Shown here one piece after another: positions 1 through 64,000 of a stretch of 64,000 nt of DNA (positions within the stretch are counted from its first letter, which is position 1; the number at the start of each line of letters is the position of its first letter). This DNA is from an uncultured Clostridia bacterium (GTDB lineage: Bacteria > Bacillota > Clostridia > TANB77 > CAG-508), in NCBI GenBank assembly GCA_934177485.1, contig CAKPPF010000002.1, positions 75,188-139,187 of the forward strand. The letters are read 5' to 3'. The position numbers were made by a program, and so were the translations under genes. The notes below the pieces were generated by a model. The model was not told where the DNA came from and made no database searches. It saw only the letters and a list, made by a program, of their open reading frames with translations.

Positions 1-1386
1 TCTTCTTCTTTCTTTGAATTGGTCTTCTTGTTCAGGTTCATATTCTATATTTTGTCCAGTTACATCATTATCATTATACGTTTCTTCATTATCTTTGTTT
101 ATCTCCTCAAGTGCCTCTTTTATGTTTCTATCTATTTGTGCATCTTTATATGGGCTTCCAGCTTTTTTAAATTCATTTTCATCATTATCTGGTTCATTTA
201 TTTTTTTGTTTTCTTTACGTATTAAACATATTAATACTACTATTGCTACTATTATAATGACTACTACTACGATAGCTATAATTGCATATTTTTTTATGCT
301 TCCAATTAAATTGTTAGATGAATTATCATTTTGATTTTTTTCAATAGTGGTAGTTGTTGTTAATGCTTTTATTAATATAATTTGGTAAGTTATTTTTTTG
401 TCACCATTTGTAACCATAATATTAATAGTATTTTCGCCTTCTACCAAATTCGTATTTCCTGTTATTTCAATATTTGCTTTTTCAATATTTGCTTTAGCTT
501 TTACTTTTACACTTGTTAAATTTTCATCATTTAAATTAGTAGAATATGAATATATATCTTTTGAAAATTCAGGTGTTAATTCTATTCCATCTATTTCAAG
601 GCTTGTTAAATATAAGTCTTCGTCTTCTTCTATAACATTTCCCGGTTTTTCCTCTTCTTCAGCTAATTTTGTAACATTTATTTCGTAAGTTTTAGTTGTC
701 TTTTTATCTTCAGCTGTTACAACTATTTTTATATTATTATCAGATCCAACATCAAATCCAGAATTTCCAGTTATTTTTAAACTTGCTTTTGAATCTTCTG
801 TTTTTGCTATAACTTTTAGTGAATCTACATTTGCCGGTACAGTAACACTATATTTTGTTTTGTTTTTATTAAATCCAGAAAAATCATATTGTTTTGGAGT
901 TACTCCTAAAGTTTTTAAGTTTGCATTTGATGATTTTGTTGTGTTGCTGTTATTATTGCTATTATTATTTTCTGTGTTGTTTGTTTCTTTCTTTTCATTA
1001 ACTGTAATATTAATAGATTTTGAAACTGTTTGTTTTTTTAAATCACTACCTGTAATTTGTCCAGATAATTTAATTGTATAGGTTCCCTTTTCTGATGCTT
1101 TAAAATTTGCACTAAGTACATTTTTTGATACTTCGCTTCCAGCAGAGTCTGCATCTTCTGTAGTACCAGAAAGTTCTCCTCCACTTGCTGATAATTTTAA
1201 ATTCCATGCTTCTGTATCTTTTATACTAGCTGAAATTGTAACTGTATCTCCAATATTTATACTAGATTTACTTGCTACAACACTGGCACTAGCAGCGAAT
1301 GTATACTTTGACACTGCCATAATTCCAATAGCTATTATTACTGCTATTATAAATTTAATTCTTTTGCATTTAATATCTGTTTTCAA
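1..1386 (-). CDS. Cell-surface protein with two cadherin-like beta-sandwich domains and a C-terminal TM anchor (3' end runs off the window)
   Basis: My own translation of the minus strand gives an open frame from TTG at 1386 to position 1, with GGAGG 8 nt upstream. It is absent from the ORF track because there is no stop in the window. It has a signal peptide (KFIIAVIIAIGIMAVSKYTFAASA). Two segments fit the cadherin-like beta-sandwich pattern (ANLKTLGVTPKQYDFSGF...TYEINVTK and LYLTSLEIDGIELTPEFSKDIYSYS...ITYQIILIK), followed by the TM helix AIIAIVVVVIIIVAIVVLICLI. Confidence 0.6.
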   Translation of the reverse strand, partial: MKTDIKCKRIKFIIAVIIAIGIMAVSKYTFAASASVVASKSSINIGDTVTISASIKDTEAWNLKLSASGGELSGTTEDADSAGSEVSKNVLSANFKASEKGTYTIKLSGQITGSDLKKQTVSKSINITVNEKKETNNTENNNSNNNSNTTKSSNANLKTLGVTPKQYDFSGFNKNKTKYSVTVPANVDSLKVIAKTEDSKASLKITGNSGFDVGSDNNIKIVVTAEDKKTTKTYEINVTKLAEEEEKPGNVIEEDEDLYLTSLEIDGIELTPEFSKDIYSYSTNLNDENLTSVKVKAKANIEKANIEITGNTNLVEGENTINIMVTNGDKKITYQIILIKALTTTTTIEKNQNDNSSNNLIGSIKKYAIIAIVVVVIIIVAIVVLICLIRKENKKINEPDNDENEFKKAGSPYKDAQIDRNIKEALEEINKDNEETYNDNDVTGQNIEYEPEQEDQFKERRR

Positions 1387-1397
1387 TTTTCTTCCTC

Positions 1398-3041
1398 CTA
1401 TAAATTAATTTTACTTTTGCCAAGTAAAAATCTCTTAAGTATTGCTAAATCTACTACATCTATTTCTTTTCCATCATTTTGTAACATTCCAGCTTTATAA
1501 TAGCAATCTTCTAACTCTTGTTTATTCATTAAATGTCTTTTTAGAAGTGCTAAATCTATTACATCAACTTCTCCATCTCCATTTGTATCTCCCATAACGA
1601 CTGCTGTATATTCTTTACCGTTTACTTCTATTTTTGCACCTGTTTTCAATTCTCCTTTTGCGTCTTTGCTTATCTTAGTTAAATCTGTTCCTGGTACAAT
1701 TTTTATATTTTCGTCTTCAAATTTATATGTCTTATTTGTTGCTGCAACTTTAAAAGTTAACCATTTACTCGCTATATAACCTGTAATTCCATTTGAAAGT
1801 TTTACTTTGTCCCATTTATATCCATCTGCTTCTTTACATTCTCTTTCTAGTACTACAACAACAGTATTTTTATATAATCTTGTTAAAGATTTTGAAGAAG
1901 TTGTTGGTTCTTCTCTCACTGCCAAGCCATCTGTGCAGTTCACAAAGTATAAATCCCCATCATCTGTTGTAAGCTCAGACGGTCTTGAACTTGAGCCTGG
2001 CATATTGTTATATATAGGTATAATAAAATTTAAGTTTTCTTCCAAAATTCCGTTTTTTGCATATGTGTTATATAAAGATGAGGATTGGCTTGTAGGATCT
2101 TGAATATTTGTCATATATTGATGCCAAAACATATCAGAACTTGATACCTGCTTTGTTTCTCCTGTTTTTAAAATTTCAGTTCCAACAACATCCCATTTGT
2201 AAAAATAAGCTGTATTTTGTCCAGCGTTTGTATATGAGTTAGATAATTCTTTTGCACCTTCAATTATTGCTTTATATTGATTATTCCATTCTTTATCTCT
2301 TGCATATTTTAGTGCATTAACTATTGCATTTCCTGTATCGTATGCTCCTAAATTAAAAAAATTATAATATCCTTCATATCCTTCGTATGTTCCCTTTACA
2401 GAGTCGCTTCCATTTCTGCCAACTTCTTGTATTATTTTTGAAGCAATACTGTACGGACTCATATTACTCTTTTCTGCAGCCTCTAATATTATATCTGCAT
2501 AATGTTTTGTATATTCTTTTTCTTCTCCATTTTCATCAACTTTATATGTTATAGTGCTATCTAAAAAACTATTTTTAACTGCATTTTTTACTCCTGCACT
2601 ATTATAAATTTTAGAATTATAAGATATTTCTAAAAACTGAAATATATTAACTTCATTTAGAAAATTTCTAGGGTCTAAATAATATTTAACAATTTCTTCT
2701 GATGCACACGCATATCCACTTGCAACATTTCCACAAGAACATTTCCAAGAATCTTCACTTGTTCTTATTACTCTATTTCTTCCATGTGTTGAAGTTTCAT
2801 TTAAAACCACGGTATCCCAATCTATACCTGTATAATATGCCTCAAAAGTCCAGTTTTTACATTTATCAAGTTTTTGTATTTGTTTTAATATTTTTTGATA
2901 GTCCTCTGGAAAACTTTCTATTCCGCTTTTTAAGGTTTGTGTATATGTTGTAGCTGCAAATACCTTATTAAGTGGAATAATATATATTAATAATATTATA
3001 AATAACGTTAAAAATACCACTTTTTTAGTTATACTTTGCAT
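1398..3041 (-). CDS. Secreted peptidoglycan glucosaminidase-like hydrolase with an SH3b domain and a C-terminal dockerin
   Basis: 547 aa ORF with an AAAGGAG RBS and a signal peptide. The central region resembles mannosyl-glycoprotein endo-beta-N-acetylglucosaminidase (YADIILEAAEKSNMSPYSIASKIIQEVGRNGS...YNFFNLGAYD). An SH3-like segment follows (GLAVREEPTTSSKSL...GYKWDKVKLSNGITGYIASKWL). The C-terminus has duplicated dockerin Ca-binding repeats (GDTNGDGEVDVIDLALLKRHL and NDGKEIDVVDLAILKRFLLG). Confidence 0.65.
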   Translation of the reverse strand: MQSITKKVVFLTLFIILLIYIIPLNKVFAATTYTQTLKSGIESFPEDYQKILKQIQKLDKCKNWTFEAYYTGIDWDTVVLNETSTHGRNRVIRTSEDSWKCSCGNVASGYACASEEIVKYYLDPRNFLNEVNIFQFLEISYNSKIYNSAGVKNAVKNSFLDSTITYKVDENGEEKEYTKHYADIILEAAEKSNMSPYSIASKIIQEVGRNGSDSVKGTYEGYEGYYNFFNLGAYDTGNAIVNALKYARDKEWNNQYKAIIEGAKELSNSYTNAGQNTAYFYKWDVVGTEILKTGETKQVSSSDMFWHQYMTNIQDPTSQSSSLYNTYAKNGILEENLNFIIPIYNNMPGSSSRPSELTTDDGDLYFVNCTDGLAVREEPTTSSKSLTRLYKNTVVVVLERECKEADGYKWDKVKLSNGITGYIASKWLTFKVAATNKTYKFEDENIKIVPGTDLTKISKDAKGELKTGAKIEVNGKEYTAVVMGDTNGDGEVDVIDLALLKRHLMNKQELEDCYYKAGMLQNDGKEIDVVDLAILKRFLLGKSKINL

Positions 3042-3290
3042 ATGTATATTTTTCTCCTTTTTCGCATGTTAAAATTTCAATGAAATTATATCATTTATGT
3101 TTTTTAAGGTCAATAAATATTGAAATTTGTAATAAAAATGTAATATTTTTTCGTCAAATTGAATTTAATGACTTTTTTTTATTTTATTGATTTTTATTAT
3201 ATTTTTTTACATTTTACTATTGTATTTATTTATTTTTTGTTATATTATTTGGTTAATATTATTTATTTTTACTAAGGAGGACTATTTTAA

Positions 3291-4214
3291 ATGCCAAGAA
3301 CTACAAAAGAAGCAAAAACAGAAAATTTAAACAAAGAAGAAACTATTGCAAAGAGTGCTAAAGCTAAAGCTAGTTCAACTACTAAAAAGGCTACAAAAAC
3401 TACTACTTCCAAAGTCAAAAAAACTTCTACAAAAGCATCTTCAAGTAAGTCTAATACTTCTACAAAAAGCACAAAAAAGAAAAGTGCTAGTAGTACCGTT
3501 TCTAAAAAAAGTTCATCTGCTACGACAAAGAAAGCATCAACTAAGAAAAGCACTACTAATGCTACAAAAAGTACAACTAGAAAAACAAGATCTACTAAAA
3601 GCGTAAAAAAATTAGAAGAAAATATTGTTGCTGAATACTATGATTTGCCTTATAGATATAATGAAACAATAGTTAAAATACTATATCAAACTCCAAATGT
3701 ACTTTTTGTTTATTGGGACATTTCAGATTACGATAGAAATAAATTTATTAATGAATATGGAGAAAATTTCTTTAATAATACTGTACCAGTATTAAAGGTA
3801 TTTAATTTAACTAAAAATTATAGTTTTGAAATTGAAATAAATGACTTTGCTAACAGTTGGTATATACATGTAAATGATGCTAATTGTGAATACAAAGTTG
3901 AACTTGGTCGTAAAACAATTAAATATGAAGAAAATATTCATAATGATTATCTTTACATTTCTTCATCTAATGATATTGAATTTCCAAATGACCATATCTT
4001 ATTAGATGAATTACCAAGTAAAGTTAATTTTAGAAATGTAAAAACAAATGAAATTCATACTAAGGATATATCTACTTTACGTTTAATTGGAATTAATAAG
4101 ATATATAAAGTTTATGATTTTTATAAAAGATTTTTCAAAGATGAATTGTTAGAAGATTTAAATACAAATAAAAAGATTATAAACACATCTTCATCCTCAT
4201 CTTCTTGGAATTAG
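3291..4214 (+). CDS. DUF4912-type protein with a ~105 aa Lys/Ser/Thr-rich basic N-terminal tail
   Basis: 307 aa with an AAGGAGG RBS. The C-terminal half (EYYDLPYRYNETIVKILYQTPNVLFVYWDISD...) matches the DUF4912 pattern, a family that typically sits next to GH57 genes. The N-terminus is low-complexity K/S/T/A. Confidence 0.6.
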   Translation: MPRTTKEAKTENLNKEETIAKSAKAKASSTTKKATKTTTSKVKKTSTKASSSKSNTSTKSTKKKSASSTVSKKSSSATTKKASTKKSTTNATKSTTRKTRSTKSVKKLEENIVAEYYDLPYRYNETIVKILYQTPNVLFVYWDISDYDRNKFINEYGENFFNNTVPVLKVFNLTKNYSFEIEINDFANSWYIHVNDANCEYKVELGRKTIKYEENIHNDYLYISSSNDIEFPNDHILLDELPSKVNFRNVKTNEIHTKDISTLRLIGINKIYKVYDFYKRFFKDELLEDLNTNKKIINTSSSSSSWN

Positions 4215-4221
4215 AATATTA

Positions 4222-4244
4222 GGGCAGGCACAACAACCTGCCCC
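4222..4244. repeat. GC-rich palindromic element, copy a (GGGCAGGCACAACAACCTGCCCC)
   Basis: Perfect 7-bp arms GGGCAGG/CCTGCCC in an otherwise AT-rich spacer. It is related to the copies at 28512, 30914, 58461 and 60564. Confidence 0.6.
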
Positions 4245-4276
4245 TACAACGTATTAAATAAATTAAGGAGTTACAA

Positions 4277-5866
4277 ATGAAACAAATAAACGGATATGTA
4301 AGCTTCGTTTTACATGCTCACCTTCCATTTGTTCATCACCCGGAAAGTGAAGATTATTTAGAAGAGCAATGGTTATTTGAAGCTATTTCTGAAACATATA
4401 TACCATTATTATTAAATTTCAAAAAATTAGAGGACGAAAAGGTTGATTTTAGAATTACTATGTCAATGACTCCTCCTCTTCTTTCTATGTTAGACAACAA
4501 ACTATTGCAAAAACGTTACATTAAATATTTAGAAAAGCATATTGAGCTTTGTAAAAAAGAACTTGAGCGTACAAAATATGATGAAAGATTAAATAGTTTA
4601 TCTAAATACTATTTTGATAGATATTCAAATGATTTGCACATATTTAAAGATGTGTATAATTGTAATATTATACACGGTTTCAAACATTTTCAAGATATTG
4701 GCGTATTAGAAATAATAACTTGTGGTGCAACACATGGTTTCTTCCCTATTTTATTTGTTAATGAAAAAACTGTAAGAGCACAAATTGCTGTTGGAGTTCA
4801 GACTTATGAGAAATATTTTGGAAGAAAGCCACGTGGTATTTGGCTTCCAGAATGTGGTTATGTACCAGAGGCTGATAAATATCTAAAAGAATTTGGCATT
4901 GAATATGTTATAACTGAAACGCATGGAATTTTATATGCAAACCCTACCCCTATTTATGGAACTTGTAGCCCAATAGTTTCTCCTGAAGGAGTTGTTGCTT
5001 TTGGTAGAGATTTAGAATCTTCTCGTCAAGTTTGGAGTTCTATAAATGGTTATCCTGGAGATTATAATTATAGAGAATATTATAGAGATATTGGTTATGA
5101 CTTAGATTACGATTACATTAAACCATATATTGCTTCTAATGGTGTTAGAGTTCCAACAAGCATAAAATATTACAGAATTACTGGTAAAGATTGTGAAAAA
5201 GATTATTATAATCCTCAATGGGCTTTAGATTCTGTATATAAACAAGCTGGTCATTTCTTTGACTCAAGGCAGGCTCAAATAAATAATATTGCACCTTATA
5301 TGGATAAACCACCAATTATATTATGTCCTTATGATGCAGAGCTTTACGGTCACTGGTGGTATGAAGGTCCATTATGGCTTTATACTTTATTTAAAAAAAT
5401 TTACTATGATAAATGCAACTTTGCTTTAATTACACCTGGCGAATACATTGATAAATATCCAGAAATGCAAGAATGTACACCATGTCGTTCTAGTTGGGGT
5501 GCTAATGGATACAATGGTGTATGGCTTAACGAAACAAATGATTATGCTCATAGACATTTACATAAAGCCGGAGATAGAATGGTTGAACTTGCTCATCTAT
5601 TCCCTAATGAAAACAACAAATTAAAAAAAGCTGCATTAAACCAATGTGCTCGTGAATTATTGCTTGCGCAGAGTAGTGACTGGTTATTTATAATAACAAA
5701 TGGAACTATGGTAGATTATGCAAAAAAAAGAATAAAAGACCATATTGGTAGATTTACAAAGTTATATTATGCTTTAAAAAATAATGAAATTGATGAAAAA
5801 TTCTTAAAAGATATTAATAAAAAAGATCCTATATTCCCAGATATAGATTACATGATATATTATTAA
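4277..5866 (+). CDS. GH57-family 1,4-alpha-glucan branching enzyme (DUF1957-containing)
   Basis: 529 aa with an AAGGAG RBS. The N-terminus GYVSFVLHAHLPFVHHPE and the later CPYDAELYGHWWYEG are characteristic of GH57 branching enzymes. Confidence 0.8.
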   Translation: MKQINGYVSFVLHAHLPFVHHPESEDYLEEQWLFEAISETYIPLLLNFKKLEDEKVDFRITMSMTPPLLSMLDNKLLQKRYIKYLEKHIELCKKELERTKYDERLNSLSKYYFDRYSNDLHIFKDVYNCNIIHGFKHFQDIGVLEIITCGATHGFFPILFVNEKTVRAQIAVGVQTYEKYFGRKPRGIWLPECGYVPEADKYLKEFGIEYVITETHGILYANPTPIYGTCSPIVSPEGVVAFGRDLESSRQVWSSINGYPGDYNYREYYRDIGYDLDYDYIKPYIASNGVRVPTSIKYYRITGKDCEKDYYNPQWALDSVYKQAGHFFDSRQAQINNIAPYMDKPPIILCPYDAELYGHWWYEGPLWLYTLFKKIYYDKCNFALITPGEYIDKYPEMQECTPCRSSWGANGYNGVWLNETNDYAHRHLHKAGDRMVELAHLFPNENNKLKKAALNQCARELLLAQSSDWLFIITNGTMVDYAKKRIKDHIGRFTKLYYALKNNEIDEKFLKDINKKDPIFPDIDYMIYY

Positions 5867-5893
5867 AACACTAACCATAATGGTTAGTGTTTT
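5865..5893. terminator. Bidirectional rho-independent terminator between convergent genes
   Basis: AAAACACTAACC-ATAA-TGGTTAGTGTTTT is a perfect hairpin flanked by A and T runs. Confidence 0.7.
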
Positions 5894-6948
5894 AATTTGT
5901 CATTTTCTTCTTTTTTTATTTCTTCATGATATATTTTAGATGAGTTATTCCAAGTTTCATATTCTTTATCATTTTTTCTATTTTTTATATTGTATTTTTC
6001 TTGTATTATTTTTCCCAAGTATTTACTTACTTTTTCTGCACCATATACGTTTAAGTGATCACCTTCGTCTGCAGTATCTGTCTTCCAATCAAATCCAAAT
6101 TCCTTATAATTTAAATTCATATCAATAAACTCTAATCCTTGTTCATCTGCGAATTCTTGTGTTTTATTACTTAAATAATATGACCATGATTCTGCAGATG
6201 GTAATTCAATTAAAAGTAATTTTATATTATTTTTTTCACATAGTTTTATCATCTTTTCAAGATATTTAGAGCATTTAGGTCCAATCTCTTTTTCTGGTCT
6301 CTCCTCGTTCATGTAATTTTCTGCATTATTAAATGGTTTTATATCTATATTTAAGTCCATTCCTTTTAAGTCATATTTTTCTATTTTAAATGCATTTATA
6401 AAGTCTTCATCGCTTAACTCAGACCATCTTGAATGAAATCTTGCTATCGGGAAAAAGTATGTTAATATTTCTTTTTTCTTAAACTTGAATGCTTTATCAG
6501 TAACTGCTTCAATTTTATTCTTACTAAACTTCAAATTATCAAATACTTTTCTATAATTGCTTTCACTACATTCGCTTTCATTAAATGCTGAGTCCATATT
6601 TAGCACTATTAATTCAGGCTTTTGGTACTTAAGACATTCCTCCATCAAATAATAGGCCGTCCACATTCTTTGACCAGAAGATGCAAAATCATAACTTACT
6701 ATTCCATACTCATCCCATAATGTTATTGGTGATATTCCTCTATATACATCACTATTTCCCATAAAAACAACATCAACAGAATTTTTAGGTTCTTTATACA
6801 AACCTTTTATTATATACGACATTCTATTGTCTTCTGCAGTTATCCATTTTGGTACAAATATTTTTGTTATAATACTTAATAATAAATATCCTATTAGTAA
6901 AAAGCATATTATTTTAATTATTATTTTTTTATTCAGTTTTTCTTTCAT
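5884..6948 (-). CDS. Membrane-anchored SGNH/GDSL-type protein, DltD-like last gene of the dlt-like operon
   Basis: 354 aa with an N-terminal TM helix. It has a GDS(L)-like block (FMGNSDVYRG) and a distal DxxH (DEGDHLN). It lies directly downstream of the MBOAT gene. Confidence 0.55.
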   Translation of the reverse strand: MKEKLNKKIIIKIICFLLIGYLLLSIITKIFVPKWITAEDNRMSYIIKGLYKEPKNSVDVVFMGNSDVYRGISPITLWDEYGIVSYDFASSGQRMWTAYYLMEECLKYQKPELIVLNMDSAFNESECSESNYRKVFDNLKFSKNKIEAVTDKAFKFKKKEILTYFFPIARFHSRWSELSDEDFINAFKIEKYDLKGMDLNIDIKPFNNAENYMNEERPEKEIGPKCSKYLEKMIKLCEKNNIKLLLIELPSAESWSYYLSNKTQEFADEQGLEFIDMNLNYKEFGFDWKTDTADEGDHLNVYGAEKVSKYLGKIIQEKYNIKNRKNDKEYETWNNSSKIYHEEIKKEENDKLKH

Positions 6949-6980
6949 TCTTTGTTCCCCTTTTAAGCTAACTAAAATTA

Positions 6981-8567
6981 TTAAAATTGCCCATAAATAA
7001 AGCTACTTGCTGAATATCCTTTTCCATATATACCAAAGATGATAATAGCAAATATTGTTACATAATATAATAGCCATCTAAATAGTATGTTCTGTTTGCT
7101 TATTTTTTCTCTTAAATTGTAGCCTTTTTCTTGAAGTAAGCTTACTACAAACATTATAGCTATCCCAATTACTAGAACAACAAAATCCCCAGTGCCAAAA
7201 CCAATCTTAAATAACTCTCCATTGAATAATTTTCCTATATTTTCAAATGTAAAAATAGATTTAAAAATTATCCATGCTTCTTTTAATCTATGTGCTCTAA
7301 AAATTAGCATTCCAACTAAAACAATTATTGTTGTTCTTGTCATTTGCCATAATCTATATCCAAAAGTTTGTGTTTTTATTTTAAATATCTTAATCATTTT
7401 TGTAAATACAGGTTCAAATAACATTCCAAGCATTGTTAAAATATAATAATATAATCCATAAAAAATATATTTCCAACTTGCCCCATGCCATATTCCATTT
7501 CCAAACCATACAAAGAACAATGCAAATGCTGCTGGTATTAATTTACCAATATGTCCTTTGAAAATCTTTTTAGACCACGTTGTTAAATTAATACATGCTT
7601 TTGAGAAAGATACTGGGTAAAAAATATATTCTCTAAGCCATGCTCCTAATGTGATATGCCATCTTCTCCAAAATTCTTGAATGTTTTTAGAAAAAAATGG
7701 TCTTCTAAAGTTTTCAGCCATTGTTATTCCATACATCTGTCCTATTCCTCTTACAATATCTATACAACCTGAAAACTCAGCATATATTTGAACTGTATAC
7801 AAAATTACTGCCATAACAATTATTATTCCACTATAGCTACTATAGTTACCAAAAACTTCATTTACATATAAAGCTGCTCTATCCGCAATAACCATTTTTT
7901 TGAATAGTCCCCATAGCATAAGTTGTAATGAAAATTTAACTCTAGTATAGTCAAACTCATGTGGTTCATATAATTGTTCTGCTAATTCATCAAATTTTCC
8001 AATTGGTCCTTCTATCATTTGAGGGAAGAAAGATAAAAATAATGCAACTTTGCCAAAATTTTTTTCAGCTTTATATTTTCCTCTATATACATCTACAACA
8101 TAGCTAATTGCTTGTAATGTGTAATAAGATATTCCTAAAGGTAATACTATTTTTCTTAATGGAATTGAAATAGCAAAATTGCACAAATGAATTAGTTTAT
8201 TAATGTTTTCGCTTATAAAATTTCCATATTTTAAAACTGCCAAAATTCCAAAGTTAATTATTATAGTTAGAATTAATACAGTTTTCTTGTTTTTATTAGC
8301 TTTTTGCTTTAATTCTTTCTTTTCTTTTTTCTCTAATCCTTCACATTTTGCTTTTGTTTTTATATCTATTTTATTCATTGCCAATGCTGCATAATAAATT
8401 GATACAGTTGTAATAATTAGAAATATTGAAAGCTTTGCACTAGACAAAAAATAATATATGTAACTTCCTACTAATAATACACACCATCTTATTTTTTTAG
8501 GCATCAAAAAATAAAGCAATGTTATTGCTATTAGGAAAACTCCAAATTTTAATGAAATTATTGACAT
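6981..8567 (-). CDS. MBOAT-family membrane O-acyltransferase (DltB/AlgI-like)
   Basis: 528 aa polytopic membrane protein. The conserved MBOAT region is FWRRWHITLGAWLREYIFYP...GNGIWHGASW. Confidence 0.75.
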   Translation of the reverse strand: MSIISLKFGVFLIAITLLYFLMPKKIRWCVLLVGSYIYYFLSSAKLSIFLIITTVSIYYAALAMNKIDIKTKAKCEGLEKKEKKELKQKANKNKKTVLILTIIINFGILAVLKYGNFISENINKLIHLCNFAISIPLRKIVLPLGISYYTLQAISYVVDVYRGKYKAEKNFGKVALFLSFFPQMIEGPIGKFDELAEQLYEPHEFDYTRVKFSLQLMLWGLFKKMVIADRAALYVNEVFGNYSSYSGIIIVMAVILYTVQIYAEFSGCIDIVRGIGQMYGITMAENFRRPFFSKNIQEFWRRWHITLGAWLREYIFYPVSFSKACINLTTWSKKIFKGHIGKLIPAAFALFFVWFGNGIWHGASWKYIFYGLYYYILTMLGMLFEPVFTKMIKIFKIKTQTFGYRLWQMTRTTIIVLVGMLIFRAHRLKEAWIIFKSIFTFENIGKLFNGELFKIGFGTGDFVVLVIGIAIMFVVSLLQEKGYNLREKISKQNILFRWLLYYVTIFAIIIFGIYGKGYSASSFIYGQF

Positions 8568-8591
8568 GATGTTTATCCCCCAATTTTATTT

Positions 8592-8819
8592 TTATTCTTC
8601 TTCTAATCTTTGAATTAATTTATACATTGCTTCTGCTGAATTAAAATTCTCTGGTAATATGTCTTTTGCTGTAATTTGAATATCAAATTCCTCATCAAGA
8701 GCAGCAACTAATGTTACAATATCAAATGAATCAAGAATCTCATCATCAATTAAACTATTATTATTTTTAAAATCTACCCCTGGTTTAATTCTTTCTAAAA
8801 CTTTAAATAAATCTTCCAT
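8592..8819 (-). CDS. dltC: D-alanyl/acyl carrier protein (DltC-like)
   Basis: 75 aa with a phosphopantetheine attachment context (LDSFDIVTLVAALDEEF), located between the ligase and the MBOAT gene. Confidence 0.65.
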   Translation of the reverse strand: MEDLFKVLERIKPGVDFKNNNSLIDDEILDSFDIVTLVAALDEEFDIQITAKDILPENFNSAEAMYKLIQRLEEE

Positions 8820-8846
8820 TTTTATGTTCCTTTCTTTATATAAATT

Positions 8847-10355
8847 TTATTTTAACATATTTTTAAGACTAACTCTATCTATTTTACCATTTGCATTATA
8901 CGGCATTCTTGGTAACTTTATTATTTGATTTGGGCACATATAAGCAGGCACCTTATTTTTTATCTCTGAAAGTACTTCTGTTTCTTCAAGTTCATCTCCT
9001 TGATAAAATAGCACAATTTGAGATTTTTCTGTATTGTATACACAAGCACATATTATTACTCCTTCTATATTGTTAGCTGCGTTTTCAATTTCTCCAAGTT
9101 CTATTCTATATCCCATATGTTTTATTTGAAAATCTTTTCTAGATAAATATATTAATTCGCCTTTATTATTATATTTTACAATGTCTCCTGTTCTATATAC
9201 AGTTTCTGCATACTTTTTATTTAGTGGATTTTGTACAAAGACTGAAGCTGTTTTTTCTGGATTATTATAATATCCTAAGGCTAAAAATGAACCTCTTACA
9301 CATAGTTCGCCATCTTCTCCATCTTTAGCTTCTGTTCCATCCTCTTTAACTATAAGAACGTCACAATTATTACATGCTTGTCCAATTGGAAGACTTTCGT
9401 TATTATCAAATTTTCTATTTACAACATAATACGTACAAATATCTGTTGTTTCTGTAGGTCCAAATAAGTTTGCAAACATTGCGTTTGGTAATTTATTAAT
9501 CCACATATTTAACTGTTTAACCGGCATTACTTCTCCAGCAAACATAATCTTTTTTAAACTTGTCAATTGAATTTCATCCAAGGCTTTAAAATTTGCAACA
9601 ATACAAAGTGCAGATGGTACCCAATAAATAGTATTAATTTTCTTTTCGTTTATAAACTCTAATAATTTTATTGGGAATGAAAAATACATCTTTGGTATTA
9701 TATAAAAAGTTGCTCCAGTTAAAATTGTAGAAAATACATCTGTTATAGACATACTAAAATAAAATGGTGTTTGACTTCCCCATATTGTATTTTCATTAAT
9801 GTCAAAAGTTTTTACTACCCAGTTTGCATAACTGATTACAGCTCTATGAGAAATTACTGTTCCTTTAGGAACTCCTGTTGAACCAGATGTAAATAATACA
9901 TACATTGGATTTGTATCTATCATTTTATTTCTTATATTTTCTATTAATTCTGCATCAATTTCTTCAGCGAGCATTTCTTCATATACACATATATTTGTAT
10001 CAATTCCATATTCTTTTGCTTTTGACAGATTTTTACTATCTGTAATGATAGTAACAGGTTCTAAGGTATTTAGTATTAAATTAATTCTTTCAATTGGTGA
10101 TTTAGTATCTATAACAGTATAAAATCCGCCCCCATACAGTGTTCCAAACATTGCTTCTAAGCAATTAACTGTTTTATCTATAAAAATTGCTATTGGTTTA
10201 TTAAATATGTCCTTTTTAGCTAAGTATGTTCCTATTTTTTTAGAATTATTCACTAATTGTGAATATGTTACTTCTCGATTATTATCTACATATGAAACTT
10301 TTTGTGGATATTTATTTTTTGTATTTTCCAAATACTCTAAAATATTTTTAAACAT
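8847..10355 (-). CDS. dltA: AMP-dependent ligase, D-alanine--carrier protein ligase-like (DltA-like)
   Basis: 502 aa with adenylation motifs LFTSGSTGVPKG, YRTGD and a C-terminal NGKIDR. RBS is AAAGGAGGA. Confidence 0.7.
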   Translation of the reverse strand: MFKNILEYLENTKNKYPQKVSYVDNNREVTYSQLVNNSKKIGTYLAKKDIFNKPIAIFIDKTVNCLEAMFGTLYGGGFYTVIDTKSPIERINLILNTLEPVTIITDSKNLSKAKEYGIDTNICVYEEMLAEEIDAELIENIRNKMIDTNPMYVLFTSGSTGVPKGTVISHRAVISYANWVVKTFDINENTIWGSQTPFYFSMSITDVFSTILTGATFYIIPKMYFSFPIKLLEFINEKKINTIYWVPSALCIVANFKALDEIQLTSLKKIMFAGEVMPVKQLNMWINKLPNAMFANLFGPTETTDICTYYVVNRKFDNNESLPIGQACNNCDVLIVKEDGTEAKDGEDGELCVRGSFLALGYYNNPEKTASVFVQNPLNKKYAETVYRTGDIVKYNNKGELIYLSRKDFQIKHMGYRIELGEIENAANNIEGVIICACVYNTEKSQIVLFYQGDELEETEVLSEIKNKVPAYMCPNQIIKLPRMPYNANGKIDRVSLKNMLK

Positions 10356-10524
10356 TATATCCTCCTTTATACCATAAGGTATTGCTAGTATAACACTTAT
10401 TTTTTAAAATTTCAATACTCAGCTCGTTTATTATTAACATCTTAATTTTTTTAGAATAAAATAGTATAGCTAAAAACTTTTTAGTAGATAATATTATTTA
10501 TATAAGGGAGGCTTATTTTATTTT

Positions 10525-11385
10525 ATGAAATCAATTTGTATAAAAACTAACAACACAGAAATTATTGATTATTTACTAAAAAGTACAGAAAAATTAAATA
10601 TTGAAAATGTATATATTAGTATAAAAAAGTTTAAGCATTTTAATAACTTTATTATTCACTATATTGGCACAGAATATATAAAGTTCAATACTTTTTTATC
10701 CAATCTACTAACAAAAATAGTAATTGAATTTTATGAAGAAAACATTTTAAATCAAAGCATAAGTTTGAATTTTTTTTACTTTGATTTAAGTGAAAAAAAT
10801 AAAATTATTAAAAATGCTAAAAATTTGCTTAATGAAGAAAAAAACTATTATTCAAAATACGATATTTTAAATAATGAACTATATATAAAAATTGCAAATT
10901 CTCATTCATTATATTTACAAGCCTTTATAGATTTTAATTTAAATGATTATACAAATTTTTTAAATACACAACTTGACTTAGCTGTGAATAAATTTTTAAT
11001 AGATAAAGAATATGTTGAATTTGTTAATATATTAAAACTTTATATAAAGTCAGAAGCAGAAAATTCTAAAATAGAACATTTACATCTAATTTATAAAAAT
11101 AAGAATTCAATAATAATAGATGACAACAAAAATATAGTCTCTTGCAATGATAATATAAAAAAATCTAAGTATGTTTCAGATATAACTTTTTCCGCAAATG
11201 ATTATGCTTTAAATACTTTGCTTAGTTTAGTTCCTAAAAAAATAACTATACATCTTGTTGATAATTATCCAGACGAATTTATAAATACTCTCCTTTTAAT
11301 TTTTCAAGATAAAATTAAAATATGTGAAGACTGTGATATATGTAATATGTACAGAATAAAAAATGCTAGAACAGATAAGTTGTAA
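10525..11385 (+). CDS. Hypothetical protein (possibly YtxC-like sporulation protein)
   Basis: 286 aa soluble Asn/Lys/Ile-rich ORF with an AGGGAGG RBS. The YtxC resemblance rests only on size and general pattern. Confidence 0.3.
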   Translation: MKSICIKTNNTEIIDYLLKSTEKLNIENVYISIKKFKHFNNFIIHYIGTEYIKFNTFLSNLLTKIVIEFYEENILNQSISLNFFYFDLSEKNKIIKNAKNLLNEEKNYYSKYDILNNELYIKIANSHSLYLQAFIDFNLNDYTNFLNTQLDLAVNKFLIDKEYVEFVNILKLYIKSEAENSKIEHLHLIYKNKNSIIIDDNKNIVSCNDNIKKSKYVSDITFSANDYALNTLLSLVPKKITIHLVDNYPDEFINTLLLIFQDKIKICEDCDICNMYRIKNARTDKL

Positions 11386-11577
11386 GTTAAATTTAGGGTG
11401 GCATGTAAGGTTATGCCTTATACATGCCATTTTTCTGTATCTACATACATAATGTTGTATATTGTTATAATTTAAGTAAGTACAATTTTAAAAAAAATTC
11501 ATCTTAAAACAAATAAAATAATTTTACATATTTAGAATTTTATGATATATTTTTCTTATATTATAAGGAGAATATAT

Positions 11578-12243
11578 ATGTCTAGTTTTACTTTAAAAAT
11601 AATCGCCCTAATTTCAATGCTTTGTGACCACTTAGGATATACAATTTGGGGTCAATTTAGTTTTATGAATTATTTTGGTAGAATAGCATTCCCTATATTT
11701 GCTTTTTGCATAACAGAAGGATATGTGCATACAAAAAATATAAAAAAATATTTTTTAAGATTAGGAATTTTAGCAATAATATCACAAATTCCATATATGC
11801 TTTTTGAAAGTACATTTTTAAATAATATTAATTTAAATATTATTTTCACTTTAATGTTAGGACTTTTTACAATATTGTTGTATGATAAATCTAAAAATAA
11901 ATTATTAGGTTTGATACTAACTATATTGCTTGCATGTTTTGCTCAATTCTTCTATTTTGATTATGGTTGGTTTGGAATAGCTATTATTTTTATTTTTTAC
12001 ATTTTTAAAGATAATAAACCATTTATGAATTTATCTTTTATTTTAGCAACTTTTGCAAATTATTATTACATGTTTTTAAGAACATCAAGATTTGAATATC
12101 TATTTATTATATTCTTTGCTTGTTTGTCTTTAATTCCAATAAACTTATACAATGGTCAAAAAGGGAAAAATTCAAAATATTTGCTTTATGTTTTTTACCC
12201 ATTACATTTTATTGTTCTTTACTTAGTATCTACTTTTATTTAA
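11578..12243 (+). CDS. TraX-family membrane protein
   Basis: I chose the start at ATG 11578 because it has an AAGGAG RBS; the track ORF starts earlier. The sequence FTLKIIALISMLCDHLGYT...GRIAFPIFAFCITEGYVHTKN is typical of TraX. Confidence 0.7.
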   Translation: MSSFTLKIIALISMLCDHLGYTIWGQFSFMNYFGRIAFPIFAFCITEGYVHTKNIKKYFLRLGILAIISQIPYMLFESTFLNNINLNIIFTLMLGLFTILLYDKSKNKLLGLILTILLACFAQFFYFDYGWFGIAIIFIFYIFKDNKPFMNLSFILATFANYYYMFLRTSRFEYLFIIFFACLSLIPINLYNGQKGKNSKYLLYVFYPLHFIVLYLVSTFI

Positions 12244-12247
12244 ATTT

Positions 12248-12285
12248 AAAAGAGGATTGATTTAAAATATCAATCCTCTTTTTTC
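12248..12285. terminator. Bidirectional terminator
   Basis: AAAAGAGGATTGAT-TTAAAAT-ATCAATCCTCTTTTTT lies between convergent genes. Confidence 0.75.
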
Positions 12286-12304
12286 CACATTCAATGCTAA
12301 AATT

Positions 12305-15004
12305 TTATTCTTCCCTTGTGGTATTTATTTTAAATAATTTAAATATTTCTACTATTGCTATTGGAGAAAGTACTAATAATATTGTTTCTAGAATATTCTC
12401 TTTTGGTAACATTGCTATACTAAATATATTTCTTAATGCTGGTACTAGTAGTACTATAAACATTAAGCCAGCTGATGCTATTGTTGCTAGTATTAACTTT
12501 GAGTTACTAAATAGTCCACCTTTAAATATTGATTTTTTGTTATCTCTTATATTAAACACATGTACAAGTTCTGATAATGCTAATACGCAAAATGCCATTG
12601 TTTGACCAATTTGAATTTTTTCCGCATCTGTTGTTGCACTTGGAGTTGCCAATCCTATTATAAAAGCTGCTAAAGTAATAAATCCTATCATAACTCCCTG
12701 GTAAATAACTCTAAAACTCATACCTTTTGTAAATATACCTTTTTCTTTTTTAGGTTTTTTATTCATTATATCCTTTTCTGCAGGATCAACTGCTAAGGCT
12801 AAAGCTGGAAGCGAATCAGTTACTAAGTTTATCCACAAAATTTGTATTGGAAGTAATGGTTCTAATGCGCTTATATCTGTGATTCCAAACCATTTTGCAA
12901 GTAATGGTGTAATCATTATAGCTGTAAACAATACTATAATTTCTCCAACATTACTTGAAAGTAAAAACTGAATTGCTTTTAAGATGTTTCCATATATACG
13001 TCTTCCTTCTTCTACTGCTGAAACTACTGTTGCAAAATTATCATCTGTTAATATTACATCTGCCGCTTCTTTCGCAACATCTGTGCCTACAATTCCCATT
13101 GCACAACCAATGTCTGCATTTTTTAAAGCTGGAGCATCATTTACGCCATCACCTGTCATTGCGACTATTTCTCCATTTGCTTGCCACGCTCTTACTATTC
13201 TAACCTTATGTTCTGGAGCAACTCTTGCATATACTGAATAATGTCTTACATTTTTTATTAATTCTTCATCAGACATTTTTTCTAATTCAGCACCTGTTAT
13301 TGCTTCGCTTTCGTCTTCTAATATTCCTAATTGTTTTGCTATCGCAGTGGCAGTTATTTTATGGTCACCTGTTATCATAACCGTTTTTATTCCTGCAGAC
13401 TTACATTTTTCTACTGCAAGTTTTGCCTCTTCTCTTGGTGGATCAATCATTCCAACCATTCCAACAAATGTCAAGTGATTTTCTATTGTTTGCATTTCAT
13501 CGTTTGTTGGTACTTTATCTAACTCTTTATATGCAAAACCTAAAACTCTTAATGCATTTTTAGCTAGTTCTTCGTTTGTTTCACTTATTTGTACTTTATA
13601 ATCTTCTAGATCTTCTTTTATTTTTCCGTTTACTATATAATTATCACATCTTTTAAGTAATTCGTCTATTGCACCTTTTGTATAAACAACATATTTTCCA
13701 TTTACTTCATGAACAGTAGACATTAATTTCCTATCAGAGTCAAATGGTAATTCTGCTAGTCTATCAACATCAAATATCTTATGAACATCAATATTAAGTT
13801 TCATTCCCATATCTATTAATGCTGTTTCAGTTGGATCCCCTGTAAGCTCGTTGTCTGCTCCAACTTTTGTATCGTTACAAAGCATTGATATATATATAAG
13901 TTTTTCTAGTTCACTATCTATTGCAATATTGTCTCTCATACTAATTAAATAATCATTATAAAATATCTTTTCTACTGTCATCTTGTTTTGTGTTAAAGTT
14001 CCTGTTTTATCTGAACATATTACAGATGCACTTCCTAAAGTTTCAACTGCTGGTAATTTTTTTACAATTGCATTCTTTTTAACCATTCTTTGAACACCAA
14101 TTGCCAAAACTATTGTAGATACAGCTGCTAAGCCTTCTGGTATTGCTGCAACTGCTAAGCTTACTGCTGTCATAAACATATGAATTGGCTCTTTACCATA
14201 AAGCATACCAACTATAAATATAATTGCACATATTGCTAGTGCAACTATTCCTAGTGTTTTTCCTAATTTATTTAATTTTTCTTGTAATGGCGTTGTTCCT
14301 TCTTCTGTAGAATTAATTATTTGAGCTATTTTTCCCACTTCAGTATCCATTCCTGTTTCGACAACAATTCCTTTTCCTCTACCATATGTTATTAAACTAG
14401 AAGAAAATAACATATTTGTTCTATCGCCTATTCCAACTTCGTCTGAAGTTATCTTTGCTGCCATTTTTTCTACTGGAACTGATTCACCTGTTAATGCAGA
14501 TTCCTGTGATTTTAAATTAACTGCTTCAATTATTCTTAAATCCGCTGGGACATAGTCTCCTGTATCTAAAACTACTATATCTCCTGGCACTAATTCTCTT
14601 GATGGAATTACAATTAACTTTCCATCTCTAATTACTTTAGAAGCATGACTACTTAATTTTTGAAGTGCTTCTAAAGATTTTTCGGCTTTATTTTCTTGTG
14701 CTACTCCAATTATTGCATTTACTATTACTACTATTAGAATAATTATTGTATCTGTAATTCCTTCTCCCTCAGCTACTCCTATTACACCAGATACAATTGC
14801 TGCAATTATTAGTACTATTATCATAAAATCCTTAAATTGCTCTAGAAATTTAACTATTAAACTTTTCTTTTTCTTTGCAGTTAATTCATTAAAACCATAC
14901 TTTGTTTGTTTCTCCTGCACCTGATTTTGTGTTAATCCACTTTTAATATTTGTTTCTAATTCTTTTTCTGTTTCTTCAATACTTTTATTATACCAAGTAT
15001 TCAT
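12305..15004 (-). CDS. P-type cation-transporting ATPase (P2 Ca2+/Mn2+ type)
   Basis: 899 aa with DKTGTLT, TGES, MITGDH and TGDGVNDAPALK motifs and 10 predicted TM segments. Confidence 0.85.
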   Translation of the reverse strand: MNTWYNKSIEETEKELETNIKSGLTQNQVQEKQTKYGFNELTAKKKKSLIVKFLEQFKDFMIIVLIIAAIVSGVIGVAEGEGITDTIIILIVVIVNAIIGVAQENKAEKSLEALQKLSSHASKVIRDGKLIVIPSRELVPGDIVVLDTGDYVPADLRIIEAVNLKSQESALTGESVPVEKMAAKITSDEVGIGDRTNMLFSSSLITYGRGKGIVVETGMDTEVGKIAQIINSTEEGTTPLQEKLNKLGKTLGIVALAICAIIFIVGMLYGKEPIHMFMTAVSLAVAAIPEGLAAVSTIVLAIGVQRMVKKNAIVKKLPAVETLGSASVICSDKTGTLTQNKMTVEKIFYNDYLISMRDNIAIDSELEKLIYISMLCNDTKVGADNELTGDPTETALIDMGMKLNIDVHKIFDVDRLAELPFDSDRKLMSTVHEVNGKYVVYTKGAIDELLKRCDNYIVNGKIKEDLEDYKVQISETNEELAKNALRVLGFAYKELDKVPTNDEMQTIENHLTFVGMVGMIDPPREEAKLAVEKCKSAGIKTVMITGDHKITATAIAKQLGILEDESEAITGAELEKMSDEELIKNVRHYSVYARVAPEHKVRIVRAWQANGEIVAMTGDGVNDAPALKNADIGCAMGIVGTDVAKEAADVILTDDNFATVVSAVEEGRRIYGNILKAIQFLLSSNVGEIIVLFTAIMITPLLAKWFGITDISALEPLLPIQILWINLVTDSLPALALAVDPAEKDIMNKKPKKEKGIFTKGMSFRVIYQGVMIGFITLAAFIIGLATPSATTDAEKIQIGQTMAFCVLALSELVHVFNIRDNKKSIFKGGLFSNSKLILATIASAGLMFIVLLVPALRNIFSIAMLPKENILETILLVLSPIAIVEIFKLFKINTTREE

Positions 15005-15031
15005 TTTACCTCCTTTTTTACCCCCCTAGTT

Positions 15032-15160
15032 GGAAAACAAAAAGACTTCCAAAAATGGGTAATAATACTCATTTTTAAAAGTCTTGCTTACCTTAAAGGT
15101 TACTAACCAGATTTTACAAATCGCGCTTGTTGATTAGTAGTTTTTAGCTACTCCCTTTTA
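15032..15160 (-). promoter_or_regulatory. Probable yybP-ykoY (Mn2+) riboswitch with an overlapping intrinsic terminator
   Basis: The minus strand reads UUAAAAG-GGAGUAGC...(three internal hairpins)...GUAAGCAAGAC-UUUUAA. This matches the two conserved yybP-ykoY blocks (GGGGAGUAGC and AGCAAGACC) and the four-way junction layout. The 3' block AAGACUUUUAAAAAUGAG can alternatively pair with ACCCAUUUUUGGAAGUCUU, followed by UUUGUUUU, to form a terminator. Confidence 0.65.
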
Positions 15161-15277
15161 AATATTTATTTTATTTTATCATTTTTTTTGTAAAAAAACA
15201 ATACTTTATTTTTTTATTTAAGTATATTTTTTCTATTTTTACGAATAATATTACTAATTAATTTTGGAGGTGCTTTT

Positions 15278-15358
15278 ATGGGAAAGAAAAATAAAAACAA
15301 CAGTAATAAAAATAGCAGTAATAATCAAGATAATAATAACCAAAACAACAATAGATAG
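15278..15358 (+). CDS. Candidate 26-aa Asn/Lys-rich micro-protein (MGKKNKNNSNKNSSNNQDNNNQNNNR)
   Basis: GGAGG lies 8 nt upstream of the ATG. A GC-rich hairpin terminator (CCTCGGGC-GAGTTG-CCTGAGGTTTT) follows immediately after the stop. Confidence 0.3.
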   Translation: MGKKNKNNSNKNSSNNQDNNNQNNNR

Positions 15359-15409
15359 TGTAAAGCCTCGGGCGAGTTGCCTGAGGTTTTATACTATCTA
15401 TATAATTTA

Positions 15410-16237
15410 TTATTCTATTATATCATTCTTTATATTTTTTACATTAAATTTAAAATAATATGGTTTTATATCTGGTAAATATTCCCTTACTCTTTTTACA
15501 GTTCCATCATTTAATGTTATTGTTAAATTAGGATATGTCATTATCATTTTTTTATCATTAAAGAACTTATCAATAATTTTAACTTTTTTCTCATTTGAAT
15601 ATACTTTATTATAAATTCTAACTATTGCCTCTTTGTTTTGAACATCCAAGTCATTTTGAGTAATCTGTCTAACTAAATAATATTCTATTGCTATTCCAGA
15701 AATTGCACAATCGATTAAGAGTAATACAAACACAATTAATACAGTAGATTTTATAACTTTCATATTAAATTTTTTCTTAATAAATTCTATTACTTTATCA
15801 ACTTTAGGATTTATTACTTTCATAAAATATACTCCTAATAATCCCCAAAATAGTGAGTATAAAAAGCATATTCGTCCATTTATATTTAAAAATCTATTAG
15901 AATAGTCCCACCATCTAACATTTAAAAGTATTTCTCCTAAAAAGCTTAAAATATACTCAACAAAAGAGCCAACAATAAATCCACCCAAAAATAAAAGATG
16001 GTTATTTTTCTTAAAGTATTTATTTAGTATTACATACATAAATACTGCTCCCACTCCATATATTCCACAAAAAGGTCCATATAAAAAACTTTGTCTGCTC
16101 TCTAATACATTATAAAATACTAATGCAAATAATGTTTCAATTATAAAACCTACAAAGCTGTATATTATAAAATATGCTAAAATTCTCCATACACTAGTAC
16201 CTAAAATAGTAAAACTTTTTTTCTTTTTTTGCTCCAT
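15410..16237 (-). CDS. Polytopic membrane protein (putative ABC-transporter type IV / CmpB-like family)
   Basis: I moved the start to ATG 16237, which has GGAGGA upstream. The N-terminal pattern is ILAYFIIYSFVGFIIETLF...LYGPFCGIYGVGAV. Confidence 0.45.
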   Translation of the reverse strand: MEQKKKKSFTILGTSVWRILAYFIIYSFVGFIIETLFALVFYNVLESRQSFLYGPFCGIYGVGAVFMYVILNKYFKKNNHLLFLGGFIVGSFVEYILSFLGEILLNVRWWDYSNRFLNINGRICFLYSLFWGLLGVYFMKVINPKVDKVIEFIKKKFNMKVIKSTVLIVFVLLLIDCAISGIAIEYYLVRQITQNDLDVQNKEAIVRIYNKVYSNEKKVKIIDKFFNDKKMIMTYPNLTITLNDGTVKRVREYLPDIKPYYFKFNVKNIKNDIIE

Positions 16238-16382
16238 ATATTTCTCCTCCATGTTTATTATATTACTATATAATTAATAAAAAGTAAATACGTTCATTTT
16301 ACATAAAATTGCTTTTTTATTTATTTTGTGCTATAATATTATTACTACGACAGTAGTAATAATACTTTGGAGGTTTTAATCC

Positions 16383-17192
16383 ATGAAGGACGTACAAAAA
16401 CAGCTTTTTTTACCTGAATCAATGTATTATCTTAGCAACAGCATGAACATGCGGAAAATAACAGAAGCATATATATATGGCTTTCCTGTTACCTGTGAAG
16501 TTACACGATTTGATGTTATACATAAACTCTTTGAAGTGTATTTAGGTGGCAATATCTATGGAATAATTCCATTAGAGGAATCCAGTATATATCCAACCAT
16601 GAGCGGTTGTGAACTTTCTTCTAGAAATTTTGCATTAGTTGGTTGCAATGTCAGAGCATATGTAACATCTATTAAAGACGGAATTTTTCTATCAAGAAAA
16701 AAACACATGCAAAAGGCACTTGAAAGCATTTCGAAAATGAGCCACTTTAAATATGTCTCATTTACAGGTTTTGCATATTTAACCGCGTTTGTTGATGTAG
16801 GTGCAGGAATTGCAGGTAGAATTTTACCACCTAATTTTGCTCCTGTAATATACAGGAATGTCAGGGATATTGGCTTTGAAAAAAATGACATTATTTCTGT
16901 TGACGTACTTGAGTATGATCCAGATAATTATCGTTTCGAATTATCCAGATTATCTTGTTTGCCACATTTTTCTGAGGTTTTTCATAAGAATGATTTAGTT
17001 GAATGTGTTGTTTATGGGAAACTGAAAGATTCAAGTGGGTACTATGTTTGTATAAACAGATACGTTTGTGGAATTATGGATGCTCCAGAATTTCCGCTTT
17101 CATACAAAGAAAAAGTGATAGCTCGGGTATCTCATGTACCCGATGCATCTAAACCTGGCTTACAATTAGCATTCAGGGGCTTATGTACGTAA
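16383..17192 (+). CDS. Hypothetical protein with S1/OB-like repeats; compositionally atypical
   Basis: 269 aa with a GGAGG RBS. It is visibly richer in G/C and uses codons (CGG, GGC, CTG) that are rare in neighbouring genes. The repeated beta-rich segments resemble S1 domains, but the resemblance is weak. Confidence 0.35.
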   Translation: MKDVQKQLFLPESMYYLSNSMNMRKITEAYIYGFPVTCEVTRFDVIHKLFEVYLGGNIYGIIPLEESSIYPTMSGCELSSRNFALVGCNVRAYVTSIKDGIFLSRKKHMQKALESISKMSHFKYVSFTGFAYLTAFVDVGAGIAGRILPPNFAPVIYRNVRDIGFEKNDIISVDVLEYDPDNYRFELSRLSCLPHFSEVFHKNDLVECVVYGKLKDSSGYYVCINRYVCGIMDAPEFPLSYKEKVIARVSHVPDASKPGLQLAFRGLCT

Positions 17193-17227
17193 AAAGAAAA
17201 GGAGATAAGGATACTTATTTTGTATCC

Positions 17228-17911
17228 TTATCTTCTTTTTTTTCTTAATTCTTGCTTTTGCTCATCTGTTATTCTATATGATTCTATTGCCTTTTGTATA
17301 GCTTTATTATATGTCCATGTATCCAGCATTTTATTATTTTCTATATATTTATATGTTTTTTTATAATATTTAATTAAGCATATTGAAATAGCCCAAGCAA
17401 CAGCCATTTTTACGTAATATTGGTCTGATTTTATCTTGTCAAATATTTCAAAATTTTCTTCAAGATATTCTTCTTCTATATAGTAATCTAAAATCATAAC
17501 TATTTCAAATCTAATTTCAAATTCTTTATTTGATTTTAAATACTCTTTTATTAATGTATACATTTCTTTTTTATATTTTTTAGTAATCTTTAATCCTGCA
17601 CAAAAGTTATCACAAATAGCCCAATTGTCTATTTTACGTACAAATTCTTTTATATGTTTCTCTAATTCTTCAAAACTAATATTCTTTTCTAATCCAATAA
17701 TCATACCTTGTAGCATAATTTCTTCGTAATACTCATCATCTATCAATTTTAATAATTGTTCCAAATTATTATTTTCACTTATTTTTCTAGCATAATCTCT
17801 AAGAACTGGCACTCTAATGCCAAGTATATTATTTATACCAGGACATAAATTACTATGGAATTCTTTATATTCATCATCTACTAAATTTATTAAATCTTGT
17901 TTTATATTCAT
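17228..17911 (-). CDS. DNA alkylation repair protein (AlkD-like HEAT-repeat family)
   Basis: 227 aa. The sequence EYKEFHSNLCPGINNILGIRVPVLRDYARKI...NWAICDNFC fits the DNA_alkylation family. Confidence 0.7.
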   Translation of the reverse strand: MNIKQDLINLVDDEYKEFHSNLCPGINNILGIRVPVLRDYARKISENNNLEQLLKLIDDEYYEEIMLQGMIIGLEKNISFEELEKHIKEFVRKIDNWAICDNFCAGLKITKKYKKEMYTLIKEYLKSNKEFEIRFEIVMILDYYIEEEYLEENFEIFDKIKSDQYYVKMAVAWAISICLIKYYKKTYKYIENNKMLDTWTYNKAIQKAIESYRITDEQKQELRKKRR

Positions 17912-17948
17912 ATTTCACCTCAAGAAAAGTGGCTTTGCCACACTTTTC

Positions 17949-18011
17949 TTCTCGCCGATTTGAGTTTCCGAATGAAATGAGGAAATCTCAAAGGCATTAG
18001 CGATTATAGCA
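17949..18011. repeat. 63-nt dispersed hairpin element, copy 1
   Basis: Sequence TTCTCGCCGATTTGAGTTTCCGAATGAAATGAGGAAATCTCAAAGGCATTAGCGATTATAGCA. It differs from copy 2 (54883..54945) at 3 positions: the compensatory C/G pair in the inner stem and one base (T/A) just after AAAGGCA. Confidence 0.8.
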
Positions 18012-18109
18012 TTTTTTGTCGAATAGAAAAATCTTCGATTTTTCCTATTCAACAAAAAAATACTATGCATAATAATGCTATGCATAGTATATTTTTTTGT
18101 CAAGATATT

Positions 18110-19996
18110 TTAATAGTTTTCTTCCTTCTCATTTTTATTATCTTCACTATTGTTTAATATTGCTTGTTCTTTTGTTGTATCTTCTTGTTTCTTTATAGCA
18201 TCTATAATCATTATAAATTTAACATTTCCTTCGTTATTTCCATTTAACATTGTAAAATTATTATATTGTTTTGATAAATTGCTTAATTTTTGTACTCTTG
18301 TTGTTATGTCTTTCACATCTCCATTTATATAATTACAAATTTGTTTTATTCCTTCGTTATTAAATTTTGTCATTCCTTCTGCTAATTCACTTGAGCCATT
18401 ATTTAATTCATTTAATCCTGATGTTAATTCTTCTAATCCACTTCCTAACGTACTCATTTGAGCTGCCACTTTTTTACTTGCTTCTGATTTTACTTTGTTG
18501 CCAACAGTTGTTGCAACAGATGTAGCTGTTTTTTTTGCTGCTAATGTTGTAGCAGATTGAGCTGATGTTAATGCAGTTTGTTCTGCTATTGCTTTTGCAC
18601 TTGCAATACCTTGTTTTTCTATTGTTGTTCTTTGTGCTTCTATTCCTGCATCTGCTTCAGCTTTTATTTGTTTAATTTTTTCATCTGATAAATTTTCTGC
18701 TTGTTTACCAATTGCATTTAATTGTTCCGTTGTTAATTTTGCTTGGTTAGCTGCTTTTAATCCAATTGCTTGTAATTCTTCTTGTGTTAAATTTGGATTT
18801 GCAGTTTTTGCGCTTACCATTGCTGTATTTTTAGCAGTTTTCATTGCAGTTTGTTGTGCCACAGTTTTAGCTGTTTCGTTTGCTGTTTTCTTTGCTGTTG
18901 CAAGAGCTGTTTGTTCTGCTATTGCTTTTGCATTTGCAACAAATTGTTCTTTAATTATATCTGCTTGTGCATCAATCCCAGCATCTGCTGCCACAATAAT
19001 AGCTTGTTTTTGTTCTTCTGTTAATATTGAGCTATCTTCTGCTTGTTTTTCTATTGCAGCTAAAGTTTTTGAGTCTAAAGCACTACTTTTATCTTTTTTT
19101 AAACTTTTTGTTGATTCATTTACTTTGTTTGTTATTTGTTTTGCTCCATCATATGCTGTAGATATACCACTACTTACTTGATTTGAACCTTCTTCTAATT
19201 TATTTGCACTTTCTTGTAATGTATTAACTTTACTATATAAACTATCCATTTTATCAAATAATTTTAAATCATCTTCTTCTATTACTTTCGGAGTTACATA
19301 TGTAATTATACTGCTAGATTCAAAATCTTCTGAATCCATAGTAATTTCAATACTACTTGGTATATCTATTGTTTTTTTACTAACACCTAGACTTTCTTGT
19401 AAACCAGGCATAGCCATTCCTATAACAACTGTTTTACTTCCATCGTTTATTAATTTACCATTTGAAACAGCAATGTTTTTATTGTTATCATTTTTAATTA
19501 TAGTTCCTGCAACAACAACAAATGGTGTGTACATTTTTACATTTTTACCATTAACGTTAACAATATGTGAATCTTTATTTGTATAAGCTAGCGTTATTTT
19601 TACTTTTCCTGATTTACCTGCAAGTTCACTTGCTTCAACTTCTTTTCCATCTAATTCATAACTTACATTGCATTCTATTGGTAAATCTTTTTGACTTTCG
19701 CCTTCGTAGTATATATCTTCTTTATTTGCTTGCCAAATTAATGAATTTTCATCTTGCTCAAATGTTTCATCTCCATTTGTATTTGTAATATTTAATAAAT
19801 CAGATAAATCTTTTAGAGTTTCATCTTCTTTATCATTTTTCAAATGTGTGCTTACAATAGTTTGATATTTGCTACCATTTGCATCTAATTTAGAATACAC
19901 TGTTTCATCTTTTGTATAAGCAAATACTGGTGCAGTATAAGCTGTCATTGTAAGTAATAAAGCTCCTGATATTATCTTTAATCCTTTTTCTTTCAT
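18110..19996 (-). CDS. Secreted YhgE/Pip-domain protein with X-X-X-Leu-X-X-Gly heptad repeats
   Basis: 628 aa with a signal peptide. It contains an internally repeated alpha-helical Ala/Thr/Lys/Gln region and the segment LGSGLEELTSGLNELNNGSSELAEGMTKF. It is encoded directly downstream of the MMPL transporter gene. Confidence 0.55.
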   Translation of the reverse strand: MKEKGLKIISGALLLTMTAYTAPVFAYTKDETVYSKLDANGSKYQTIVSTHLKNDKEDETLKDLSDLLNITNTNGDETFEQDENSLIWQANKEDIYYEGESQKDLPIECNVSYELDGKEVEASELAGKSGKVKITLAYTNKDSHIVNVNGKNVKMYTPFVVVAGTIIKNDNNKNIAVSNGKLINDGSKTVVIGMAMPGLQESLGVSKKTIDIPSSIEITMDSEDFESSSIITYVTPKVIEEDDLKLFDKMDSLYSKVNTLQESANKLEEGSNQVSSGISTAYDGAKQITNKVNESTKSLKKDKSSALDSKTLAAIEKQAEDSSILTEEQKQAIIVAADAGIDAQADIIKEQFVANAKAIAEQTALATAKKTANETAKTVAQQTAMKTAKNTAMVSAKTANPNLTQEELQAIGLKAANQAKLTTEQLNAIGKQAENLSDEKIKQIKAEADAGIEAQRTTIEKQGIASAKAIAEQTALTSAQSATTLAAKKTATSVATTVGNKVKSEASKKVAAQMSTLGSGLEELTSGLNELNNGSSELAEGMTKFNNEGIKQICNYINGDVKDITTRVQKLSNLSKQYNNFTMLNGNNEGNVKFIMIIDAIKKQEDTTKEQAILNNSEDNKNEKEENY

Positions 19997-20020
19997 TTCT
20001 TCTCTTCTTCCTTTCCTATA

Positions 20021-22087
20021 CTAATTATTTATTTTACTCATTTTTCTTGTTGTTTTACAAATGATTTTATCAAATAACATTATGAAAGCTGGTAATACTG
20101 TAATAACAACAATCATACTTATAATTGCTCCTCTAGACATTAAAGTACATAATGAACCTATTATTTCTATTTTTGAATATGCTCCAACACCAAATGTTGC
20201 TCCAAAGAAACATAATCCACTTACTATTATTGATGATATTGATGTTCCTAATGCTTCGTCTATTGCCACATATTTGTCTTTTCCATCTTTTCTTAAATCA
20301 ATATATTTAGTTGTAATTAAAATTGCATAATCTATTGTTGCTCCTAGCTGAATTGTTCCAATTACTATAGAAGCTATAAATGGCAAAGATGTATTTGTAT
20401 ATGCTGGTATTCCCATGTTTATAAATATTGCAAATTCTATTACAGTAATTAAAATTATAGGTAATGAAATAGATTTTAAAACACATATCATTATTATAAA
20501 TATAATTGCAATTGAAAATGTATTTACACTGTTAAAATCATGATCGCTTATTTCTACCAAGTCTTTCATTAAAGGTCCTTCACCTGCTAATATTGCATTA
20601 CTATCATATTTTTTTATAATTTTATTTACTTCGTTTACCTGATTATTTAACTCATCTGTTGCCATCTCATACTTAGAATTAACTAAAAGCATTTGATATT
20701 TATCATTTTCAAATACAGATTTTATATCATCTGAAAGCATTTGCTCTGGCAAAGCTCCAGATACCTTTGGATATCCTAAAGTCCAGACAATGCCATCAAC
20801 ATTTTCTATTTCTTTTAGCATTTCATTTACTTTATAATCTGGTAGTTTTGCGTCAACCAATATTACTTCTGTTGATACCATATCAAATTTTTCTTTCAAT
20901 TCTTTATTAGCAGTAATACTTGGCAAACTTTCTGGTAATGATTTGTCTAGATTATAGTAAACATCTGTATTTTTATATCCATAAATTGCAAATGGTAAAA
21001 TTATTATAAATAAAATAATTATTGCCTTATGATGTTTTATATTAAAGTCTTTTACTCTTTTAAACTTAGGTAATATTTCTTTGTGTGATGTTTTTTCTAT
21101 TAAATTATTAAATACTAATAACATTGCTGGTAATACTGTAACAACACAAATAACTCCTAGTAAAACACCTTTTGCCATAACTATGCCTATATCTTTTCCA
21201 AGTGTTAAATTCATACTACATAAAGCTAAGAATCCAGCTATTGTAGTTAATGAACTACCAATTACAGATACTAAAGTTTTTGAAATTGCATGTGCCATTG
21301 CTTCATCGTTATTACTATATATTTCTTTTTGTGCCTTATAACTGTGGTATAAGAATATTGCGAAGTCCATTGTAACACCAAGTTGTAATACTGCACTAAT
21401 TGCTTTTGTTATATATGAAATTTCTCCTAAAAATATATTTGTTCCCATATTGTACAATATTGCAACACCAATATTAAGTAATAAAAATATTGGTGCAACA
21501 TATGAGTCTAAAGCCAACTGCAAAATTATTAAGCATAATGCAACCGCTATTATAACGTATATTATAACTTCAGAATTAGATAAATCTCTTGTATCTAAGA
21601 CTGTTGCAGACATTCCGCTAATTTTACAACGTTCATCTGTTATGTCTCTTAATTTTTCTATTGTTTCCATAGTTGTATCTGATGAAATGCTATCTTTAAA
21701 AGTAACTAGTAAAATAGTATTTCCGTCTTTGTATACCTTATCTTTTATTTCATTTGGTATCATATCTACAGGTATGCTAGTTCCTAGAACATCAGAAATT
21801 CCAACTACTTTTTCTACATTATCAATTTCTTTAAACTTATCTTCAAGTTTTAAAATATCTTTTGTTTTCATATTTTCTAATACAACAATTGAATATGCTC
21901 CCATATTAAAATCTTCTGAAAGAATATTTTCGCCTTTAATTGTTTCTATGTTATCTGGCAAATATACCAAAATATCATAATTAATTCTAGTAGCTTTCAT
22001 TCCAATAATTGATGGAATTAACAATATTAATGCTATTATTAGAATTGTTTTTTTGTGTTTGCATATAAATTCTCCAAATTTAAGCAT
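20021..22087 (-). CDS. MMPL/RND-superfamily membrane transporter
   Basis: 688 aa with two homologous halves, each having a large extracytoplasmic loop followed by 5-6 TM helices. Confidence 0.7.
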   Translation of the reverse strand: MLKFGEFICKHKKTILIIALILLIPSIIGMKATRINYDILVYLPDNIETIKGENILSEDFNMGAYSIVVLENMKTKDILKLEDKFKEIDNVEKVVGISDVLGTSIPVDMIPNEIKDKVYKDGNTILLVTFKDSISSDTTMETIEKLRDITDERCKISGMSATVLDTRDLSNSEVIIYVIIAVALCLIILQLALDSYVAPIFLLLNIGVAILYNMGTNIFLGEISYITKAISAVLQLGVTMDFAIFLYHSYKAQKEIYSNNDEAMAHAISKTLVSVIGSSLTTIAGFLALCSMNLTLGKDIGIVMAKGVLLGVICVVTVLPAMLLVFNNLIEKTSHKEILPKFKRVKDFNIKHHKAIIILFIIILPFAIYGYKNTDVYYNLDKSLPESLPSITANKELKEKFDMVSTEVILVDAKLPDYKVNEMLKEIENVDGIVWTLGYPKVSGALPEQMLSDDIKSVFENDKYQMLLVNSKYEMATDELNNQVNEVNKIIKKYDSNAILAGEGPLMKDLVEISDHDFNSVNTFSIAIIFIIMICVLKSISLPIILITVIEFAIFINMGIPAYTNTSLPFIASIVIGTIQLGATIDYAILITTKYIDLRKDGKDKYVAIDEALGTSISSIIVSGLCFFGATFGVGAYSKIEIIGSLCTLMSRGAIISMIVVITVLPAFIMLFDKIICKTTRKMSKINN

Positions 22088-22106
22088 TTTTTGCTCTCCT
22101 TTCTTT

Positions 22107-22276
22107 ATGACTTTTAGTCACTTTATATATAATAATACTTTTGTGACCATTAGTCAATAGCTTATTATAAATATTTTATTTTTTTGTTAAATTCATAGTA
22201 TTAACGGCATTGTATTGCAATATATAATGAGTATATTTAAAAATTAATTCTATATATTCTATTGACTATTAGTTCA
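22107..22276. promoter_or_regulatory. Divergent promoter region with three related palindromes (candidate TetR operators)
   Basis: The palindromes are TGACTTTTAGTCA (22107-22119), TGACCATTAGTCA (22144-22156) and TGACTATTAGTTCA (22263-22276). They lie between the divergent MMPL operon and the TetR gene. Confidence 0.5.
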
Positions 22277-22312
22277 TTTCGTGTAATAATATATTCATAA
22301 GGGGGTTTTTTT

Positions 22313-22909
22313 ATGAATAAAGAAGAACAAAAAAATGAAAAAGAATCTAGACTATTAGACACTGCATTTCAACTTTTTACACAAAAAGGTATAAAAGATA
22401 CTTCTATTCAAGACATAGTTGACAATGCAAATGTAGCTAAAGGTACTTTCTATTTATATTTTAAGGATAAATATGAAATACGTGATATTTTAATAGCAAA
22501 GAAATCAGAAAAATTATTTAATGATGCTTTGGAGCATATGAAAAGCAATTATATTGAAAATTTTTCTGACCAAATTATATTTATTATTAATTATGTTATA
22601 GATGAATTGGTTAAAGCTCCTTTAGTTTTAAAGTTTATTTCTAAAAATTTATCTTGGGGAGTTTATAACGAAACAATTACTAAAATATATGAAGAAAAAA
22701 GCTCAGACGAAGAAAGCCTTTATGGGTTATTTTTAAAAGGCGTTAAAGAAAATAACCTAAATTTAAAAAATCCTAAAGTAACTTTATTTATGATAATAGA
22801 ACTTGTAAGTTCAACTTGTTTTGATTCTATAATTTATAAAAAGCCTTTACCAATTGAAGAATATAAACCTTACTTATATAATGTAATTAGAAACTTATTA
22901 AAAGAATAA
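22313..22909 (+). CDS. TetR/AcrR-family transcriptional regulator
   Basis: 198 aa with the N-terminal HTH LLDTAFQLFTQKGIKDTSIQDIVDNANVAKGTFYLYFKDK. Confidence 0.8.
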   Translation: MNKEEQKNEKESRLLDTAFQLFTQKGIKDTSIQDIVDNANVAKGTFYLYFKDKYEIRDILIAKKSEKLFNDALEHMKSNYIENFSDQIIFIINYVIDELVKAPLVLKFISKNLSWGVYNETITKIYEEKSSDEESLYGLFLKGVKENNLNLKNPKVTLFMIIELVSSTCFDSIIYKKPLPIEEYKPYLYNVIRNLLKE

Positions 22910-22929
22910 AAAGTGGCTTCGCCACTTTT

Positions 22930-23688
22930 TTAACGTCCTATAAACATTTGCACATATATTTTTCCATATTTAGGACTACTTACTACACCTATTCCTGTGT
23001 AATTAAAACTACTATTTAATATATTTGCTCTATGTCCTGATGAGTTCATCCATGCAGTTACTGCTGCACTATTACTAGAATTTCCAGCAATATTTTCTCC
23101 AGCTGATTTATATGATATTTTGAAACTTTTTAACATATCAAATGGTGAGCCGTATGTTGGTGATGTATGAGAAAAATAATTGTTATTTACCATGTCTTGT
23201 GCTTTTATTCTTGCAACTCTTTGAACTTCATTATCAATTTTTAATACTGACAATCCATTATTTGTTCTTTGTTTATTAATTAAATTAAATACTTCTTGTT
23301 CATCACTACTTAGGGTTGTATTCGTCGTAGTTGTATTATTAGAAATGTTATTATTTGTATTACTAGAACTTCCCGCATACACAGCTTTTATATATTTTTT
23401 ACTAACTGCTCCAATATAATTATTATCTGTTTGTATTACATACCAATCTCCAATTCCTGCAAATACTCGTACATATTCGTTTTTCTTAACTGTTGTTATT
23501 ACTTTAAAACCACTACCTGGTCCGCTTCTAACATTTAACACTGTTGCATTTACAATGCCTGTTGAAAAATCTGTTTTATAATAATGTTGCATTGCAAATG
23601 AAGTTGATGTGCCAAGCACTATTATAGAAAAAATAGTGAGCATAAAATATTTAATTATTTTTTTTCTTTTTAAAGTTATTACCTTCAT
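22930..23688 (-). CDS. Secreted SH3b + CAP/SCP (YkwD-like) domain protein
   Basis: I chose the start at ATG 23688, which has a GGAGGA RBS. It has a signal peptide, an SH3-like segment (LNVRSGPGSGFKVITTVKKNEYVRV...WYVIQ) and a CAP domain (YFSHTSPTYGSPFDMLK...GENIA...SSGHRANIL). Confidence 0.7.
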   Translation of the reverse strand: MKVITLKRKKIIKYFMLTIFSIIVLGTSTSFAMQHYYKTDFSTGIVNATVLNVRSGPGSGFKVITTVKKNEYVRVFAGIGDWYVIQTDNNYIGAVSKKYIKAVYAGSSSNTNNNISNNTTTTNTTLSSDEQEVFNLINKQRTNNGLSVLKIDNEVQRVARIKAQDMVNNNYFSHTSPTYGSPFDMLKSFKISYKSAGENIAGNSSNSAAVTAWMNSSGHRANILNSSFNYTGIGVVSSPKYGKIYVQMFIGR

Positions 23689-24006
23689 AATTTCCTCCAT
23701 TTAATATTTTATAATTTTTTTAGCAGGCATGTATGGATGTTCTTGTGCCTATCCTTTCCTACCTCCCTACATCTTTTGAATTCATGTTTATCTTAAATTA
23801 TACGTTGGGTGGACACAGAATTTGACAATACAGCTCATACATAGAAACTTAAGTTACTTTGTTTGTTAAATTATATTCAAAAATAATTTTAAAATGTTTT
23901 ATTTTTAAATTAAGTATATTTTTATTTTTTTAGGACAATATATTTTTAAAATAACTATAAGTAAAAAAATTTATTTAGCAGTTATTGCTAGAATGGAGGT
24001 ATTTAT

Positions 24007-24180
24007 ATGACTAGTAAGGAACTTTTATATGTAGAAGATGCTTTAGGACACGAATGTTATATGAAAACATGTGCACCTAAAACAGCAAATGAGCTTAAAG
24101 ATATTAATCTATCTAACTATATGAATGAATTAGCACAAGAACACACCGATTTATTTAACAAATTTTTAAAATTATTATAG
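24007..24180 (+). CDS. Small protein (57 aa) co-transcribed with the CotF-like gene
   Basis: GGAGG RBS. Sequence MTSKELLYVEDALGHECYMKTCAPKTANELKDINLSNYMNELAQEHTDLFNKFLKLL. It is too short for the ORF track, and its stop is 12 nt before the next start. Confidence 0.4.
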   Translation: MTSKELLYVEDALGHECYMKTCAPKTANELKDINLSNYMNELAQEHTDLFNKFLKLL

Positions 24181-24192
24181 GAGGAAAATACT

Positions 24193-24438
24193 ATGGATGA
24201 TAGAGAATTAATGGAAAAAGAATTATTAATTATAAAAGGAGCTACAGATTTGTATCTTCATGGTACAATAGAATCTTCAACTGCCGAAGTACACAATGCA
24301 TTTAAAGAAGCATTAAATAAATCTTTAGACATTCAAAATAAAATATATAACCTAATGTCACAAAAAGGTTGGTACAATACAGAAACTGCTGAACAACCAA
24401 AAATAGATTCTGCAAAGCAAAAGTTTTCAGCAAAATAA
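24193..24438 (+). CDS. Spore coat protein F-like (Coat_F domain)
   Basis: 81 aa. The sequence LLIIKGATDLYLHGTIESSTAEVHNAFKEALNKSLDIQNKIYNLMSQKGWY matches the Coat F pattern. Confidence 0.55.
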   Translation: MDDRELMEKELLIIKGATDLYLHGTIESSTAEVHNAFKEALNKSLDIQNKIYNLMSQKGWYNTETAEQPKIDSAKQKFSAK

Positions 24439-24472
24439 AACTCTAGATTGCTCTAGAGTTTTATTATATATT

Positions 24473-26644
24473 CTATGTTTCTGGTTTTGTTCCTTCTATT
24501 GTAATATACATACTAGATACTTTTCCACTTGCTTGAATACGTACTGATTTTATTTCATCTTTTAGATGTACTTTATAGCCATTTTTTAAGTCATCCCTAG
24601 TAATATTAGTTAATGCATATGAAACATTCACAGTATTTGATCCATCTCTTTTGTGTGTTGCCTGATTCATTTTAGTAGTACTTCCAGTATAAATTGTTGT
24701 AAGAATATTATTAGAATATGTTCCTCCTCCTGATGCTTGGAACTTAAAATGAAGTGTTACTTTACTAATTCTTATTCCTCCATTACTATCTATCGATGTA
24801 TCACCGCTTGGAAGAGCTTTTGCTATTGTATTAGCATCTATTGTAAAAGTTCCCATGTCTACAGTTTTACTTCCAGCTCCTTTATATGATGCGGTGGCAC
24901 TACCTCCATTTAATATTCCAGAGTAGGTACTATTACTATTTGAAGTAAAATAAATATTATTAGTAGTAAATGCTAAATAAGTTCTATCCAAAGATATATT
25001 TAATGTTTGATTTGATGAAACACTATTAATATTTCCAGATTTTGATGTATACAAAGATTTACTAACTGCATAAGTAATGTTTGTTCCATAATCTACTGTA
25101 ACACTTTGAGTTCCTGTACCGCTTGTAAGTTGGGTTCCATCCGATTTTTTAATTGTTACCGTTGCGTCTGATGGTGTTGGATTTATTGTTACTGCGTATG
25201 TGTATATTTTTAATGTAATTGACATAGTTGTCGTTTCATTAATTGTTTTTGATCCTGATTGAGGTGCATATCCAGTTTTTTCTACACTGTAACTTATGGT
25301 ATCTCCATCATATACTGTTAGTTGTTTTGTTGTTTTTCCATTTATTTTAACAGTGGCATCTGATGGTGTTGGTTTTATTGTTACTACCCAGATTTTCTTT
25401 AAGGTAACATTAATTGTCTCTCCCTTTGTAACAGTTATATTTTCCTTAGTTACTGACTCGTATCCAGATTTTTCTACTAAATAACTTAACTTGTCTCCTT
25501 CTTCTAATGTTATTGAATTTCTTGTTGTTCCATTAATTTTTATTGTTGCATCCGATGGCGTTGCATTTATTATTATTGTACATGGTTTTTTTAGTGTAAT
25601 AGTTATTTCTTTATCTGATGTTATCATTTCAACACCTTGTTTAGTATTGTATCCTTCTTTTTCAGCTGAATAAGCTATTTGTGTTCCATGTTCAATTAAA
25701 ATTCCACTATCTGTTATGGTTGTTCCATTTACTTTTCTGGTTACTCCTGTTAATATTTCTCCATTTATATCAAGCACATTTAATTTTACAGTATATTTCT
25801 TTTTTTCGAGTCTTATATTGCTTACTTGTTTATTTTCAGTTATATTTTCAACTCTTCCATTTATATCGTTATATCCTTCTTTACTTACTTTATATGATAT
25901 GGTATCTCCATAGCTAACAGTAATCTCTTGAGATCCTTTTCCGATTTGTAACTCATTTCCAGAAGAATCATATATAGTCACTATTGCTTCGCTGTCTTCC
26001 ACAAATATTTTAACAGTATATTTTAAAATTTCTAGATTAACATTTATGGTAGAATCATTTTGGCCTAAAACCATTGTATTTGTTTGACTTTGGTAACCTT
26101 CACAACTTACAGTATATGTTATATGTGATCCTTTATAGTCTTCTAATGTTACTTCCCCAGTACCATAAGCAGTTCTCCCTGTGTTCATAGATTCTATGTT
26201 TATGTATGAATTTTCTGGTTTTGCTTTTATAGTTATAGAACTTTTTGAAGTATCTATTATAATTTCAGATTCATCTTTATTTGTGCTTACATTTCCACTG
26301 TTTATATATAATTTATATCGTCTGCCTTTTTTTGATTCTATTGAAATATAATTTCCGTCTTCACTTAAAGATGCAAACTTGCACCAATCATTTCCTGTAA
26401 TTTGTTCTAGCAATTTATTTTTATTTTCCACTGTTTCAATATTGCCTAGCTCTTTTTGTTTCATATATTCAAGCTTAATTTTTTCCGCAACCTGCAAATC
26501 TTCATAATCATATAAAATGTCTTCTGTTTTATCTATAACTTTATTTCCTTGTGTAACATTAATTGTTACAGTTGCTAATATTGTTAATACAACTAATATA
26601 ATTATTAATGCAATTAATGTTATTCCTCTATTATTCTTAAGCAT
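24473..26644 (-). CDS. Large surface protein with a prepilin-like N-terminus and about six PEGA-like repeats
   Basis: 723 aa. The N-terminus MLKNNRG-ITLIALIIILVVLTILATV resembles a class III signal but has Ala, not Glu, at +5. The repeated ~70 aa units (e.g. TIKINGTTRNSITLEEGDKLSYLVEKSGYESV) fit the PEGA domain. Confidence 0.55.
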   Translation of the reverse strand: MLKNNRGITLIALIIILVVLTILATVTINVTQGNKVIDKTEDILYDYEDLQVAEKIKLEYMKQKELGNIETVENKNKLLEQITGNDWCKFASLSEDGNYISIESKKGRRYKLYINSGNVSTNKDESEIIIDTSKSSITIKAKPENSYINIESMNTGRTAYGTGEVTLEDYKGSHITYTVSCEGYQSQTNTMVLGQNDSTINVNLEILKYTVKIFVEDSEAIVTIYDSSGNELQIGKGSQEITVSYGDTISYKVSKEGYNDINGRVENITENKQVSNIRLEKKKYTVKLNVLDINGEILTGVTRKVNGTTITDSGILIEHGTQIAYSAEKEGYNTKQGVEMITSDKEITITLKKPCTIIINATPSDATIKINGTTRNSITLEEGDKLSYLVEKSGYESVTKENITVTKGETINVTLKKIWVVTIKPTPSDATVKINGKTTKQLTVYDGDTISYSVEKTGYAPQSGSKTINETTTMSITLKIYTYAVTINPTPSDATVTIKKSDGTQLTSGTGTQSVTVDYGTNITYAVSKSLYTSKSGNINSVSSNQTLNISLDRTYLAFTTNNIYFTSNSNSTYSGILNGGSATASYKGAGSKTVDMGTFTIDANTIAKALPSGDTSIDSNGGIRISKVTLHFKFQASGGGTYSNNILTTIYTGSTTKMNQATHKRDGSNTVNVSYALTNITRDDLKNGYKVHLKDEIKSVRIQASGKVSSMYITIEGTKPET

Positions 26645-26738
26645 CTTTTCCTCCTTTGTAACCGTTATTATATCAAATAATTACATTTTTTAAAATTATA
26701 TATTTCCTAAGCTTGTATGTCAATTGTTCAAATGCTAA

Positions 26739-27257
26739 TTATTCAATGTACCCAATATATGGTAAATTTCTATATTTATCTTTATAATCTAGCCCATATC
26801 CTAATACAAATTTATTTTCAATTTCAAATCCTGTATAGTCGACATTTATAGGTTTTACTCTTCTTTCTTTTTTATCTAAAAGGACACATATTTTCAAATT
26901 TTTTGGATCCTTTTTTACTAAGTAATCATATATATAATTTAGAGTTAAACCAGAATCTATGATATCTTCAACTATAATTACATTTTTATCTTTAATATCT
27001 GTACTTATATCTAACTTAAAATTAATTGTTCCACTACTTTGCAATTCATCTCCATAACTATTTACTTTCATAAAATCTAATATTAAGTTATTATTTAATT
27101 CTTTAGATAAATCTATTGCAAAATAAGCAGCTCCCTTTAATATGCAAACTAAAACAATTTCTTCATTTTTAAAATCTTTTAAAATTTCTTGCGCAATTTC
27201 TTTTATTCTATTTTTTATTTTTTCTTCATTTATTAGTACTTTTATATCCATTTCCAT
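26739..27257 (-). CDS. hpt: Hypoxanthine phosphoribosyltransferase
   Basis: 172 aa with the PRPP-binding motif VIIVEDIIDSGLTL and the C-terminal GYGLDY..YRNLPYIG. Confidence 0.85.
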   Translation of the reverse strand: MEMDIKVLINEEKIKNRIKEIAQEILKDFKNEEIVLVCILKGAAYFAIDLSKELNNNLILDFMKVNSYGDELQSSGTINFKLDISTDIKDKNVIIVEDIIDSGLTLNYIYDYLVKKDPKNLKICVLLDKKERRVKPINVDYTGFEIENKFVLGYGLDYKDKYRNLPYIGYIE

Positions 27258-27374
27258 ATTAAACTTTCTCCCCTTTTTATTATATAATAGATTTTATATA
27301 TTTTCTACAATTTTGTCAATTATTGTTTTTGTTATTTTATACCATTTATGCTATAATATAATAGTGAGGTAATT

Positions 27375-28499
27375 ATGAAAAATAGTATTGATTTAATAAT
27401 AAAATTGTTAGTAAAGTTAGTTGTATTACTCTTTGTAATATTTATTTCTTTTGTTGGATATGTAATTGTTTTTTCTAGACAAAATAATATAGAAATTGAT
27501 GATACAATTTCGTATATAAAAGAAATTGGCACAGTAATTTCAAATAAAACAAATACTATCTCGAAAGATAGCGTTAATATTTTATTGCCAGATACCAATG
27601 CAAATAACACTCAAATTTCATCAAAAACTTTAAACTCTTTTTATTATGATCAACTTGACGATATTGCAAAAACTGTTTATTCCTCACTAGATGATAATTT
27701 AGATAATTTAAAAAATGATAATTTTAATATAGATTTTGATACCAAGTTTAACTCAATTTTAAACAGCTCAGATGGTCAGGAAAAGGTCGAAAAAGCATTT
27801 CAATCAGCTTTAGATGCATTTATTTATGATCACCCCGAATTATTTTATTTAGATTTAACAAAAATGTCTCTACATATAAAATCATCTTCAATTGCAACAA
27901 AAACTACTTATAGAGTTTCACTTGTTCCAAATAATGTAACATCATATCTTTCAAGTTCTTTTACGTCTAAAACTGATGTTGAAAATGCAATTAATAAAGT
28001 ACAAAACGAAAAAGCAAATATTGTTAATTCTATATCTAAAGAATCTTCAAATTATGATAAAGCTTTAAAAGTTCACGATTACCTTGTAAAAAATTTAGAA
28101 TATGAAACCTCTCTTCAAGAGGAAAATAATAGAAATATTTATGGTGCCCTAATAGAAAAAAATGTAGTTTGTGAAGGCTATGCAAAAGCATTTAAATATT
28201 TAATGGACGAATTAAATATAGAGTGTATACTTGTAAGTGGAACTGCAACTAATTCTTCTGGGCATTCAGAAGCTCATATGTGGAATTATATAAAATTAAA
28301 TGACAATTGGTATGGTGTAGATGTAACATGGGATGATCCAGTTATAATTGGAAATACTAGTTCAAAAAATATAATAAGACATAATTATTTTTGTAAGGGG
28401 AAATCTACCTTTGGAAAAACACATATTCCAAATGGACAGATTTCAGATACAGGTATAAGATTTTCTATTCCAGAATTAAGCGAAACAAATTATAAATAA
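27375..28499 (+). CDS. Membrane-anchored transglutaminase-like cysteine protease domain protein
   Basis: 374 aa with an N-terminal TM helix and a Cys-His-Asp core context (VCEGYAKAFKYLM, HMWNYIKL, GVDVTWDD). Confidence 0.7.
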   Translation: MKNSIDLIIKLLVKLVVLLFVIFISFVGYVIVFSRQNNIEIDDTISYIKEIGTVISNKTNTISKDSVNILLPDTNANNTQISSKTLNSFYYDQLDDIAKTVYSSLDDNLDNLKNDNFNIDFDTKFNSILNSSDGQEKVEKAFQSALDAFIYDHPELFYLDLTKMSLHIKSSSIATKTTYRVSLVPNNVTSYLSSSFTSKTDVENAINKVQNEKANIVNSISKESSNYDKALKVHDYLVKNLEYETSLQEENNRNIYGALIEKNVVCEGYAKAFKYLMDELNIECILVSGTATNSSGHSEAHMWNYIKLNDNWYGVDVTWDDPVIIGNTSSKNIIRHNYFCKGKSTFGKTHIPNGQISDTGIRFSIPELSETNYK

Positions 28500-28511
28500 A
28501 CTATTTTTATA

Positions 28512-28531
28512 GGCAGGCACAAGACCTGTCC
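28512..28531. repeat. GC-rich palindromic element, copy b (GGCAGGCACAAGACCTGTCC)
   Basis: Same family as the copy at 4222; it sits in the spacer downstream of the transglutaminase-like gene. Confidence 0.55.
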
Positions 28532-28648
28532 ATGGATTTTTAAATCTATGTTACCATAAAAATCTTTGAATTTTCAAAAACAAAAAAAATACCTTTAAGG
28601 CTATTACCTTAGAGGTATTTTTTATACTCAAGCACATTTTCTTTTTTA

Positions 28649-29101
28649 TTATTCTGCTTTTGGAGCTTCTTCTACTGTTTCAGTAGCTGGAGCTGTCTCT
28701 TGTGCAGGAGTTTCTGCTAAATCTTCTTTAATAGTAATTTCTTTATTTTCAATTCTTGCTCCTAATTTTTCTTTTGTCTTAGAAGCTTTACCAACTCTGT
28801 CTCTTAAGTAATAAAGTTTTGCTCTTCTAGCTTTACCAACTCTAACTACTTCAACTTTTTCTACCATTGGTGAATGTACTAAGAATGTTTTTTCAACACC
28901 AACACCATAAGATATTTTTCTTACAGTAAATGTTTCGTTTACTCCTCCACCTTGTTTTTTAATAATTATTCCTTCGAAAACTTGTATTCTCTCACGGTTT
29001 CCTTCTTTTATTTTTGCATAAACTTTTACTGTGTTTCCAACTGTTAAAACTGGAACCTTATTTTTTAGTTGTTCATGCTCAATTGATTTTATAATGTCCA
29101 T
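28649..29101 (-). CDS. rplS: 50S ribosomal protein L19 with a ~35 aa acidic C-terminal extension
   Basis: The sequence [32 protein letters not shown]...[15 protein letters not shown] is canonical L19. It continues into the tail ...[25 protein letters not shown]. Confidence 0.9.
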
Positions 29102-29135
29102 TTTGTTATTTTTCTCCTTTCTTAAAGATTTATTT

Positions 29136-29801
29136 TTATTTTAACAACTCTGGGCGTTTTTGTTTTGTTATTTCAAAAGATTTATCTCTTCTCCATTTTT
29201 TTATATTTTCATGGTGACCACTAATTAATACTTCTGGTACTTTTTCTTCCATAAATATTTCTGGTCTAGTGTATTGTGGATATTCAAGTAAATTTCCATC
29301 TGAAAAACTTTCTTCTTCAGTTGATTCACTAGATATAACTCCATCTACATATCTAGATACAGCATCTATAAGGACCATTGCTGGTATTTCTCCACCAGTT
29401 AGTACATAATCACCAATAGATATTTCTTCAGTAACAATTGTATCTAAGACTCTTTGATCTATTCCTTCATAATGACCACATAAAAGAATAATATGTTCTT
29501 CTTTACTTAATTCTTTAACTTTTTCTTGATTTAGTTTTTTCCCTTGTGGCGATAAGTATATAACTTTTGCATTTGTATTTTTGATTGATTTATATGCGTC
29601 GTATACAACATCTGGTCTTATTACCATTCCAGCTCCACCACCATAAGGTGTGTCATCTACTTTTTTATGCTTATTTTTGGAAAAATCTCTAATATTTATT
29701 GTATTAATATTTATTAATTCTTTTTCTATTGCTTTTCCAAGTATACTACTTTTTAAAACATCAAACATTTCAGGAAAAAGTGTTAGTATATCAAATCTCA
29801 T
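29136..29801 (-). CDS. trmD: tRNA (guanine37-N1)-methyltransferase
   Basis: [13 protein letters not shown]...[12 protein letters not shown]...[13 protein letters not shown]...[11 protein letters not shown]. Confidence 0.9.
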
Positions 29802-29802
29802 A

Positions 29803-30303
29803 TTATCTTAAACCTTCTAATAATTTAACAGTTACTCTATTTTCATTAATATCAATATTTTTTATTACATCTGGTATTACTGGCAATAGAATCTGTTTTT
29901 TATCTTCATTTTCTACTACATATACATCATTTGCTCCAGGTTTTAATACATCTACTAGTTTACCTAAATTTTCTCCTTCTTCTGTAAAAACATCAAGTCC
30001 AATTAAATCAACAATAAAGTGGGCTCCTTCTTCTAAAACTATATCTTTTCTTTCAACTTTTATATAATAGTTTCTAAGTTTTTCTGCCTCTTCTATTGTG
30101 TTTATTTCTTTAAACTTAAGCAAAACTAAATTTTTAGAAAACTTTACTTCTTCTATATATAATTCCTGGTGTTTTTCTTGTATATATACTTTTTTAAAAC
30201 TTTTAAACTGATTATTATCATCTACTAGTGGTACAACTTTTACAAAGCCTTTAATTCCATAAGAATTAACAATTTGTCCAACCTCTAATAAATTTTCCAT
30301 CAT
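29803..30303 (-). CDS. rimM: 16S rRNA processing protein RimM
   Basis: 166 aa with the [15 protein letters not shown]-type N-terminus and a PRC barrel C-terminus. It sits in the conserved position between the KH-domain gene and trmD. Confidence 0.85.
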
Positions 30304-30315
30304 CTTATAAATCTC

Positions 30316-30546
30316 CTAGTCTATAAATTCAACTGTTATTCTTTTGTTTTCTTTTGATGCAACTGCTTTCATTATTGTTCTTATAGATTTTGCAATTACA
30401 CCTTGTTTACCTATTATTTTTCCCATATCGTTTTCTGCAACTTTAACTTCAAATATAATAGATTGTTCTCCATCAATTTGGTTAATGCTTACAGCGTTTT
30501 TATCACTTACTAATGTTGTAATAATTGTTTCTAGTACTTCTTTCAT
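30316..30546 (-). CDS. KH-domain RNA-binding protein (YlqC family)
   Basis: 76 aa with the motif GKIIGKQGVIAKSIRTIM, in the conserved position after rpsP. Confidence 0.8.
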   Translation of the reverse strand: MKEVLETIITTLVSDKNAVSINQIDGEQSIIFEVKVAENDMGKIIGKQGVIAKSIRTIMKAVASKENKRITVEFID

Positions 30547-30569
30547 TTTCTGTCCTCCAAAATTGCAAT

Positions 30570-30800
30570 TTAAGCTTTTTCAATTAATTTTTTAACTGTA
30601 TCTGTTGGTTTTGCACCATTTTTTATCCATGTTTCAACTTTTTCTTTATCAAGAACTATTGTTCCTGGGTTTGTCATTGGATCGTATGTTCCTAATTGTT
30701 CAATGATTTTTCCATCTCTTGGAGATTTTGAATCAGCAACTACTATATGATAGAAAGGTGCCTTTTTCTTTCCAAATCTTTGTAATCTTATTTTTACCAT
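30570..30800 (-). CDS. rpsP: 30S ribosomal protein S16
   Basis: [41 protein letters not shown]. Confidence 0.9.
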
Positions 30801-30913
30801 GTTACTTTCACCTCCTTAAAATTTGGAATTTAGATGTTAGATTTTTCTTTTTAGTTTGAATTTCTAATATCGTATTTCCTATATATTATATAAATATTAA
30901 TAACTTTTTTATT

Positions 30914-30935
30914 GTGCAAGCACAGGACATTACCC
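30914..30935. repeat. GC-rich palindromic element, degenerate copy d (GTGCAAGCACAGGACATTACCC)
   Basis: It aligns with GGGCAGGCACAAGACCTGCCC with about 6 substitutions. It shares the T-rich 5' flank and orientation of the other copies and lies in the ffh-rpsP spacer. Confidence 0.4.
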
Positions 30936-30960
30936 ATATATCTTCTCTGGATTTATTTTG

Positions 30961-32319
30961 TTATAACATGCCTTTTAAATCTTTTATGTCCATATTTTTC
31001 ATATTCTTCATCATTTTGTTCATGCCACCTTTTTGGTTTTTCATTCTTTTTACCATTGTTTGTGTCATTTCAAATGACTTTATAAATTTATTTACATCTT
31101 GCACTTTTGTTCCAGAACCTTTTGCTATTCTTAGTCTTCTGCTTCCATTTAATATTTTTGTATTTCTTTTTTCTTTTGATGTCATAGAACAAATTATAGC
31201 TTCTATTTTTTCAAATTCTTTATCATCTACCTTAACGTCCTTTAATTGGTTCATTCCAGGAATCATTTTTAGTAATCCAGAAAATGAGCCCATTTTTTTT
31301 ATTTGTCTTAATTGTGATAAATAATCATCTAAATCAAATTCTTGTTTTCTTAGTTTTTGTTCTAACTTTGCTGCTTGTTCTTCATCAAATGCTTCTTCTG
31401 CCTTTTCTATTATTGAAAGTACATCTCCCATTCCAAGAATTCTTGATGCCATTCTTTCTGGATAGAATGTTTCTATATCACTAAGTTTTTCACCTGTTGC
31501 AGCAAATTTTATTGGTTTGCCTGTAACTTTTTTTACAGATAATGCAGCACCACCACGTGTATCACCATCTAATTTAGTAAGTATAACTCCGTCTATTCCA
31601 ACATTTTCACTAAATGATGTTGCAACGTTTACTGCATCTTGACCTGTCATACTATCCACTACTAATAGGATTTCATGTGGCTTTACATTTGATTTTAAAT
31701 TTCTAAGCTCTTGCATTAATTCTTCATCTATATGAAGTCTACCAGCTGTATCTAATATAACAACATCATTCATTTTTGATATTGCAACATTTAACGCCTG
31801 TTTAGCAATATGCACTACATCTTTTGAGCTTTCATTGCTAAAGACTGGTATGTTTAATTGGTTTCCAACCACTTGTAATTGTTTTATAGCAGCCGGTCTA
31901 TATATATCGCATGCAACCAATAATGGTTTTTTTCCTTGTTTTCTTAAAAGATTAGCAAGTTTTCCAGCTGTAGTAGTTTTACCAGAACCTTGAAGTCCAA
32001 CTAACATTATTATTGTAGGTGGATTTGGTGTAAAATTTATTTTACTTTCTGTTCCACCAAGTAGATCCACAAGCTCGTCTTTAACGATTTTAATGACTTG
32101 TTGTCCAGGAGTTAAAGATTTTAATACATCCTGTCCTAATGCTTTTTCTTGTATAGTATTTATAAACTCTTTTACAATTTTGTAGTTAACATCAGCTTCA
32201 AGCAATGCAAGTTTAACTTCTCTTAAAATTTCTTTTAAATCTCCTTCAGTTATTCTTGCTTTTCCTTTTAGTTTTCTTGTTATTTCTTGTAATCTTGAAG
32301 ATAATCCCTCAAAAGCCAT
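30961..32319 (-). CDS. ffh: Signal recognition particle protein Ffh
   Basis: 452 aa with GLQGSGKTTT, DTAGR, the LTKLDGDTRGGAA motif and a Met-rich C-terminal M domain. Confidence 0.95.
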   Translation of the reverse strand: MAFEGLSSRLQEITRKLKGKARITEGDLKEILREVKLALLEADVNYKIVKEFINTIQEKALGQDVLKSLTPGQQVIKIVKDELVDLLGGTESKINFTPNPPTIIMLVGLQGSGKTTTAGKLANLLRKQGKKPLLVACDIYRPAAIKQLQVVGNQLNIPVFSNESSKDVVHIAKQALNVAISKMNDVVILDTAGRLHIDEELMQELRNLKSNVKPHEILLVVDSMTGQDAVNVATSFSENVGIDGVILTKLDGDTRGGAALSVKKVTGKPIKFAATGEKLSDIETFYPERMASRILGMGDVLSIIEKAEEAFDEEQAAKLEQKLRKQEFDLDDYLSQLRQIKKMGSFSGLLKMIPGMNQLKDVKVDDKEFEKIEAIICSMTSKEKRNTKILNGSRRLRIAKGSGTKVQDVNKFIKSFEMTQTMVKRMKNQKGGMNKMMKNMKNMDIKDLKGML

Positions 32320-32360
32320 ATTTTAATCATTCCTTTCTTTAGTTAAAGGATAACTGTAAT

Positions 32361-32708
32361 TTAAACTATTTCGTCTAGTTCTTTTCTTATGTTTTCAAGT
32401 ATTTTAGCTATTTTTTCGTCTGAATATTGAGTTTTTATTGTCGTAATTTGTGATAAGATTTTTGCTATTTTTTGTTCTGTTTTTATTGTTGTTTTCATAA
32501 ATCCTAGCTTTTCCTCGTATTCGAAAAGTTTATTTTCCCCCTTTTTAATATTATCTCTAGCTGCTTGCCTTGTAATATTATAATTCTCTGCTATTTCAGA
32601 TAAAGATAAATCATTGTTATAATAGTCGTTTATGTAATTAAATTGTTTTTCAGTTAAAAGCTTTCCATATATTTGGCATAACATACTTATTTCAATTTTC
32701 TTTTCCAT
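32361..32708 (-). CDS. ylxM: UPF0122 / YlxM putative DNA-binding protein
   Basis: 115 aa with the sigma-70 region-4-like HTH LSLSEIAENYNITRQAARDNIKKG, immediately upstream of ffh. Confidence 0.8.
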   Translation of the reverse strand: MEKKIEISMLCQIYGKLLTEKQFNYINDYYNNDLSLSEIAENYNITRQAARDNIKKGENKLFEYEEKLGFMKTTIKTEQKIAKILSQITTIKTQYSDEKIAKILENIRKELDEIV

Positions 32709-32810
32709 AAATACTACCTCTTTTAAAATGTAATGCTATAATACTTTACACTATTTTTACAATTTTGTCAATATAAAAATGCAAAAAAAGTAGGTTTTCG
32801 CCTACTTTTT

Positions 32811-34487
32811 TTAGTTCAATTCATTATTTATTACGGTCCATATACTATCTGGTTCTCTATCTTTTGCCCATGCCGCTATCCCAGCTAAATTATATTGTTT
32901 TACTAATGATACCTTATTTTTAATGGATTCTTCATCTTCAATCCACATTTTGTACGTTTTTCCATTTTGCGTATATTCAACATAGTATTGTTTTAATTCT
33001 TCATTCCATTCTTTGTTTACATCTGCTGGCAATACAGAATTAATACTTTTCATATTTACTGTTTTGCTTGTAACATCTCCATTACTTTCTGTCCAGATTC
33101 TGGTATATAATGGTATTCCAAGTATTATTTTATTAGATGGTATTTGTTCTCTATCTATAAATTTTTTAAGATTTGTTTCTACCCAATTATATCCAGCAGT
33201 GGTTCCTGCTTTCTTTGAGCTATTTCCATATTGATCATATGCCATAAATACAATATAATCTGCTACATCTCCAATAACGCTTCTATTATAGCATTCAGAC
33301 CAACTACCTCCTCCATCTGGTGCAGTAACATCAACAGATAATTTAATTCCTGCTTCTTTTAATTTCGGTTTTAATTCTATTATAAACCTTGAGAAATCAT
33401 TTTTATCTTCTGTATTCATGTTTTCAAAGTCTATATTAATTCCATCTAACCTATATTGTACTGCTAGATTGACAATATTATTTATTACTTGTGTTCTAAG
33501 AGTATAAGATTTTAATATCGTTTGAGTTGTTTCTTTATATGAGTTATTAGAAAACATTGGCCATACTTTATAATTATTGTCTTTTGCCCATTTTAGGTAT
33601 GCTTGTCCTTTTTCTCCTATGTTTACATTTATTTTTCCATTTGCCTTACTTACTAATGAGAAAAATGCTGGCGAAACAACATTAACTCCTTCGATTGTTG
33701 TTCCTGTCCTGTTCGGTGCTTTTCCATACTCTGAATAATAATCCCATACCAAATTAATTTTTTGTTCATTTTTTTCTTCTTTTATATCTTCTCTAACATA
33801 TATCTCATTTTGAATATTATTTGTTTTAATATATCCAATATATCCATTTAAAGTTCTAACTTTTGTCCAATTATTTTCTAAATTTTGAATGCATATTACC
33901 TTATCTCCTTTTTTTAGTTTATCCATTTTTTTAGAAAATGCAGTTGATTTGTATCTTACTGTACAGTTCTTAGTTATATCTGCTTTTATTAATTTCCTAT
34001 CTAGAGAATCTAAAGTCAAAATATTGTTATTTTTTATATATTGAATATCAACATTATATACTTTAGCCATAGAACTTATTGGTAAAAAATATGTGTCATC
34101 TTTTTTTATTGCTCCAGACATAACTTCAACTTCTGAATCATTTATTTTGATAATATTTTGTCCTATTGGTAAAACTCCAACTTTTTCACCATATGTTGTT
34201 ATTATTTGGTTGTTTTCTTCATCATATATTATGTATTTATCAAAATAATTTTTTATATCTTCTTTAGACATATATATAACGTCTTTTTCATTTAAAAATA
34301 AATCTTTTTTTAATTTCTTAGTTACATTATTATTATTTATTATTAAATTTATTTTATTTTTATCATAGCTGTCATTTTTAGTATAATTAGGTGCTAATTT
34401 ATATGCACAAAAAATTAGTACTAATAATATTACGATTGCTCCTATTTTTAAAAATATATTTAATTTGCTTTTTTTATTTTTTTCCAC
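32811..34487 (-). CDS. GH18-family glycoside hydrolase with stalk (copper-amine-oxidase N-terminal-like) and SH3b domains; SleL/YaaH-like
   Basis: 558 aa with a TM anchor, the GH18 catalytic motif LDGINIDFENM, and an SH3-like segment (KKGDKVICIQNLENNWTKVRTLNGYIGYIK). Confidence 0.65.
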   Translation of the reverse strand: MEKNKKSKLNIFLKIGAIVILLVLIFCAYKLAPNYTKNDSYDKNKINLIINNNNVTKKLKKDLFLNEKDVIYMSKEDIKNYFDKYIIYDEENNQIITTYGEKVGVLPIGQNIIKINDSEVEVMSGAIKKDDTYFLPISSMAKVYNVDIQYIKNNNILTLDSLDRKLIKADITKNCTVRYKSTAFSKKMDKLKKGDKVICIQNLENNWTKVRTLNGYIGYIKTNNIQNEIYVREDIKEEKNEQKINLVWDYYSEYGKAPNRTGTTIEGVNVVSPAFFSLVSKANGKINVNIGEKGQAYLKWAKDNNYKVWPMFSNNSYKETTQTILKSYTLRTQVINNIVNLAVQYRLDGINIDFENMNTEDKNDFSRFIIELKPKLKEAGIKLSVDVTAPDGGGSWSECYNRSVIGDVADYIVFMAYDQYGNSSKKAGTTAGYNWVETNLKKFIDREQIPSNKIILGIPLYTRIWTESNGDVTSKTVNMKSINSVLPADVNKEWNEELKQYYVEYTQNGKTYKMWIEDEESIKNKVSLVKQYNLAGIAAWAKDREPDSIWTVINNELN

Positions 34488-34641
34488 CTTTAATTCTCCT
34501 TTGGTTTTATTTGAATTTAATATATCATATTTTATAAAATAGATAAATAGAATTTTTATATTTTTTAAACAAATTCATTTATTTTTAGACAATTATATGT
34601 TATAATTATTGTGTTAGGCAAATTTTAGGAGGTAAACTATT

Positions 34642-35061
34642 ATGTGGCGTTTATGGATTATTTTTGCAGGTATATGTTTTGTTGCAGAAATTGCTACTGT
34701 AGGTTTCTTAATATTTTGGTTTGGGATTGGTGCTTTAATTGCCATGGTTGTTAGTTTTTTTACAGACAATATAGCTATTCAAACAGTATCATTCATTATT
34801 TCATCTACAATTCTTTTATTCTTCACTAGAAAATTTGCAAATAGAATTTCAAAAAAAGATGAAGATGTTCAAACAAATGCCTTTTCTATAATTGGAAAAA
34901 AAGGTATTGTAACAAAAGAAATTGATCCATTTTCTAATAGTGGACAAATTAAAGTAGGTTCAGAAATATGGTCTGCCAAAAGTGTAAATGATGAAAAAAT
35001 CGCTGAAGGCACAGAAGTAGAAGTATTAGAGATTAGCGGCGTAAGAGCTATAGTAAAATAA
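34642..35061 (+). CDS. NfeD-family membrane protein
   Basis: 139 aa with N-terminal TM helices and a C-terminal OB-fold (GKKGIVTKEIDPFSNSGQIKVGSEIWSAKS...). It is paired with the SPFH gene. Confidence 0.75.
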   Translation: MWRLWIIFAGICFVAEIATVGFLIFWFGIGALIAMVVSFFTDNIAIQTVSFIISSTILLFFTRKFANRISKKDEDVQTNAFSIIGKKGIVTKEIDPFSNSGQIKVGSEIWSAKSVNDEKIAEGTEVEVLEISGVRAIVK

Positions 35062-35113
35062 GTTTTTAATATTGGGGTTTCCCATTAAATATAAAAAAAT
35101 TAGGAGGATAAAA

Positions 35114-36010
35114 ATGGCATTTTTAATAATATTATTAGTTATTATTTTAATTATTGCATTTAAATCAATCAAAATAGTAAAACAATCTGAGGTTTATATT
35201 ATAGAAAGGTTAGGTAAATTTTATAAAGTTGCTGATGCAGGTCTTACAATAATTCTTCCATTTGTGGATACTGTCCGTTCAGTTGTTAGTTTAAAGCAAC
35301 AAACAATGGATGTTCCACCTCAAGGAGTTATTACAAAGGATAACGTTTCTATAACAATAGATACTGTTGTATTTTATAAAATTACAGATCCAGCAAAAGC
35401 TGTTTATGAAATTCAAAATTTAAAAAATAGTATTGGTTACTTATCTAAAACTACAATTCGTGATATAGTTGGTAAAATGTCTTTAGATGACACATTCACT
35501 TCTAGAGATGCAATAAATGATCAATTAAGATATATCCTAGATGAAGCAACCGATCAATGGGGATGCAAAGTTGATAGAGTTGAAATTATAGATATTACTC
35601 CACCAGCAGACATTAGAGATGCAATGGAAAAACAAATGAATGCAGAAAGAAATAAAAGAGCTTTAATTCTTCAAGCTGAAGGTGAAAGACAATCTGCTAT
35701 TACAATTGCTGAAGGGCAAAAAGCTGCTGCAATATTACAGGCTGAAGCTGATAGAGAGTCAAGAATAACTCGTGCATCTGGTGAAGCTGATGCAATTAAA
35801 AAAGTGGCTGACGCAAAAGCCAAAGAAATTGAATTAGTTTATGGAGCATTAAAAGCTGCAAAACCAGATGATAAAATAGTTCAATTAAAATCTTTAGAAG
35901 CATTAAAAGAAATTGCAAATGGCGAAGCAAACAAAGTATTTATACCTTTTGAGGCAACATCTACATTAAGTAGCTTAGGTGCAATAAAAGAAGTTATAAA
36001 AGATAAATAA
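35114..36010 (+). CDS. SPFH/band-7 (stomatin/QmcA-like) protein
   Basis: I chose the start at ATG 35114, which has an AGGAGG RBS. The sequence is IIERLGKFYKVADAGLTIILPFVD...VITKDNVSITIDTVVFYKITDP. Confidence 0.85.
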   Translation: MAFLIILLVIILIIAFKSIKIVKQSEVYIIERLGKFYKVADAGLTIILPFVDTVRSVVSLKQQTMDVPPQGVITKDNVSITIDTVVFYKITDPAKAVYEIQNLKNSIGYLSKTTIRDIVGKMSLDDTFTSRDAINDQLRYILDEATDQWGCKVDRVEIIDITPPADIRDAMEKQMNAERNKRALILQAEGERQSAITIAEGQKAAAILQAEADRESRITRASGEADAIKKVADAKAKEIELVYGALKAAKPDDKIVQLKSLEALKEIANGEANKVFIPFEATSTLSSLGAIKEVIKDK

Positions 36011-36062
36011 ACATATAAATTAACTTTATTTAAAATGACTATTCATATTTTATAATGAATAG

Positions 36063-36455
36063 TCATTTTAAATTTATTCCAATTATTCCGCCAATTATTC
36101 CAGAAAGGACTCCAGATATAATCATTATTATTGAATAAATATTTAAACTGAAATTAGAACTAATTATACTTGAAATAAAATATAATAATAAAATATATAT
36201 TCCTCCAACAATACCACCATTAATCATTCCATTTTTAGAAACTTTTTTCATTGTAATTATATTCGCAATTAAAATACTTATAAAAGTTACTATTATTAAT
36301 GATATTGGAATTATGCTTTCTGGTATATTGGTGCATGTTAGTATCACTGATAAAATTAATATTCCAATTAATGTTATTATTAAAGAAATTAGTATTCCTT
36401 TTGGAACCATAGAATACTGTTTCGTCACATTTTCTGTTTTTATATCTGTGTTCAT
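36063..36455 (-). CDS. Small polytopic membrane protein (TIGR04086/YrzE-like)
   Basis: 130 aa with four hydrophobic segments and Gly-rich helices (GGIVGGIYILLL, GVLSGIIGGIIG). Confidence 0.45.
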   Translation of the reverse strand: MNTDIKTENVTKQYSMVPKGILISLIITLIGILILSVILTCTNIPESIIPISLIIVTFISILIANIITMKKVSKNGMINGGIVGGIYILLLYFISSIISSNFSLNIYSIIMIISGVLSGIIGGIIGINLK

Positions 36456-36606
36456 ATTATATTACCTCCCATTTCCATTATATTAATGAAATAAATTTAT
36501 TAGAACAAGACGTAATTAAAATTAGAATTTGTAAACAATAAAAAAAAGAAATTTTCTACTAAATAAAAATAAATGTATACAATATATTGTATACATTTAT
36601 TTTTAT

Positions 36607-38019
36607 TTACATATCAATTGTTATAACTGAATTATTTTGTATATTATTAAGAGTATTGTTATTACTTACCTCATTTTTTTCATCAACTTCTTCTTTTATT
36701 ATACCAGCTTTTACAAGCTCGTCTATAATATTTAGTTCTTTTTCATTATAAGCCATTAAATAGTTTCCCTGTCCATCTTCATATATGCTATCAACTGAAA
36801 TAGTAACTAATTCTTTTCCATTGGTATCTAACAGTCCATATTTTTTCTCTTTTCGTACTACTATACCTTTACATTTTTCAATTGTAAGTACTGGATAAAC
36901 CTTTTTAGAGTTATTACCTATTTTTACCGTATTAACATTACATCCAAATTCATCATATTCAAGTTTTAATACTAATTTACCTTCTTTATCATATGCACCC
37001 CATTTATTATCTTTTTTTACAGGTACCAAAGAATCCAGAATCAAATATTGTTTTCCTTCATTTCCTGAACTTTCTTTTGCTGTTATTCCAATTTCATCAA
37101 ATTCAGCATTTGCTATTATCTTATTATTATCTCTTATCATTCCATATTTATTATCTATTTGTACTACATATACATCTTCTTCTTTATCTATGCACTCTAT
37201 TGAATCGTATATAGATTCAATTTTTGTTGTTCCATCTGAATTTATAATTCCAACTTTTCCTAAGCTATTTGTTATAAAAAATTCTTGTGTATTTTCATCA
37301 AACTGAATTTCATTATATTTGTCTGATAAAATTTCTTTTGTATTATCAAGATTTACAACTTTAAACAATCCGTTTTCTTTTTTAACAATAAGAAATCCAT
37401 ATAGTATTGCTTTTTGATTTTCAAAATTGTAATCTGTAATTTTTTCATATCCCCAATTTACAGCTTTCTGGTTGTAATTATTTACAATATAGTTCAATGT
37501 GTATATAGATATACTTTTTTCATTTGCTTGTATAACTGTGTTAAAAGCTACGCTTAGCATTTCTGTAGGTGCATATACTATTCCATCTATTTGTTTAGTT
37601 GCATTTTTAAATGAGTATTCTTTATATTCAGATGTTAATTGGCTTACAGGAAGTTTATATAATTTATTTTCATCTATATAAAATGATGCAGTTTCGTCCT
37701 TGCCTTGAACATAACATTTATTTTTATCTAGAGAGAAACTCTTGTATTCTCCATCATGATATTCATATCCAACAAGTTTAGCAAACTCTTTTATATTAAT
37801 GTATATAACATCATCAATTTTTTTAAACAATTCAGTTGTACTACTAGTACTTACTTCCTTTGTATCTACAAGTACAGAAAATCTATTTTTTTTCAAGCTC
37901 TGCAAAAGCGCAAAAATTATACATATAATTATTAGCACACATATTATTAAAGCAATTAGTATTTTATATATTGATTTAGTTTGCTTTTGATTTGTACTAT
38001 TCTCATAATTAATTTCCAT
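36607..38019 (-). CDS. Membrane-anchored WG-repeat (KWG) protein
   Basis: 470 aa with a TM anchor and repeated motifs KYGMIRDNNKII, NKWGAYDKEGKLV and KYGLLDTNGKELV. Confidence 0.55.
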   Translation of the reverse strand: MEINYENSTNQKQTKSIYKILIALIICVLIIICIIFALLQSLKKNRFSVLVDTKEVSTSSTTELFKKIDDVIYINIKEFAKLVGYEYHDGEYKSFSLDKNKCYVQGKDETASFYIDENKLYKLPVSQLTSEYKEYSFKNATKQIDGIVYAPTEMLSVAFNTVIQANEKSISIYTLNYIVNNYNQKAVNWGYEKITDYNFENQKAILYGFLIVKKENGLFKVVNLDNTKEILSDKYNEIQFDENTQEFFITNSLGKVGIINSDGTTKIESIYDSIECIDKEEDVYVVQIDNKYGMIRDNNKIIANAEFDEIGITAKESSGNEGKQYLILDSLVPVKKDNKWGAYDKEGKLVLKLEYDEFGCNVNTVKIGNNSKKVYPVLTIEKCKGIVVRKEKKYGLLDTNGKELVTISVDSIYEDGQGNYLMAYNEKELNIIDELVKAGIIKEEVDEKNEVSNNNTLNNIQNNSVITIDM

Positions 38020-38024
38020 TATTT

Positions 38025-40189
<2,165 letters not shown>

Positions 40190-40200
40190 TTTTATCCCTC

Positions 40201-41481
40201 TTATATTATTCTACTAATTTTCTCACAAATCTTTTGTATTATATTTTGTTCGTCATATAAATAATCTGTTATTATTTTAATTTTTTTAAAGTTTTTTTCT
40301 GAAACAGGTTGTGTATAATAGATTTCCTCTTTCAATCCATTTTTTGTATTTTTTATATTATTTGTAAGATAGTCTAAATACCATTTTTTCTGACCATATC
40401 TTTTTTCATCTTCATACCCATATTTTTTATAATCATGAAGAGCAATTGTATCATTTCCCAATTCTTTTGAGTTTCTCTCTAAAGTATGTAAAAATTCATG
40501 TAGTATTATTTCTTCAGAAAAGAAATTTGAATTTGAGTCCTCATATGCATTTATTGTTTCATCAGATATTCGTATATTTGAATATCCCATACTGTCAAAA
40601 ACCATTCCTCCTAAGCCAAGCCAATCAATTTGTTTATTGTTTATAACATCTCCTAAATTTGCTACGATAAATACATGATCATAATTCTTATTTTTATTAT
40701 ATAAGTCATTTTCTATTAGCTTATATACATCCTCTTGTGCTATAAAATATCCTGTTTGGTCATCATCATAAGAAATATTTAATAATGGCTCATCAATTTT
40801 AATAATATCATATTCAGCAATTATGTTTCCGTTAGTAAAATTATATATTGTTTGTTTAAATTCTGAAAATGATGTCTCAATTGTATTAATCTGTCTATTT
40901 GTTAATCTTTTATTAACTTTTTTTCCATTTACTTTTGCATTTATGTTGTCTATCATAAATACTGCAAAATCCCACTCATTTGTAACTTTTTTTCTTCCAA
41001 CCTCAATGTTAAGATTTGCAATCCATGCAGTTCCTTTACAGTTTTGTCCATTTTCTCCTAGTCTAAAAGCTATATCAATGTTTTCATTATTCTTAGAATC
41101 AAAATAAAAGTTTAATTCAGTCCAATCATTAGTTCCAACTAAGCTTCTAGATTTTTCCAAATTATCTTTTAAGCCAATATTAAATCCGCAAGAATCTTTA
41201 TTTTCTGGTACAATATCTTTTGTTTTCACCATGCAACTAACTTTATATGCTGTATTTGGGTTGACTTTTATCGTTTTATATATCATATAGTCGTTATAAT
41301 CTTTCGACTCAATTTTATAGCTCCATTCTCCATTGTATTTTTCATTTTTGTCTCTACATACTTTGGTTATACCATCTTTTAGTTGTGCAAGTTTTAGACC
41401 ATTAAAATTTCTAGTTTGTATTACATAAAAACATACAAACGCAAGTATTATAATTAATAAAAAATTCACTATTTTTTTCAT
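40201..41481 (-). CDS. Secreted hypothetical protein with a CBM-like N-terminal domain and an HExxH motif (putative zinc metalloprotease)
   Basis: 426 aa with a signal/TM segment and HEFLH at [16 protein letters not shown] did not recognise a closer family. Confidence 0.35.
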
Positions 41482-41598
41482 TTGTTATTCCCCATTATTA
41501 AACTAAATCATATACATTATACTAGATTTTAACATTATAAATCAAGTATTTTTACATATTTATAGTTACTAGATAATAATTTAATATTTTAATTGAAA

Positions 41599-41943
41599 TT
41601 AATTATTTATATTTTCTAATAATTCCTTTAAATCTTTTAATTGAAATAAACATATTTGTTCATATTCTTTAGTAAGCTTTTCAACTATTTGCTTTGTATT
41701 ATCTTTGGAATTTAAATCAACTACAATTATGTTATTTATATCTTCTTTTCCATAAATTATCCTAAATAAAAAATTTCTTAAAAAATATTCTATTGTTTCT
41801 TCTTGATCTTTTACTGCAATTATTACATATGTACCTTTAGAATTCATTTTTGTACACGTAAATAAATATATACAGTTCTTAATAATTTCGAATACTCCGT
41901 AAAATGCTAATACCCAAATAATTATAGATAAAATTATTTCCAT
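41599..41943 (-). CDS. Small membrane-anchored hypothetical protein
   Basis: 114 aa with one N-terminal TM helix. A short stretch resembles the N-terminus of a GT2 fold (YVIIAVKDQEETIEYFL). Coding is supported only by ORF length and codon style. Confidence 0.3.
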   Translation of the reverse strand: MEIILSIIIWVLAFYGVFEIIKNCIYLFTCTKMNSKGTYVIIAVKDQEETIEYFLRNFLFRIIYGKEDINNIIVVDLNSKDNTKQIVEKLTKEYEQICLFQLKDLKELLENINN

Positions 41944-42054
41944 ATAATCACCTAAAATATTTTATTCTTTTTATGTTTTTTGGTGATTTATACTTTACTT
42001 ATTATATTATAATATATTATAATATTTAAGAGTTTTATAAGAAGGAGAAATAAA

Positions 42055-44289
42055 ATGGAATTTAGACAATGGAATGGTTTTAATAAAGGTAGATGGGCCG
42101 AAACAATTGATGTAAGAGACTTTATTCAAAAAAATTACACACCTTATACAGGTGATGATGCATTTTTAGAAAATGCTACTGAAAAAACAAATAACCTATG
42201 GAAGGATGTTTTAGATTTATATAAAAAAGAAAAAGATAATGGTGGAGTATTAGATATTGATAATAAAACTATTTCTACTATAACAAGTCATAAGGCTGGT
42301 TATATTAACAAAGATTTAGAAGAAATAGTTGGTTTACAAACTGATGCTCCTTTAAAAAGAGCAATTATGCCTTTTGGTGGAATAAGAATAGTAGAAAAAT
42401 CGTGTGAAGCATATGGAAGAAAAGTTGATCCAGAAGTCGAAGAAATATTCCATCATTATAGGAAAACTCATAATGATGGTGTTTTCGATGCATACACTGC
42501 TGACGTAAGAGCTGCTAGAAGTGCTCATTTATTAACAGGATTACCAGATGGCTATGGTCGTGGAAGAATTATTGGAGATTACAGAAGAATTGCGCTATAT
42601 GGAGTTGATGCTTTAATTGAACACAAAAAAGGAAATTTAAAATACCTAGATCCAGATTGTTTTGATGAAGCAGTAATTAGAGAACGTGAAGAATTGTCTG
42701 AGCAAATAAAAGCTTTAAACGAATTAAAGCAAATGGCTGCAGAATATGGTTTTGATATATCAGTTCCAGCAAAAAATGCTAAAGAAGCTATACAATGGAC
42801 ATACTTTGGTTATTTAGGTGCAATTAAAGAACAAAATGGTGCTGCAATGAGTCTTGGTAGAACTTCAACTTTCTTAGATATTTATATTCAAAAAGATTTA
42901 GAAAGTGGTAATTTAACTGAAACACAAGCTCAAGAATTAATGGATCATTTTGTTATGAAATTAAGATTAGTTAGATTCTTGAGAACACCAGAATATGATG
43001 AACTTTTCAGTGGAGACCCTGTATGGGTTACAGAATCAATTGGTGGTATGGGTATAGATGGAAGAACATTAGTTACAAAAAATTCTTTTAGAATACTTCA
43101 TACGCTTCAAACATTAGGTCCTGCACCAGAACCAAACCTAACTGTTCTTTGGTCTACTAGATTACCTGAAGGCTTTAAAAAATTTGTTACAAAACTTTCA
43201 ATTAATACATCTTCTATCCAATACGAGAATGATGACCTAATGAGAAGATACTGGGGCGATGATTATGGAATTGCCTGTTGTGTATCTGCAATGCAAATAG
43301 GTAAACAAATGCAATTTTTTGGTGCAAGATGTAATTTGGCCAAAACTCTTCTTTATGCAATAAATGGTGGTAGAGATGAGATTTCTGGTAAACAAGTAGC
43401 ACCAAAATTTGAAGCAATAACTTCTGAATACTTAAATTATGATGAAGTTATGGAAAAATTCGAAAACATGATGGATTACATTACTAGAATTTATATAAAA
43501 GCATTAAATACTATTCATTATATGCACGATAAATACTGTTATGAGAAGCTAGAAATGGCTTTACACGACACAAACATTCTTAGAACAATGGCTTGTGGAA
43601 TTGCAGGTCTTTCTGTTGTTGCAGATTCTTTAAGTGCTATTAAGTATGCTAAAGTAAAAACAATTAGAAATGAAGATGGATTAGTTGTTGATTACAATAT
43701 TGAAGGTGATTTTCCAAAGTTCGGAAACAATGATGACAGAGTTGATCAAATAGCTGTAGACTTAGTTAGAGTATTTATTAAAAAATTAAGTAAACATAGA
43801 ACTTATCGTAATTCAAAAACTACTATGTCTATATTAACAATAACTTCAAATGTTGTTTACGGAAAAAATACTGGTAGTACTCCAGATGGCAGACGTGCTG
43901 GCGAACCTTTCGGACCTGGAGCTAACCCAATGCACGGTAGAGATACACATGGTGCTTTAGCAGCATTAAACTCAGTAGCAAAACTACCTTATCAATATGC
44001 TGAAGATGGTATATCTTATACATTTGCAATAACACCAAAAGCATTAGGTAAATCTGAATCAGAAAGAGTTAGCAATTTAATAACTCTACTTGATGGATAT
44101 TTTGTTCAAGATGCTCATCACTTAAATGTAAATGTTTTCGATAGACAACTTTTAGTTGATGCAATGGAACACCCTGAAAAATATCCTCAATTAACAATAA
44201 GAGTTTCAGGATATGCTGTTAATTTCGTAAAATTAACTAAAGAACAACAATTAGATGTAATTAATAGAACTATTCAAGAGTCATTTTAG
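42055..44289 (+). CDS. pflB: Formate C-acetyltransferase (pyruvate formate-lyase)
   Basis: 744 aa with the active-site ACCVS context ([11 protein letters not shown]) and the glycyl radical motif TIRVSGYAV. Confidence 0.95.
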
Positions 44290-44422
44290 TTGAAATTTGT
44301 AAAATACATTTAGTCTTATATTTATGGTAAGCACTGTAGGGATAGGTATTGTAGCCTATCCTTCCTACTGCCCTACAATTTTAAATTTTATTTATAATTT
44401 GTAATAAAAATGGTGAAATAAT

Positions 44423-45142
44423 ATGGATAAACAAAATTATGCAAAAATTCATTCAATTGAAACTTTTGGAACTGTTGATGGTCCTGGTGTTAGATTTGTT
44501 TGCTTTTTTCAGGGATGTCACTTAGAATGTAAATATTGTCACAATAGAGATACTTGGGATATTAATAGCGGAAAATATATTAGTGCTGATGAGCTTTTTA
44601 ACGAAATAATGAAATATAAAACATTTATTACTCCTAATGGCGGATTTACCGCTTCTGGAGGTGAGCCTCTTCTTCAACCTTATTTTCTTATTTCTTTATT
44701 TAAAAAACTAAAAGAAGCTAACATTCACACTGCTATTGATACATCTGGAATGATAGAAATTACAGATACTATAAAAGAATTACTAAAGTATACTGACCTA
44801 GTACTTCTTGATATAAAACATATAAATCCTCAAAAATGCAAAGAATTAGTTGGCTTTTCTAATGAAAAAGAGCTTGCCTTTGCTCGTTATTTAAATGAAC
44901 ATAATATACCTGTATGGATAAGACAAGTGATTATTCCTGGAATTACAGATGATGAAAATGATTTATTAGACCTAAAAACTTTTTTAAATTCTTTGCATAA
45001 CGTAAAAAAAATAGAATTACTTCCATACCATAGACTTGGACAACATAAATGGGAAGAACTTGGTTTTAACTACGAATTAAAAGATATAAGACCTGCAACT
45101 GAAAAAGATATAGAAAAAGTAAAAAAGATATTAAATATATAA
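44423..45142 (+). CDS. pflA: Pyruvate formate-lyase activating enzyme (radical SAM)
   Basis: 239 aa. GTVDGPGVRFVCFFQGCHLECKYCHN. Confidence 0.9.
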   Translation: MDKQNYAKIHSIETFGTVDGPGVRFVCFFQGCHLECKYCHNRDTWDINSGKYISADELFNEIMKYKTFITPNGGFTASGGEPLLQPYFLISLFKKLKEANIHTAIDTSGMIEITDTIKELLKYTDLVLLDIKHINPQKCKELVGFSNEKELAFARYLNEHNIPVWIRQVIIPGITDDENDLLDLKTFLNSLHNVKKIELLPYHRLGQHKWEELGFNYELKDIRPATEKDIEKVKKILNI

Positions 45143-45158
45143 TAAGAATAAAGCGACT

Positions 45159-46940
45159 TTAGTCGCTTTGTTCTTTATCACTATATTTAGCAAATGCTAC
45201 TTTTCTTAAGTTCTTATTTGCTTCTATTACTTGTATTTTTACTTTATCTCCTATTTTATATACTATTCCTGTGTTTTCTCCTATTAGTTGCTTGTGCATG
45301 TCATCATAGTTAAAATACTCATTGCCTAAATTTTCAAACCTTATTAGTCCCTCTACTGTATTTTCTAGCTCAACAAAAAGTCCAAAGTTGGTAACTCCAC
45401 TTACTATTCCATCATACACTTCTCCTATTTTATTTTCCATATATTCAGCCTTTTTCAAATCAACTGAGTTTCTTTCAGCTTTTTGAGCTATTTTTTCTCT
45501 TTCTGATGATTTTTCTGCATAGTTTACAGCAAATTCTTCATGTTTTTCTTTGTAATCGTCACTAACCATATAGTTATTATCTAAATACTTTGATATTATT
45601 CTATGAATAAATAAATCTGGGTATCTTCTAATTGGTGATGTAAAATGGCAATAATACTTTCCTGCAATACCAAAGTGTCCTTTATTTTCTGCTTCATATC
45701 TTGCTACTTTTAAAGTTCTTAATATTAAATTAGATATAACTTTTTCTTCATCTTTTCCTTTTATATCCTCAAGAATACTGCTAAAAGCTTTAGGATGAAC
45801 ATTTTCTTTGTTTCCTTTTATTTTATATCCGAAGTTGTATAAAAAACTATTTAAGTCTGTTATCTTCTCTTGATCTGGTGCCTCATGAACTCTATAAATA
45901 AACGGTGCTTCTAGCCAATAAAATTTTTCTGCAACTGTTTCGTTAGCTGTTAGCATAAATTGTTCTATTATTATATTTGAAAATTCAATCTCATATTTTC
46001 CAACGTCTATTGCTTTTCCTTTTTTATCTAAAGTAATTTTACTTTCCGGAATATCTAAGTCTAAATATCCATTTTCTTTTCTCTTATTTTCAAGAATATG
46101 AGCAAGTTCTGCCATTAGTTTAAAATGATTTATATATGGAATATATTGTTTTAAATCTTCATCCATTTCAGCACTATTATCTAAATCCAAAAGCTTTTGA
46201 ACAATGTTATAAGACATTCTTTTAGTTACTTTTATTACGCCTTTTGTGATATCAGAAGATATTACATTCCCTTTTTTATCTATCTCCATTATAACAGATA
46301 AAGTAAGTCTATCTTTTCCTTCATTTAAACTGCATATTCCATTTGATAATTCTTTTGGCAACATAGGAATTACTCTATCTAGCATATATACACTTGTTCC
46401 TCTTGTAATAGCTTCTTTGTCTAGAAAGCTTCCTTCCATTACATAGTGACTTACATCAGCAATATGAACACTTAAAATGTATGTGTCATCTATTGTTTTA
46501 GTTACAGATACAGCATCATCCAAATCTTTTGCATCTTCACCATCTATTGTAAATATTTCTTCATTTCTAAAATCTTTTCTTCCTGCAATTTCATCTAAAG
46601 ATATTTCTTTTTCTATTTTTCTTGCTTCATCTATTACAAATTTTGGAAACTCATATGGTAATTTATACTCTCTTATAATTGAAAGCATATCAACACCAGC
46701 AATATTTATATTGCCTAATATTTCAATAATTTTTCCTTCTGGCTTCTTTCCATCAATTTCTGGTTTAGTAATTTGAACAACAACTTTATCGTTGCTTTTT
46801 GCCCCACTAAAATACTTTTTAGATATGAAAATATCTTTACTAATTTTTTTATTATCTGGCACAACAAATCCGAAACTTTTATTTTTAGTAAAAGTTCCAA
46901 CAATAGTTTCTTTTGTATTTTCTTCTTTATTATTTCTCAT
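45159..46940 (-). CDS. rnr: Ribonuclease R
   Basis: It has an RNB domain (DGEDAKDLDDAVS, HFTSPIRRYPD) and a C-terminal S1 domain. I chose the start at ATG 46940 (MRNNKEE, AAGGA upstream). The track ORF extends to 47021 but would translate the conserved hairpin element. Confidence 0.9.
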   Translation of the reverse strand: MRNNKEENTKETIVGTFTKNKSFGFVVPDNKKISKDIFISKKYFSGAKSNDKVVVQITKPEIDGKKPEGKIIEILGNINIAGVDMLSIIREYKLPYEFPKFVIDEARKIEKEISLDEIAGRKDFRNEEIFTIDGEDAKDLDDAVSVTKTIDDTYILSVHIADVSHYVMEGSFLDKEAITRGTSVYMLDRVIPMLPKELSNGICSLNEGKDRLTLSVIMEIDKKGNVISSDITKGVIKVTKRMSYNIVQKLLDLDNSAEMDEDLKQYIPYINHFKLMAELAHILENKRKENGYLDLDIPESKITLDKKGKAIDVGKYEIEFSNIIIEQFMLTANETVAEKFYWLEAPFIYRVHEAPDQEKITDLNSFLYNFGYKIKGNKENVHPKAFSSILEDIKGKDEEKVISNLILRTLKVARYEAENKGHFGIAGKYYCHFTSPIRRYPDLFIHRIISKYLDNNYMVSDDYKEKHEEFAVNYAEKSSEREKIAQKAERNSVDLKKAEYMENKIGEVYDGIVSGVTNFGLFVELENTVEGLIRFENLGNEYFNYDDMHKQLIGENTGIVYKIGDKVKIQVIEANKNLRKVAFAKYSDKEQSD

Positions 46941-46976
46941 TGATTCAAAAATTCCTTTTTTGTATTTTAAAATTTG

Positions 46977-47040
46977 TTCTCGCCCAATTTGAGTTTTCTG
47001 GCTGTAAGGAAAAAATCTCAAAAGGCCAGCGATTGTAGCT
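46977..47040. repeat. 63-nt dispersed hairpin element, copy 3 (diverged)
   Basis: Sequence TTCTCGCCCAATTTGAGTTTTCTGGCTGTAAGGAAAAAATCTCAAAAGGCCAGCGATTGTAGCT. The flanks and outer stem match copies 1 and 2. The inner stem is changed to TTTTC/GAAAA and the loop is different. Confidence 0.7.
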
Positions 47041-47095
47041 TATTATATAATAAAAGTAGAGCCATATTAGCTCTACTTTTAATATTTTTTTCTTA

Positions 47096-47347
47096 TTATG
47101 CTAAAGGATATACAATATTTAAAGCGATTGTAACAACGGCTAAAGATATTGAGAATATAATTGTAAATTTTTTTAACTTACCAACTCTTGTTCTTCCTTT
47201 ATTCTTATCTAAAAAGTTATTTGCACCAGCACCAGTTATTGTACTAGACAAACCTTCTTCATCTGATTTTTGTAACATAACTAATACTACCACACCTAAA
47301 GCTAATATGATATCTATTATAATTAAAAATACTTTTAATACTTGCAT
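47096..47347 (-). CDS. secG: Preprotein translocase subunit SecG
   Basis: 83 aa with two TM helices and the central LQKSDEEGLSSTITGAG motif. It lies upstream of rnr, as in many Firmicutes. Confidence 0.8.
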   Translation of the reverse strand: MQVLKVFLIIIDIILALGVVVLVMLQKSDEEGLSSTITGAGANNFLDKNKGRTRVGKLKKFTIIFSISLAVVTIALNIVYPLA

Positions 47348-47433
47348 TTTTATTCCTCCCTAAGTTCTACTATTTATTTTTCAATTAACATATGTTATTG
47401 TAACATATATTTTCTATAAATGCAAATGGTTTA

Positions 47434-48810
47434 TTAAATTTTTTCAGCCAGTCCAAGGTATTTTTCTGGAGTTAGGTTTAATAATACCTGTTTATCATCA
47501 GTTGATAATATGTCTAAGCCTTGTACAAATTCTTGTATAGCTTCTTTTGAAATATTTTTTCCTCGTGTAAGTTCTTTTAATTTATTGTATGCATCAGGAA
47601 TTCCATATTTTCTTAAAACTGTTTGAATTGGTTCTGCAAGTACTTCCCACCTATTTTCTAATTCACTAGAAAGCTTAAGTTTATTAACTTCTATTCTTTT
47701 TAATGCACTTATAGTTTGATTTATTGCTTGAATTGAATATCCAAATGCTAACCCAATATTTCTTTTTGAAGAAGAATCTGACAAATCTCTTTGCATTCTT
47801 GATTTTACAAGTTTATTTGAAAGCGCCATGAAAATCGCATTAGACATATCAATATTAGCCTCGCTGTTTTCAAATCTTATTGGATTTACTTTATGTGGCA
47901 TTGTACTACTACCTACTTCACTTTGTACTGGTATTTGTTTAAAATATTCCATGCTAATATATAACCACATGTCAACGTCAAAATCTAGAACAATATTATT
48001 AAAATGTCTTATGCCATCAGCAATATGTGCAATGTAGTCATGCCCTTCTATTTGAGTTGTTAGAGGATTAAATTCTAGTTGTAAATATTCTTCTACAAAT
48101 TTTTTTGATAATTCCTCCCAATTGTATTTTGGAAAAGCAACAGATATTGCTGCATATGTGCCAGTTGCTCCATTAAATTTTGCAGTAATTTTAATATTCT
48201 TTATATTTTCTAAAGATTTCTTTAACCTATATTCATATACTTTAAACTCTTTTCCTACTGTTGTTGGAGTAGCTGGCTGTCCATGAGTATGTGCAAGCAT
48301 TGGAATATTTGAATTGTCTTTTGCTAGCTTACTAATCACATCAATTAAACTTTCTGCTGATTTTATCCATACATCATTTAATCCTTTTTTTATCATATTT
48401 CCGTATGAAGTATTATTTATATCTTCAGATGTACAACCAATATGAACAAAACTAACCAATTTATCAAAACCTATCTTTTTTAGTTCTTCTCCAACATAAA
48501 TTTCAGCCGCTTTAACATCATGGTTTGTTATTTTATCTATTTGTCTTATTCTTAAATATGACTCCTCTGAAAAATCTTCATATATTTTTAAGATCTTACT
48601 AATGTCTTTCTCTTTTATTGAATTTAAAATGTCTGAATCTTTAATATTTTCAATTAAAAATTTAAGCCAAAGCACTTCAACTTTAACCCTGTTTTTAGTA
48701 AGTACATATTCTGAAAAATATGGACTTAGCTGTTTAGATATATCTAAATATCTCCCATCTAACGGGCATAAAGCCATAAAGCTTTTTAATTCTAGATTTT
48801 CATTTTCCAT
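47434..48810 (-). CDS. purB: Adenylosuccinate lyase
   Basis: 458 aa with the signature GSSTMPHKVNPIRFEN. Confidence 0.9.
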   Translation of the reverse strand: MENENLELKSFMALCPLDGRYLDISKQLSPYFSEYVLTKNRVKVEVLWLKFLIENIKDSDILNSIKEKDISKILKIYEDFSEESYLRIRQIDKITNHDVKAAEIYVGEELKKIGFDKLVSFVHIGCTSEDINNTSYGNMIKKGLNDVWIKSAESLIDVISKLAKDNSNIPMLAHTHGQPATPTTVGKEFKVYEYRLKKSLENIKNIKITAKFNGATGTYAAISVAFPKYNWEELSKKFVEEYLQLEFNPLTTQIEGHDYIAHIADGIRHFNNIVLDFDVDMWLYISMEYFKQIPVQSEVGSSTMPHKVNPIRFENSEANIDMSNAIFMALSNKLVKSRMQRDLSDSSSKRNIGLAFGYSIQAINQTISALKRIEVNKLKLSSELENRWEVLAEPIQTVLRKYGIPDAYNKLKELTRGKNISKEAIQEFVQGLDILSTDDKQVLLNLTPEKYLGLAEKI

Positions 48811-48890
48811 ATATTTCTCCTTATTTTCTTATATGCTTAAATTCTAACATAAGTAAAAAAATATAGCAAGAATAAATTTTCCACAAAATA

Positions 48891-48923
48891 AACCAGCCTA
48901 AACTTGGCACGTTCCTTTTCGAG
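48891..48923 (-). repeat. 33-nt fragment of the tRNA-Leu-associated module (distal island boundary)
   Basis: AACCAGCCTAAACTTGGCACGTTCCTTTTCGAG is identical to the interior of module A (49627-49659). Similarity is lost on both sides. Confidence 0.7.
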
Positions 48924-49222
48924 CCTTTTAAGGGTTTTAATACTTATTGTTTTTTTTGTATTAATTACCATTCTTTAAAATCCCTAAAATCAATGCATTT
49001 TCGTATAATATCTCTGTTAAATAAATAATACTATATTTTAAATTTTTTTTGCAAGATTTTTGCAAAAATATTTGATATTAGTTAGATATTTTTTGTTATA
49101 GCAGATAATCTACTATTGATATTAAACAAATTAATTGATGTATTAATCTATAGAACAAATTTTTGTTTTTTATGATTTACACTTGATTTTTATATAATAA
49201 TCAAGTATACTTCTATTCATAG

Positions 49223-49429
49223 ATGAGAGAAGCAAGATGTGGTGTATCGTATCCTACAGCGAGAGGAGGCGATGCATATTTATTAGAACAAGTTTATTTA
49301 CTTTTTATATACATACTTTTTATTGAACTTGCAATAGTAACCGTTGTAGCTATTGCCTTATTTGTAGCATTGGTTGTTACGATGAGAAAATTAGACAACG
49401 AAAAAAACACATCTCTGTTGGATCGTTAG
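49223..49429 (+). CDS. Candidate small hydrophobic peptide (type I toxin-like); start codon uncertain
   Basis: The ORF ends ...LFIELAIVTVVAIALFVALVVTMRKLDNEKNTSLLDR, a TM helix followed by a charged tail. A TTGATT-17-TATACT promoter lies at 49183-49211. A 30-nt 5' segment (49221-49250) is complementary to 49458-49489. An internal AGGAGG is present, but no in-frame canonical start follows it. Confidence 0.3.
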   Translation: MREARCGVSYPTARGGDAYLLEQVYLLFIYILFIELAIVTVVAIALFVALVVTMRKLDNEKNTSLLDR

Positions 49430-49552
49430 AGATGTATTCTTTATAAAAATACTTTGAACGATACGCCACATTTCTGTGGTATCTCATCTTTCTACAATTA
49501 TTATACTCAAAATATATAAAAAAGTCAATAATTTATAAATTTTTTCATCAAC

Positions 49553-49740
49553 TGGTGGGTCCACTCGCACCCGCGTCACAAAAATAGTCCACCGGACTAT
49601 TTTTACCTGCGTTTAGTCTGGCCTTGAACCAGCCTAAACTTGGCACGTTCCTTTTCGAGTCCCACCTTTTTACTTTATACAAAAAATGTAACCTACAAGG
49701 TTACATTTTCTCTGGTATGATTGTTGTAGTTATCTACAAC
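49553..49740 (-). repeat. tRNA-Leu-associated module, copy A
   Basis: It contains the 113-nt structured core, the hairpin AAAAAATGTAACCTACAAGGTTACATTTT, and a degenerate tRNA 3'-end relic (CTGGTATGATTGTTGTAGTTATCTACAAC). Confidence 0.8.
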
Positions 49741-50089
49741 TCTATTTCTCTTATATTGATACAAACATCAATCAGTTTTATTGTATATACATTATCAAAT
49801 TATTTAAAATTTTTCATGATATTTTTAGTATTAATTGCAATATGGTTTAATTTGTATTTATTATCTTTATACATAAAAATATAGTCATTAAATCAAATGT
49901 ATTTAATTGCCTATCTAATTTTATAATTTCTTTTACTTCTTTAATTGCAGAAATAATATGAAAAAATGCTGGAATAACACCAAGTAAATCCCCTTACAGC
50001 TCCTATATATGCACCAAATACACCTGGAAGCACTGAAGATTTTTCATTTTTTTCTTCTTCCATTTCAACAGATTTTCTATTGTTTCATT

Positions 50090-50950
50090 TTAATTATCAC
50101 ACCAGTAAAGAACCTTTGAAAAGTCTCCTCTTTTTAAATCTTCGTTATTAATAAAGAAAAAGAAAACAACATCAGTAGTAGTACTATATTGAAATAAAAG
50201 GGTATCATATCTTTTTAAATTTTCTCTACCTCTTGGGTCATCTTGCCAAAACAATGGATAGCCTAATAATTTGTCACCATGTGAATCATAAATTGTTTCC
50301 ATAACTTCATCTCTGTATTCTTCTTCAATACTAGACAATTCTTCCTTAATAACATCTTTTTCTATGTCGTTGTAATTATATATTCTGCTTTGCATTATAT
50401 CTGTAGATTTTTTAAAACTATATGCTGTACTTTCATCTATTAGATTTGATTTAGGTAAATCAAGTTTTAAAATTTCTTCTTCCTTTATATCATAATTAAT
50501 TTTTGGATGATAAACTATTCTCCAATTTTTTTGTGAGTCCGGATTATCAAAGTCAAGCCCTAATAAATTATCAGTCCCAATAAAAAATTGTAACATTCCT
50601 TCATTTGGAAATTCTCCACCTTCAAATTTTTCGGTATCAAAGTTAATTTGAGTCATCATAAACAATTTATTACCATTTTCATCTGTTGGATATTCTTCTT
50701 TTAAATCCCAATAAGGTGTTCCTCCGTCTTTGGTTGAAAAAATTGTTGTTTCTTTATCACTTTCAGTTGATACATATGCTGTAATTTCTGTTTTCTTACC
50801 TATTTCTTTGACATAATTTTCTAATTCAACTTTTCTTTCTAGTGAAATTTCTTTATACCTTTTGTTACTTCTTAAATTATTAAGTTTTTTATCTTCTGAA
50901 TTCTCTTTATTTTGTACATTACCATTTTTAAAAAAATCAAATAATCCCAT
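50090..50950 (-). CDS. DUF1963 / YwqG-family protein (immunity-protein-like)
   Basis: I chose the start at ATG 50950, which has a GGAGGA RBS. The sequence LFMMTQINFDTEKFEGGEFPNEGMLQFFIGTDNLLGLDFDNPDSQKNWRIVYHP and the C-terminal LLFQYSTT...VVFFFFINNEDLKRGDF..VLYWCD match the YwqG pattern. Confidence 0.75.
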   Translation of the reverse strand: MGLFDFFKNGNVQNKENSEDKKLNNLRSNKRYKEISLERKVELENYVKEIGKKTEITAYVSTESDKETTIFSTKDGGTPYWDLKEEYPTDENGNKLFMMTQINFDTEKFEGGEFPNEGMLQFFIGTDNLLGLDFDNPDSQKNWRIVYHPKINYDIKEEEILKLDLPKSNLIDESTAYSFKKSTDIMQSRIYNYNDIEKDVIKEELSSIEEEYRDEVMETIYDSHGDKLLGYPLFWQDDPRGRENLKRYDTLLFQYSTTTDVVFFFFINNEDLKRGDFSKVLYWCDN

Positions 50951-51015
50951 TATTAATTCCTCCATATTTTGTTTGTACAAATTATATCATTTATTATTCA
51001 ATATTACTATATTTT

Positions 51016-51180
51016 TTAATTGTATTTTTTTAGTTTTTTATTCTTTTCTTTTTCTAATTGTATCAAACTCTTTTTAGGTGTTGGTAAGTTTTTTGGCATA
51101 GTTCCACTATTTTTTGCAATGATTTCTCTAATATTTTTTTCAAATATTATAATGAGTTTTATTTGCTTCTTTTTCAGTTT
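51016..51180 (-). pseudogene. 3' remnant (about 54 codons) of a DinD-like DNA-damage-inducible protein gene
   Basis: My own translation gives ...NIREIIAKNSGTMPKNLPTPKKSLIQLEKEKNKKLKKYN*, which resembles the DinD C-terminus (..ELGGTMPEELPTPQVSIKQLE). The frame is cut exactly at the edge of module B. Confidence 0.45.
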
Positions 51181-51377
51181 GTACCGATGGTGGGTCCACT
51201 CGCACCCGCGTCACAAAAATAGTCCACCGGACTATTTTTACCTGCGTTTAGTCTGGCCTTGGACCAGCCTAAACTTGGCACGTTCCTTTTCGAGTCCCAC
51301 CTTTTTACTTTATACAAAAAATGTAACCTATAAGGTTACATTTTAATCTGGTACGATTAGTGTAGTAGTTTACAACC
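51181..51377 (-). repeat. tRNA-Leu-associated module, copy B
   Basis: It starts GTACCGATGGTGGGT (a copy of the tRNA 3' end). The core is near-identical to copies A and C. The terminator hairpin is followed by the relic CTGGTACGATTAGTGTAGTAGTTTACAACC. Confidence 0.8.
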
Positions 51378-51528
51378 AATCACCAACAATGAATAGTAAT
51401 ATCAATCACTAATAATAGTATAACATATTTTTTAGGATATGAATCATTTTTTTTGCATATTTAGTATTAATTATTCATATAGTTATTTTGATTCTATTTG
51501 TCCAAAATATTAGCCTATTTTTTACTTT

Positions 51529-52203
51529 TTATATAGCATAAACTTCTTTATTATTTGAGTCGCAAATTCCAATTATCTCATTATTCTTTATAATAGCCAT
51601 TGCTCCAACTGGTAAGTTTAATATTGCTATTCCCATTGGACAAATTTTTAATAGTTCGTACATTTTAATTGTTGTATAATCTTCTGGATTATTTGACTTA
51701 TCTTTGTCATCTAGATTACCCATATACCACCCGGAATCATTATCTTGTTTCTTTACTTGCTTTTCAAAATATAAATTATTTGATTTTAATGCTGTTTTTT
51801 TAACAAATATTGTATCTTGAAATGATATTGCTTCATCTGATATTAAACCTGTCTTTTTTGTTATTAAAAGTTGATTTTTCATAATATCTAGCGACAATGT
51901 TAAATCTTCTGTAAAGTCTTTAAAAGGATCTTCTTTATAATTGACTGCAAATATTTGGAATTCATTATTAATCTCTTTAATTTTATAAAAGTTAAAGCCT
52001 ATTTGTATTATCTTATTATCATCTATAATATTGTATTTATCATCTTGTGTAGTCAATGTTTCTTCAAATAAATTCACTATATCTTCAGTAGTATTATGAT
52101 AAAAAAATACTTTTTTGCCATTTATATTTATTTCTGTTTTATTCATATAACTATTCCTTTCCTTTTTTTCTACATTATTATTTTTCTTATTAAAAAATCC
52201 CAT
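51529..52203 (-). CDS. Hypothetical protein, DUF2185/Imm33-like C-terminal domain (immunity-protein-like)
   Basis: 224 aa with an AAGGAGG RBS. The C-terminal DSGWYMGNLDDKDKSNNPEDY...PVGAMAIIKNNEIIGI recalls the DSGW motif of the DUF2185/Imm33 families. This is recognised by motif only. Confidence 0.4.
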   Translation of the reverse strand: MGFFNKKNNNVEKKERNSYMNKTEININGKKVFFYHNTTEDIVNLFEETLTTQDDKYNIIDDNKIIQIGFNFYKIKEINNEFQIFAVNYKEDPFKDFTEDLTLSLDIMKNQLLITKKTGLISDEAISFQDTIFVKKTALKSNNLYFEKQVKKQDNDSGWYMGNLDDKDKSNNPEDYTTIKMYELLKICPMGIAILNLPVGAMAIIKNNEIIGICDSNNKEVYAI

Positions 52204-52299
52204 AATTGTTCCTCCTTACACATAGTATAACACATGAACCCTTATTTTAATATATATTTTCAATGAATATAAGTGATATTTACAAATATGCTTTACAAT

Positions 52300-53168
52300 T
52301 TATCTATAAAAATCATCTTTTTCTTTTTCACCATTTATTTTGTTATATTCTTTTTTATCTATAATATCATTCATATATAAATCATTAGTTACATCTTGGT
52401 ATTTTTCTTTATCTCCAAATAATCCTTTTACTTTATCACTTATATGGTTTATAATCTTTTCAAATTTTTCTTTCCAATATTCTAACTTTTCTTTTAATTG
52501 CTCTATTTTTTTTTAGTGATGATATTTCTTCTTCTTTTTCATCTAGTTCTGATTTTAAATTTCTTATTTCATTATTTTGATTTTTTATTTCTTTATTAAG
52601 TTCATCTATGTACTTGTGGTTTTCTTCAAAGTCTTCTTTTATTTTATCTACTGATAATGAGTAATTTGTAATCTCTTTAAAGTCATTATTTGATTTATTT
52701 ACTTCTTCTATATAGTCTAATATTAAATCTTTATTTTTATTATATAAAAGTAAGTTCTTATTTGATAGAGGTTGATTTTTTAGATTATTAATAATATCTC
52801 TTATTTCTTCTGATTTGGTATTTAATTTATTTGTTTGATTATTTAGTTTGTTTATTTTTTGTCTTTGTTTATTATAGTTTTTCTTTAATTCATTATAGTC
52901 TTCCATTTGACTTACTCTATAATCAATATTTCTTCCTTTTTGTTTTTCTTTTAATACTGCATTTAAGCCATATACTTTATTAAATGAGTTAATACATCTT
53001 TCTCTCATTTTATCTTGTATTTTAGGTAGATTATCTTTTGTAAATACACTACATTTTCCTACTTGTTTTTTCATACCTGTTTTACAATTTTCTTTTACTG
53101 CAACACCTACTATATGTAGATGTGGTGAAGCCTCATCAAAATGTATGGTTGCGTTAGCTACTTTAAAT
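52300..53168 (-). pseudogene. Mob/Pre (MOBV) plasmid-recombination relaxase, 5'-truncated and frameshifted
   Basis: It retains the HxDExxPHxH motif (IHFDEASPHLHIVGV) but lacks the ~120 N-terminal residues, being cut at module C. The frame breaks at the T9 run at 52506-52514. The alternative frame continues as LKKIEQLKEKLEYWKEKFEKIINHISDKVK... to the stop at 52300. Confidence 0.7.
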
Positions 53169-53339
53169 TCTGGTACCGATGGTGGGACCACTCGCACTCG
53201 CGTCACAAAAATAGTCCACCGGACTATTTTTACCTGCGTTTAGTCTGGCCTTGGACCAGCCTAAACTTGGCACGTTCCTTTTCGAGTCCCACCTTTTTAC
53301 TTTATACAAAAAATGTAACCTACAAGGTTACATTTTCTC
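53169..53339 (-). repeat. tRNA-Leu-associated module, copy C (abuts the intact tRNA)
   Basis: TCTGGTACCGATGGTGGGAC at 53169-53188 is an exact 20-nt direct repeat of 53338-53357 (tRNA 3' end plus flank). The structured core is at 53181-53293, and the tRNA terminator hairpin is at about 53306-53334. Confidence 0.85.
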
Positions 53340-53422
53340 TGGTACCGATGGTGGGACTCGAACCCACATGGTTTCCCGCTGGATTTTGAGTCCAGTGCGT
53401 CTACCAATTCCGCCACATCGGC
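53340..53422 (-). tRNA. tRNA-Leu (anticodon CAA) with encoded CCA
   Basis: The minus strand reads GCCGATGTGGCGGAATTGGTAGACGCACTGGACTCAAAATCCAGCGGGAAACCATGTGGGTTCGAGTCCCACCATCGGTACCA. The cloverleaf has a 7-bp acceptor stem, anticodon stem CTGGA/TCCAG with loop CUCAAAA, a long variable arm and a GTGGG-TTCGAGT-CCCAC T arm. Confidence 0.9.
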
Positions 53423-53498
53423 TTATATAATTATTGGACGCATTTTTTCTGCGTCCATGTTATATTAACATATTTTAATTAAAAAAACAAGTTTATTT

Positions 53499-53921
53499 TT
53501 ATTTTTCCTCAATTTTTAATATTCTTTTTTCAGTGTTTGCATCATCTTTGCATATTGTTATAGTTGTGTAATGTTCTGGAAGTGCTTCTTTTATTATATC
53601 TCCCCATTCTATTATACATATTCCTTTTGAAAAATATTCTTCTCCACCTATTGCATAGAACTCATCTATGTCTTCTAATCTATACACATCAAAATGAAAT
53701 ATTGTTGCATTTTCATTTTTATATTCGTTTACTATTGTAAATGTTGGACTCGATATTTCATTTTCTAAGCCAAAATATGATAGAAATCCTTCTGTAAATT
53801 TTGTTTTTCCGGCTCCTAATTCTCCATTTAATATTATTACAGAATTATTTGTTGTTTTTGATGCAATTTCTTTTGCTATATTTTTTGTTTCTTGTTCTGA
53901 GTATGTTATTATTTCTTTCAT
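53499..53921 (-). CDS. tsaE: tRNA threonylcarbamoyladenosine biosynthesis ATPase TsaE
   Basis: 140 aa. LNGELGAGKTKFTEG...SPTFTIVNEY...HFDVYRL. Confidence 0.85.
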   Translation of the reverse strand: MKEIITYSEQETKNIAKEIASKTTNNSVIILNGELGAGKTKFTEGFLSYFGLENEISSPTFTIVNEYKNENATIFHFDVYRLEDIDEFYAIGGEEYFSKGICIIEWGDIIKEALPEHYTTITICKDDANTEKRILKIEEK

Positions 53922-54760
53922 TTATTTTATTATTTCCTTTATTTTATCTAAATTTTCTATAACAGCATTATAACCGTATTTATAACAAGAGTCAAGTTTT
54001 TGAGTATCTAACAGACCTGTTTTATCTGTATATACATTCAAAACAAAATTTGCTTTATTTAAATTTTCTTCCGAGATTTTACTTCCCATTATATCTATTG
54101 TTTTCATTGTCATATCCATTATATTGCTATCTTTAGTTATTTCATCACTATTAAATTTAACCCCGATTACAATATCTGCTCCTTGTTTTTTTACTTCATT
54201 TACTGGAACATTGTCTAAAGCACCACCATCTATAAATGCATGTTCTTTATATTCACATGGGCTAAATACCGCAGAAAAACTACTACTAGCTCGTATTGCT
54301 TTTCCTATGTTTACATCTGTTATATATGTGCTACTATTTTCTGGTGCATTATTTGTAAATATATATTCTTTGCAATCTATCAAATCTACTGTTGGTATTA
54401 CTAATGGCATATTTACATCTTTTATATTGTATATTCCTTGTTTGTTTATAACCTTGTCAAATATCTTCTCAATACTATCTCCTGTTTTTAACCCTTTTAA
54501 TGTTAATTTTTTACTTATTAAATAATTTTTGATTATTGGTTTTGCATTTATTTTTGCTATTTCTTTTGCGTATTTTTTAAATAAATTATATATTTTTTCT
54601 GGTGAATACCCCACAGCATATAATGAAGCTATCATGCTTCCTGAACTTGTTCCGACCGTATTACACTTACTTTTATATTATTATCTTCTAACGCTTTTAA
54701 AACTCCTGCATGTGCAATTCCACGTATTCCACCGCCAGATAAGGCTAACCCAACTTTCAT
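53922..54760 (-). pseudogene. Patatin-like phospholipase, interrupted by a 1-nt frameshift
   Basis: ATG 54760 (AAGGAG RBS) opens MKVGLALSGGGIRGIAHAGVLKALEDNNIKVSVI, which then stops. The GxSxG nucleophile motif (VGTSSGSMIASLYA) continues in another frame into the 53922..54635 ORF. The total length of 839 nt is not a multiple of 3. The break lies near 54658-54663. Confidence 0.7.
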
Positions 54761-54882
54761 ATGTATATAAACTCCTTTTTAGAATTTATATATATTATTC
54801 ACAAAACTAGATTTGTTTAAACAGTTAATTATGTCTTCTTTATGTCCAATTTATAAACAAAGCTACTTCATGTTGCCCTTTG

Positions 54883-54945
54883 TTCTCGCCGATTTGAGTT
54901 TGCGAATGAAATGAGCAAATCTCAAAGGCAATAGCGATTATAGCA
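54883..54945. repeat. 63-nt dispersed hairpin element, copy 2
   Basis: Sequence TTCTCGCCGATTTGAGTTTGCGAATGAAATGAGCAAATCTCAAAGGCAATAGCGATTATAGCA. Its inner stem is TTTGC/GCAAA, versus TTTCC/GGAAA in copy 1. Confidence 0.8.
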
Positions 54946-55030
54946 TTTTATATAGTAGGAATTTCGGAGAAATTTCCTACTATATAAAATAGACGAGAGC
55001 CTTGCAACGGCTCCCGTCCAACAGAACAAA

Positions 55031-55435
55031 TTAAAAATATATTTCTTTAATCTGTTTCACTTCAAATGTAGGATTATCGCTTTTAAATATTTCAACAATT
55101 TCATACCATTTTATTTGTAAAAAAGTTAGTATTAATTCTTCAGCAGTATATCCCTCACTCAAAAGTTTTTTTAGTGTTTCGTTAATCTCTGCATTCGAAA
55201 TTCTTTCAAGATAATCATCTTTGCATTCAGTGGTAGCTTGTGTTTCCTGATATTTCTGTTTAATTATTGCAATAAGAACAGCCATGTTTTCAGCTTCCTC
55301 ATCATTAAATAAACCTTTAAATTTATCAGAATCAATTCTAATTTTATATTGACCATAAAAGTTCACTATCCAAAATCGATTAACTCTCCGAAGAACAATG
55401 CCGTCATCATATACGAAACATGTGAAATTAGGCAT
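55031..55435 (-). CDS. Hypothetical protein, compositionally atypical orphan
   Basis: 134 aa with no motif I recognise. It is followed by an unusually GC-rich terminator (GACGGGAGCC-GTTGCAA-GGCTCTCGTC on the minus strand, 54990-55016). Confidence 0.4.
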   Translation of the reverse strand: MPNFTCFVYDDGIVLRRVNRFWIVNFYGQYKIRIDSDKFKGLFNDEEAENMAVLIAIIKQKYQETQATTECKDDYLERISNAEINETLKKLLSEGYTAEELILTFLQIKWYEIVEIFKSDNPTFEVKQIKEIYF

Positions 55436-55569
55436 AAAAGAACATCGCTCCTTTATATATTTATTTGTATTTGCCTAATACATATTATATAACTATACAT
55501 ATCATTTGTCAAGATTATGTATACTTTAATTATATTTATAAAAGCAGTCCTACTTTGGACTGCTTAAAA

Positions 55570-55854
55570 TTAATTTTGTGAATATGGAAGAACAGCTATA
55601 TGTCTTGCTCTTTTTACAGCTAATGTAATGTCTCTTTGATGTTTAGCACAAGCTCCTGTTGCTCTTCTTGGTAATATTTTACCTTTTTCATTTACAAATT
55701 TTTTAAGTTGTTCTGCATTTTTGTAATCTAATACTAAATCTTTATTAGCACATAATGCACAAACTTTTTTTCTTGCTTTTCTAAATTTTGGATTAAAATC
55801 CTCATCATTATTATTTCTATTATTTCTTCTATTATTTTGCTTTTTATCAGCCAT
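55570..55854 (-). CDS. rpsR: 30S ribosomal protein S18
   Basis: The sequence [51 protein letters not shown] is preceded by an Asn/Arg-rich N-terminal extension. Confidence 0.9.
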
Positions 55855-55871
55855 TTTTTATTTCCTCCCCA

Positions 55872-56297
55872 CTAAAATGGTAGGTCATCACTTGAAGTTA
55901 CTTCAAATTCTGGGCTAGAACTATTTGCAACATTACTTCCAAATGTGTTTTCAAAGCCTGCAACGTCTGCACCTTCTCTTTTGCTGTCTGCAAAATATGC
56001 TTCTTCTGCAACTACTTCTGTAACATATCTTTTTTGTCCTTGTTCATCCTCCCAGTTTCTTACTTGTAATCTTCCTATAATACCTACTTGTTGTCCTTTT
56101 TTAAAATACTTACTACAAAACTCCCCTAGTTTGCTCCAAGCAACTATGTTTATAAAGTCTGCTTGTCTTTCTTCTCCAGGTCTAGTAAATCTTCTATTTA
56201 CAGCAAGGCTAAAGCTTGCTACTAAAGTATTATTTGTTTGAGTATATCTAACTTCTGGATCTCTTGTTAATCTTCCCATTAATATTACTTTGTTCAT
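55872..56297 (-). CDS. ssb: Single-stranded DNA-binding protein
   Basis: MNKVILMGRLTRDPEVRYT... OB fold, with the acidic C-terminal tip DDLPF. Confidence 0.9.
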   Translation of the reverse strand: MNKVILMGRLTRDPEVRYTQTNNTLVASFSLAVNRRFTRPGEERQADFINIVAWSKLGEFCSKYFKKGQQVGIIGRLQVRNWEDEQGQKRYVTEVVAEEAYFADSKREGADVAGFENTFGSNVANSSSPEFEVTSSDDLPF

Positions 56298-56324
56298 ATT
56301 TTTCTCCTTAACCTAAAATAGGTA

Positions 56325-56609
56325 TTAATCTTCTTTTCTAACTGTAATAAATTTCATAATGCTATCTTCTATTCTGTAGTTTCTTTCAAGTTCAGCTATT
56401 AATTCTGGTTTAGCTTCGAAGTTGAATACTGTGTATATTCCTTCTTTGTTTTTCATTATTTCGTAAGCTAATTTCTTTTTGCCAAGTTCATCAACTGACT
56501 CTACTTTTCCTTCATTATTAATTATTTCTGTAAACTTTGCTATTAATGCTTTTACAGCTTCCTCGTCTACAGATGGATTAATAATGATAACACTTTCGTA
56601 TTTGTTCAT
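56325..56609 (-). CDS. rpsF: 30S ribosomal protein S6
   Basis: MNKYESVIIINPSVDEEA...KLAYEI; first gene of the rpsF-ssb-rpsR block. Confidence 0.9.
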   Translation of the reverse strand: MNKYESVIIINPSVDEEAVKALIAKFTEIINNEGKVESVDELGKKKLAYEIMKNKEGIYTVFNFEAKPELIAELERNYRIEDSIMKFITVRKED

Positions 56610-56757
56610 TATATTTCACCTACCTTTCGGATATATAACCCATACCTTTTTTGCATGAGTAAGGCATTGAAAAAAAATAGTCAATGCTTTTTAACATTGA
56701 CTATTTTAACATATTTTTTAAAGAAATGCAAGAGTTTTTTATTGTGCTATTTTATAA

Positions 56758-58560
56758 TTAGTTAACTATTTTCCAGTATTTAAATCCATCCTCAGTTTTT
56801 TGATATTCAAGTTCCACACTAGGATTTGAAATTGTAATAACTGGTCTTAAATATAGTACATACACTCCTCCAGTTATATATAAATTTGGTCTGTCAGATA
56901 AGCTACTTTTTTCATTTGTTCTTAAATATAATGCAAGTATGTTTCTCGATGAAGTTGGGTAGCCAAATAAGTACTCATTTCCTTCCCTGTACTCGTATTT
57001 TTCCATTTTACTTATATTCTTAATTTTAAATAAATCAAATAATCCTAAATCATCAGTCATATATGAATTTGAAGTATCTATTTTTGTTGTACTTGTTATA
57101 ATTTTAGAATTAATCTTTGCAATATTATAGGCATCCCTAGGTGTAATAGTCCTTAATTTAGCATCTGTTCTAGCAATAAATAAATCTTTTCCTTTAATTA
57201 AAGAATTGGATTCACCATATTCGTTAGATTTATTTTTTATCCAATAATACTGTCCTTTATTTTCTCCTGCTTTATTTAATGTATCACTACTATATAAAAA
57301 TTCAATGTTTTCTAAATTATAATATAATCCTGCAGAAGCTTCTACTGAATAGTATTCACTATCTTCCCATTTATTAGATAAGCTGTCTTTATTGACATTT
57401 ATGTAACTTAGAAATTCATTTAACTTCGTCTCATCTTTTTCCCACCAACTTTTACTACTTTCATCACTAGGCATCACACTATAATTTAGATTGCATGGCA
57501 TTCCCGTGCTTATTAATTGTAAATTTGAATATGTTGAATTTTCATCTTCATTAAATTCAATATTTAATATTCTCCATCCATTTATAGAATTATACTCATT
57601 GTTAGTAATCCATTCCTTATATGCTACATCATATTCTATAAAATCGCCAATTTTAACATCGTTTTTTATATTAAGTTCAAATGTTTTTTTGGCTGATTTA
57701 TTCTGTTGATTATCTAGCGAATATGCCTCTATTGTGTATTTTCCACTTTTGTAAAGTTCTATATTTTTAGTATACTCTTGTTCATTAACAATTGCTTCAT
57801 TATTTTTAGTTATACTATACATTATTTTTGAATAGCCTGACCACTTATCTTTTCCACTTGTTATTTCTATATTAACATCTGGTTCATAGTATTCTGTATT
57901 ATCAATTTTATTACCGTCTACTATTTTTATTTCCGGTGCCGTTGGCGGTACATCATCTGATATTTGTTCATCTCTTTTTATGTAATGATATGTAACGTTA
58001 TCCATTTTAATACCTTTAACATAGTATATTGTATGTGATTCTTCATTTATTATATATATGTCTGTATCTACGTTTTGAACTACATTATTACTTTTATATT
58101 TTTCAAAATCTTTTCCATAATTTAACGTTATATTTCCCAATGCTTCTAAATCTATTATATAATATATATCATTATCATTTGCATTTGTAGCTGGTTCTTG
58201 ATTAGTATTGGTTAATCCTTTTATATATTCTTTATAATTAAATACTTCAATATTTGAATCTGAAGTTCTTAGTACTGGTAAACCTTCATACTTTAAATAG
58301 TAGTCTGATACTTTATCTTCCAAAAGTTCTAAATCATTTTTCATTTTTCTATAGTTGTTAATTTCAAATCTATCTAAAGATGTGCTAATTCCCGCAGTTG
58401 TTATTATTAAAAGAACTATTACTGTTACCATTAATGCTACAAGTGTTATCCCTTTGTTTTGGCAAGGTCCAAGACTTGCCCATACTTTCTTTGAATTTTT
58501 GTTCAATTTATGCAAGCATAATCTTTGCCATACCACATGTTCTTTATTACTTTTTGCCAT
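56758..58560 (-). CDS. Large secreted protein with a prepilin-like KG-ITLVAL N-terminal segment after a 36-aa leader
   Basis: 600 aa with an AAGGAAGAAGGA RBS at ATG 58560. The segment QNKG-ITLVALMVTVIVLLIITTAGI parallels the N-terminus of the 24473..26644 protein. The rest is Asn/Tyr/Ile-rich with no recognised domain. Confidence 0.5.
   Translation of the reverse strand: MAKSNKEHVVWQRLCLHKLNKNSKKVWASLGPCQNKGITLVALMVTVIVLLIITTAGISTSLDRFEINNYRKMKNDLELLEDKVSDYYLKYEGLPVLRTSDSNIEVFNYKEYIKGLTNTNQEPATNANDNDIYYIIDLEALGNITLNYGKDFEKYKSNNVVQNVDTDIYIINEESHTIYYVKGIKMDNVTYHYIKRDEQISDDVPPTAPEIKIVDGNKIDNTEYYEPDVNIEITSGKDKWSGYSKIMYSITKNNEAIVNEQEYTKNIELYKSGKYTIEAYSLDNQQNKSAKKTFELNIKNDVKIGDFIEYDVAYKEWITNNEYNSINGWRILNIEFNEDENSTYSNLQLISTGMPCNLNYSVMPSDESSKSWWEKDETKLNEFLSYINVNKDSLSNKWEDSEYYSVEASAGLYYNLENIEFLYSSDTLNKAGENKGQYYWIKNKSNEYGESNSLIKGKDLFIARTDAKLRTITPRDAYNIAKINSKIITSTTKIDTSNSYMTDDLGLFDLFKIKNISKMEKYEYREGNEYLFGYPTSSRNILALYLRTNEKSSLSDRPNLYITGGVYVLYLRPVITISNPSVELEYQKTEDGFKYWKIVN
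58461..58482. repeat. GC-rich palindromic element, copy g, inside the 5' coding region of the 56758..58560 ORF
   Basis: GGCAAGGTCCAAGACTTGCCCA has 6-bp arms GGCAAG/CTTGCC, the shared CAAGAC centre and the same T-rich 5' flank as the other copies. It encodes residues WASLGPCQ of the leader. Confidence 0.5.
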
Positions 58561-58597
58561 ATGAATTCCTTCTTCCTTAGTGTTTTATAATTATATT

Positions 58598-59245
58598 TTA
58601 TAAATAATTATAATTTTTGTCAATTGTTTTATATATTTTATTATATGTAAAATATCTCTTATTTTCTTTTATCGTTAAAGACCATAAAGCAATAATAATA
58701 AGGAATATTGCAATATTTTTATATACAATTATTAGTATGCTTGAAAGCATTGTTAAAGAAATTACAACAACATTTGATATTGTATTTATATATGTATTTG
58801 CTCTTTTATTGCCATATAAAATTTTAAATATGTTTTTTAAAATTCTTCCTCCATCTAATGGATAAATTGGCAAAAAATTAAATATTGCTAATAATAAATT
58901 AGAATATATTATATTAACATCTATTTTATTTACTATCCCGAATATTGCAATTATTATATTTACTAGTGGTCCTGCTAATGCTATTATTATTTTTTTAACA
59001 CTTAAAATATTTGATTTTAATATTTTTTTATTATAATCTTCTATTTTTATATTAAATTCTATTGCAAATCCTAATGGTTTTATTTTTAATGTACTGGCTT
59101 TAAAACCTAGTAATAGTCCGCAAATTAAATGAGCTAATTCATGTATTAATGCAAATATCATTATTAATGCATATATTTCAATTTGATTTGTTATTATAAA
59201 AAGAATTATAAATAGAAAAACATATAAATTTAATTTTATACTCAT
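58598..59245 (-). CDS. M50-family site-2 metalloprotease (SpoIVFB-like)
   Basis: 215 aa polytopic protein with HELAHLICG (HExxH) and the second motif NFLPIYPLDGGRI. Confidence 0.65.
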   Translation of the reverse strand: MSIKLNLYVFLFIILFIITNQIEIYALIMIFALIHELAHLICGLLLGFKASTLKIKPLGFAIEFNIKIEDYNKKILKSNILSVKKIIIALAGPLVNIIIAIFGIVNKIDVNIIYSNLLLAIFNFLPIYPLDGGRILKNIFKILYGNKRANTYINTISNVVVISLTMLSSILIIVYKNIAIFLIIIALWSLTIKENKRYFTYNKIYKTIDKNYNYL

Positions 59246-59255
59246 ATGTACTCCT

Positions 59256-60215
59256 TTAAAAATCTAAAATATACCTAGGGTTTATAAATCTTCCTTCTAA
59301 TCTTACTTCGAAGTGTAAATGTGGTCCTGTTGAGTTTCCTGTTGAACCAACTAACGCAATTGTTTGTCCAATCTTTACTTTATCTCCAACTTTTACTTTT
59401 AAAGCACTACAATGCGCATATACTGTCATTACATCTCCATTAACTATTTTAATAAATTTTCCATATTCACTATTTTCCTCTGCAACTTTTACTTCACCTT
59501 CTATTGCTGATTTTATTTTTGTTCCTTTATTTGCAGCAATATCAATACCTTTATGATCTGCACTCATAACATGAGATGTTGCTTCTCTTTCTCCAAATTC
59601 TGATGTTACTCGTCCACTCAAAGGTTTTTCAAGCTCACATAATTCTTTTACTTTATCTGCATCTTGCTCCATTTGAGTTTTTTCTTTTACTTCCTCTTCT
59701 TCTTTTTTTCCTTGTTCAGAATCATCTATTTCTTCTGCCTTTACTTCTGAATTATTTTCCTTTGTTTCATTTGCATCTACAATTGTTTCATTAACTTGTA
59801 CTGTATTTTCCTCCATTCCAATTAAATTATTTTCTACTTCATTATTTTGTATATTATTTTCTCCTTCTTCTTTATTTTCTTTTGGTAAAAATATTTTGCT
59901 ATCTATGTAATTTTTAACATCATTATATATTTTGTTTACATTTATGTCATAATTCAAAATATCAGTTGTACTTTTAATTATTGGTTCTGAAAATACATAA
60001 TTAGTCGTTGTTATTAAATAAAATATTGCGTAAATTAATAAGCAAATAATCATTTGCAAGGTCATTCTTTTAAATAATTTAAAATCCTTTTTATCTTTTT
60101 CTTTGTTATTAATGTTTACTCTTGCAGTATTTCTTGTATATGAATTAGAATTTCTTCTTTCCAGTATTTCTAATGCTCTTCTCATTCTCTCTTCATCTGA
60201 AATTGTTCTTTCCAC
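59256..60215 (-). CDS. M23/LytM-domain membrane protein (SpoIVFA-like)
   Basis: 319 aa with one TM helix, an acidic linker and a C-terminal M23 domain (HKGIDIAANKGTKIKSAIEGEV...VGSTGNSTGPHLHFEV). It is adjacent to the M50 protease. Confidence 0.6.
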   Translation of the reverse strand: MERTISDEERMRRALEILERRNSNSYTRNTARVNINNKEKDKKDFKLFKRMTLQMIICLLIYAIFYLITTTNYVFSEPIIKSTTDILNYDINVNKIYNDVKNYIDSKIFLPKENKEEGENNIQNNEVENNLIGMEENTVQVNETIVDANETKENNSEVKAEEIDDSEQGKKEEEEVKEKTQMEQDADKVKELCELEKPLSGRVTSEFGEREATSHVMSADHKGIDIAANKGTKIKSAIEGEVKVAEENSEYGKFIKIVNGDVMTVYAHCSALKVKVGDKVKIGQTIALVGSTGNSTGPHLHFEVRLEGRFINPRYILDF

Positions 60216-60284
60216 GAAAAAAACACCTCTTTCTTTTGCTTAATCTTTTTTAATGTATATGCAAAAGAAAGAGGCTGTATTCTT

Positions 60285-60485
60285 TTATTTTAAAATTATA
60301 TTTAATAATAGACCTATACTACTTGTAGCAAAAATAGCAATTGATAATATTTTTAAGCGTTCATATTTTTCTTTTAATTTATAAAAAGAAATTTCATTAT
60401 ATTCATTTCTTTTTTCTAAATATTTTTCAATTATATTTTCTGCTTCTCTAACAATATAACTTTCAGACTTAGAATTGTTATCCAT
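60285..60485 (-). CDS. Small C-terminally anchored protein (66 aa)
   Basis: I chose the start at ATG 60485 because it has a GGAGGAAAA RBS. The longer track ORF would translate the GC palindrome. Sequence: MDNNSKSESYIVREAENIIEKYLEKRNEYNE...ILSIAIFATSSIGLLLNIILK. Confidence 0.35.
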   Translation of the reverse strand: MDNNSKSESYIVREAENIIEKYLEKRNEYNEISFYKLKEKYERLKILSIAIFATSSIGLLLNIILK

Positions 60486-60563
60486 TTTTCCTCCAACTAT
60501 TATAAATATGCCCATAACAGTTGTTTTATATTCAAAAAAGTTAAACTTCGTTTTACTTTTTGT

Positions 60564-60590
60564 GGGCAGGTACACAAGACCTGCTTCTAC
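60564..60590. repeat. GC-rich palindromic element, copy c (GGGCAGGTACACAAGACCTGCTTCTAC)
   Basis: Same family and orientation as the other copies. It lies 13 nt from the partial 63-nt element copy at 60604. Confidence 0.55.
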
Positions 60591-60603
60591 AATACTTAAA
60601 TTT

Positions 60604-60626
60604 CAGAGGCAATAGCGATTGTAGCT
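60604..60626. repeat. Partial copy (3'-flank block only) of the 63-nt hairpin element
   Basis: CAGAGGCAATAGCGATTGTAGCT matches CAAAGGCAATAGCGATTATAGCA of copy 2. The hairpin part is absent. Confidence 0.55.
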
Positions 60627-60663
60627 TTTCATATAATAGGAAAGGAACAAATTTCTTTGTTCC

Positions 60664-61848
60664 CTATTCTCCACAAATATGTTTTCTTGTAAGTTCAAGT
60701 AAATTCAATTTTGAAAATCCAATTATTTGTGTTTTTGTTCTGTCCTTTTTTAATTCTTCACTTAAAATTTGTATTATTTTTTCTTTGTCTTCTTCTGATT
60801 TCATGTCTATATAGTCAATAATAATAATTCCACCTATATCGCGAATTTTTAACTGTTTTGCAATTTCTATACTTGCTTCTTTATTTACTTTATATATTGT
60901 TGTTTCTACATTATCAATTCCAATATATTTTCCAGAGTTAACATCTATTGCTGTTAACGCCTCTGTTTTATCTATTGTTATAAATCCTCCACATTTTAGC
61001 CATATTTTTCTTTTTTCTGATTTTTCTATTTGGCTAGCTAATGATGGCTTTATTTCAGCTATATCATCATCTATTAAGTTAACTTCTATGTTATTAACAT
61101 TAAATTCTTTTAGAGTTTTTAATATATATTCATAATCTTCTTTTGAATTAACCGTAATTTTTTCTAAATCTTTATCAACTAAGTCGATTAATAATTTTTT
61201 TATTACTGTGTGTGATTTATATATTAATTTTGGAGAACTACTATTTTTTATACTTTCGTTATATATTCTCCATATATTATTCCATTTATCTATTGAAATT
61301 TCTATATCTTTTTTTATTATTTCTTCTGTTTTGCCTTGAGCTGAAGTTCTGATTATTGCTCCACAATTTTGTGGCAGATACTTTTTAACTATTTGAGTTA
61401 ATCTCTCTTTTTCCGTTTCATCTGTAATTTTTTGTGATATTGTTACAATAGTAGTGTTAGGCATAAATACTATATATCTTGTATTTAATGATATATGAGT
61501 TGATACCTTTGCACCTTTTGATTGAGTAAAATCTCTTTTTACTTGAACTAAAATTGGCTCCCCAACTTTTAAAATTTCTTTAATTTTTATTTCTTGTTCT
61601 TTTTTTCCATCTTTAACATCCACCTTAGGAAGAATATCTTTTAGATGTATAAAAGTGTTCTTTTTTTGTCCAATATTTACAAAAGCAGATTGCATTCCTT
61701 GTAATACATTTTCAACTCTTCCAATATATATATTTCCTTCAATTCTATTTGTGTTATTATCTTCTTTGTATTTTTCTGCTAATTCACCATTTTCTAATAG
61801 CATTATTTGCTTTTCGTTGCTTTTTTTATTTATTACTAGCTCTTTCAT
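60664..61848 (-). CDS. rng: Rne/Rng-family ribonuclease (RNase G-like)
   Basis: 394 aa with the N-terminal S1 domain (GNIYIGRVENVLQGMQSAFVNIGQKKNTFIHL) and the catalytic region (ALTAIDVNSGKY...GGIIIIDYIDM). Confidence 0.8.
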   Translation of the reverse strand: MKELVINKKSNEKQIMLLENGELAEKYKEDNNTNRIEGNIYIGRVENVLQGMQSAFVNIGQKKNTFIHLKDILPKVDVKDGKKEQEIKIKEILKVGEPILVQVKRDFTQSKGAKVSTHISLNTRYIVFMPNTTIVTISQKITDETEKERLTQIVKKYLPQNCGAIIRTSAQGKTEEIIKKDIEISIDKWNNIWRIYNESIKNSSSPKLIYKSHTVIKKLLIDLVDKDLEKITVNSKEDYEYILKTLKEFNVNNIEVNLIDDDIAEIKPSLASQIEKSEKRKIWLKCGGFITIDKTEALTAIDVNSGKYIGIDNVETTIYKVNKEASIEIAKQLKIRDIGGIIIIDYIDMKSEEDKEKIIQILSEELKKDRTKTQIIGFSKLNLLELTRKHICGE

Positions 61849-61861
61849 TAAACTTCTCCTT

Positions 61862-62419
61862 TTAGTTGTACATGTTCATTGTATGGTCTACACCATTTTT
61901 TATAATGTCTATTACTGCTTCTGCAGCATTGTTTATTGGCTTTTTTAAGATATTATACTCTGCTTCTGGTATCTTTGTTAATATATAATTTAGTAAGTCA
62001 CCTTTAAATTCGGGTTGTCCTATTCCTATTCTAATTCTATAAAAGTTTTGGGTAGAAATTTGTTCAACAACAGATTTCATTCCATTATGAGTTCCTGCAC
62101 TACCTTTTTTTCTAATTTTAATTTTACCAGGTTCAACATCTAAGTCGTCATAAATTACAATTAACTTATTTTCGTCAATTTTATAAAAGTTTTTAAAGTC
62201 TCGCACAGCTTCTCCACTTAAGTTCATATATGTTTGTGGTTTTAATAAAATAACTTTTTCGTTTTCTATTTGACCTATTCCATATAAAGAATTAAATTTT
62301 TTCTTATTTACATTTATATTACATATTTCAGATATTCTATTTATTGCATCAAATCCCATATTATGTCTTGTTTGAGAATACTCTTCTTCTGGATTTCCTA
62401 GTCCTACTATTAAATACAT
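61862..62419 (-). CDS. pth: Peptidyl-tRNA hydrolase
   Basis: MYLIVGLGNPEEEYSQTRHNMGF...GTHNGMKS. Confidence 0.9.
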   Translation of the reverse strand: MYLIVGLGNPEEEYSQTRHNMGFDAINRISEICNINVNKKKFNSLYGIGQIENEKVILLKPQTYMNLSGEAVRDFKNFYKIDENKLIVIYDDLDVEPGKIKIRKKGSAGTHNGMKSVVEQISTQNFYRIRIGIGQPEFKGDLLNYILTKIPEAEYNILKKPINNAAEAVIDIIKNGVDHTMNMYN

Positions 62420-62683
62420 AATTTTTTTCCTCTTTTCAAATATATATTATTTTACACTGTTTTCGTTGTATTTACAAGTTTTATTTAAAAATAAAGTAAA
62501 ATTTGAATTTTACCTGCTTTAAAATTCTCCTTTTCGATTCCACACTTTCGCATAAATGTAACTGTAATGAAATGATAATTTCATTACAACAATAAAATAG
62601 TCAACTTTCTTCCTTTCTTTGAATTTTAGCCAAAAATAGTACCAACTTTTTTATAAGTTGGTACTCAAAGTATTTTCAATCTT

Positions 62684-63310
62684 TTATAATACATTTTTAT
62701 AGTATTCACATAGCATACATTGTCCATATTTTTTTGTATATTCTATATTATCTTTTAAACTTTTATTATTTAATGTAAATGCTTCTTCTATTTTTCCAGT
62801 TAATATCTTTTCATTAAAATTTTCTTTTAGTCTTGCTAATATAGCATTCATTTTGTCTATAAAAATATTACCTATGGGATTAATCATTTTCCAAGAGCAT
62901 AAGTAAATATTTCCTTCAATATCTAGGAAAAAATATGGATTTTCTTTAGTTTTTTCTGTATTCATACAATTTCCTTTTTTTATATTTTTTTTAATTTTAC
63001 TTAATTGATTTAAAGCTAATTCATAGTCTTCTCTGCTCAATGTTTTTTTAGCTAATTCCACATTATATAATTTTTGTATGTTATCAGTACAAACAAAAGA
63101 ATGTTTTAAATCATCGAAAACTGGTATTCCATCAATTATATTATTATTTTTACTAGCTAAAAAAAACTTTTCAATTATATTTTTATTATTATCCATGTGA
63201 ATACGACATATATAATTCTCATTAAAAGGCATATATTCTATAATATAATAGTTCTTGTCTAAAATTGTTATATAATTACCTTCTTCATTTAGAATAAAAG
63301 GGTTATTCAT
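62684..63310 (-). CDS. Hypothetical protein; the N-terminal half is paralogous to the adjacent DUF402-like protein, with an extra C-terminal domain
   Basis: 208 aa. NYYIIEYMPFNENYICRIHMDNNKN parallels NYFIVEVLPKNENYTMRIYFNEKKE in the neighbouring gene. I do not recognise the C-terminal ~90 aa (ends GQCMLCEYYKNVL). Confidence 0.4.
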   Translation of the reverse strand: MNNPFILNEEGNYITILDKNYYIIEYMPFNENYICRIHMDNNKNIIEKFFLASKNNNIIDGIPVFDDLKHSFVCTDNIQKLYNVELAKKTLSREDYELALNQLSKIKKNIKKGNCMNTEKTKENPYFFLDIEGNIYLCSWKMINPIGNIFIDKMNAILARLKENFNEKILTGKIEEAFTLNNKSLKDNIEYTKKYGQCMLCEYYKNVL

Positions 63311-63408
63311 ATCTATTATTTTTTTTATAACTAAACAAAAATTTCTTTCAATAAATATAGAAATTCTATATTTTTCTATGTCTTTTAAATAAGTGCTAGT
63401 TAAATATT

Positions 63409-63915
63409 TTATATTAAATATTTCTCCAAATCTAATTGCATATATTTATTGCTATTATTTTTTATACTTTGTAATAAATTTTCCTTAGTTTCATTAGCTA
63501 ACTCAAATTCTTCATTTGTTATTTTGTTTGTATCAAGAGCTTCTTTCAATTCATCTTCATCTAATATTTCAATTTTTTCGTTTTCAATAGTAATATCAGT
63601 ATATAAATCATCATAATATGGAATTTTACTTTCTTCGTCGATGCCATTTTTAAGGCTTATATCAAAATAATATCCCAATCTTTCTTTCTTTTCATTAAAA
63701 TAAATTCTCATTGTATAGTTTTCATTTTTAGGTAACACTTCAACAATGAAATAATTATTATCAATTAAACAAAGTCCAGTTGGAAGTACAAAAGGTTCAT
63801 TAGTATGTATAATCTTTTTTATTGCAAGATAATAATCATTATTATCATAATAAATATCTAATCTGTACTTATCAACATCTCTTAAATATGTTTTACTAAT
63901 CAATTTCTTTCTCAT
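63409..63915 (-). CDS. DUF402-like protein (putative nucleoside di/triphosphatase fold)
   Basis: 168 aa. The segment ...GYYFDISLKNGIDEESKIPYYDDLYTDITIE... fits the DUF402 pattern (Y.D..LD). Called by motif only. Confidence 0.5.
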   Translation of the reverse strand: MRKKLISKTYLRDVDKYRLDIYYDNNDYYLAIKKIIHTNEPFVLPTGLCLIDNNYFIVEVLPKNENYTMRIYFNEKKERLGYYFDISLKNGIDEESKIPYYDDLYTDITIENEKIEILDEDELKEALDTNKITNEEFELANETKENLLQSIKNNSNKYMQLDLEKYLI

Positions 63916-64000
63916 CTTCTATTTTTCCTCTTTTCTTTTTTATTCTATTACTTTCTATTTTGTAATCATATACATTATTATCTACAATCACATGGTATGT
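63896..64000 (-). CDS. 3' end of an unidentified gene entering from the right edge
   Basis: My own translation gives ...TYHVIVDNNVYDYKIESNRIKKKRGKIEDEKEID*. Its stop overlaps the start of the next gene by 20 nt, which suggests translational coupling. Confidence 0.3.
   Translation of the reverse strand, partial: TYHVIVDNNVYDYKIESNRIKKKRGKIEDEKEID

Follow-up and report, generated by a model that had tools for sequence, protein, structure and literature searches.

The repeat units in the window

The window, that is, the whole 64-kb stretch of DNA analysed, contains four copies of a non-coding repeat, two full and two partial (Table 1). On the minus (gene-sense) strand, the order of the unit is H0, box, H1 and H2. 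H0 is an AT-rich palindrome with arms of about 20 nt, the box ((T)GCTAyAATCGCTA) is unpaired, H1 is a hairpin, and H2 is a terminator-like hairpin with a GC core that ends in TTTGTTCT. The conserved alignment block is about 136 nt and the length of the unit ranges from about 127 to 136 nt; no ORF was found within the ~130-nt unit. A preliminary description of this DNA had reported three copies of a 63-nt hairpin element and a fragment of a fourth. We confirmed three full or near-full copies and one fragment, none of them predicted by chance, but the length had to be revised: the real repeat is ~130–136 nt long and the 63-nt hairpin, which corresponds to our H1, is its middle part. The pattern TTTGAGN{15,35}CTCAAAN{5,6}AGCGATTRTAGC matched the window exactly three times (17959-18010, 46988-47039 and 54893-54944), with 0.00 matches expected from shuffles. 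The flank AGCGATTRTAGC had an additional match at 60614-60625, and CTCAAAGGCAATAGCGATTATAGC with up to 3 mismatches was present at 3 sites against 0 expected.

Copy 1 is placed between the terminator of a 628-aa ORF and the ribosome-binding site of an AlkD-like gene, which matches PF08713 (DNA_alkylation), and the tail of its H2 overlaps this ribosome-binding site. The T-tail of the upstream terminator runs directly into the copy, and the terminator was therefore counted as the target site. Subtype iii, to which H2 of this copy belongs, was also found in five loci from other genomes (L031, L036, L074, L090 and L106). Copy 2 is full length, with a degenerate H2. Copy 3 retains the box and H1, and the core of H0 and H2 are lost; the start codon of RNase R, which carries RNB, CSD2 and S1 domains, lies 41 nt after its H1. 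Copy 4 is located directly after an RNase E/G gene (assigned by Pfam) and upstream of a 96-aa ORF.

Table 1. Copies of the repeat in the window, their parts and adjoining features
Feature	Position	Strand	Basis or detail
Copy 1, full (H0, box, H1, H2)	17921..18059	-	nhmmer, model positions 2-135, E=2e-32
Copy 1 H2, subtype iii (GAAGAAAAGTGTGGCAAAGCCACTTTTCTTG)	17921..17951	-	terminator-like call on both strands
Copy 1 H1	17954..17995	-	GCC-TTTGAG-A-TTTCC / GGAAA-CTCAAA-TC-GGC, from fold
Copy 1 box GCTATAATCGCTAAT, unpaired	17996..18010	-	-10-like TATAAT 18003-18008; TG just upstream, 18010-18011
Copy 1 H0, 20-nt arms, variant TTTTTTGTTGAATAGGAAAAATC...	18012..18059	-	inverted repeat 18012-18031 / 18040-18059, 90% complementary
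Terminator hairpin of gene upstream of copy 1	18060..18090	-	terminator-like call, 13 pairs, then TTTTTTGTTG
RNase R start codon	46938-46940
Copy 3, degenerate	46970..47057	-	nhmmer, model positions 30-117, E=1.3e-17
Copy 3 H1	46982-47027
Copy 3 box	47028-47039		TACAAT
Terminator of gene upstream of copy 3	47052-47080		read from sequence
Copy 2, full	54853..54989	-	nhmmer, model positions 3-136, E=7.6e-36
Copy 2 H2, degenerate	54853-54885	-	inverted-repeat search
Copy 2 H1	54888-54929	-	inverted-repeat search
Copy 2 box	54930-54944	-	hexamer 54937-54942
Copy 2 H0	54946-54989	-	inverted-repeat search
GC-rich terminator of upstream 134-aa ORF, abuts copy 2 (target site)	54990..55020	-	12 pairs, 7 GC, tail TTTTATATAG
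Copy 4, fragment	60597..60668	-	nhmmer, model positions 15-77, E=5.8e-10
Copy 4 H1, 5' arm only	60598-60610
Copy 4 box	60610-60625		TACAAT
Copy 4 H0-like palindrome	60626-60668

Distribution of the family

A single pattern scan detected the repeat in at least 110 stretches from at least 48 assemblies (species-level genomes), the hosts being uncultured low-GC gut Clostridia with genomes of ~1.5–1.7 Mb. Across fetched loci totalling 1.74 Mb, nhmmer gave 267 matches, of which 168 covered the full length. The density was about one copy per 48 kb when the ascertained copy was excluded; the window holds four in 64 kb. Identity between copies was 87.7% within assemblies and 78.3% between them, reaching 97% in OZ006978. 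Carriage by phages or plasmids was represented by a single match, on a 5-kb IMG/VR contig.

When the whole window was searched with Rfam 15 at the gathering threshold, only tRNA-Leu was found, and copy 2 examined at E values up to 10 gave only noise of 10–18 bits. The preliminary description, too, had been unable to match the element to a riboswitch or leader family. The signature sequences of the repeat were likewise not found among 8 million searchable papers. The family is restricted to one lineage of uncultured, low-GC, small-genome gut Clostridia; it is previously undescribed and provides a marker of this widespread lineage with its very small genomes.

Placement behind terminators and orientation

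In about 85–90% of the copies, the start of the element coincides exactly with the T-tail of a terminator hairpin specific to the gene, and a hairpin abuts the T-run in 100 of 112 copies. The 46 nt upstream of the element had a minimum free energy (MFE) of -8 kcal/mol or lower in 77% of copies, compared with 5.7% of random windows; the stem-to-insertion distance obtained by MFE is confounded by A-tract/T-tract pairing. The same placement was seen in further samples, namely in 88 of 104 genome copies and in 46 of 53 copies from an independent metagenome scan. In two loci, T-box leaders that reached the Rfam gathering score end 17–22 nt before the element, which is followed by pheS in L060 and by ileS in L092. 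The position directly after a terminator, noted for every copy in the preliminary description, was thus correct, but the adjacent "terminators" turned out to be two different things, the upstream gene's own terminator and the H0 of the element.

The upstream gene was co-directional with the element in 86 cases and opposite in 21, and a co-directional upstream gene mostly ended with its stop codon 70–110 nt before the box. Between co-directional genes, 59 copies were in sense and 9 in antisense orientation, an orientation bias of 87%, so that insertion in both orientations at random does not describe the family. The copies are intergenic, none being clearly inside a gene. Most of them lie upstream of the next gene start, as had been proposed for all, but ~30% face no gene start (20 between convergent genes, 9 antisense). 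Local GC skew was uninformative as to whether replication or transcription causes the orientation, because it merely tracks the coding strand.

To our knowledge, class C group II introns are the only other elements that target terminator tails. In the present case the element is non-coding and 130 nt long, and it is placed almost exclusively at such tails, including those of T-box attenuators that precede essential aminoacyl-tRNA synthetase genes; the targeting mechanism and the enzyme behind it thereby become a testable question.

Base pairing and covariation

The inner stems of H1 in the window copies (TTTCC/GGAAA, TTTGC/GCAAA and TTTTC/GAAAA) are as originally described. Three copies alone are too few for an analysis of covariation, and 75 distinct full copies from other genomes were used. 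At the variable inner-stem position of H1 we found C-G in 38, U-A in 24 and G-C in 12 of them. Over the whole structure, 96.7% of cells were paired in these copies, compared with 88.4% in shuffles and 33–47% when the partners were slid. Both-sided changes occurred in 16 pairs and compensatory changes in all three hairpins, with 7 of the 12 pairs of H0 changed on both sides.

H0 lies upstream of the putative transcription start, yet it covaries as strongly. The folding energies of the two strands were -45.4 and -42.8 kcal/mol, with equal z values of about -5.2, and the counts of G-U and A-C pairs (56 versus 40) are not decisive for the strand of folding. Since H0 covaries although it is upstream of the box, and both strands fold equally, a transcript starting at the box cannot be named as the source of the covariation. 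The covariation of the stems noted earlier is supported, its attribution to such a transcript is not. All ~130 nt are conserved, spacers included; the H1 loop and the H2 sequence differ freely among genomes, and three subtypes of H2 occur. We also noticed that H0 and H2 subtypes reassort among copies.

The box and the H2 hairpin

The conservation of a (TG)CTAyAAT box was confirmed in a sample not selected for the box, anchored solely on the 3' side of H1 and the 5' side of H2: TGCTATAAT or GCTACAAT was conserved in ~90%, with only position 3 of the hexamer varying. Subfamily B reads AGCTACAAT, without the TG. A simple sigma-70 scan found no -35 partner.

It had been suggested that H1 forms the 5' end of the downstream mRNA. 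The spacing is suitable, with a predicted start 0–3 nt before H1, but H2 follows in ~75–90% of copies, so H1 would usually head an ~85-nt or attenuated transcript and not simply the downstream mRNA. In several copies (L097 before nrdD, L104, L016 and window copy 3) H2 is lost, a ribosome-binding site and start codon follow 28–60 nt after H1, and a terminator or H0 lies directly upstream. H2 was not significantly more decayed before genes (73% canonical versus 84%, p=0.30), the difference being a trend only. Promoter activity of the box is plausible from these sequences, since in degenerate copies the box and H1 persist immediately ahead of ribosome-binding sites. If the box were an active promoter, transcription would be rewired at tens of loci per genome; T-box control would be bypassed, terminators would be added, and rnr, nrdD and other genes would gain promoters and 5' stem-loops. 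The family may also offer a compact natural promoter–stabiliser–terminator cassette.

Filled and empty sites

Filled and empty sites were identified in three pairs of loci from close relatives (L030/L035, L066/L013 and L154/L168), which differ by a precise indel of ~127 nt between flanks that are 88–99% identical. In L154/L168 the presence or absence of 127 nt is precise, with at most 2 nt of junction homology; the L030/L035 difference could alternatively be a deletion between 11-nt direct repeats. These comparisons show that the unit is a discrete unit of insertion or deletion. Tandem arrangements of two full copies occur in L138; the H2 of a resident copy can thus be the hairpin behind which the element sits, giving such tandems.

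An inverted-repeat search of both full window copies found no terminal inverted repeats, only the internal arms of H0, H1 and H2, and the left end (ATA-sTAGG) is not related to the right end (GCTTTGTTCT). Among 76 copies, the bases that follow GTTC(T) varied. A TA ambiguity of at most 2 nt was present in L030/L035 and L154/L168 and absent in L066/L013, so there was no consistent target duplication across the three pairs.

In orthologous comparisons both genomes were occupied in 240 of 246 cases, and the site of copy 2 was occupied in three relatives (L020, L088 and L003) whose flanks are only 72–84% identical. Many copies thus appear to be old and stable, which host-selected elements would fit too. 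The six contigs compared for strain polymorphism of copy 1 all had the same arrangement, and the flanks of a candidate empty site in L226/L157 were too diverged for alignment.

A transposase, RAYT or reverse transcriptase was not found in the 0.85–1.74 Mb examined. All-against-all clustering of 807 ORFs near copies revealed no recurrent transposase, only a large serine recombinase at 5 loci. A tblastn search with an approximate IS608 TnpA query had no match in 0.85 Mb, regular expressions for group II reverse transcriptase motifs had none in 1.74 Mb, and no copy split by an ORF between its left and right halves was seen in 1.74 Mb of loci.

Relation to known repeats

The earlier comparison with Correia and BOX mini-repeats is apt in that the unit is intergenic, multi-copy and oriented, with no copy clearly inside a gene. 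In pneumococcus, the SPRITE, BOX and RUP elements are AT-rich, non-coding interspersed repeats of less than 200 nt in a Firmicute, with predicted stem-loops (PMC3049150). In SPRITE a U-rich tract follows a long duplex, and the copies are enriched near the 3' ends of coding sequences, BOX is modular, the repeats insert beside or into one another, and ~61–63% of them are on the leading strand; BOX and RUP have terminal inverted repeats and target duplications (PMC3049150). Judged from its sequence, our unit is a SPRITE-like terminator mimic, with the stem and U-rich tract of H2 and its placement 3' of genes, a likeness of architecture only that implies no relatedness of sequence. The reassortment of H0 and H2 subtypes resembles the modularity of BOX. 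In contrast to all three, the unit has three separate hairpins and a conserved unpaired -10-like box, belongs to another lineage, and is placed at the exact end of a pre-existing terminator T-tail with an 87% orientation bias; unlike BOX and RUP, it has no terminal inverted repeats.

The Correia elements (CREE/NEMIS) of Neisseria are multi-copy, often lie near gene starts and carry sigma-70-like promoters that can drive neighbouring genes (PMC10969869). They form one long hairpin and are not known to target terminators. Each element ends in terminal inverted repeats of 26 bp and has an IHF site, and the TA is duplicated; neither such ends nor a consistent duplication was seen here. In the Bacillus cereus group, the MITE-like bcr1 repeats of ~155 nt are transcribed, have a stable predicted fold and are often co-transcribed at gene ends. 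TTTAT direct repeats have been reported at the ends of bcr1, whereas no TTTAT-type duplication was seen in our three filled/empty pairs. The name bcr1 reportedly appears in Delihas 2011. As in classical MITEs, the unit is short, non-coding, multi-copy and polymorphic for presence or absence; unlike them, it has no terminal inverted repeats.

REP sequences are extragenic palindromes found mostly downstream of genes, between co-directional or convergent ORFs; each is a GC-rich palindrome of 20–40 nt with an invariant GTAG or CGTC tag (PMC3733652). Our unit resembles REP/BIME, which are mobilised by RAYT (Y1 transposases of the IS200/IS605 type), and the PATEs of IS200/IS605 in lacking terminal inverted repeats and a consistent target duplication and in a strand-specific, hairpin-directed logic, and some H0 variants start with GTAGG. 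However, H0 is AT-rich and the tag position varies (column 12: A 34, C 28, G 11), so the unit is not a GC-rich tagged palindrome of the REP/BIME kind. Oriented insertion after a defined flank, without terminal repeats or a consistent target duplication, is found here as in PATEs, but the end hairpins H0 and H2 are unrelated, in contrast to IS200/IS605 ends, where one TnpA binds similar subterminal hairpins. With class C (IIC) group II introns the unit shares the choice of terminators as targets, oriented insertion without a consistent target duplication, and a 5' flanking T-tail complementary to an internal A-rich segment. Unlike these introns, it is 130 nt long and has no ribozyme domains, no GUGYG...AY ends and no intron ORF, and Rfam group II intron models had no match in the window or in 16 loci. 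It is not a IIC intron, and no Rfam family matched it in the scans of the window and of copy 2.

A probable mobile element and its alternatives

We consider it probable that H1 is the central module of a non-coding interspersed repeat which is a new miniature mobile element targeting terminator tails, and not a riboswitch. The element would spread, at present or in the past, by hairpin- or structure-directed recombination or transposition supplied in trans. This step would recognise a stem plus T-tail, a signal that the 3' end of the element (H2 and TTTGTTCT) may mimic. The box, H1 and H2 could together form a self-insulated mini transcription unit made up of an extended -10 promoter, a stem-loop at the 5' end of the transcript and a terminator; this would account for the tolerance of the element. 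After decay of H2, the neighbouring gene may use the box as its promoter and H1 as its 5' leader, as at copy 3 (RNase R) and in L097 (nrdD).

A more specific form of this idea, which we regard as unlikely, is mobile DNA guided by both structure and base pairing, in which the outer half of H0 would be a guide–target duplex. The T-tail of the terminator would pair in it with TATATAAAAA, an A-rich segment that immediately precedes the box. It is suggested because the T-tail is already present in the empty sites (L030/L035 and L154/L168 comparisons), because deviations in the outer 3–4 pairs of H0 are biased to the 5' side (~36 on the 5' side only versus 6 on the 3' side only, with ~10 more cells compensated on both sides), and because both H0 arms carry a TTAA variant in six or more independent loci, one of them the polymorphic site of L154. 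The recognised site would be the end of the terminator product, roughly where transcripts end. H2 and TTTGTTCT would recreate the target, allowing tandem growth and yielding a self-insulated promoter–hairpin–terminator cassette. The mobilising enzyme might be an HUH nuclease, a recombinase or an RNA-guided system, possibly a new one.

Alternatively, the unit could be a structural repeat like REP/BIME or SPRITE that is kept by host selection and homogenised by gene conversion without transposition, and that would reinforce termination, stabilise the 3' ends of upstream mRNAs or bind a nucleoid protein. We hold this to be improbable. It would suit co-oriented copies lying immediately 3' of genes, an H2 that is terminator-like on both strands, the equal folding of both strands, the homogeneity of copies within a genome and the many sites still occupied in species with flanks diverged to 72–84% identity. 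However, the terminators ahead of the copies look competent by themselves, which would make a second one redundant, and between T-box attenuators and essential aminoacyl-tRNA synthetase genes an extra one would be harmful. The L154/L168 pair, in which 127 nt are precisely present or absent and junction homology does not exceed 2 nt, and the tandem self-insertions also speak against it.

Next in order, and likewise improbable, is a family of small RNA genes, each copy expressing a trans-acting RNA of ~85 nt under selection from its promoter, H1 and H2, with the spread being secondary. The succession of an extended -10 box, a hairpin and a GC-cored hairpin with a U-tail is the layout of such a gene, the box is strongly conserved, and for the ~20 copies at convergent genes a promoter serving a neighbour would make no sense. 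On the other hand, H0 would lie outside the transcript and is equally conserved and covarying, and the free variation of the H1 loop and of H2, with its three subtypes, leaves no conserved seed. Moreover, a number of 30–100 copies would be extreme for a small RNA in a genome of 1.6 Mb, Rfam gave no match, and the precise targeting of terminator tails would be unexplained.

It is very unlikely that the unit is a cis-regulatory leader (a riboswitch or protein-binding attenuator) with H1 as sensor and H2 as terminator of a downstream regulon. The order of hairpin, terminator-like hairpin and ribosome-binding site, as in window copy 1, is that of a leader, and in one subfamily pairing could occur between GCCCTTTG, at the 5' end of H1, and CAAAGGGC, which lies in the 5' arm of H2. 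Gene context largely refutes a riboswitch or regulon: the downstream genes are unrelated (AlkD-like, patatin-like, RNase R, pheS, ileS, nrdD, der and others) and ~30% of copies face no gene start. In addition, the H1 loop is not conserved, Rfam gave no match even at E values up to 10, and conservation of 130 nt including spacers is typical of repeats, not of regulons. Chance similarity or an assembly artefact, for which only the AT-rich, low-complexity background speaks, is practically negligible, as shuffles expect 0 and the repeat recurs across many studies on hundreds of independent contigs, two closed MAG chromosomes among them.

A leader peptide reading through H1 was considered separately and rejected, the frame and start codon not being conserved between subfamilies. 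The family also accounts for many spurious ORF extensions in the annotation of these MAGs, which result from TTG or ATG starts inside H1.

Extent and architecture of the repeat

The hairpin copies of the preliminary description were found in the window where it had placed them. A pattern of flank and outer stem matched exactly the three reported copies (0.00 expected in shuffles), the 3' flank also matched at 60614–60625, in the fragment of copy 4, and the inner-stem variants (TTTCC/GGAAA, TTTGC/GCAAA and TTTTC/GAAAA) were as described. The proposed 63-nt unit, however, was too short: aligning copies together with their flanks gave a conserved block of ~136 nt, twice as long. Because all window copies lie between minus-strand genes, the element is read on the minus strand. 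Its sense-strand order is a T-run, a first hairpin (H0), an unpaired box and two further hairpins (H1, the hairpin described previously, and H2). H0 is an AT-rich palindrome, TATATAsTAGGAAAttt...aaaTTTCCTAsTATATA, followed by AAAAA; the box is (T)GCTAyAATCGCTAtt; H1 has closing pairs GCC/GGC and, on top, an apical helix of 2 bp set between TC/TC mismatches; H2 is a GC-cored hairpin of three subtypes, with the end TTTGTTCT.

One scan of species-representative genomes gave at least 110 element stretches in at least 48 assemblies. The hosts listed are almost all gut MAGs named 'uncultured Clostridia bacterium', and include two closed chromosomes (1.70 and 1.55 Mb) and Clostridium sp. CAG:452. An HMM of the conserved block detected 267 copies, 168 of them full length, in 1.74 Mb of loci fetched around copies from other genomes (L numbers). 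The density was ~1 per 48 kb in these loci, excluding the ascertained copy of each, and 1 per 16 kb in the window, and we therefore expect tens of copies per genome. At L045 (6015–6149) and its ortholog L048, the H0 palindrome reaches outward with a -10-like box on each side (ATTATAGC...H0...GCTACAAT) and unrelated sequence after the second box; divergent boxes can therefore flank H0.

Positions of the element copies, adjoining terminators and T-box leaders
Sequence	Feature	Position	Strand	Source
Window	Copy 1, full	17923–18058	-	HMM of conserved block
Window	Copy 2, full	54855–54989	-	HMM of conserved block
Window	Copy 3, partial	46970–47057	-	HMM of conserved block
Window	Copy 4, partial	60597–60656	-	HMM of conserved block
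Window	Resident terminator adjoining H0 of copy 1	18090–18060	-	Terminator scanner
Window	Resident terminator adjoining H0 of copy 2	55020–54990	-	Terminator scanner
L060	T-box	3599–3823		
L060	Element	3840–3972		
L060	pheS start	4023		
L092	T-box	1822–2045		
L092	Element	2067–2201		
L092	ileS, following the element	region to 2570		

Covariation of the stems

Base pairs were counted on 75 distinct full copies. Standard pairs made up 96.7% of cells, compared with 88.4% after shuffling and 33–47% with slid partners. Sixteen pairs had changed on both sides, and 222 double-change cells were observed against 58 expected (cells, not independent events), which upholds the earlier claim of stem covariation. 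The inner-stem position singled out previously was C-G in 38, U-A in 24 and G-C in 12, and the apical pair of H1 was A-U in 36, C-G in 34 and G-C in 3; the outer stem of H1 was invariant only because the search pattern demanded it. The weightiest caveat is that H0, upstream of the box, covaried at least as strongly (7 of 12 pairs). It is clear that the structures of the element are under selection. The wobble counts (G-U 56, A-C 40) picked no strand, and the two strands folded equally well (-45.4 and -42.8 kcal/mol; z -5.2 and -5.3). The acting form may be RNA, single-stranded DNA or cruciforms.

Placement after terminators

The 5' T-run of nearly every full copy is also the tail of a separate, gene-specific, GC-richer hairpin, which is the intrinsic terminator of the upstream gene. 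As the preliminary description had proposed, the element is sited directly after it: the hairpin abuts the T-run in 100 of 112 copies. The upstream 46 nt fold at -8 kcal/mol or below in 77% of copies and in 5.7% of random windows, and strong folds were likewise rare before other TTTTT[AG]T sites. The same arrangement was seen in 88 of 104 genome copies and in 46 of 53 from an independent metagenome scan.

Gene context was taken from simple greedy ORF calls. The upstream gene ran in the element's direction in 86 cases and against it in 21. Of the copies flanked by co-directional genes, 59 were sense and 9 antisense; 20 copies lay between convergent and 10 between divergent genes. By these calls no copy was clearly intragenic, since each of the 22 overlaps flagged involved an ORF extended at its 5' end into the element or an ORF of very short length. 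Orientation is non-random.

The hairpin preceding the element can also be a T-box attenuator. In L060 and L092, T-box leaders scoring at Rfam gathering are separated from pheS and ileS, respectively, by a full element copy. Placement therefore tracks a structure, a stem with its T-tail, and is more than a choice of harmless sequence downstream of genes. At these two loci either T-box read-through has to pass three additional hairpins, or both essential genes are now driven from the box.

Filled and empty sites

Three filled/empty pairs between close relatives differ by a precise indel of ~127 nt. In L154 and L168 (flanks 88–93% identical, junction ambiguity at most 2 nt), the filled site reads ...CCTTC-TTTTAAT / ATACTAGG...GCTTTGTTCT / AATGTT and the empty one ...TTTTAAT/AATGTT. 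The flanks of L066 and L013 are 97–98% identical; L013 (3602–3613, compared with L066 806–1437) also lacks the 5' three-quarters of a CxxC membrane-protein gene downstream of a copA-like ATPase, that loss being a separate, second deletion at the spot of the missing element. In the third pair, L030 and L035 (94–99%), the empty site has an H2-like terminator and at once the ribosome-binding site, and the filled site adds H0–H2 behind the terminator; this pair could alternatively reflect deletion between 11-nt repeats. Together the pairs bound the unit at roughly ATA-sTAGG...GTTCT (+/- ~2 nt), right after the terminator's T-rich tail. Terminal inverted repeats were not found on the element, nor a consistent target duplication at the three pairs. 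Some elements sit right after the H2 tail of another (a full-full tandem in L138; also L019, L005 and L007), and copies were on average 87.7% identical within an assembly (up to 97–98%) versus 78.3% between assemblies.

In comparisons of sites between related genomes, 240 of 246 were occupied in both, and the site of window copy 2 is occupied in three relatives with flanks only 72–84% identical. Much of the family is therefore old, which counts against recent activity. No mobilising gene was found: the 807 neighbouring ORFs included no recurrent transposase, an approximate query for an IS200-type TnpA had no match in 0.85 Mb of the fetched sequence, motifs of group II reverse transcriptases were absent from the fetched loci, and phage carriage was essentially nil. 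A large serine recombinase (~614 aa; e.g. L008 4700–6544) in five fetched loci, the sole recombinase-like family near elements, is probably a prophage or ICE integrase, and no link to the repeat was established at these loci. The earlier interpretation is supported in part: the proposal of a mobile mini-element with selected hairpins and a -10-like box behind terminators stands, and we consider a terminator-targeting interspersed repeat the probable identity of the family.

In the outer part of the H0 palindrome, the T-tail contributed by the flank pairs with an A-rich stretch that the element carries immediately before the box. H0 pairs from position -5 (counted back from the box) inward are at least 95% Watson–Crick with abundant covariation. 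At the outer three positions ~36 cells deviate on the 5' (flank) side alone, ~6 on the 3' side alone and ~10 are compensated double changes. At least six independent loci have a TTAA variant on both arms, among them the polymorphic L154 site, whose T-tail TTTTAAT is already in the empty allele. Asymmetric deviations and TTAA variants of this kind would be expected were an internal segment to choose terminator tails complementary to it, in analogy to the EBS–IBS pairing of class C group II introns, which likewise insert after terminators, and to guide-target pairing in IS200/IS605. The evidence is slight, alignment registers vary, and guidance of insertion by the A-rich segment seems to us rather unlikely.

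The box and neighbouring genes

Against ascertainment bias, a second sample was drawn from metagenomes with a search anchored solely on two segments, the 3' side of H1 and the 5' side of H2. Among its 72 distinct copies, conservation of the box GCTAyAATCGCTA was ~90% throughout; the one exception was position 3 of the hexamer (T/C), which matters least in a -10 hexamer. The box is TGCTATAAT, an extended -10, in subfamily A and AGCTACAAT in subfamily B; a simple sigma-70 scan gave no -35 partner. A start 6–8 nt past the hexamer would leave 0–3 unpaired nt ahead of H1. According to B. subtilis mRNA decay studies, stem-loops that stabilise mRNA from its 5' end in Firmicutes require just such a geometry, which H1 would then have. 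Judged from sequence, the odds that the box is a promoter are roughly even.

In degenerate copies (L097, L104, L016 and, before RNase R, window copy 3) H2 has gone, sometimes together with H0, box and H1 stay directly before the ribosome-binding site, and nothing else spans the stretch from upstream terminator to gene. L097 (sense 1859–1940, ~28 nt before the nrdD start) has the box, H1, GGCGAGAACAAAGGAGG, 9 nt and the ATG of nrdD; the former 5' arm of H2 is now the nrdD ribosome-binding site. The nrdD orthologs in L027, L090 and L083 have no element upstream. These natural decay products support a putative function in some copies. H2 is often intact even immediately ahead of genes (in copy 1 its tail overlaps the ribosome-binding site of the AlkD-like gene), and decay was not significantly greater there (canonical H2 73% vs 84%, p=0.30). 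The earlier notion of a 63-nt leader with which the downstream mRNA begins would apply at best to a minority of degenerate copies. The most economical reading is that box, H1 and H2 would form a self-contained promoter-hairpin-terminator cassette, transcriptionally insulated on both sides and occasionally co-opted by a neighbouring gene once H2 erodes.

Relation to known repeats

Rfam gave no family match to the element in the window or copy 2, and its signature sequences did not occur in the searchable literature. By type it is a small interspersed repeat, like pneumococcal SPRITE, BOX and RUP, Correia elements and REP/BIME; bcr1 is likewise grouped there. Its terminator-like module near gene 3' ends resembles SPRITE, its promoter-like box resembles that of Correia elements, and the target it selects is similar to that of IIC introns. 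It differs from classical MITEs in having no terminal inverted repeats and, at the three filled/empty pairs, no consistent target duplication, from REP in being neither short, GC-rich nor GTAG-tagged, and it lacks the defining features of a group II intron.

Other features around the window copies

The neighbouring AlkD-like (PF08713), patatin-like and RNase R genes were identified correctly in the preliminary description; an RNase E/G gene is the upstream neighbour of copy 4. The patatin-like gene downstream of copy 2 (53922–54760, minus strand) is split into a 42-aa ORF (54632–54760) with a GGGxRG motif and, in another frame, a 237-aa ORF (53922–54635) matching positions 39–189 of the Patatin profile; either the frame has shifted, the gene is a pseudogene or the assembly is in error. 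The 628-aa minus-strand ORF upstream of copy 1, without matches in a Pfam search, contains direct repeat units of 131/48 nt (18561–19056), and a 723-aa minus-strand ORF (24473–26644) contains 45-nt repeat cores with a 192-nt period (25149–25577); both are probably repeat-domain proteins.

A 183-nt repeat occurs three times at 89–93% identity (49527–49709, 51162–51344 and 53154–53336), with the same 33-nt core at a fourth site (48891–48923), and the repeats adjoin tRNA-Leu(CAA) at 53340–53422 (minus strand). On the minus strand each unit ends in GCGGGTGCGAGTGGACCCACCA, resembling a tRNA 3' end, and is followed by the same terminator as the real tRNA-Leu. DUF1963, an Imm33-like immunity protein and a Mob_Pre fragment are encoded between the units, and the arrangement suggests small mobile islands integrated in tandem at the 3' end of tRNA-Leu.

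Follow-up and report, generated by a model that had tools for sequence, protein, structure and literature searches.

Tandem accretion of integrative mobilizable elements (IMEs), ICEs and CIMEs at tRNA 3′ ends has been described (Pavlovic 2004; Bellanger 2011) and is set out in a review (PMC5704250), which presents a three-step accretion exactly of the kind considered here and tabulates tRNA-targeting IMEs that use tyrosine integrases. The region downstream of tRNA-Leu(CAA) in an uncultured gut bacterium, contained in the 64,000-nt stretch of DNA that was analysed (the window), is occupied by decayed mobile elements, stacked in additional copies of the tRNA 3′ end and differing between strains. 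It shares with the accretion systems site-specific integration at a copy of the target gene's 3′ end, decay of elements until integrase and transfer genes are gone, use of the retained att site by newcomers, and tandem arrays without an integrase per unit whose content varies between strains. It differs in that the reused att copies are not simply the attR of earlier elements; they end a conserved structured 113-nt module that is not IME-derived, is tandemly amplified and stands alone in other species. Unlike the tabulated IMEs, the elements concerned integrate by a large serine recombinase, which targets many tRNAs and tmRNA at their CCA end. Tandem accretion plus decay is already described; the undescribed and highly conserved module core, a hairpin of ~113 nt, is the new part of the finding.

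The locus also resembles integron arrays and CALINs, the attC clusters that lack an integrase. A proximal primary site (here the tRNA end) is followed by repeated structured sites of ~110 nt, each of which has an inverted copy of primary-site sequence at its start and a direct copy at its end; extrahelical bases occur in the stem, the genes between the sites vary and, as in CALINs, there is no local integrase. Unlike integron arrays, the locus has neither IntI nor R/L boxes (a check for intI and for GTTRRRY/RYYYAAC sites was negative). Its modules are duplicates of local origin, nearly identical and with host terminator sequence inside them; at least two of its 'cassettes' are decayed IMEs, self-contained and bounded by att ends of their own, and the genes of the array are not obviously promoterless. 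All protein genes of the array are called on the tRNA strand, except the small open reading frame of cassette A.

The CTX-phage and IMEX attP(+) hairpin is the form integrated by XerCD at dif. Two inverted target copies ~90 nt apart fold into a bulged stem mimicking the duplex target; a usable site is restored with each integration, and arrays grow in tandem. Inverted target copies, a bulged stem and tandem arrays recur here, but the target is the tRNA T arm and 3′ end instead of dif; the phage genome and Xer dependence belong to CTX, and a single-strand role at the present locus is suggested from sequence only. The rAID-type clusters of gut Bacteroidales are recombinase-associated arrays of orphan immunity genes. 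Here too a gut bacterium stockpiles orphan immunity-type genes of polymorphic toxins (Imm33-like and DUF1963/YwqG-like) between repeated intergenic sequence, but there is no adjacent recombinase, the phylum is another one, the repeats stem from a tRNA and there are just two genes of this type.

Modules between tRNA-Leu(CAA) and purB

The tRNA-Leu(CAA) gene (53340–53422, minus strand; ARAGORN, 62.3 bits with the Rfam tRNA model) lies beside tsaE (53499–53921, minus strand), the fixed proximal flank of the array; the fixed distal flank is purB, encoding adenylosuccinate lyase (47434–48810, minus strand). The last 18 nt of the tRNA and two flanking nucleotides (53338–53357) form the repeated 'X/O' sequence. 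The exact 20-mer TCTGGTACCGATGGTGGGAC occurs in the window at positions 53169 and 53338 only, and shorter versions are found at 51181 (GTACCGATGGTGGGT) and 49552 (CTGGTGGGT), as reported in a first-pass annotation of the locus. The three tandem modules and 33-nt fragment that it described are real: a 183-nt repeat is present in three copies (49527–49709, 51162–51344 and 53154–53336) with 89–93% identity, and the modules, ~170–183 nt long, read in tRNA orientation as terminator hairpin, spacer, 113-nt core and tRNA 3′-end copy.

All modules lie on the minus strand and were recognized by repeat family and covariance model. Module C (53169–53339), supported also by its fold and matched at 53169–53294 with 159 bits, has its terminator hairpin at 53310–53336, spacer at 53294–53309, core at 53181–53293 and tRNA 3′-end copy (O2) at 53169–53188. 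Module B (51181–51345; 156.9 bits) comprises a terminator (51318–51344), core (51189–51301) and partial tRNA-end copy ATCGGTAC (51181–51188). Module A (49554–49710; 155.2 bits) retains the terminator (49683–49709) and core (49554–49666) and has lost the tRNA-end copy, its junction reading CCCACC/AGTTGATG. A truncated terminal core (48891–48923, minus strand), a 33-nt fragment identical to the interior of module A, abuts the purB promoter. A 31-nt core word has four matches in the window against none expected (100 shuffles). The truncation point of the terminal core is the same in all strains, cassette-free ones included, and the terminal unit is cut at different points in different species. 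The modules are near-identical local tandem duplicates with host-native terminator and spacer, and on these grounds their interpretation as independent, integron-style cassette-borne sites was rejected.

Strain variants of the array, retrieved with tsaE, carry 0, 1, 2 or 3 cassettes at the same junctions, in agreement with the variation that had been predicted. There are three in L014, which is identical to the window; two in L015/L018, which lack module C and cassette C; one, cassette A, in L016/L017; and none in L021/L013, where modules are present, or in L020/L023, which have only tRNA, terminator and truncated core. In the sister species L051, which shows the empty site that the first-pass annotation proposed to look for, an identical tRNA is followed by the terminator only, with no covariance-model match at that site; its terminator aligns with the module terminator at a score of 31, compared with 15.1 ± 4.2 for shuffled sequences (4 of 1000 shuffles reach 31). 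Two patterns that the annotation had set against its own reading, segmental duplication with intact genes and a generic dispersed repeat, were both absent: no intact full-length IME genes were seen beside the same modules in relatives without strain variation, and the module is linked to the tRNA.

Fold and conservation of the 113-nt core

The core is conserved at 96% across species, compared with 89–90% for the tRNA and 60–69% for the adjacent spacer (95.5% versus 59% for spacer between the orthologous loci L001 and L002), and the conservation boundary starts exactly at the first G of stem P1. It has no Rfam family match and, in comparison with the IMEs, is not derived from them. As RNA, the 181-nt stretch of module C that includes the terminator hairpin has a predicted energy of −69.4 kcal/mol (z = −7.0); as single-stranded DNA, the core plus end copy has z = −5.9. 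In the closing stem P1, the T-loop/T-stem of the tRNA is present twice, inverted (Y) and direct (X′). In module C, Y (53281–53293) is the exact reverse complement of the T-loop and the 3′ strand of the T-stem.

The core is also found behind tRNA-Phe, where the closing stem is re-matched to that tRNA, and Y is an exact reverse complement in Leu and Phe modules alike. P1 pairs in both versions despite six changed pairs, and both share its bulge and the same predicted single-stranded DNA fold; P2 differs between them by a compensatory A-U to C-G change. Stem substitutions within a family are all G·U on the tRNA-sense strand, which is A·C on the other strand. The distance from tRNA end to core start is nearly constant at 42–48 nt in five loci. 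Such strong purifying selection implies that the core may act as a folded single strand or protein-bound site, and the tRNA 3′-end copy that follows it serves as an extra landing site. The module also exists alone in other species.

Cassettes and the IME family

Cassettes C and B are remnants of IMEs. Intact members of the family (L032–L038, ~5 kb) encode a 90-aa open reading frame, a 646-aa large serine recombinase (PF00239 and PF07508), a 425–446-aa MobV relaxase and a 205-aa open reading frame, and are inserted after ...CACCA in tRNA-Leu(TAG), tRNA-Leu(GAG), tmRNA and a pseudo-site. Relatives that have decayed through internal deletions are frequent (L026–L031, L039 and L040). At the tRNA-Leu(CAA) of this species the analysis found no intact IME, and integration into O2, not the tRNA itself, is therefore read from junction sequences only.

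Cassette C (51346–53176, minus strand) is 80% identical by blastn to the intact IME L034 starting at window position 53176, inside O2, and also matches its right end. It contains a 5′-truncated MobV relaxase gene (52460–53176), an Imm33-like protein gene (51529–52203) and the IME right end, an oriT-like/attR P arm (51346–51426) ending ...CTAATCGTACCA/GATT. The Mob fragment is 82% identical to residues 152–363 of the 425-aa relaxase P0003, which confirms the truncation previously noted; that the cut falls exactly at the module edge is explained by an 8-nt microhomology, GTACCAGA, shared by the tRNA end plus flank and the Mob codons V-P-E. Cassette B (49711–51180, minus strand; defined by ORF calls, a profile match and comparison of its right end with L024/L034) encodes a DUF1963/YwqG-like protein (50090–50980) and a dinD-like C-terminal fragment (51016–51180), weakly confirmed by NF008573 (E = 8e-6, profile positions 241–279 of 288), and closes with an IME-type right end at about 49711–49775 (...CAACAATCATACCA/GAG). 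The sequences preceding modules B and A, originally regarded as an AT-drifted relic of the tRNA 3′ end, are instead homologous to the conserved IME right end, or attR P arm (GTTATACTAT..AGTGATTGATAT..GTTGTAAAC..CACCA). In the array the attR structures are preserved whole: they stop precisely at ...ACCA, where the sequence native to the downstream side of the tRNA takes over.

The local absence of a recombinase was confirmed, with no recombinase domain among 49 window ORFs scanned against Pfam, but it is not the puzzle it had seemed: intact relatives encode the serine recombinase beside the same relaxase, and the recombinase genes of cassettes C and B have been deleted. Cassette A (48924–49553, no strand assigned), which stands alone in L016/L017, has a strong promoter (49528–49500, minus strand; TTGACT-17-TATAAT), predicted to drive a short terminated transcript, and a convergent small hydrophobic ORF (49223–49429, plus strand); the arrangement resembles that of a type I toxin-antitoxin pair, a putative function. 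The left junctions of four independent cassettes (Leu C, B and A, and the Phe cassette in L041) fall within 13 nt on the 3′ side of P1. Cassette A and the Phe cassette show no IME hallmark and no attR-type tRNA-end copy on the distal side, so an extra deletion or a different capture mechanism is needed; both join exactly at the P1 foot (CCCACC/ and CCAC/, respectively).

Accretion and its alternatives

Collectively, the evidence supports site-specific accretion at tRNA 3′-end copies, and a tandem accretion-and-decay array on extra tRNA-Leu(CAA) ends is the preferred reading of the tsaE-purB interval, with a probability of about 0.6. In this lineage, a ~130-bp unit consisting of the core and a direct copy (O2) of the last ~18–20 nt was added to a tRNA with its native terminator. 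A unit of tRNA end, terminator, spacer and core would then lie between the direct repeats O and O2, and because these bound the unit, unequal recombination could expand and contract it like a minisatellite; such crossing-over is assumed, and would also homogenise O2 with the tRNA. Full units number from 0 to at least 3 at the Leu site and 1–2 at the Phe site, the truncated unit is always last, and acceptor 3′-strand polymorphism is common to tRNA and O2 within each lineage (L001 versus L002, L042 versus L043). The IMEs, with their large serine recombinase and MobV, enter the ...ACCA ends of tRNA and tmRNA genes elsewhere; here they would have entered O2 copies, giving attL (core-O2/element) and attR (element right end-ACCA/GA-terminator-next module). 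Recombinase and 5′ relaxase parts would subsequently have been lost by deletions with one end fixed at the att copy (for cassette C, at the GTACCAGA microhomology or pseudo-site inside mob), leaving as probable cargo the Imm33-like protein, the DUF1963 protein and the toxin-antitoxin-like pair. Of the first-pass interpretation, accretion, the tRNA link, strain variation and the local lack of a recombinase stand; the relic, the recombinase puzzle and independent integron-style sites do not.

Plain segmental duplication with random decay, lacking any site-specific step, would fit the tandem 1.x-copy structure at every locus and the species-specific truncation of the terminal unit. It was already disfavoured and is very improbable given the intact attR with precise ...ACCA ends, the clustering of four left junctions within 13 nt, and the same IME at the CCA ends of four other RNA genes; moreover, the joint between the tRNA and a module-B-type unit in L015 falls in the 12-nt tRNA end and not in the 170-nt homology. 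Accretion leaves without explanation a core better conserved than the tRNA and the exact inverted T-loop/T-stem copy in Leu and Phe cores. The conservation, its sharp boundary at P1, the very stable fold, the G·U substitutions, the compensation in P2 and the P1 pairing kept through six changes would suit a core that is the gene for, or part of, a structured non-coding RNA made with or just after the tRNA, the array being a by-product. This RNA might serve as a functional trailer at the 3′ end, or it might be a decoy or regulator, antisense to the T arm in its 5′ strand and repeating the acceptor strand in its 3′ tail; elements that seek tRNA ends would then happen to find a target in that tail. 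We consider this rather unlikely: the core has no promoter-like site upstream, is preceded by a terminator and contains a perfect terminator-like hairpin (P3), at which a stop would remove the conserved P1 3′ strand. The lack of an Rfam match also counts against it, the P1 covariation is a single Leu-versus-Phe event that could reflect copying from the tRNA gene, and the sister species has an identical tRNA without the module, which is thus not essential.

The exact inverted copy also bears on a further alternative, corresponding to the integron-like reading of the first-pass annotation, in which the module is an attC-like or CTX-phage-attP-like site where an unlinked recombinase captures or deletes cassettes at the tRNA. 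In folded single-stranded DNA, P1 (Y paired with X′, with a 1–3-nt extrahelical bulge) would re-create a duplex T-loop/T-stem half-site, and the X...Y-interior-X′ layout parallels attI...R″-L″...L′-R′. The bulge and fold common to Leu and Phe versions and the joints at the P1 foot agree with this, as does the L003 tRNA, whose foreign acceptor 3′ strand is continuous with the module and implies exchange 5′ of that strand, in the T arm. Capture of the integron type, carried out by the module, may be conceivable, but it is improbable as the origin of the array, given that neither the window nor the surroundings of any module contain a recombinase, tyrosine or other, integron core sites are absent, the modules are local duplicates with a host-native terminator, hairpin feet are also generic hot spots of illegitimate deletion, and the serine-recombinase IME fully explains cassettes C and B. 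Hardly credible is an orphan guide RNA (scaffold plus spacer) from a CAST, TnpB or bridge-RNA element, an idea suggested by a structured scaffold and, behind it, 20 nt that match a nearby target exactly, at a regular distance. No transposase, Cas or TnpB gene or transposon end lies beside any copy, Rfam gave no omega-RNA or tracrRNA match, and the constant distance of 42–48 nt corresponds to the host-native terminator plus a short spacer.

A strain-variable array behind tRNA-Leu(CAA)

The window has a G+C content of 27% and derives from an uncultured human-gut Firmicute, a species carried by samples such as ERZ27287352 and ERZ4559398. Its tRNA-Leu(CAA) gene (53340-53422, minus strand), called by ARAGORN and by the Rfam tRNA model, lies between tsaE (53499-53921) and purB (47434-48810), the latter forming the distal flank of the array. 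The intervening DNA holds three copies of a repeat of ~183 nt (modules A, B and C, at 49527-49709, 51162-51344 and 53154-53336) with pairwise identities of 89-93%, and a 33-nt module fragment at 48891-48923. A 31-nt word of the module core has four matches in the window against zero expected, and the exact 20-mer TCTGGTACCGATGGTGGGAC is found in the window at positions 53169 and 53338 only. Read in the orientation of the tRNA, a module consists of a terminator hairpin, a spacer of ~15 nt, a core of 113 nt and a closing copy of the last ~18-20 nt of the tRNA (O2). Direct repeats of the tRNA 3′ end bound the units, namely the tRNA end itself with its flank (O, 53338-53357), O2 (53169-53188), and partial copies at 51181 and 49552. 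The copied part of the tRNA is the T-stem/acceptor 3′ strand only, and neither ARAGORN nor the Rfam tRNA model finds a cloverleaf in the modules.

The core is closed in the predicted fold by a stem, P1, that pairs GGUGGG-ACUCG with CGAGU-(GGU bulge)-CCCACC and encloses a long hairpin (P2) and a perfect 11-bp hairpin (P3). Folding of a 181-nt stretch of module C as RNA, including the tRNA terminator hairpin, gives z = -7.0, and the core plus O2 folded as single-stranded DNA gives z = -5.9. The first-pass annotation had described three modules, the 33-nt fragment, the twofold occurrence of the 20-mer and a structured core, and this description is accurate. Its statement that no recombinase is present is borne out by a Pfam scan of 49 window ORFs, in which no recombinase domain was found and every ORF is a housekeeping or cargo gene; at the comparison loci L001-L023 and L041-L050 there is likewise no recombinase beside the modules.

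The same annotation had called for the purB-to-tRNA interval to be compared among relatives, and this comparison, in strains of the species retrieved through the exact TsaE protein and in a sister species, revealed both variable cassette content and an empty site. The tsaE-purB interval measures 4688 nt in L014, where it is identical to the window, with three cassettes; 2696 nt in L015 and L018, with cassettes B and A only; 1062 nt in L016 and L017, with cassette A only; 596 nt in L021 (also seen in L013), with modules that hold no cassette; and 325-374 nt in L020 and L023, where terminator, spacer and the truncated core follow the tRNA. L015 has its tRNA joined straight to a unit of the module B type, and the switch falls inside the 12-nt tRNA end and not inside the 170 nt of module homology. 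A sister species (L051 and others) has an identical tRNA followed by the terminator only, with no match to the module covariance model, and this locus is the true empty site. Alignment of the L051 terminator with the module terminator scores 31, against 15.1 ± 4.2 in shuffled sequences (4 of 1000 shuffles reach 31), and the terminator and spacer are therefore host-native, with the core and O2 as the added part.

Two cassettes as remnants of a serine-recombinase element

The ORF adjoining module C encodes a MobV (Mob_Pre) relaxase reduced to its C-terminal ~60%, with 82% identity to residues 152-363 of a 425-aa homologue (P0003). The genomic contexts of P0003 and of the recombinase adjacent to it (loci L032-L038) contain an intact integrative mobilizable element (IME) of ~5 kb with a 90-aa ORF, a 646-aa large serine recombinase (PF00239 and PF07508), a MobV protein of 425-446 aa and a 205-aa ORF; homologues of the recombinase number 6128 proteins at E <= 1e-20. 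The insertion points, ...CACCA/ (a slash marks the junction), lie in tRNA-Leu(TAG), tRNA-Leu(GAG), tmRNA (two loci) and a pseudo-site. On its left side the IME has TTGACGAATC... and then a terminator of its own, and on its right side ...GTTATACTATATATAGTGATTGATAT...GTTGTAAACCACTTCGTCATTCGCACCA/. The sequences just upstream of module B (...GTTATACTATTATTAGTGATTGATAT...GGTTGTAAACTACTACACTAATCGTACCA/GATT) and of module A (...CTGATTGATGTTTGTATCAATAT...GTTGTAGATAACTACAACAATCATACCA/GAG) are homologous to the right side. The right-end pattern of the family, ...GTTGTAAAC...(T/C)C(G/A)(C/T)ACCA/ followed by the downstream sequence of the target, is present at 51346-51426 and 49711-49775 (compared with L024 and L034-L037), and the copies of the tRNA end at these right junctions (attR) are TCGTACCAGAT and TCATACCAGAG. 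What had been taken for AT-drifted relics of the tRNA end are attR P arms with the tRNA's own downstream sequence behind them. The relaxase of cassette C and the IME-type right ends of both C and B show that two cassettes are remnants of an IME, carrying integrase and relaxase, that targets CCA ends. Cassette A and one at tRNA-Phe(GAA) lack IME marks, and both join at the foot of P1.

The IME left end (with its terminator and 90-aa ORF) and the serine recombinase gene are absent from the window array, and the window copies are therefore remnants and not working members of the family. The recombinase is missing because it was deleted. Nucleotide homology to the intact IME begins at 53176, inside O2, and GTACCAGAATTTAAAG in the window translates as V-P-E-F-K, in agreement with Mob (VPDFK in L024), which points to a deletion that joined O2 to an internal GTACCAGA microhomology or pseudo-att site; the pseudo-site inside mob is GTACCAGAA. 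This deletion took away the 90-aa ORF and the recombinase together with the 5′ part of mob. The truncation of mob at the module edge, which the first-pass annotation had read as site-specific capture or deletion at the module, is real and is accounted for by this event. Cassette B starts with a dinD-like C-terminal fragment.

In a published model of accretion, an element integrates, decays, and leaves an att copy into which a new element integrates (PMC5704250). The Leu array follows the same sequence of events: cassettes are present or absent from strain to strain (L014 to L023), junctions lie at the copies of the tRNA end, an empty site exists (L051), and two of the cassettes come from elements with an integrase and a relaxase. 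The IMEs probably entered at O2 copies, because the left junction (attL) is core-O2 and attR precedes the terminator of the next unit. Unequal exchange between O and O2 may add and remove units, which would explain the concerted polymorphisms of the two copies. The earlier observations are confirmed and their interpretation is supported in part; the array described there is a known type of accretion of IMEs and their decayed derivatives (CIMEs). Most of the array fits this pathway and by itself calls for no new mechanism.

The cargo consists of an Imm33-like gene in cassette C (51529-52203) and a DUF1963/YwqG-like gene in cassette B (50090-50980). Both are of the polymorphic-toxin immunity type with no toxin gene nearby, which makes the array a small reserve of orphan immunity genes. 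Cassette A (48924-49553) resembles a type I toxin-antitoxin pair, with a small hydrophobic ORF on the plus strand (49223-49429, ...LLFIYILFIELAIVTVVAIALFVALVV...) and a near-consensus promoter on the minus strand (49528-49500) from which a short transcript, convergent with the ORF and ending in a terminator hairpin, is predicted; it has no match in Rfam, Pfam or NCBIfam.

The ~5-kb IME is abundant in gut Bacilli (for example L034, 7380-12330), where its large serine recombinase lands on the generic ...CACCA of several tRNAs and of tmRNA, a target choice that is broad and potentially programmable. Its attP contains a dyad, TTCGTCA-N10-TGACGAA, centred on GCACCA, and ATG/TTATACT near the right end resembles the nick region of the pMV158 oriT. 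Decay is frequent elsewhere (L026-L031, L039, L040), with Mob truncated at differing points and fusions of the recombinase N-terminus to the Mob C-terminus (P0034, P0035), and one decayed copy stands behind two tRNAs (Thr-CGT and Leu-TAG) with the same junction, GCACCA/CTAGTGAATC.

A conserved structured element matched to its tRNA

Beneath this array of known type, the module is a previously undescribed, conserved, structured element that is matched to the adjoining tRNA. Between the window and the loci L001 and L002 of other species, identity is 96% in the core, 89-90% in the tRNA and 60-69% in the terminator and spacer; between the orthologous loci L001 and L002 the tRNA is 98.8% identical, the core 95.5% and the terminator and spacer 59%. 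The core is therefore under strong constraint. Exact-word scans placed the module in three other gut MAG species (UMGS1616, UMGS1640 and SRR14474046_bin.38), in each case immediately behind tRNA-Leu(CAA) and with no cassettes, and in two of the three the genomic context is different, upstream of mraZ. Exact 20-mer scans, which are sensitive to near-identical module copies only, matched only three species-representative genomes, each bearing the label 'uncultured Clostridium sp.', along with 10 metagenome contigs; plasmid, phage and viral collections gave no matches. Two covariance models (R1, of the core, and R2) detected no more divergent copies in ~0.5 Mb of fetched loci, a paralogue at tRNA-Phe excepted. 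Of what the first-pass annotation had proposed to look for in a wider search, further core copies were found, in the three species and behind tRNA-Phe, and a recombinase gene next to a module was not.

O2 agrees with the tRNA of each host, reading CCCACCGTCGGGACCA in L001 and ...ATCGGGACCA in L002. In L003 (contig CALYZR010000122) the 5′ acceptor strand of the tRNA (GCCTGAG) is unpaired with the 3′ strand (CATCGGT, the window type) and ARAGORN calls no tRNA, a mismatch suggesting that the tRNA 3′ end was imported together with the module.

The paralogue lies directly behind tRNA-Phe(GAA) in L015 (R1 match of 66.7 bits, E = 2e-16) and repeats the Leu layout, with a terminator, spacer, core, copy of the tRNA-Phe 3′ end, second terminator and spacer, and truncated core. 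The interior of the Phe core is homologous to that of Leu, with P3 and the junctions nearly identical and a compensatory A-U to C-G change in P2, and P1 is re-matched to tRNA-Phe on both of its strands. In each version the 5′ strand of P1 is the exact reverse complement of the T-loop and T-stem 3′ strand of the respective tRNA (GTGGAATCGAA for Phe, GGTGGGACTCGAA for Leu). Seven pairs are changed on both sides in the joint alignment, six of them in P1, and these double-sided changes are essentially one Leu-versus-Phe event; the Leu family alone has no double changes, only single ones that are G.U-compatible on the tRNA-sense strand.

The Phe locus resembles the Leu locus in its behaviour: L042 and L043 have one full unit and a truncated one without a cassette, and L047 has two full units and a truncated one. 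In L041, from the window's own strain, a three-gene cassette that runs past the window end sits at the foot of P1 in the Phe module (...ATTCCAC/TTGAAT); on one side of it lies the module that matches tRNA-Phe(GAA), and on the other the truncated partner of that module, upstream of pth. Its genes, at window 62684-63915, encode a 113-aa protein, a DUF402 protein and a 208-aa protein weakly similar to the DUF402 protein. The right end of the window (62684-64000; L041 3573-5900) belongs to a second such array. No similarity was found that would make this cassette an IME remnant.

Readings of the element and other events at its tRNA genes

The module is an entity separate from the IME. Local alignments of the Leu and Phe modules with either IME end, on both strands, score no higher than shuffled sequences do (z -1.4 to 1.9), and a GCGGGTG heptamer common to both is therefore treated as chance. 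Carriage on the IME left end is rejected as well, intact IMEs having their own left end (TTGACGAATC..., terminator, 90-aa ORF) with no covariance-model match. Coding is rejected because the 44-48-aa ORFs that span the core do not keep their frame from the Leu to the Phe version. Two further ideas were also discarded: an 18-nt logic like that of a retroviral PBS (identity from after A58) holds for module C and not for modules A and B or the Phe version, and the P2 loop UUCAAGG, which contains CAA, is not conserved in L001 or the Phe version.

A structured RNA, which the strong fold of the core would suit, is an unlikely reading: no promoter of its own is predicted, and no known family was recovered in three Rfam runs including permissive runs for short input (in Rfam 15 only tRNA scores, the other best matches reaching 7.6-18.8 bits against gathering scores of 35-137 bits). 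A tRNA-programmed, hairpin-type recombination site for an unlinked recombinase is a minority hypothesis to which we give very little credence. The ~90-nt conserved interior (P2, P3 and the junctions) would provide the platform for recognition. The closing stem would be matched anew to the T-loop/T-stem of the adjoining tRNA (Leu or Phe), and the folded single strand would mimic a tRNA gene half-site, as in an integron attC or the CTX-phage attP hairpin. The X...Y-interior-X′ layout, in which Y and X′ are the 5′ and 3′ strands of the bulged stem, is a formal parallel to attI...attC and to the CTX-phage attP. The integron resemblance proposed at first holds for hairpin form only, an imperfect hairpin within 57-141 nt with extrahelical bases and formed by inverted terminal sequences, as in integrons and CALINs (attC clusters without an integrase), being comparable with the 113-nt core, its 11-bp P1 and its bulge of 3 nt (Leu) or 1 nt (Phe). 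Against it, no intI-type or Phage_integrase domain occurs in the 49 window ORFs or next to the modules of L001-L023 and L041-L050, no R″(RYYYAAC)...R′(GTTRRRY) pair exists on either strand of 48801-53500, and no module has even a single GTTRRRY or RYYYAAC.

Were the core such a recombination site, gene cassettes would be captured, stockpiled and deleted at Firmicutes tRNA genes without a local integrase. The 113-nt element is more conserved than the adjacent tRNA, carries inverted and direct copies of the T-arm and 3′ end, is re-matched at Phe and multiplies landing sites. If it is functional, as a landing pad, folded recombination site or RNA, it would explain strain-variable immunity and toxin-antitoxin islands at tRNA loci of small-genome gut Firmicutes and add a new structured nucleic-acid family.

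Other events were observed at these tRNA genes. In one strain (L022, 1960-2900) the 3′ end of tRNA-Leu(CAA) is ...CCCACCATCAGCACCA and not ...ATCGGTACCA, which gives an acceptor-stem mismatch, and is followed by a different element with its own terminator and an HTH_26 gene, then by a PGI-domain gene and a TraX gene. The last two may correspond, judged by length and Pfam family, to window ORFs 5884-6948 and 11542-12243, ~40-47 kb away; the 354-aa window ORF has no Pfam match at E <= 1e-4. A large rearrangement, a deletion at the tRNA and a chimeric assembly are possible causes. In the sister species (L053 and L059, 10424-20423) the same tRNA-Leu(CAA) is interrupted in its anticodon loop by a genomic island with a 399-aa tyrosine integrase, an HTH_17 excisionase-like gene, a D5_N primase, a type I R-M system and its own, different tRNA-Leu(CAA) gene. 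At L047 383-700, other sequence takes the place of the 5′ half of tRNA-Phe as far as the anticodon loop; this site, which lies upstream of two full Phe-type modules, resembles the right junction of a further island inserted in that loop.

Follow-up and report, generated by a model that had tools for sequence, protein, structure and literature searches.

Introduction

tRNA genes are the commonest landing sites of genomic islands, and the site itself is usually viewed as a bare stretch of the tRNA. Islands may also accrete in tandem, CIME/ICE accretion being a further example. Other mobile DNA relies on structured sites. The attC sites of integrons and the folded single-stranded attP of CTX phage are structured and strand-specific, and their ends pair around a variable interior. 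In attC, structure is conserved above sequence, one site lies between successive cassettes, and gene-less cassettes exist. Nic sites of Mob_Pre/MOBV relaxases follow the geometry hairpin, 8 nt, nick, as in the 'IR1+8' arrangement of the pMV158 oriT. Finally, some small RNAs are linked to tRNAs, namely the 3' external transcribed spacer RNAs of tRNA operons and bacterial Y RNAs with their tRNA-like domains. Islands in tRNA and tmRNA genes are covered by Islander (PMC4383910), and arrays with partial tRNAs have been described for tycheposons (bioRxiv 10.1101/2020.12.28.424599).

Here, we analyze a 64,000-nt stretch of DNA from an uncultured Clostridia bacterium, designated the window, which carries an array of repeats behind a tRNA-Leu(CAA) gene. 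As with the att repeats of islands in tRNA genes, the intact tRNA is followed, in direct orientation, by an exact copy of its 3' end, which is reused by further elements. As in tandem islands, islands and remnants are stacked between the repeats, their occupancy varies between strains and the cargo is of the defence/immunity type. Unlike bare tRNA-fragment repeats, however, the repeat is set in a conserved, covarying fold of ~113 nt with a 5' end made to pair with the repeat. Unlike accreted islands, the module also exists island-free, occurs in tandem with its own terminator and comes in versions for two tRNAs. Our search of the literature found no description of such a module.

Results

A tandem array of 113-nt cores behind tRNA-Leu(CAA)

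A repeat finder detected three 183-nt copies in the window, starting at 49527, 51162 and 53154, and a 33-nt fragment at 48891. Pattern searches with the core yielded 4 and 3 matches, with 0 expected by chance. Direct reading of the sequence places the 113-nt core of the copy next to the tRNA (unit C) between GGTGGGACCACTCG, which begins at 53181, and CGAGTCCCACC, which ends at 53293. It contains a perfect hairpin, AAAAATAGTCC-ACC-GGACTATTTTT, at 53207-53231 and a one-mismatch hairpin, GTTTAGTCTGG-CCTTGGA-CCAGCCTAAAC, at 53238-53266. A preliminary description of this DNA had reported three near-identical cores with two internal hairpins and a closing stem, which the sequence and the folds confirm. 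Within the 113 nt, copies A and B differ at one position, B and C at two, and A and C at three, including the two differences named earlier, GGGTCC/GGGACC and CCTTGAA/CCTTGGA. The 48891 fragment does start inside the loop of the second hairpin, as had been stated.

The core is the body of a unit of ~125 nt that lies behind a tRNA gene and a terminator. In the tRNA sense, each repeat consists of a terminator, ~14 nt, the core and an exact copy of the last 18 nt of the tRNA. Beginning at the tRNA, the array comprises the following features:

53340..53422, minus strand: tRNA-Leu(CAA), the anchor gene (ARAGORN; Rfam tRNA model, 62.3 bits)
53308..53336, minus strand: intrinsic-terminator hairpin 3 nt past the tRNA CCA, AAAAUGUAACCUUGUAGGUUACAUUUUUU in the tRNA sense (fold of 53160-53340)
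53294-53307: A-rich 14-nt spacer between the tRNA terminator and the core of unit C
53181..53293, minus strand: core of unit C (sequence, fold, covariance-model match of 152 bits)
53165..53180, minus strand: 3' tail of unit C, AUCGGUACCAGA in the tRNA sense (BLAST match to tRNA positions 66-83)
51436..53164, minus strand: cargo of island 1 (Pfam, alignment to contig L039, strain comparison)
51348..51435, minus strand: psiT, the distal end of island 1, a hairpin (GUUGUAAAC..) plus AAUCGUACCA, followed by the GAUU-terminator
51316..51344, minus strand: terminator copy of unit B
51179..51301, minus strand: unit B, core 51189-51301 plus tail (covariance model, 148 bits)
49801..51178, minus strand: cargo of island 2, a DUF1963 gene at 50090-50980 (Pfam)
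49713-49800: second psiT copy, the distal end of island 2, GUUGUAG AUAA CUACAAC AAUCAUACCA
49681-49709: terminator copy of unit A
49544..49666, minus strand: unit A, core 49554-49666 (covariance model, 140 bits)
48891..48925, minus strand: truncated last unit, core positions ~8-42 in the tRNA sense (repeat finder, pattern search, strain comparison)

The tRNA gene has the T arm GTGGG TTCGAGT CCCAC and the 3' end CATCGGTACCA with an encoded CCA, and is preceded by a sigma-70-like promoter (53457..53430, minus strand). The 18 nt directly to the left of each core (TGGTACCGAT + GGTGGGAC) are the exact reverse complement of this 3' end. Both the minus-strand tRNA and the 18-nt copies had been overlooked in the preliminary description. 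In unit C, the tail together with the 3' strand of the closing helix P1 forms the exact 18-nt copy (GTCCCACCATCGGTACCA); this tail is the predicted attachment-site copy, and the relaxase remnant of island 1 begins directly after it. The tail of unit B, AUCGGUAC/AAAC (slashes mark junctions), places the junction of island 2 within the tRNA-like tail, while the tail of unit A is replaced immediately past P1 (CCCACC/AGUUGAUG). The stub at 48891..48925 forms the distal end of the array at the purB promoter/flank and occurs in every strain of the species.

More generally, the last 18-19 nt of a unit exactly duplicate the 3' portion of its own tRNA, from the last bases of the T loop through the 3' strands of T stem and acceptor stem to the CCA, while the first 11-13 nt are the complement of T loop plus T-stem 3' strand. 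The ends are therefore complementary in the tRNA-sense single strand and form helix P1, which imitates the T stem and is followed by the same 8-10-nt tail. The interior, composed of P2-P4 and the joints between them, makes up a conserved fold. The unit itself is neither a tRNA nor a pseudo-tRNA, as ARAGORN and the Rfam tRNA model match 53340-53422 only and the unit shares no more than positions 66-83 of the 83 tRNA positions.

The fold is maintained by compensatory changes

In the tRNA sense, P1 is formed by GGUGGGAC / GUCCCACC and extended by UCG/CGA across a GUG bulge. It encloses the long hairpin P2 (53238-53266 plus a UGC/GCA extension), P3, a hairpin of the type A5-stem-U5 (53207-53231), and the small P4. 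Both strands fold far more stably than shuffled sequences, with z-scores of -6.0 (minus) and -5.5 (plus), and the closing stem forms in each. Across the aligned units, pairing is kept in 95.7% of cells and both sides have changed in 15 of 39 pairs; these pairing and covariation values were reached by 0 of 500 shuffles, and slid controls were only 33-43% paired. The arms of P2, for instance, read UUUAG/CUAAA, UUCAG/CUGAA or UUUCG/CGAAA. Unpaired joints are strongly conserved (CGAAAAGGA..., GACGCG), and the fold is fully retained in a copy of only 64% identity as well as in the tRNA-Phe paralog described below. Thus, the 113-base repeat is a conserved folded module and not a chance repeat. The class originally assigned to the core, a structured nucleic acid, is right, the closed two-hairpin structure being real. 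Selection on the core, one of the options considered at that time, is indicated by 88-98% identity over ~10 lineages despite diverged flanking terminators, together with the compensatory changes in the stems.

Two functional proposals made for the core have fared less well, and we consider them very improbable: that hairpin 2, the 11-7-11 palindrome within P2, is the core site of a tyrosine recombinase, or that a plus-strand RNA is ended by the closing stem and a TTTTT run. The 11-7-11 geometry is present in the window copy with one mismatch, the 48891 fragment starts in its spacer, and two more truncated copies (L022, L019) break in or beside hairpin loops. However, the arms covary or are replaced, wholly in a divergent Leu unit of L022 and partly in tRNA-Phe units; the loop varies from ~4 to 7 nt; truncation points differ by copy; intact insertion junctions lie in the 3' tail rather than in the hairpin-2 spacer; and no recombinase gene is found nearby. 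As to the plus strand, the T run is absent from orthologs, which read CCCACTTTTGTG, CCCACCGTTTAATG, CCCACATTTTAG, CCCACCTGTTTATT and CCACCTTCCCAT at this site. G-U pairs occupy 39 cells in the tRNA (minus) sense versus 1 on the other strand, and in the plus-strand reading many pairs turn into C-A mismatches (53 versus 15 mismatched cells).

Unit ends follow the host tRNA in Leu and Phe loci

The same module is found behind tRNA-Leu(CAA) in ~10 human-gut "Clostridium sp." lineages, where it is 88-98% identical and tRNA-Leu(CAA) is followed by a terminator particular to each species, then by the unit and a copy of the species' own acceptor end. These acceptor-end copies match the tRNA of each species, giving five Leu variants (ATCGGTACCA, GTCGGGACCA, ATCAGCACCA, AACGGTACCA and ACCGGCACCA); the tRNA-end repeats of 18-19 nt covary with the host tRNA in all five and are present in the Phe units, too. 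Every ortholog has a hairpin with a U run at the position of the terminator, but its sequence differs, the spacer to the unit shows no conservation, its length ranging from 7 to 17 nt, and the flanking genes also differ among the lineages carrying the conserved unit. In L016, the stem of the second terminator, which follows the tail, is maintained by a compensatory double change.

A paralog is located behind tRNA-Phe(GAA). Its interior is homologous, while P1 and tail (GTGGAAT...ATTCCACCTCGGACCACCA) match tRNA-Phe: the ends read GTGGAAT / ATTCCAC in Phe units and GGTGGGAC / GTCCCACC in Leu units, and the first 11-13 nt of both types are a mismatch-free complement of the cognate tRNA. Conversely, the divergent Leu unit of L022 has interior joints nearer to the Phe type, combined with Leu ends. 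Together, the Phe paralog and the L022 unit indicate that ends and interior are separable modules. Two covariance models, R1 and R2, served as module detectors. A scan of related loci totalling 415 kb with the broader model R2 turned up no unit behind a third type of tRNA, and in the loci examined the copies are confined to positions behind the Leu(CAA) and Phe(GAA) genes.

These data bear on the idea that the unit is a functionless scar, i.e. the remnant of an old integrated element caught between the tRNA and its displaced 3' fragment and kept uniform within a genome by gene conversion and unequal crossing-over. The direct repeats of the tRNA 3' end that bound the unit are the classic mark of tRNA-gene integration, copies within a genome are nearly identical, and some strains dispense with the unit. 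Yet the module is 88-98% conserved across lineages that differ in terminators and flanking genes, 15 pairs have changed by compensation, the fold is intact in the 64%-identical copy and in the tRNA-Phe paralog, and the Phe units have a P1 newly made from another tRNA. A scar is thus an improbable explanation.

Units and islands vary in number between strains

Between strains, the array ranges from the 42-nt stub up to three units. Strains of the L031 type (at least 4 contigs) have only tRNA, terminator and 42-nt stub, while L032 and L024 have unit, tail, terminator and stub, and no island. Units alternating with islands number one in L027 and L028, two in L026 and L029, and three in the window and in L025. 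Two identical Phe units stand in tandem in L054. In L022, the divergent unit directly behind the standard unit has its own, different terminator and, given also its divergent sequence, is not a local duplication.

Island 1 carries an Imm33-like gene (51529-52203) and a remnant of a Mob_Pre relaxase lacking the N-terminus (52460-53161). The Pfam match of the latter starts at profile position 117 of 196, and the remnant aligns to the full-length Mob of contig L039 from nt 1821 of that contig. Island 1 is missing from strains L026, L029, L027, L028 and L031, and island 2 from L027, L028 and L031. Since full-length Mob_Pre relatives reside on L039, a small plasmid-like contig, and in islands behind other tRNAs that have no unit (L035-L038), the relaxase is cargo or a neighbour rather than part of the unit. 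A search for recombinase or integrase genes was negative for the islands and for 10 kb around them, the 10-kb flanks of same-species contigs included.

The sequences at the distal ends of the islands had previously been taken for pseudo-tRNA ends of copies A and B that have diverged from the tRNA. Instead, they represent psiT, a mobile-element end conserved in L011, L015 and L022 and in the viral contigs L059, L060, L062 and L064. The supposed contrast between an invariant core and decayed tRNA ends falls accordingly, these ends being a different conserved sequence. Four islands terminate distally in the conserved psiT hairpin followed by N8 and ACCA, and this end is joined to GA-terminator-unit. 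Islands and prophage remnants are inserted in the 3' tail of the module, outside the closing stem, and island junctions within the tail fall at GGYAC/ (GGTAC/AAAC in unit B of the window, GGCAC/AAAC in L022). In all three structures, tRNA, unit and psiT, 8-9 nt separate the foot of the hairpin from the junction.

Joined ends of this element family, a candidate attP, occur in the L062-type viral contig (IMGVR_UViG_3300045988_170315), where psiT-CACCGGCACCA is linked to a P' arm. This arm is homologous to the sequence past the unit tail in L022 and also to the sequences directly after tRNA-Thr(CGT) and tRNA-Leu(TAG) in L035/L036, indicating that the unit tail is used like a tRNA 3' end.

No match to the unit in Rfam or in plasmid, phage and viral collections

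Rfam 15 detected only the true tRNA at the gathering threshold, and at E<=10 additionally chance miRNA-like matches to the terminator only; on the related loci, all matches were to tRNAs. BLAST found no counterpart of the module in plasmid and phage collections and none of the L011 prophage remnant among phages, and core-pattern scans of IMG/VR returned nothing or chance matches that the covariance model rejected. The segment between the tRNA-end repeats consists of the terminator plus ~113 nt, and searches of the plasmid, phage and viral collections yielded no parent element with a unit.

Several identities could be dismissed. A MITE is contradicted by inverted ends that are tRNA-derived and differ between Leu and Phe, by the lack of a short target duplication and by copies standing behind two tRNA genes only. 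Concerning an IS110 bridge RNA or a TnpB/IscB omega RNA, no such gene adjoins any of the more than 30 units examined. A tmRNA piece, a T-box, a retron ncRNA and a rolling-circle plasmid sso each lack the partner gene or the conserved signature sequences. An anticodon-arm mimic is contradicted by the P2 loop, which is CAA in part of the copies and UGG or ACCA in the rest.

A small non-coding RNA gene in the tRNA sense is the main rival to the attachment module proposed below, and we regard it as a serious, if somewhat unlikely, alternative. The RNA would arise by read-through from the strong tRNA promoter or by processing from the tRNA transcript; its 5' end could pair with T loop and T stem of the cognate tRNA, its 3' end would mimic the tRNA, and insertion of islands would be a side effect of this mimicry. 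G-U pairs and pair-keeping transitions confined to the tRNA sense fit such a gene, as do compensatory changes in stems alongside conserved unpaired joints, and the full complementarity of the 5' end to the cognate tRNA in Leu and Phe units. So do the co-orientation with the tRNA and a terminator after intact units, including the preserved stem in L016, and P3 with its A5-stem-U5 composition could itself end an RNA of ~88 nt. However, scanning both strands for consensus promoters in three species revealed none for the unit, the terminator spacer is not conserved, and every unit has a terminator on each side. The number of copies ranges from 0 to 3, some strains carry the 42-nt stub alone, Rfam offers no match, and an attachment-site repeat is the simpler explanation for a 10-nt tail beyond P1 that is identical to the tRNA through CCA-GA. 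With the known tRNA-linked small RNAs, the unit shares its place in the 3' region of a tRNA transcription unit, its orientation, its structure and the tRNA-like sequence; unlike these, it lies beyond the tRNA terminator, copies only the last 18-19 nt, varies in copy number and has no Rfam match.

Discussion

We favour, with a probability of roughly 45%, the reading that the unit is a cargo-less attachment module, which mimics the tRNA 3' end, undergoes tandem multiplication and works in the form of a folded single strand. The unit would duplicate the attachment site at the tRNA 3' end, and integrative elements with a psiT-type end (hairpin, about 8 nt, ACCA) would recombine with its tail, so that islands would gather behind units and not in the tRNA. 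Terminator, unit and tail may move together as a cargo-less cassette, whose tandem gain and loss would generate the order terminator-unit-island-terminator-unit seen in the window. The fold would matter because the site is read as folded single-stranded DNA and not as RNA, by analogy to integron attC or a relaxase nic site, and the units are presumably mobilised in trans.

The attachment module accounts for tRNA-specific ends at two tRNAs on a conserved, covarying fold, for tandem copies that vary between strains, for junctions in the tail, for the presence of a terminator instead of a consensus promoter before the unit, and for the equal spacing of 8-9 nt in tRNA, unit and psiT. On the other side, no recombinase gene was detected in the islands or the surrounding 10 kb, an autonomous parent element with a unit was not found, and no unit turned up in the plasmid, phage and IMG/VR collections. 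Conserved unpaired joints and the G-U-only strand bias are equally expected of an RNA gene, and the compensatory change in the second terminator of L016 fits a transcription unit. A double-strand-binding integrase would need the 18-nt tail only, neither P1 nor the interior. Moreover, the islands of the window itself have proximal ends that decayed or were lost, junctions could be matched to a known joined-ends sequence (candidate attP) in one case only, L022, and the array could also have grown by unequal crossing-over alone.

Among folded recombination sites, attC offers the closest comparison. Like attC, the unit closes its ends in one strand through P1, its stems covary and its pairing is strand-specific. 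Unlike attC, it has no GTTRRRY/RYYYAAC boxes, its ends are tRNA-derived, its junctions lie 8-9 nt 3' of the closing helix and not inside, and its interior contains strongly conserved unpaired sequence. Unlike an integron, the locus has no IntI, attI or Pc, and a tRNA gene heads the array. In geometry alone, the succession of a stem, ~8 nt of single strand and the junction in the tRNA T arm, the unit and psiT resembles a MOBV nic site, and the N-terminally truncated Mob_Pre remnant follows unit C immediately and is oriented like it. However, the unit is unrelated in sequence to the candidate oriT that precedes the intact mob gene of L039.

A bolder extension, which we consider doubtful, would describe these loci as tRNA-anchored cassette arrays resembling an integron without the integron integrase. 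The sites would be folded single-stranded mimics of T arm plus acceptor tail (tRNA, unit and psiT, each with a stem, about 8 nt and ACCA), an enzyme acting in trans, for example a Mob_Pre-type relaxase or another single-strand recombinase, would read hairpin plus tail, and the unit would be a self-propagating empty cassette. In a variant of this integron-like scheme, the unit may be transcribed, its tRNA-matching 5' and 3' ends guiding recombination to the cognate tRNA gene.

Taken together, the data describe a dedicated, conserved and folded module that copies the end of a tRNA, fits two tRNAs and multiplies in tandem, and that marks the places at which defence/immunity cargo builds up in uncultured bacteria of the human gut. 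Should the module indeed be a recombination site that is recognised in the form of a folded strand, it would constitute a new class of structured attachment site and would explain how islands can stack without damage to an essential tRNA. If it is an RNA, it would found a new family of tRNA-mimicking small RNAs. Under either reading, the covariance models R1 and R2 provide a simple marker for island hot spots in metagenomes.

The repeat unit and its setting behind tRNA-Leu(CAA)

Each unit of the repeat consists of a 113-nt core and a tRNA-like 3' tail. In unit C the core extends from position 53181, the start of GGTGGGACCACTCG, to 53293, the end of CGAGTCCCACC, and comprises a perfect 11-3-11 hairpin (53207-53231) and an 11-7-11 hairpin with one mismatch (53238-53266). 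According to a repeat finder, three copies of 183 nt begin at 49527, 51162 and 53154, and a 33-nt fragment is located at 48891. Inside the core the window copies show 1 to 3 differences, and diagnostic sub-patterns occur four and three times, while none is expected by chance. Both strands fold far more stably than shuffled sequence (z = -6.0 for the minus and -5.5 for the plus strand), with the closing stem present in both. The coordinates, two hairpins, near-identical copies and closed structure of the preliminary description were thereby borne out. In tRNA sense, i.e. on the minus strand, the locus is arranged as follows.

Features of the array in tRNA sense
53340-53422 (minus): tRNA-Leu(CAA), detected by ARAGORN and Rfam; its terminal CCA is followed by GAG, directly before the terminator
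53336..53308: intrinsic-terminator hairpin, separated from the core by a 14-nt A-rich spacer
53293..53181: unit C core, then tail AUCGGUACCAGA
Downstream, 1: Mob_Pre relaxase gene without its N-terminus
Downstream, 2: Imm33-like gene
Downstream, 3: unit B
Downstream, 4: DUF1963 gene
Downstream, 5: unit A
Downstream, 6: 630-nt segment
Downstream, 7: truncated unit, then purB

The closing stem's 3' strand and the tail together read GTCCCACCATCGGTACCA, identical to the final 18 nt of tRNA-Leu(CAA). At the core's 5' end, GGTGGGACTCGAA exactly matches the reverse complement of this tRNA's T loop and T-stem 3' strand, TTCGAGTCCCACC. The closing stem thus corresponds to a T-stem copy built on a copy of the tRNA 3' end.

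Several neighbouring genes deserve mention. The 630-nt segment contains, on the strand opposite to all else there, a 68-aa strongly hydrophobic ORF (49223-49429, plus) preceded by good -35/-10 elements (TTTACA ... TATAAT), a possible small membrane toxin or holin-like gene. The Mob_Pre remnant (52460-53161, minus) aligns from nt 1821 onward to a full-length 404-aa Mob (L039, a 5.8-kb plasmid-like contig, 1482-2696). Relatives in four further contigs (L035-L038) likewise differ N-terminally from about the same region, so the 310-aa form may represent a shortened protein that recurs, not the outcome of random decay. A patatin-like phospholipase gene (53922-54810, minus) is called in two pieces (42 aa and 237 aa) in every strain of the species, which suggests a conserved frameshift, an internal start or a pseudogene. 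A 600-aa protein with a prepilin-like N-terminus (56758-58560, minus) varies among strains, with 600, 601 or 620 aa or a split into two (332 + 249 aa).

The module in other lineages and strains

Scans with invariant 20-mers, one over species-representative genomes and one over metagenomes, retrieved 24 loci representing about 10 sequence variants, all from human-gut assemblies of "uncultured Clostridium sp."; homologous cores exist outside the window. In every variant tRNA-Leu(CAA) and a terminator hairpin immediately precede the module. Core identity among lineages is 88-98% despite differing terminators, spacers and flanking genes (mraZ in L001 and L002, clpC in L017, purB/tsaE in the window). 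The copied tail is always the host's own tRNA end, in five variants (ATCGGTACCA, GTCGGGACCA, ATCAGCACCA, AACGGTACCA, ACCGGCACCA). Several module-bearing loci lack islands altogether, indicating that the module is not merely the edge of the window islands. In one locus (L007, 4283-4298) a second short GCACCAGA motif lies just past the unit tail inside a small hairpin (TCGTCTGGTGCGACGA) and may be a relic of another attachment-site copy.

Same-species contigs, defined as those encoding the exact TsaE of the window, were compared over the interval from tsaE to purB, and every stage of the array was present.

Arrangement after tRNA-Leu(CAA) in same-species contigs
L031 type (at least 4 contigs): terminator, then 42-nt unit stub
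L032, L024: unit-tail-terminator-stub, no island between
L027, L028: one unit and the 630-nt segment
L026, L029: two units and the DUF1963 island
Window, L025, L030: three units and both islands

The window differs from L026 by one block, gained in the former or lost in the latter. This block begins just past the tRNA CCA, comprises the terminator, unit C with its tail, and island 1 with psiT (the conserved distal end of the islands), and stops at the CCA with which that end closes. The most distal unit is always truncated at its 3' side, which is the side where foreign DNA joins, and the break point differs by species (window, L002, L016, L019 and the Phe locus of L026).

A paralog behind tRNA-Phe(GAA)

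In contigs of the same species, a covariance-model search detected a paralog downstream of tRNA-Phe(GAA). Its interior is homologous to the Leu unit (72-74% identity), whereas its ends, GTGGAATCGAA ... ATTCCACCTCGGACCACCA, are the complement of the T loop and T stem of tRNA-Phe and the last 19 nt of this tRNA, respectively. The terminator is repeated behind the Phe unit, followed by the truncated start of another unit, and one strain carries two identical full Phe units in tandem. In L022 the divergent Leu unit combines joints nearer the Phe type with Leu ends. Interior and ends of the unit are separable, the ends being fitted to whichever tRNA precedes. The last two genes of the window (62684-63915) form an island in the Phe locus, whose unit lies just beyond the window end. 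Strains without this island carry a tRNA-Val/Asp/Phe cluster and the Phe-type unit directly before pth (window 61862-62419), as seen by comparing L048 (3573-6001) with L049 (5596-6001).

Island genes of the Phe locus
62684-63310 (minus): 208-aa ORF
63409-63915 (minus): DUF402 protein

The fold is conserved on the tRNA-sense strand

The RNAalifold consensus of 13 distinct copies consists of the closing helix P1, the long hairpin P2 with a basal extension, the A5-stem-U5 hairpin P3 and a small P4, connected by strongly conserved unpaired joints (CGAAAAGGA..CC.AG and GACGCG). In an alignment of 23 copies, which was fitted to the model and is therefore biased toward structure, 95.7% of cells hold standard pairs and 15 of 39 pairs show changes on both sides, i.e. 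compensatory substitutions; 0 of 500 shuffles attained these values, and slid partners paired in 33-43% of cells. Support independent of this alignment comes from the L022 copy, which shares only 64% identity and yet keeps every helix with different sequence. A functionless scar, a rather improbable explanation, is hard to square with such covariation and with the Phe paralog.

G-U pairs occupy 39 cells in tRNA sense and 1 on the opposite strand, and transitions at several pairs preserve pairing in tRNA sense only. It is therefore the tRNA-sense strand that carries the structure, either as RNA or as single-stranded DNA, and not the plus strand considered previously, on which the T run is not conserved. 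The main rival to a function at the DNA level, a small RNA in tRNA sense, would account equally well for wobble pairing on one strand, for the conservation of the joints and for a downstream terminator that has been kept. It fits more poorly with the failure to find a promoter, with terminators on both flanks and with a dispensable unit of variable copy number, and we regard it as the less likely of the two, though likelier than a scar.

Foreign elements join at tRNA-like ends

The same conserved end of about 90 nt, psiT, closes four islands in three species: both window islands, that of L011/L015 and that of L022. The ends of copies A and B, formerly read as diverged pseudo-tRNA, are this island end. 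Its last part comprises a 7-bp hairpin, about 8 nt and ACCA, joined to GA-terminator-unit. PsiT is also present in IMG/VR viral contigs; these contain no unit, and units are therefore targets of such elements rather than parts of them. One of them, L062, has the junction psiT-CACCGGCACCA-ATAACGAATCTGTTCGAAC-terminator-gene. Homologues of its arm occur directly after tRNA-Thr(CGT) and tRNA-Leu(TAG) in L035 and L036, and past the tail of the divergent L022 unit (CACCGGCAC followed by AAACGACGCATTTGTTCGAAC). Such a pattern would be expected if the L062 junction were an attP-like sequence of joined ends that had recombined with a tRNA 3' end or unit tail within GGYAC(CA). Unit B of the window shows a junction of the same kind, GGTAC joined to AAAC. 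The preliminary description had likened the 11-7-11 geometry of the second hairpin to that of a tyrosine-recombinase core site; since the arms of this hairpin are not conserved and the insertion junctions lie elsewhere, this is very improbable.

Cargoes include an Imm33-like gene, DUF1963, an ankyrin-repeat gene, an OLD-family/UvrD pair and phage structural genes; no recombinase gene was found in island remnants or nearby. At the tRNA-Leu unit site of another species, the L015 island (136-2608) carries a Gabija-like defence pair, in which a UvrD-like helicase gene comes after one of the OLD-family ATPase/nuclease-like type, and L011 of that species has phage structural genes at the same site. 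In L033, a same-species contig, tRNA-Leu(CAA) (2036-2130) ends in CATCAGCACCA, an acceptor end typical of another lineage that creates a C-A mismatch in the acceptor stem, and is followed by ATGACATATT..., resembling the arm beside psiT in viral contig L060; an element has thus integrated in the real tRNA, replacing its 3' end. In other species, L035 (9447-10933) and L036 (3525-5005) share an island end behind the GCACCA of Leu(TAG) and Thr(CGT), composed of CTAGTGAATCTATTCGAACTATTCGAAC, a terminator, a 90-aa gene and a Mob_Pre-like 310-aa gene; no unit is present at these sites. The family targets tRNA 3' ends in general.

Discussion

With a probability of roughly 0.45, we tentatively favor a reading at the DNA level: the unit would be a cargo-less attachment module that reproduces the tRNA 3'-end site as T-stem-like helix plus tail, is propagated as tandem copies and is probably read in the form of a folded single strand, by analogy with integron attC or a relaxase nic site. 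Such a reading has to explain jointly the constant place after the tRNA terminator, ends copied from and complementary to the cognate tRNA at two tRNAs, a fold and unpaired joints conserved on one strand, the entry of foreign elements at the tail, and a tandem, heterogeneous, strain-variable copy number with the terminator always along, all without a promoter or partner gene. Relaxase nic sites have the geometry "hairpin + 8 nt", which is common to the tRNA, unit and psiT ends.

Islands stacked with tRNA fragments between them are well known (PMC4383910; bioRxiv 10.1101/2020.12.28.424599). What appears to be new here is that the repeated site forms part of a dedicated fold, which covaries, measures ~113 nt and has a 5' end built for pairing with the copied tRNA segment, and that the module occurs in tRNA-specific versions and also where there are no islands. 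The module had no match in Rfam, plasmid or phage collections or viral contigs, and literature searches turned up no description of it. We file it as a structured secondary attachment site or tRNA-linked structured element. The likelihood is modest that it instead exemplifies a new recombination system, integron-like and acting on single strands, with tRNA ends as its anchor.
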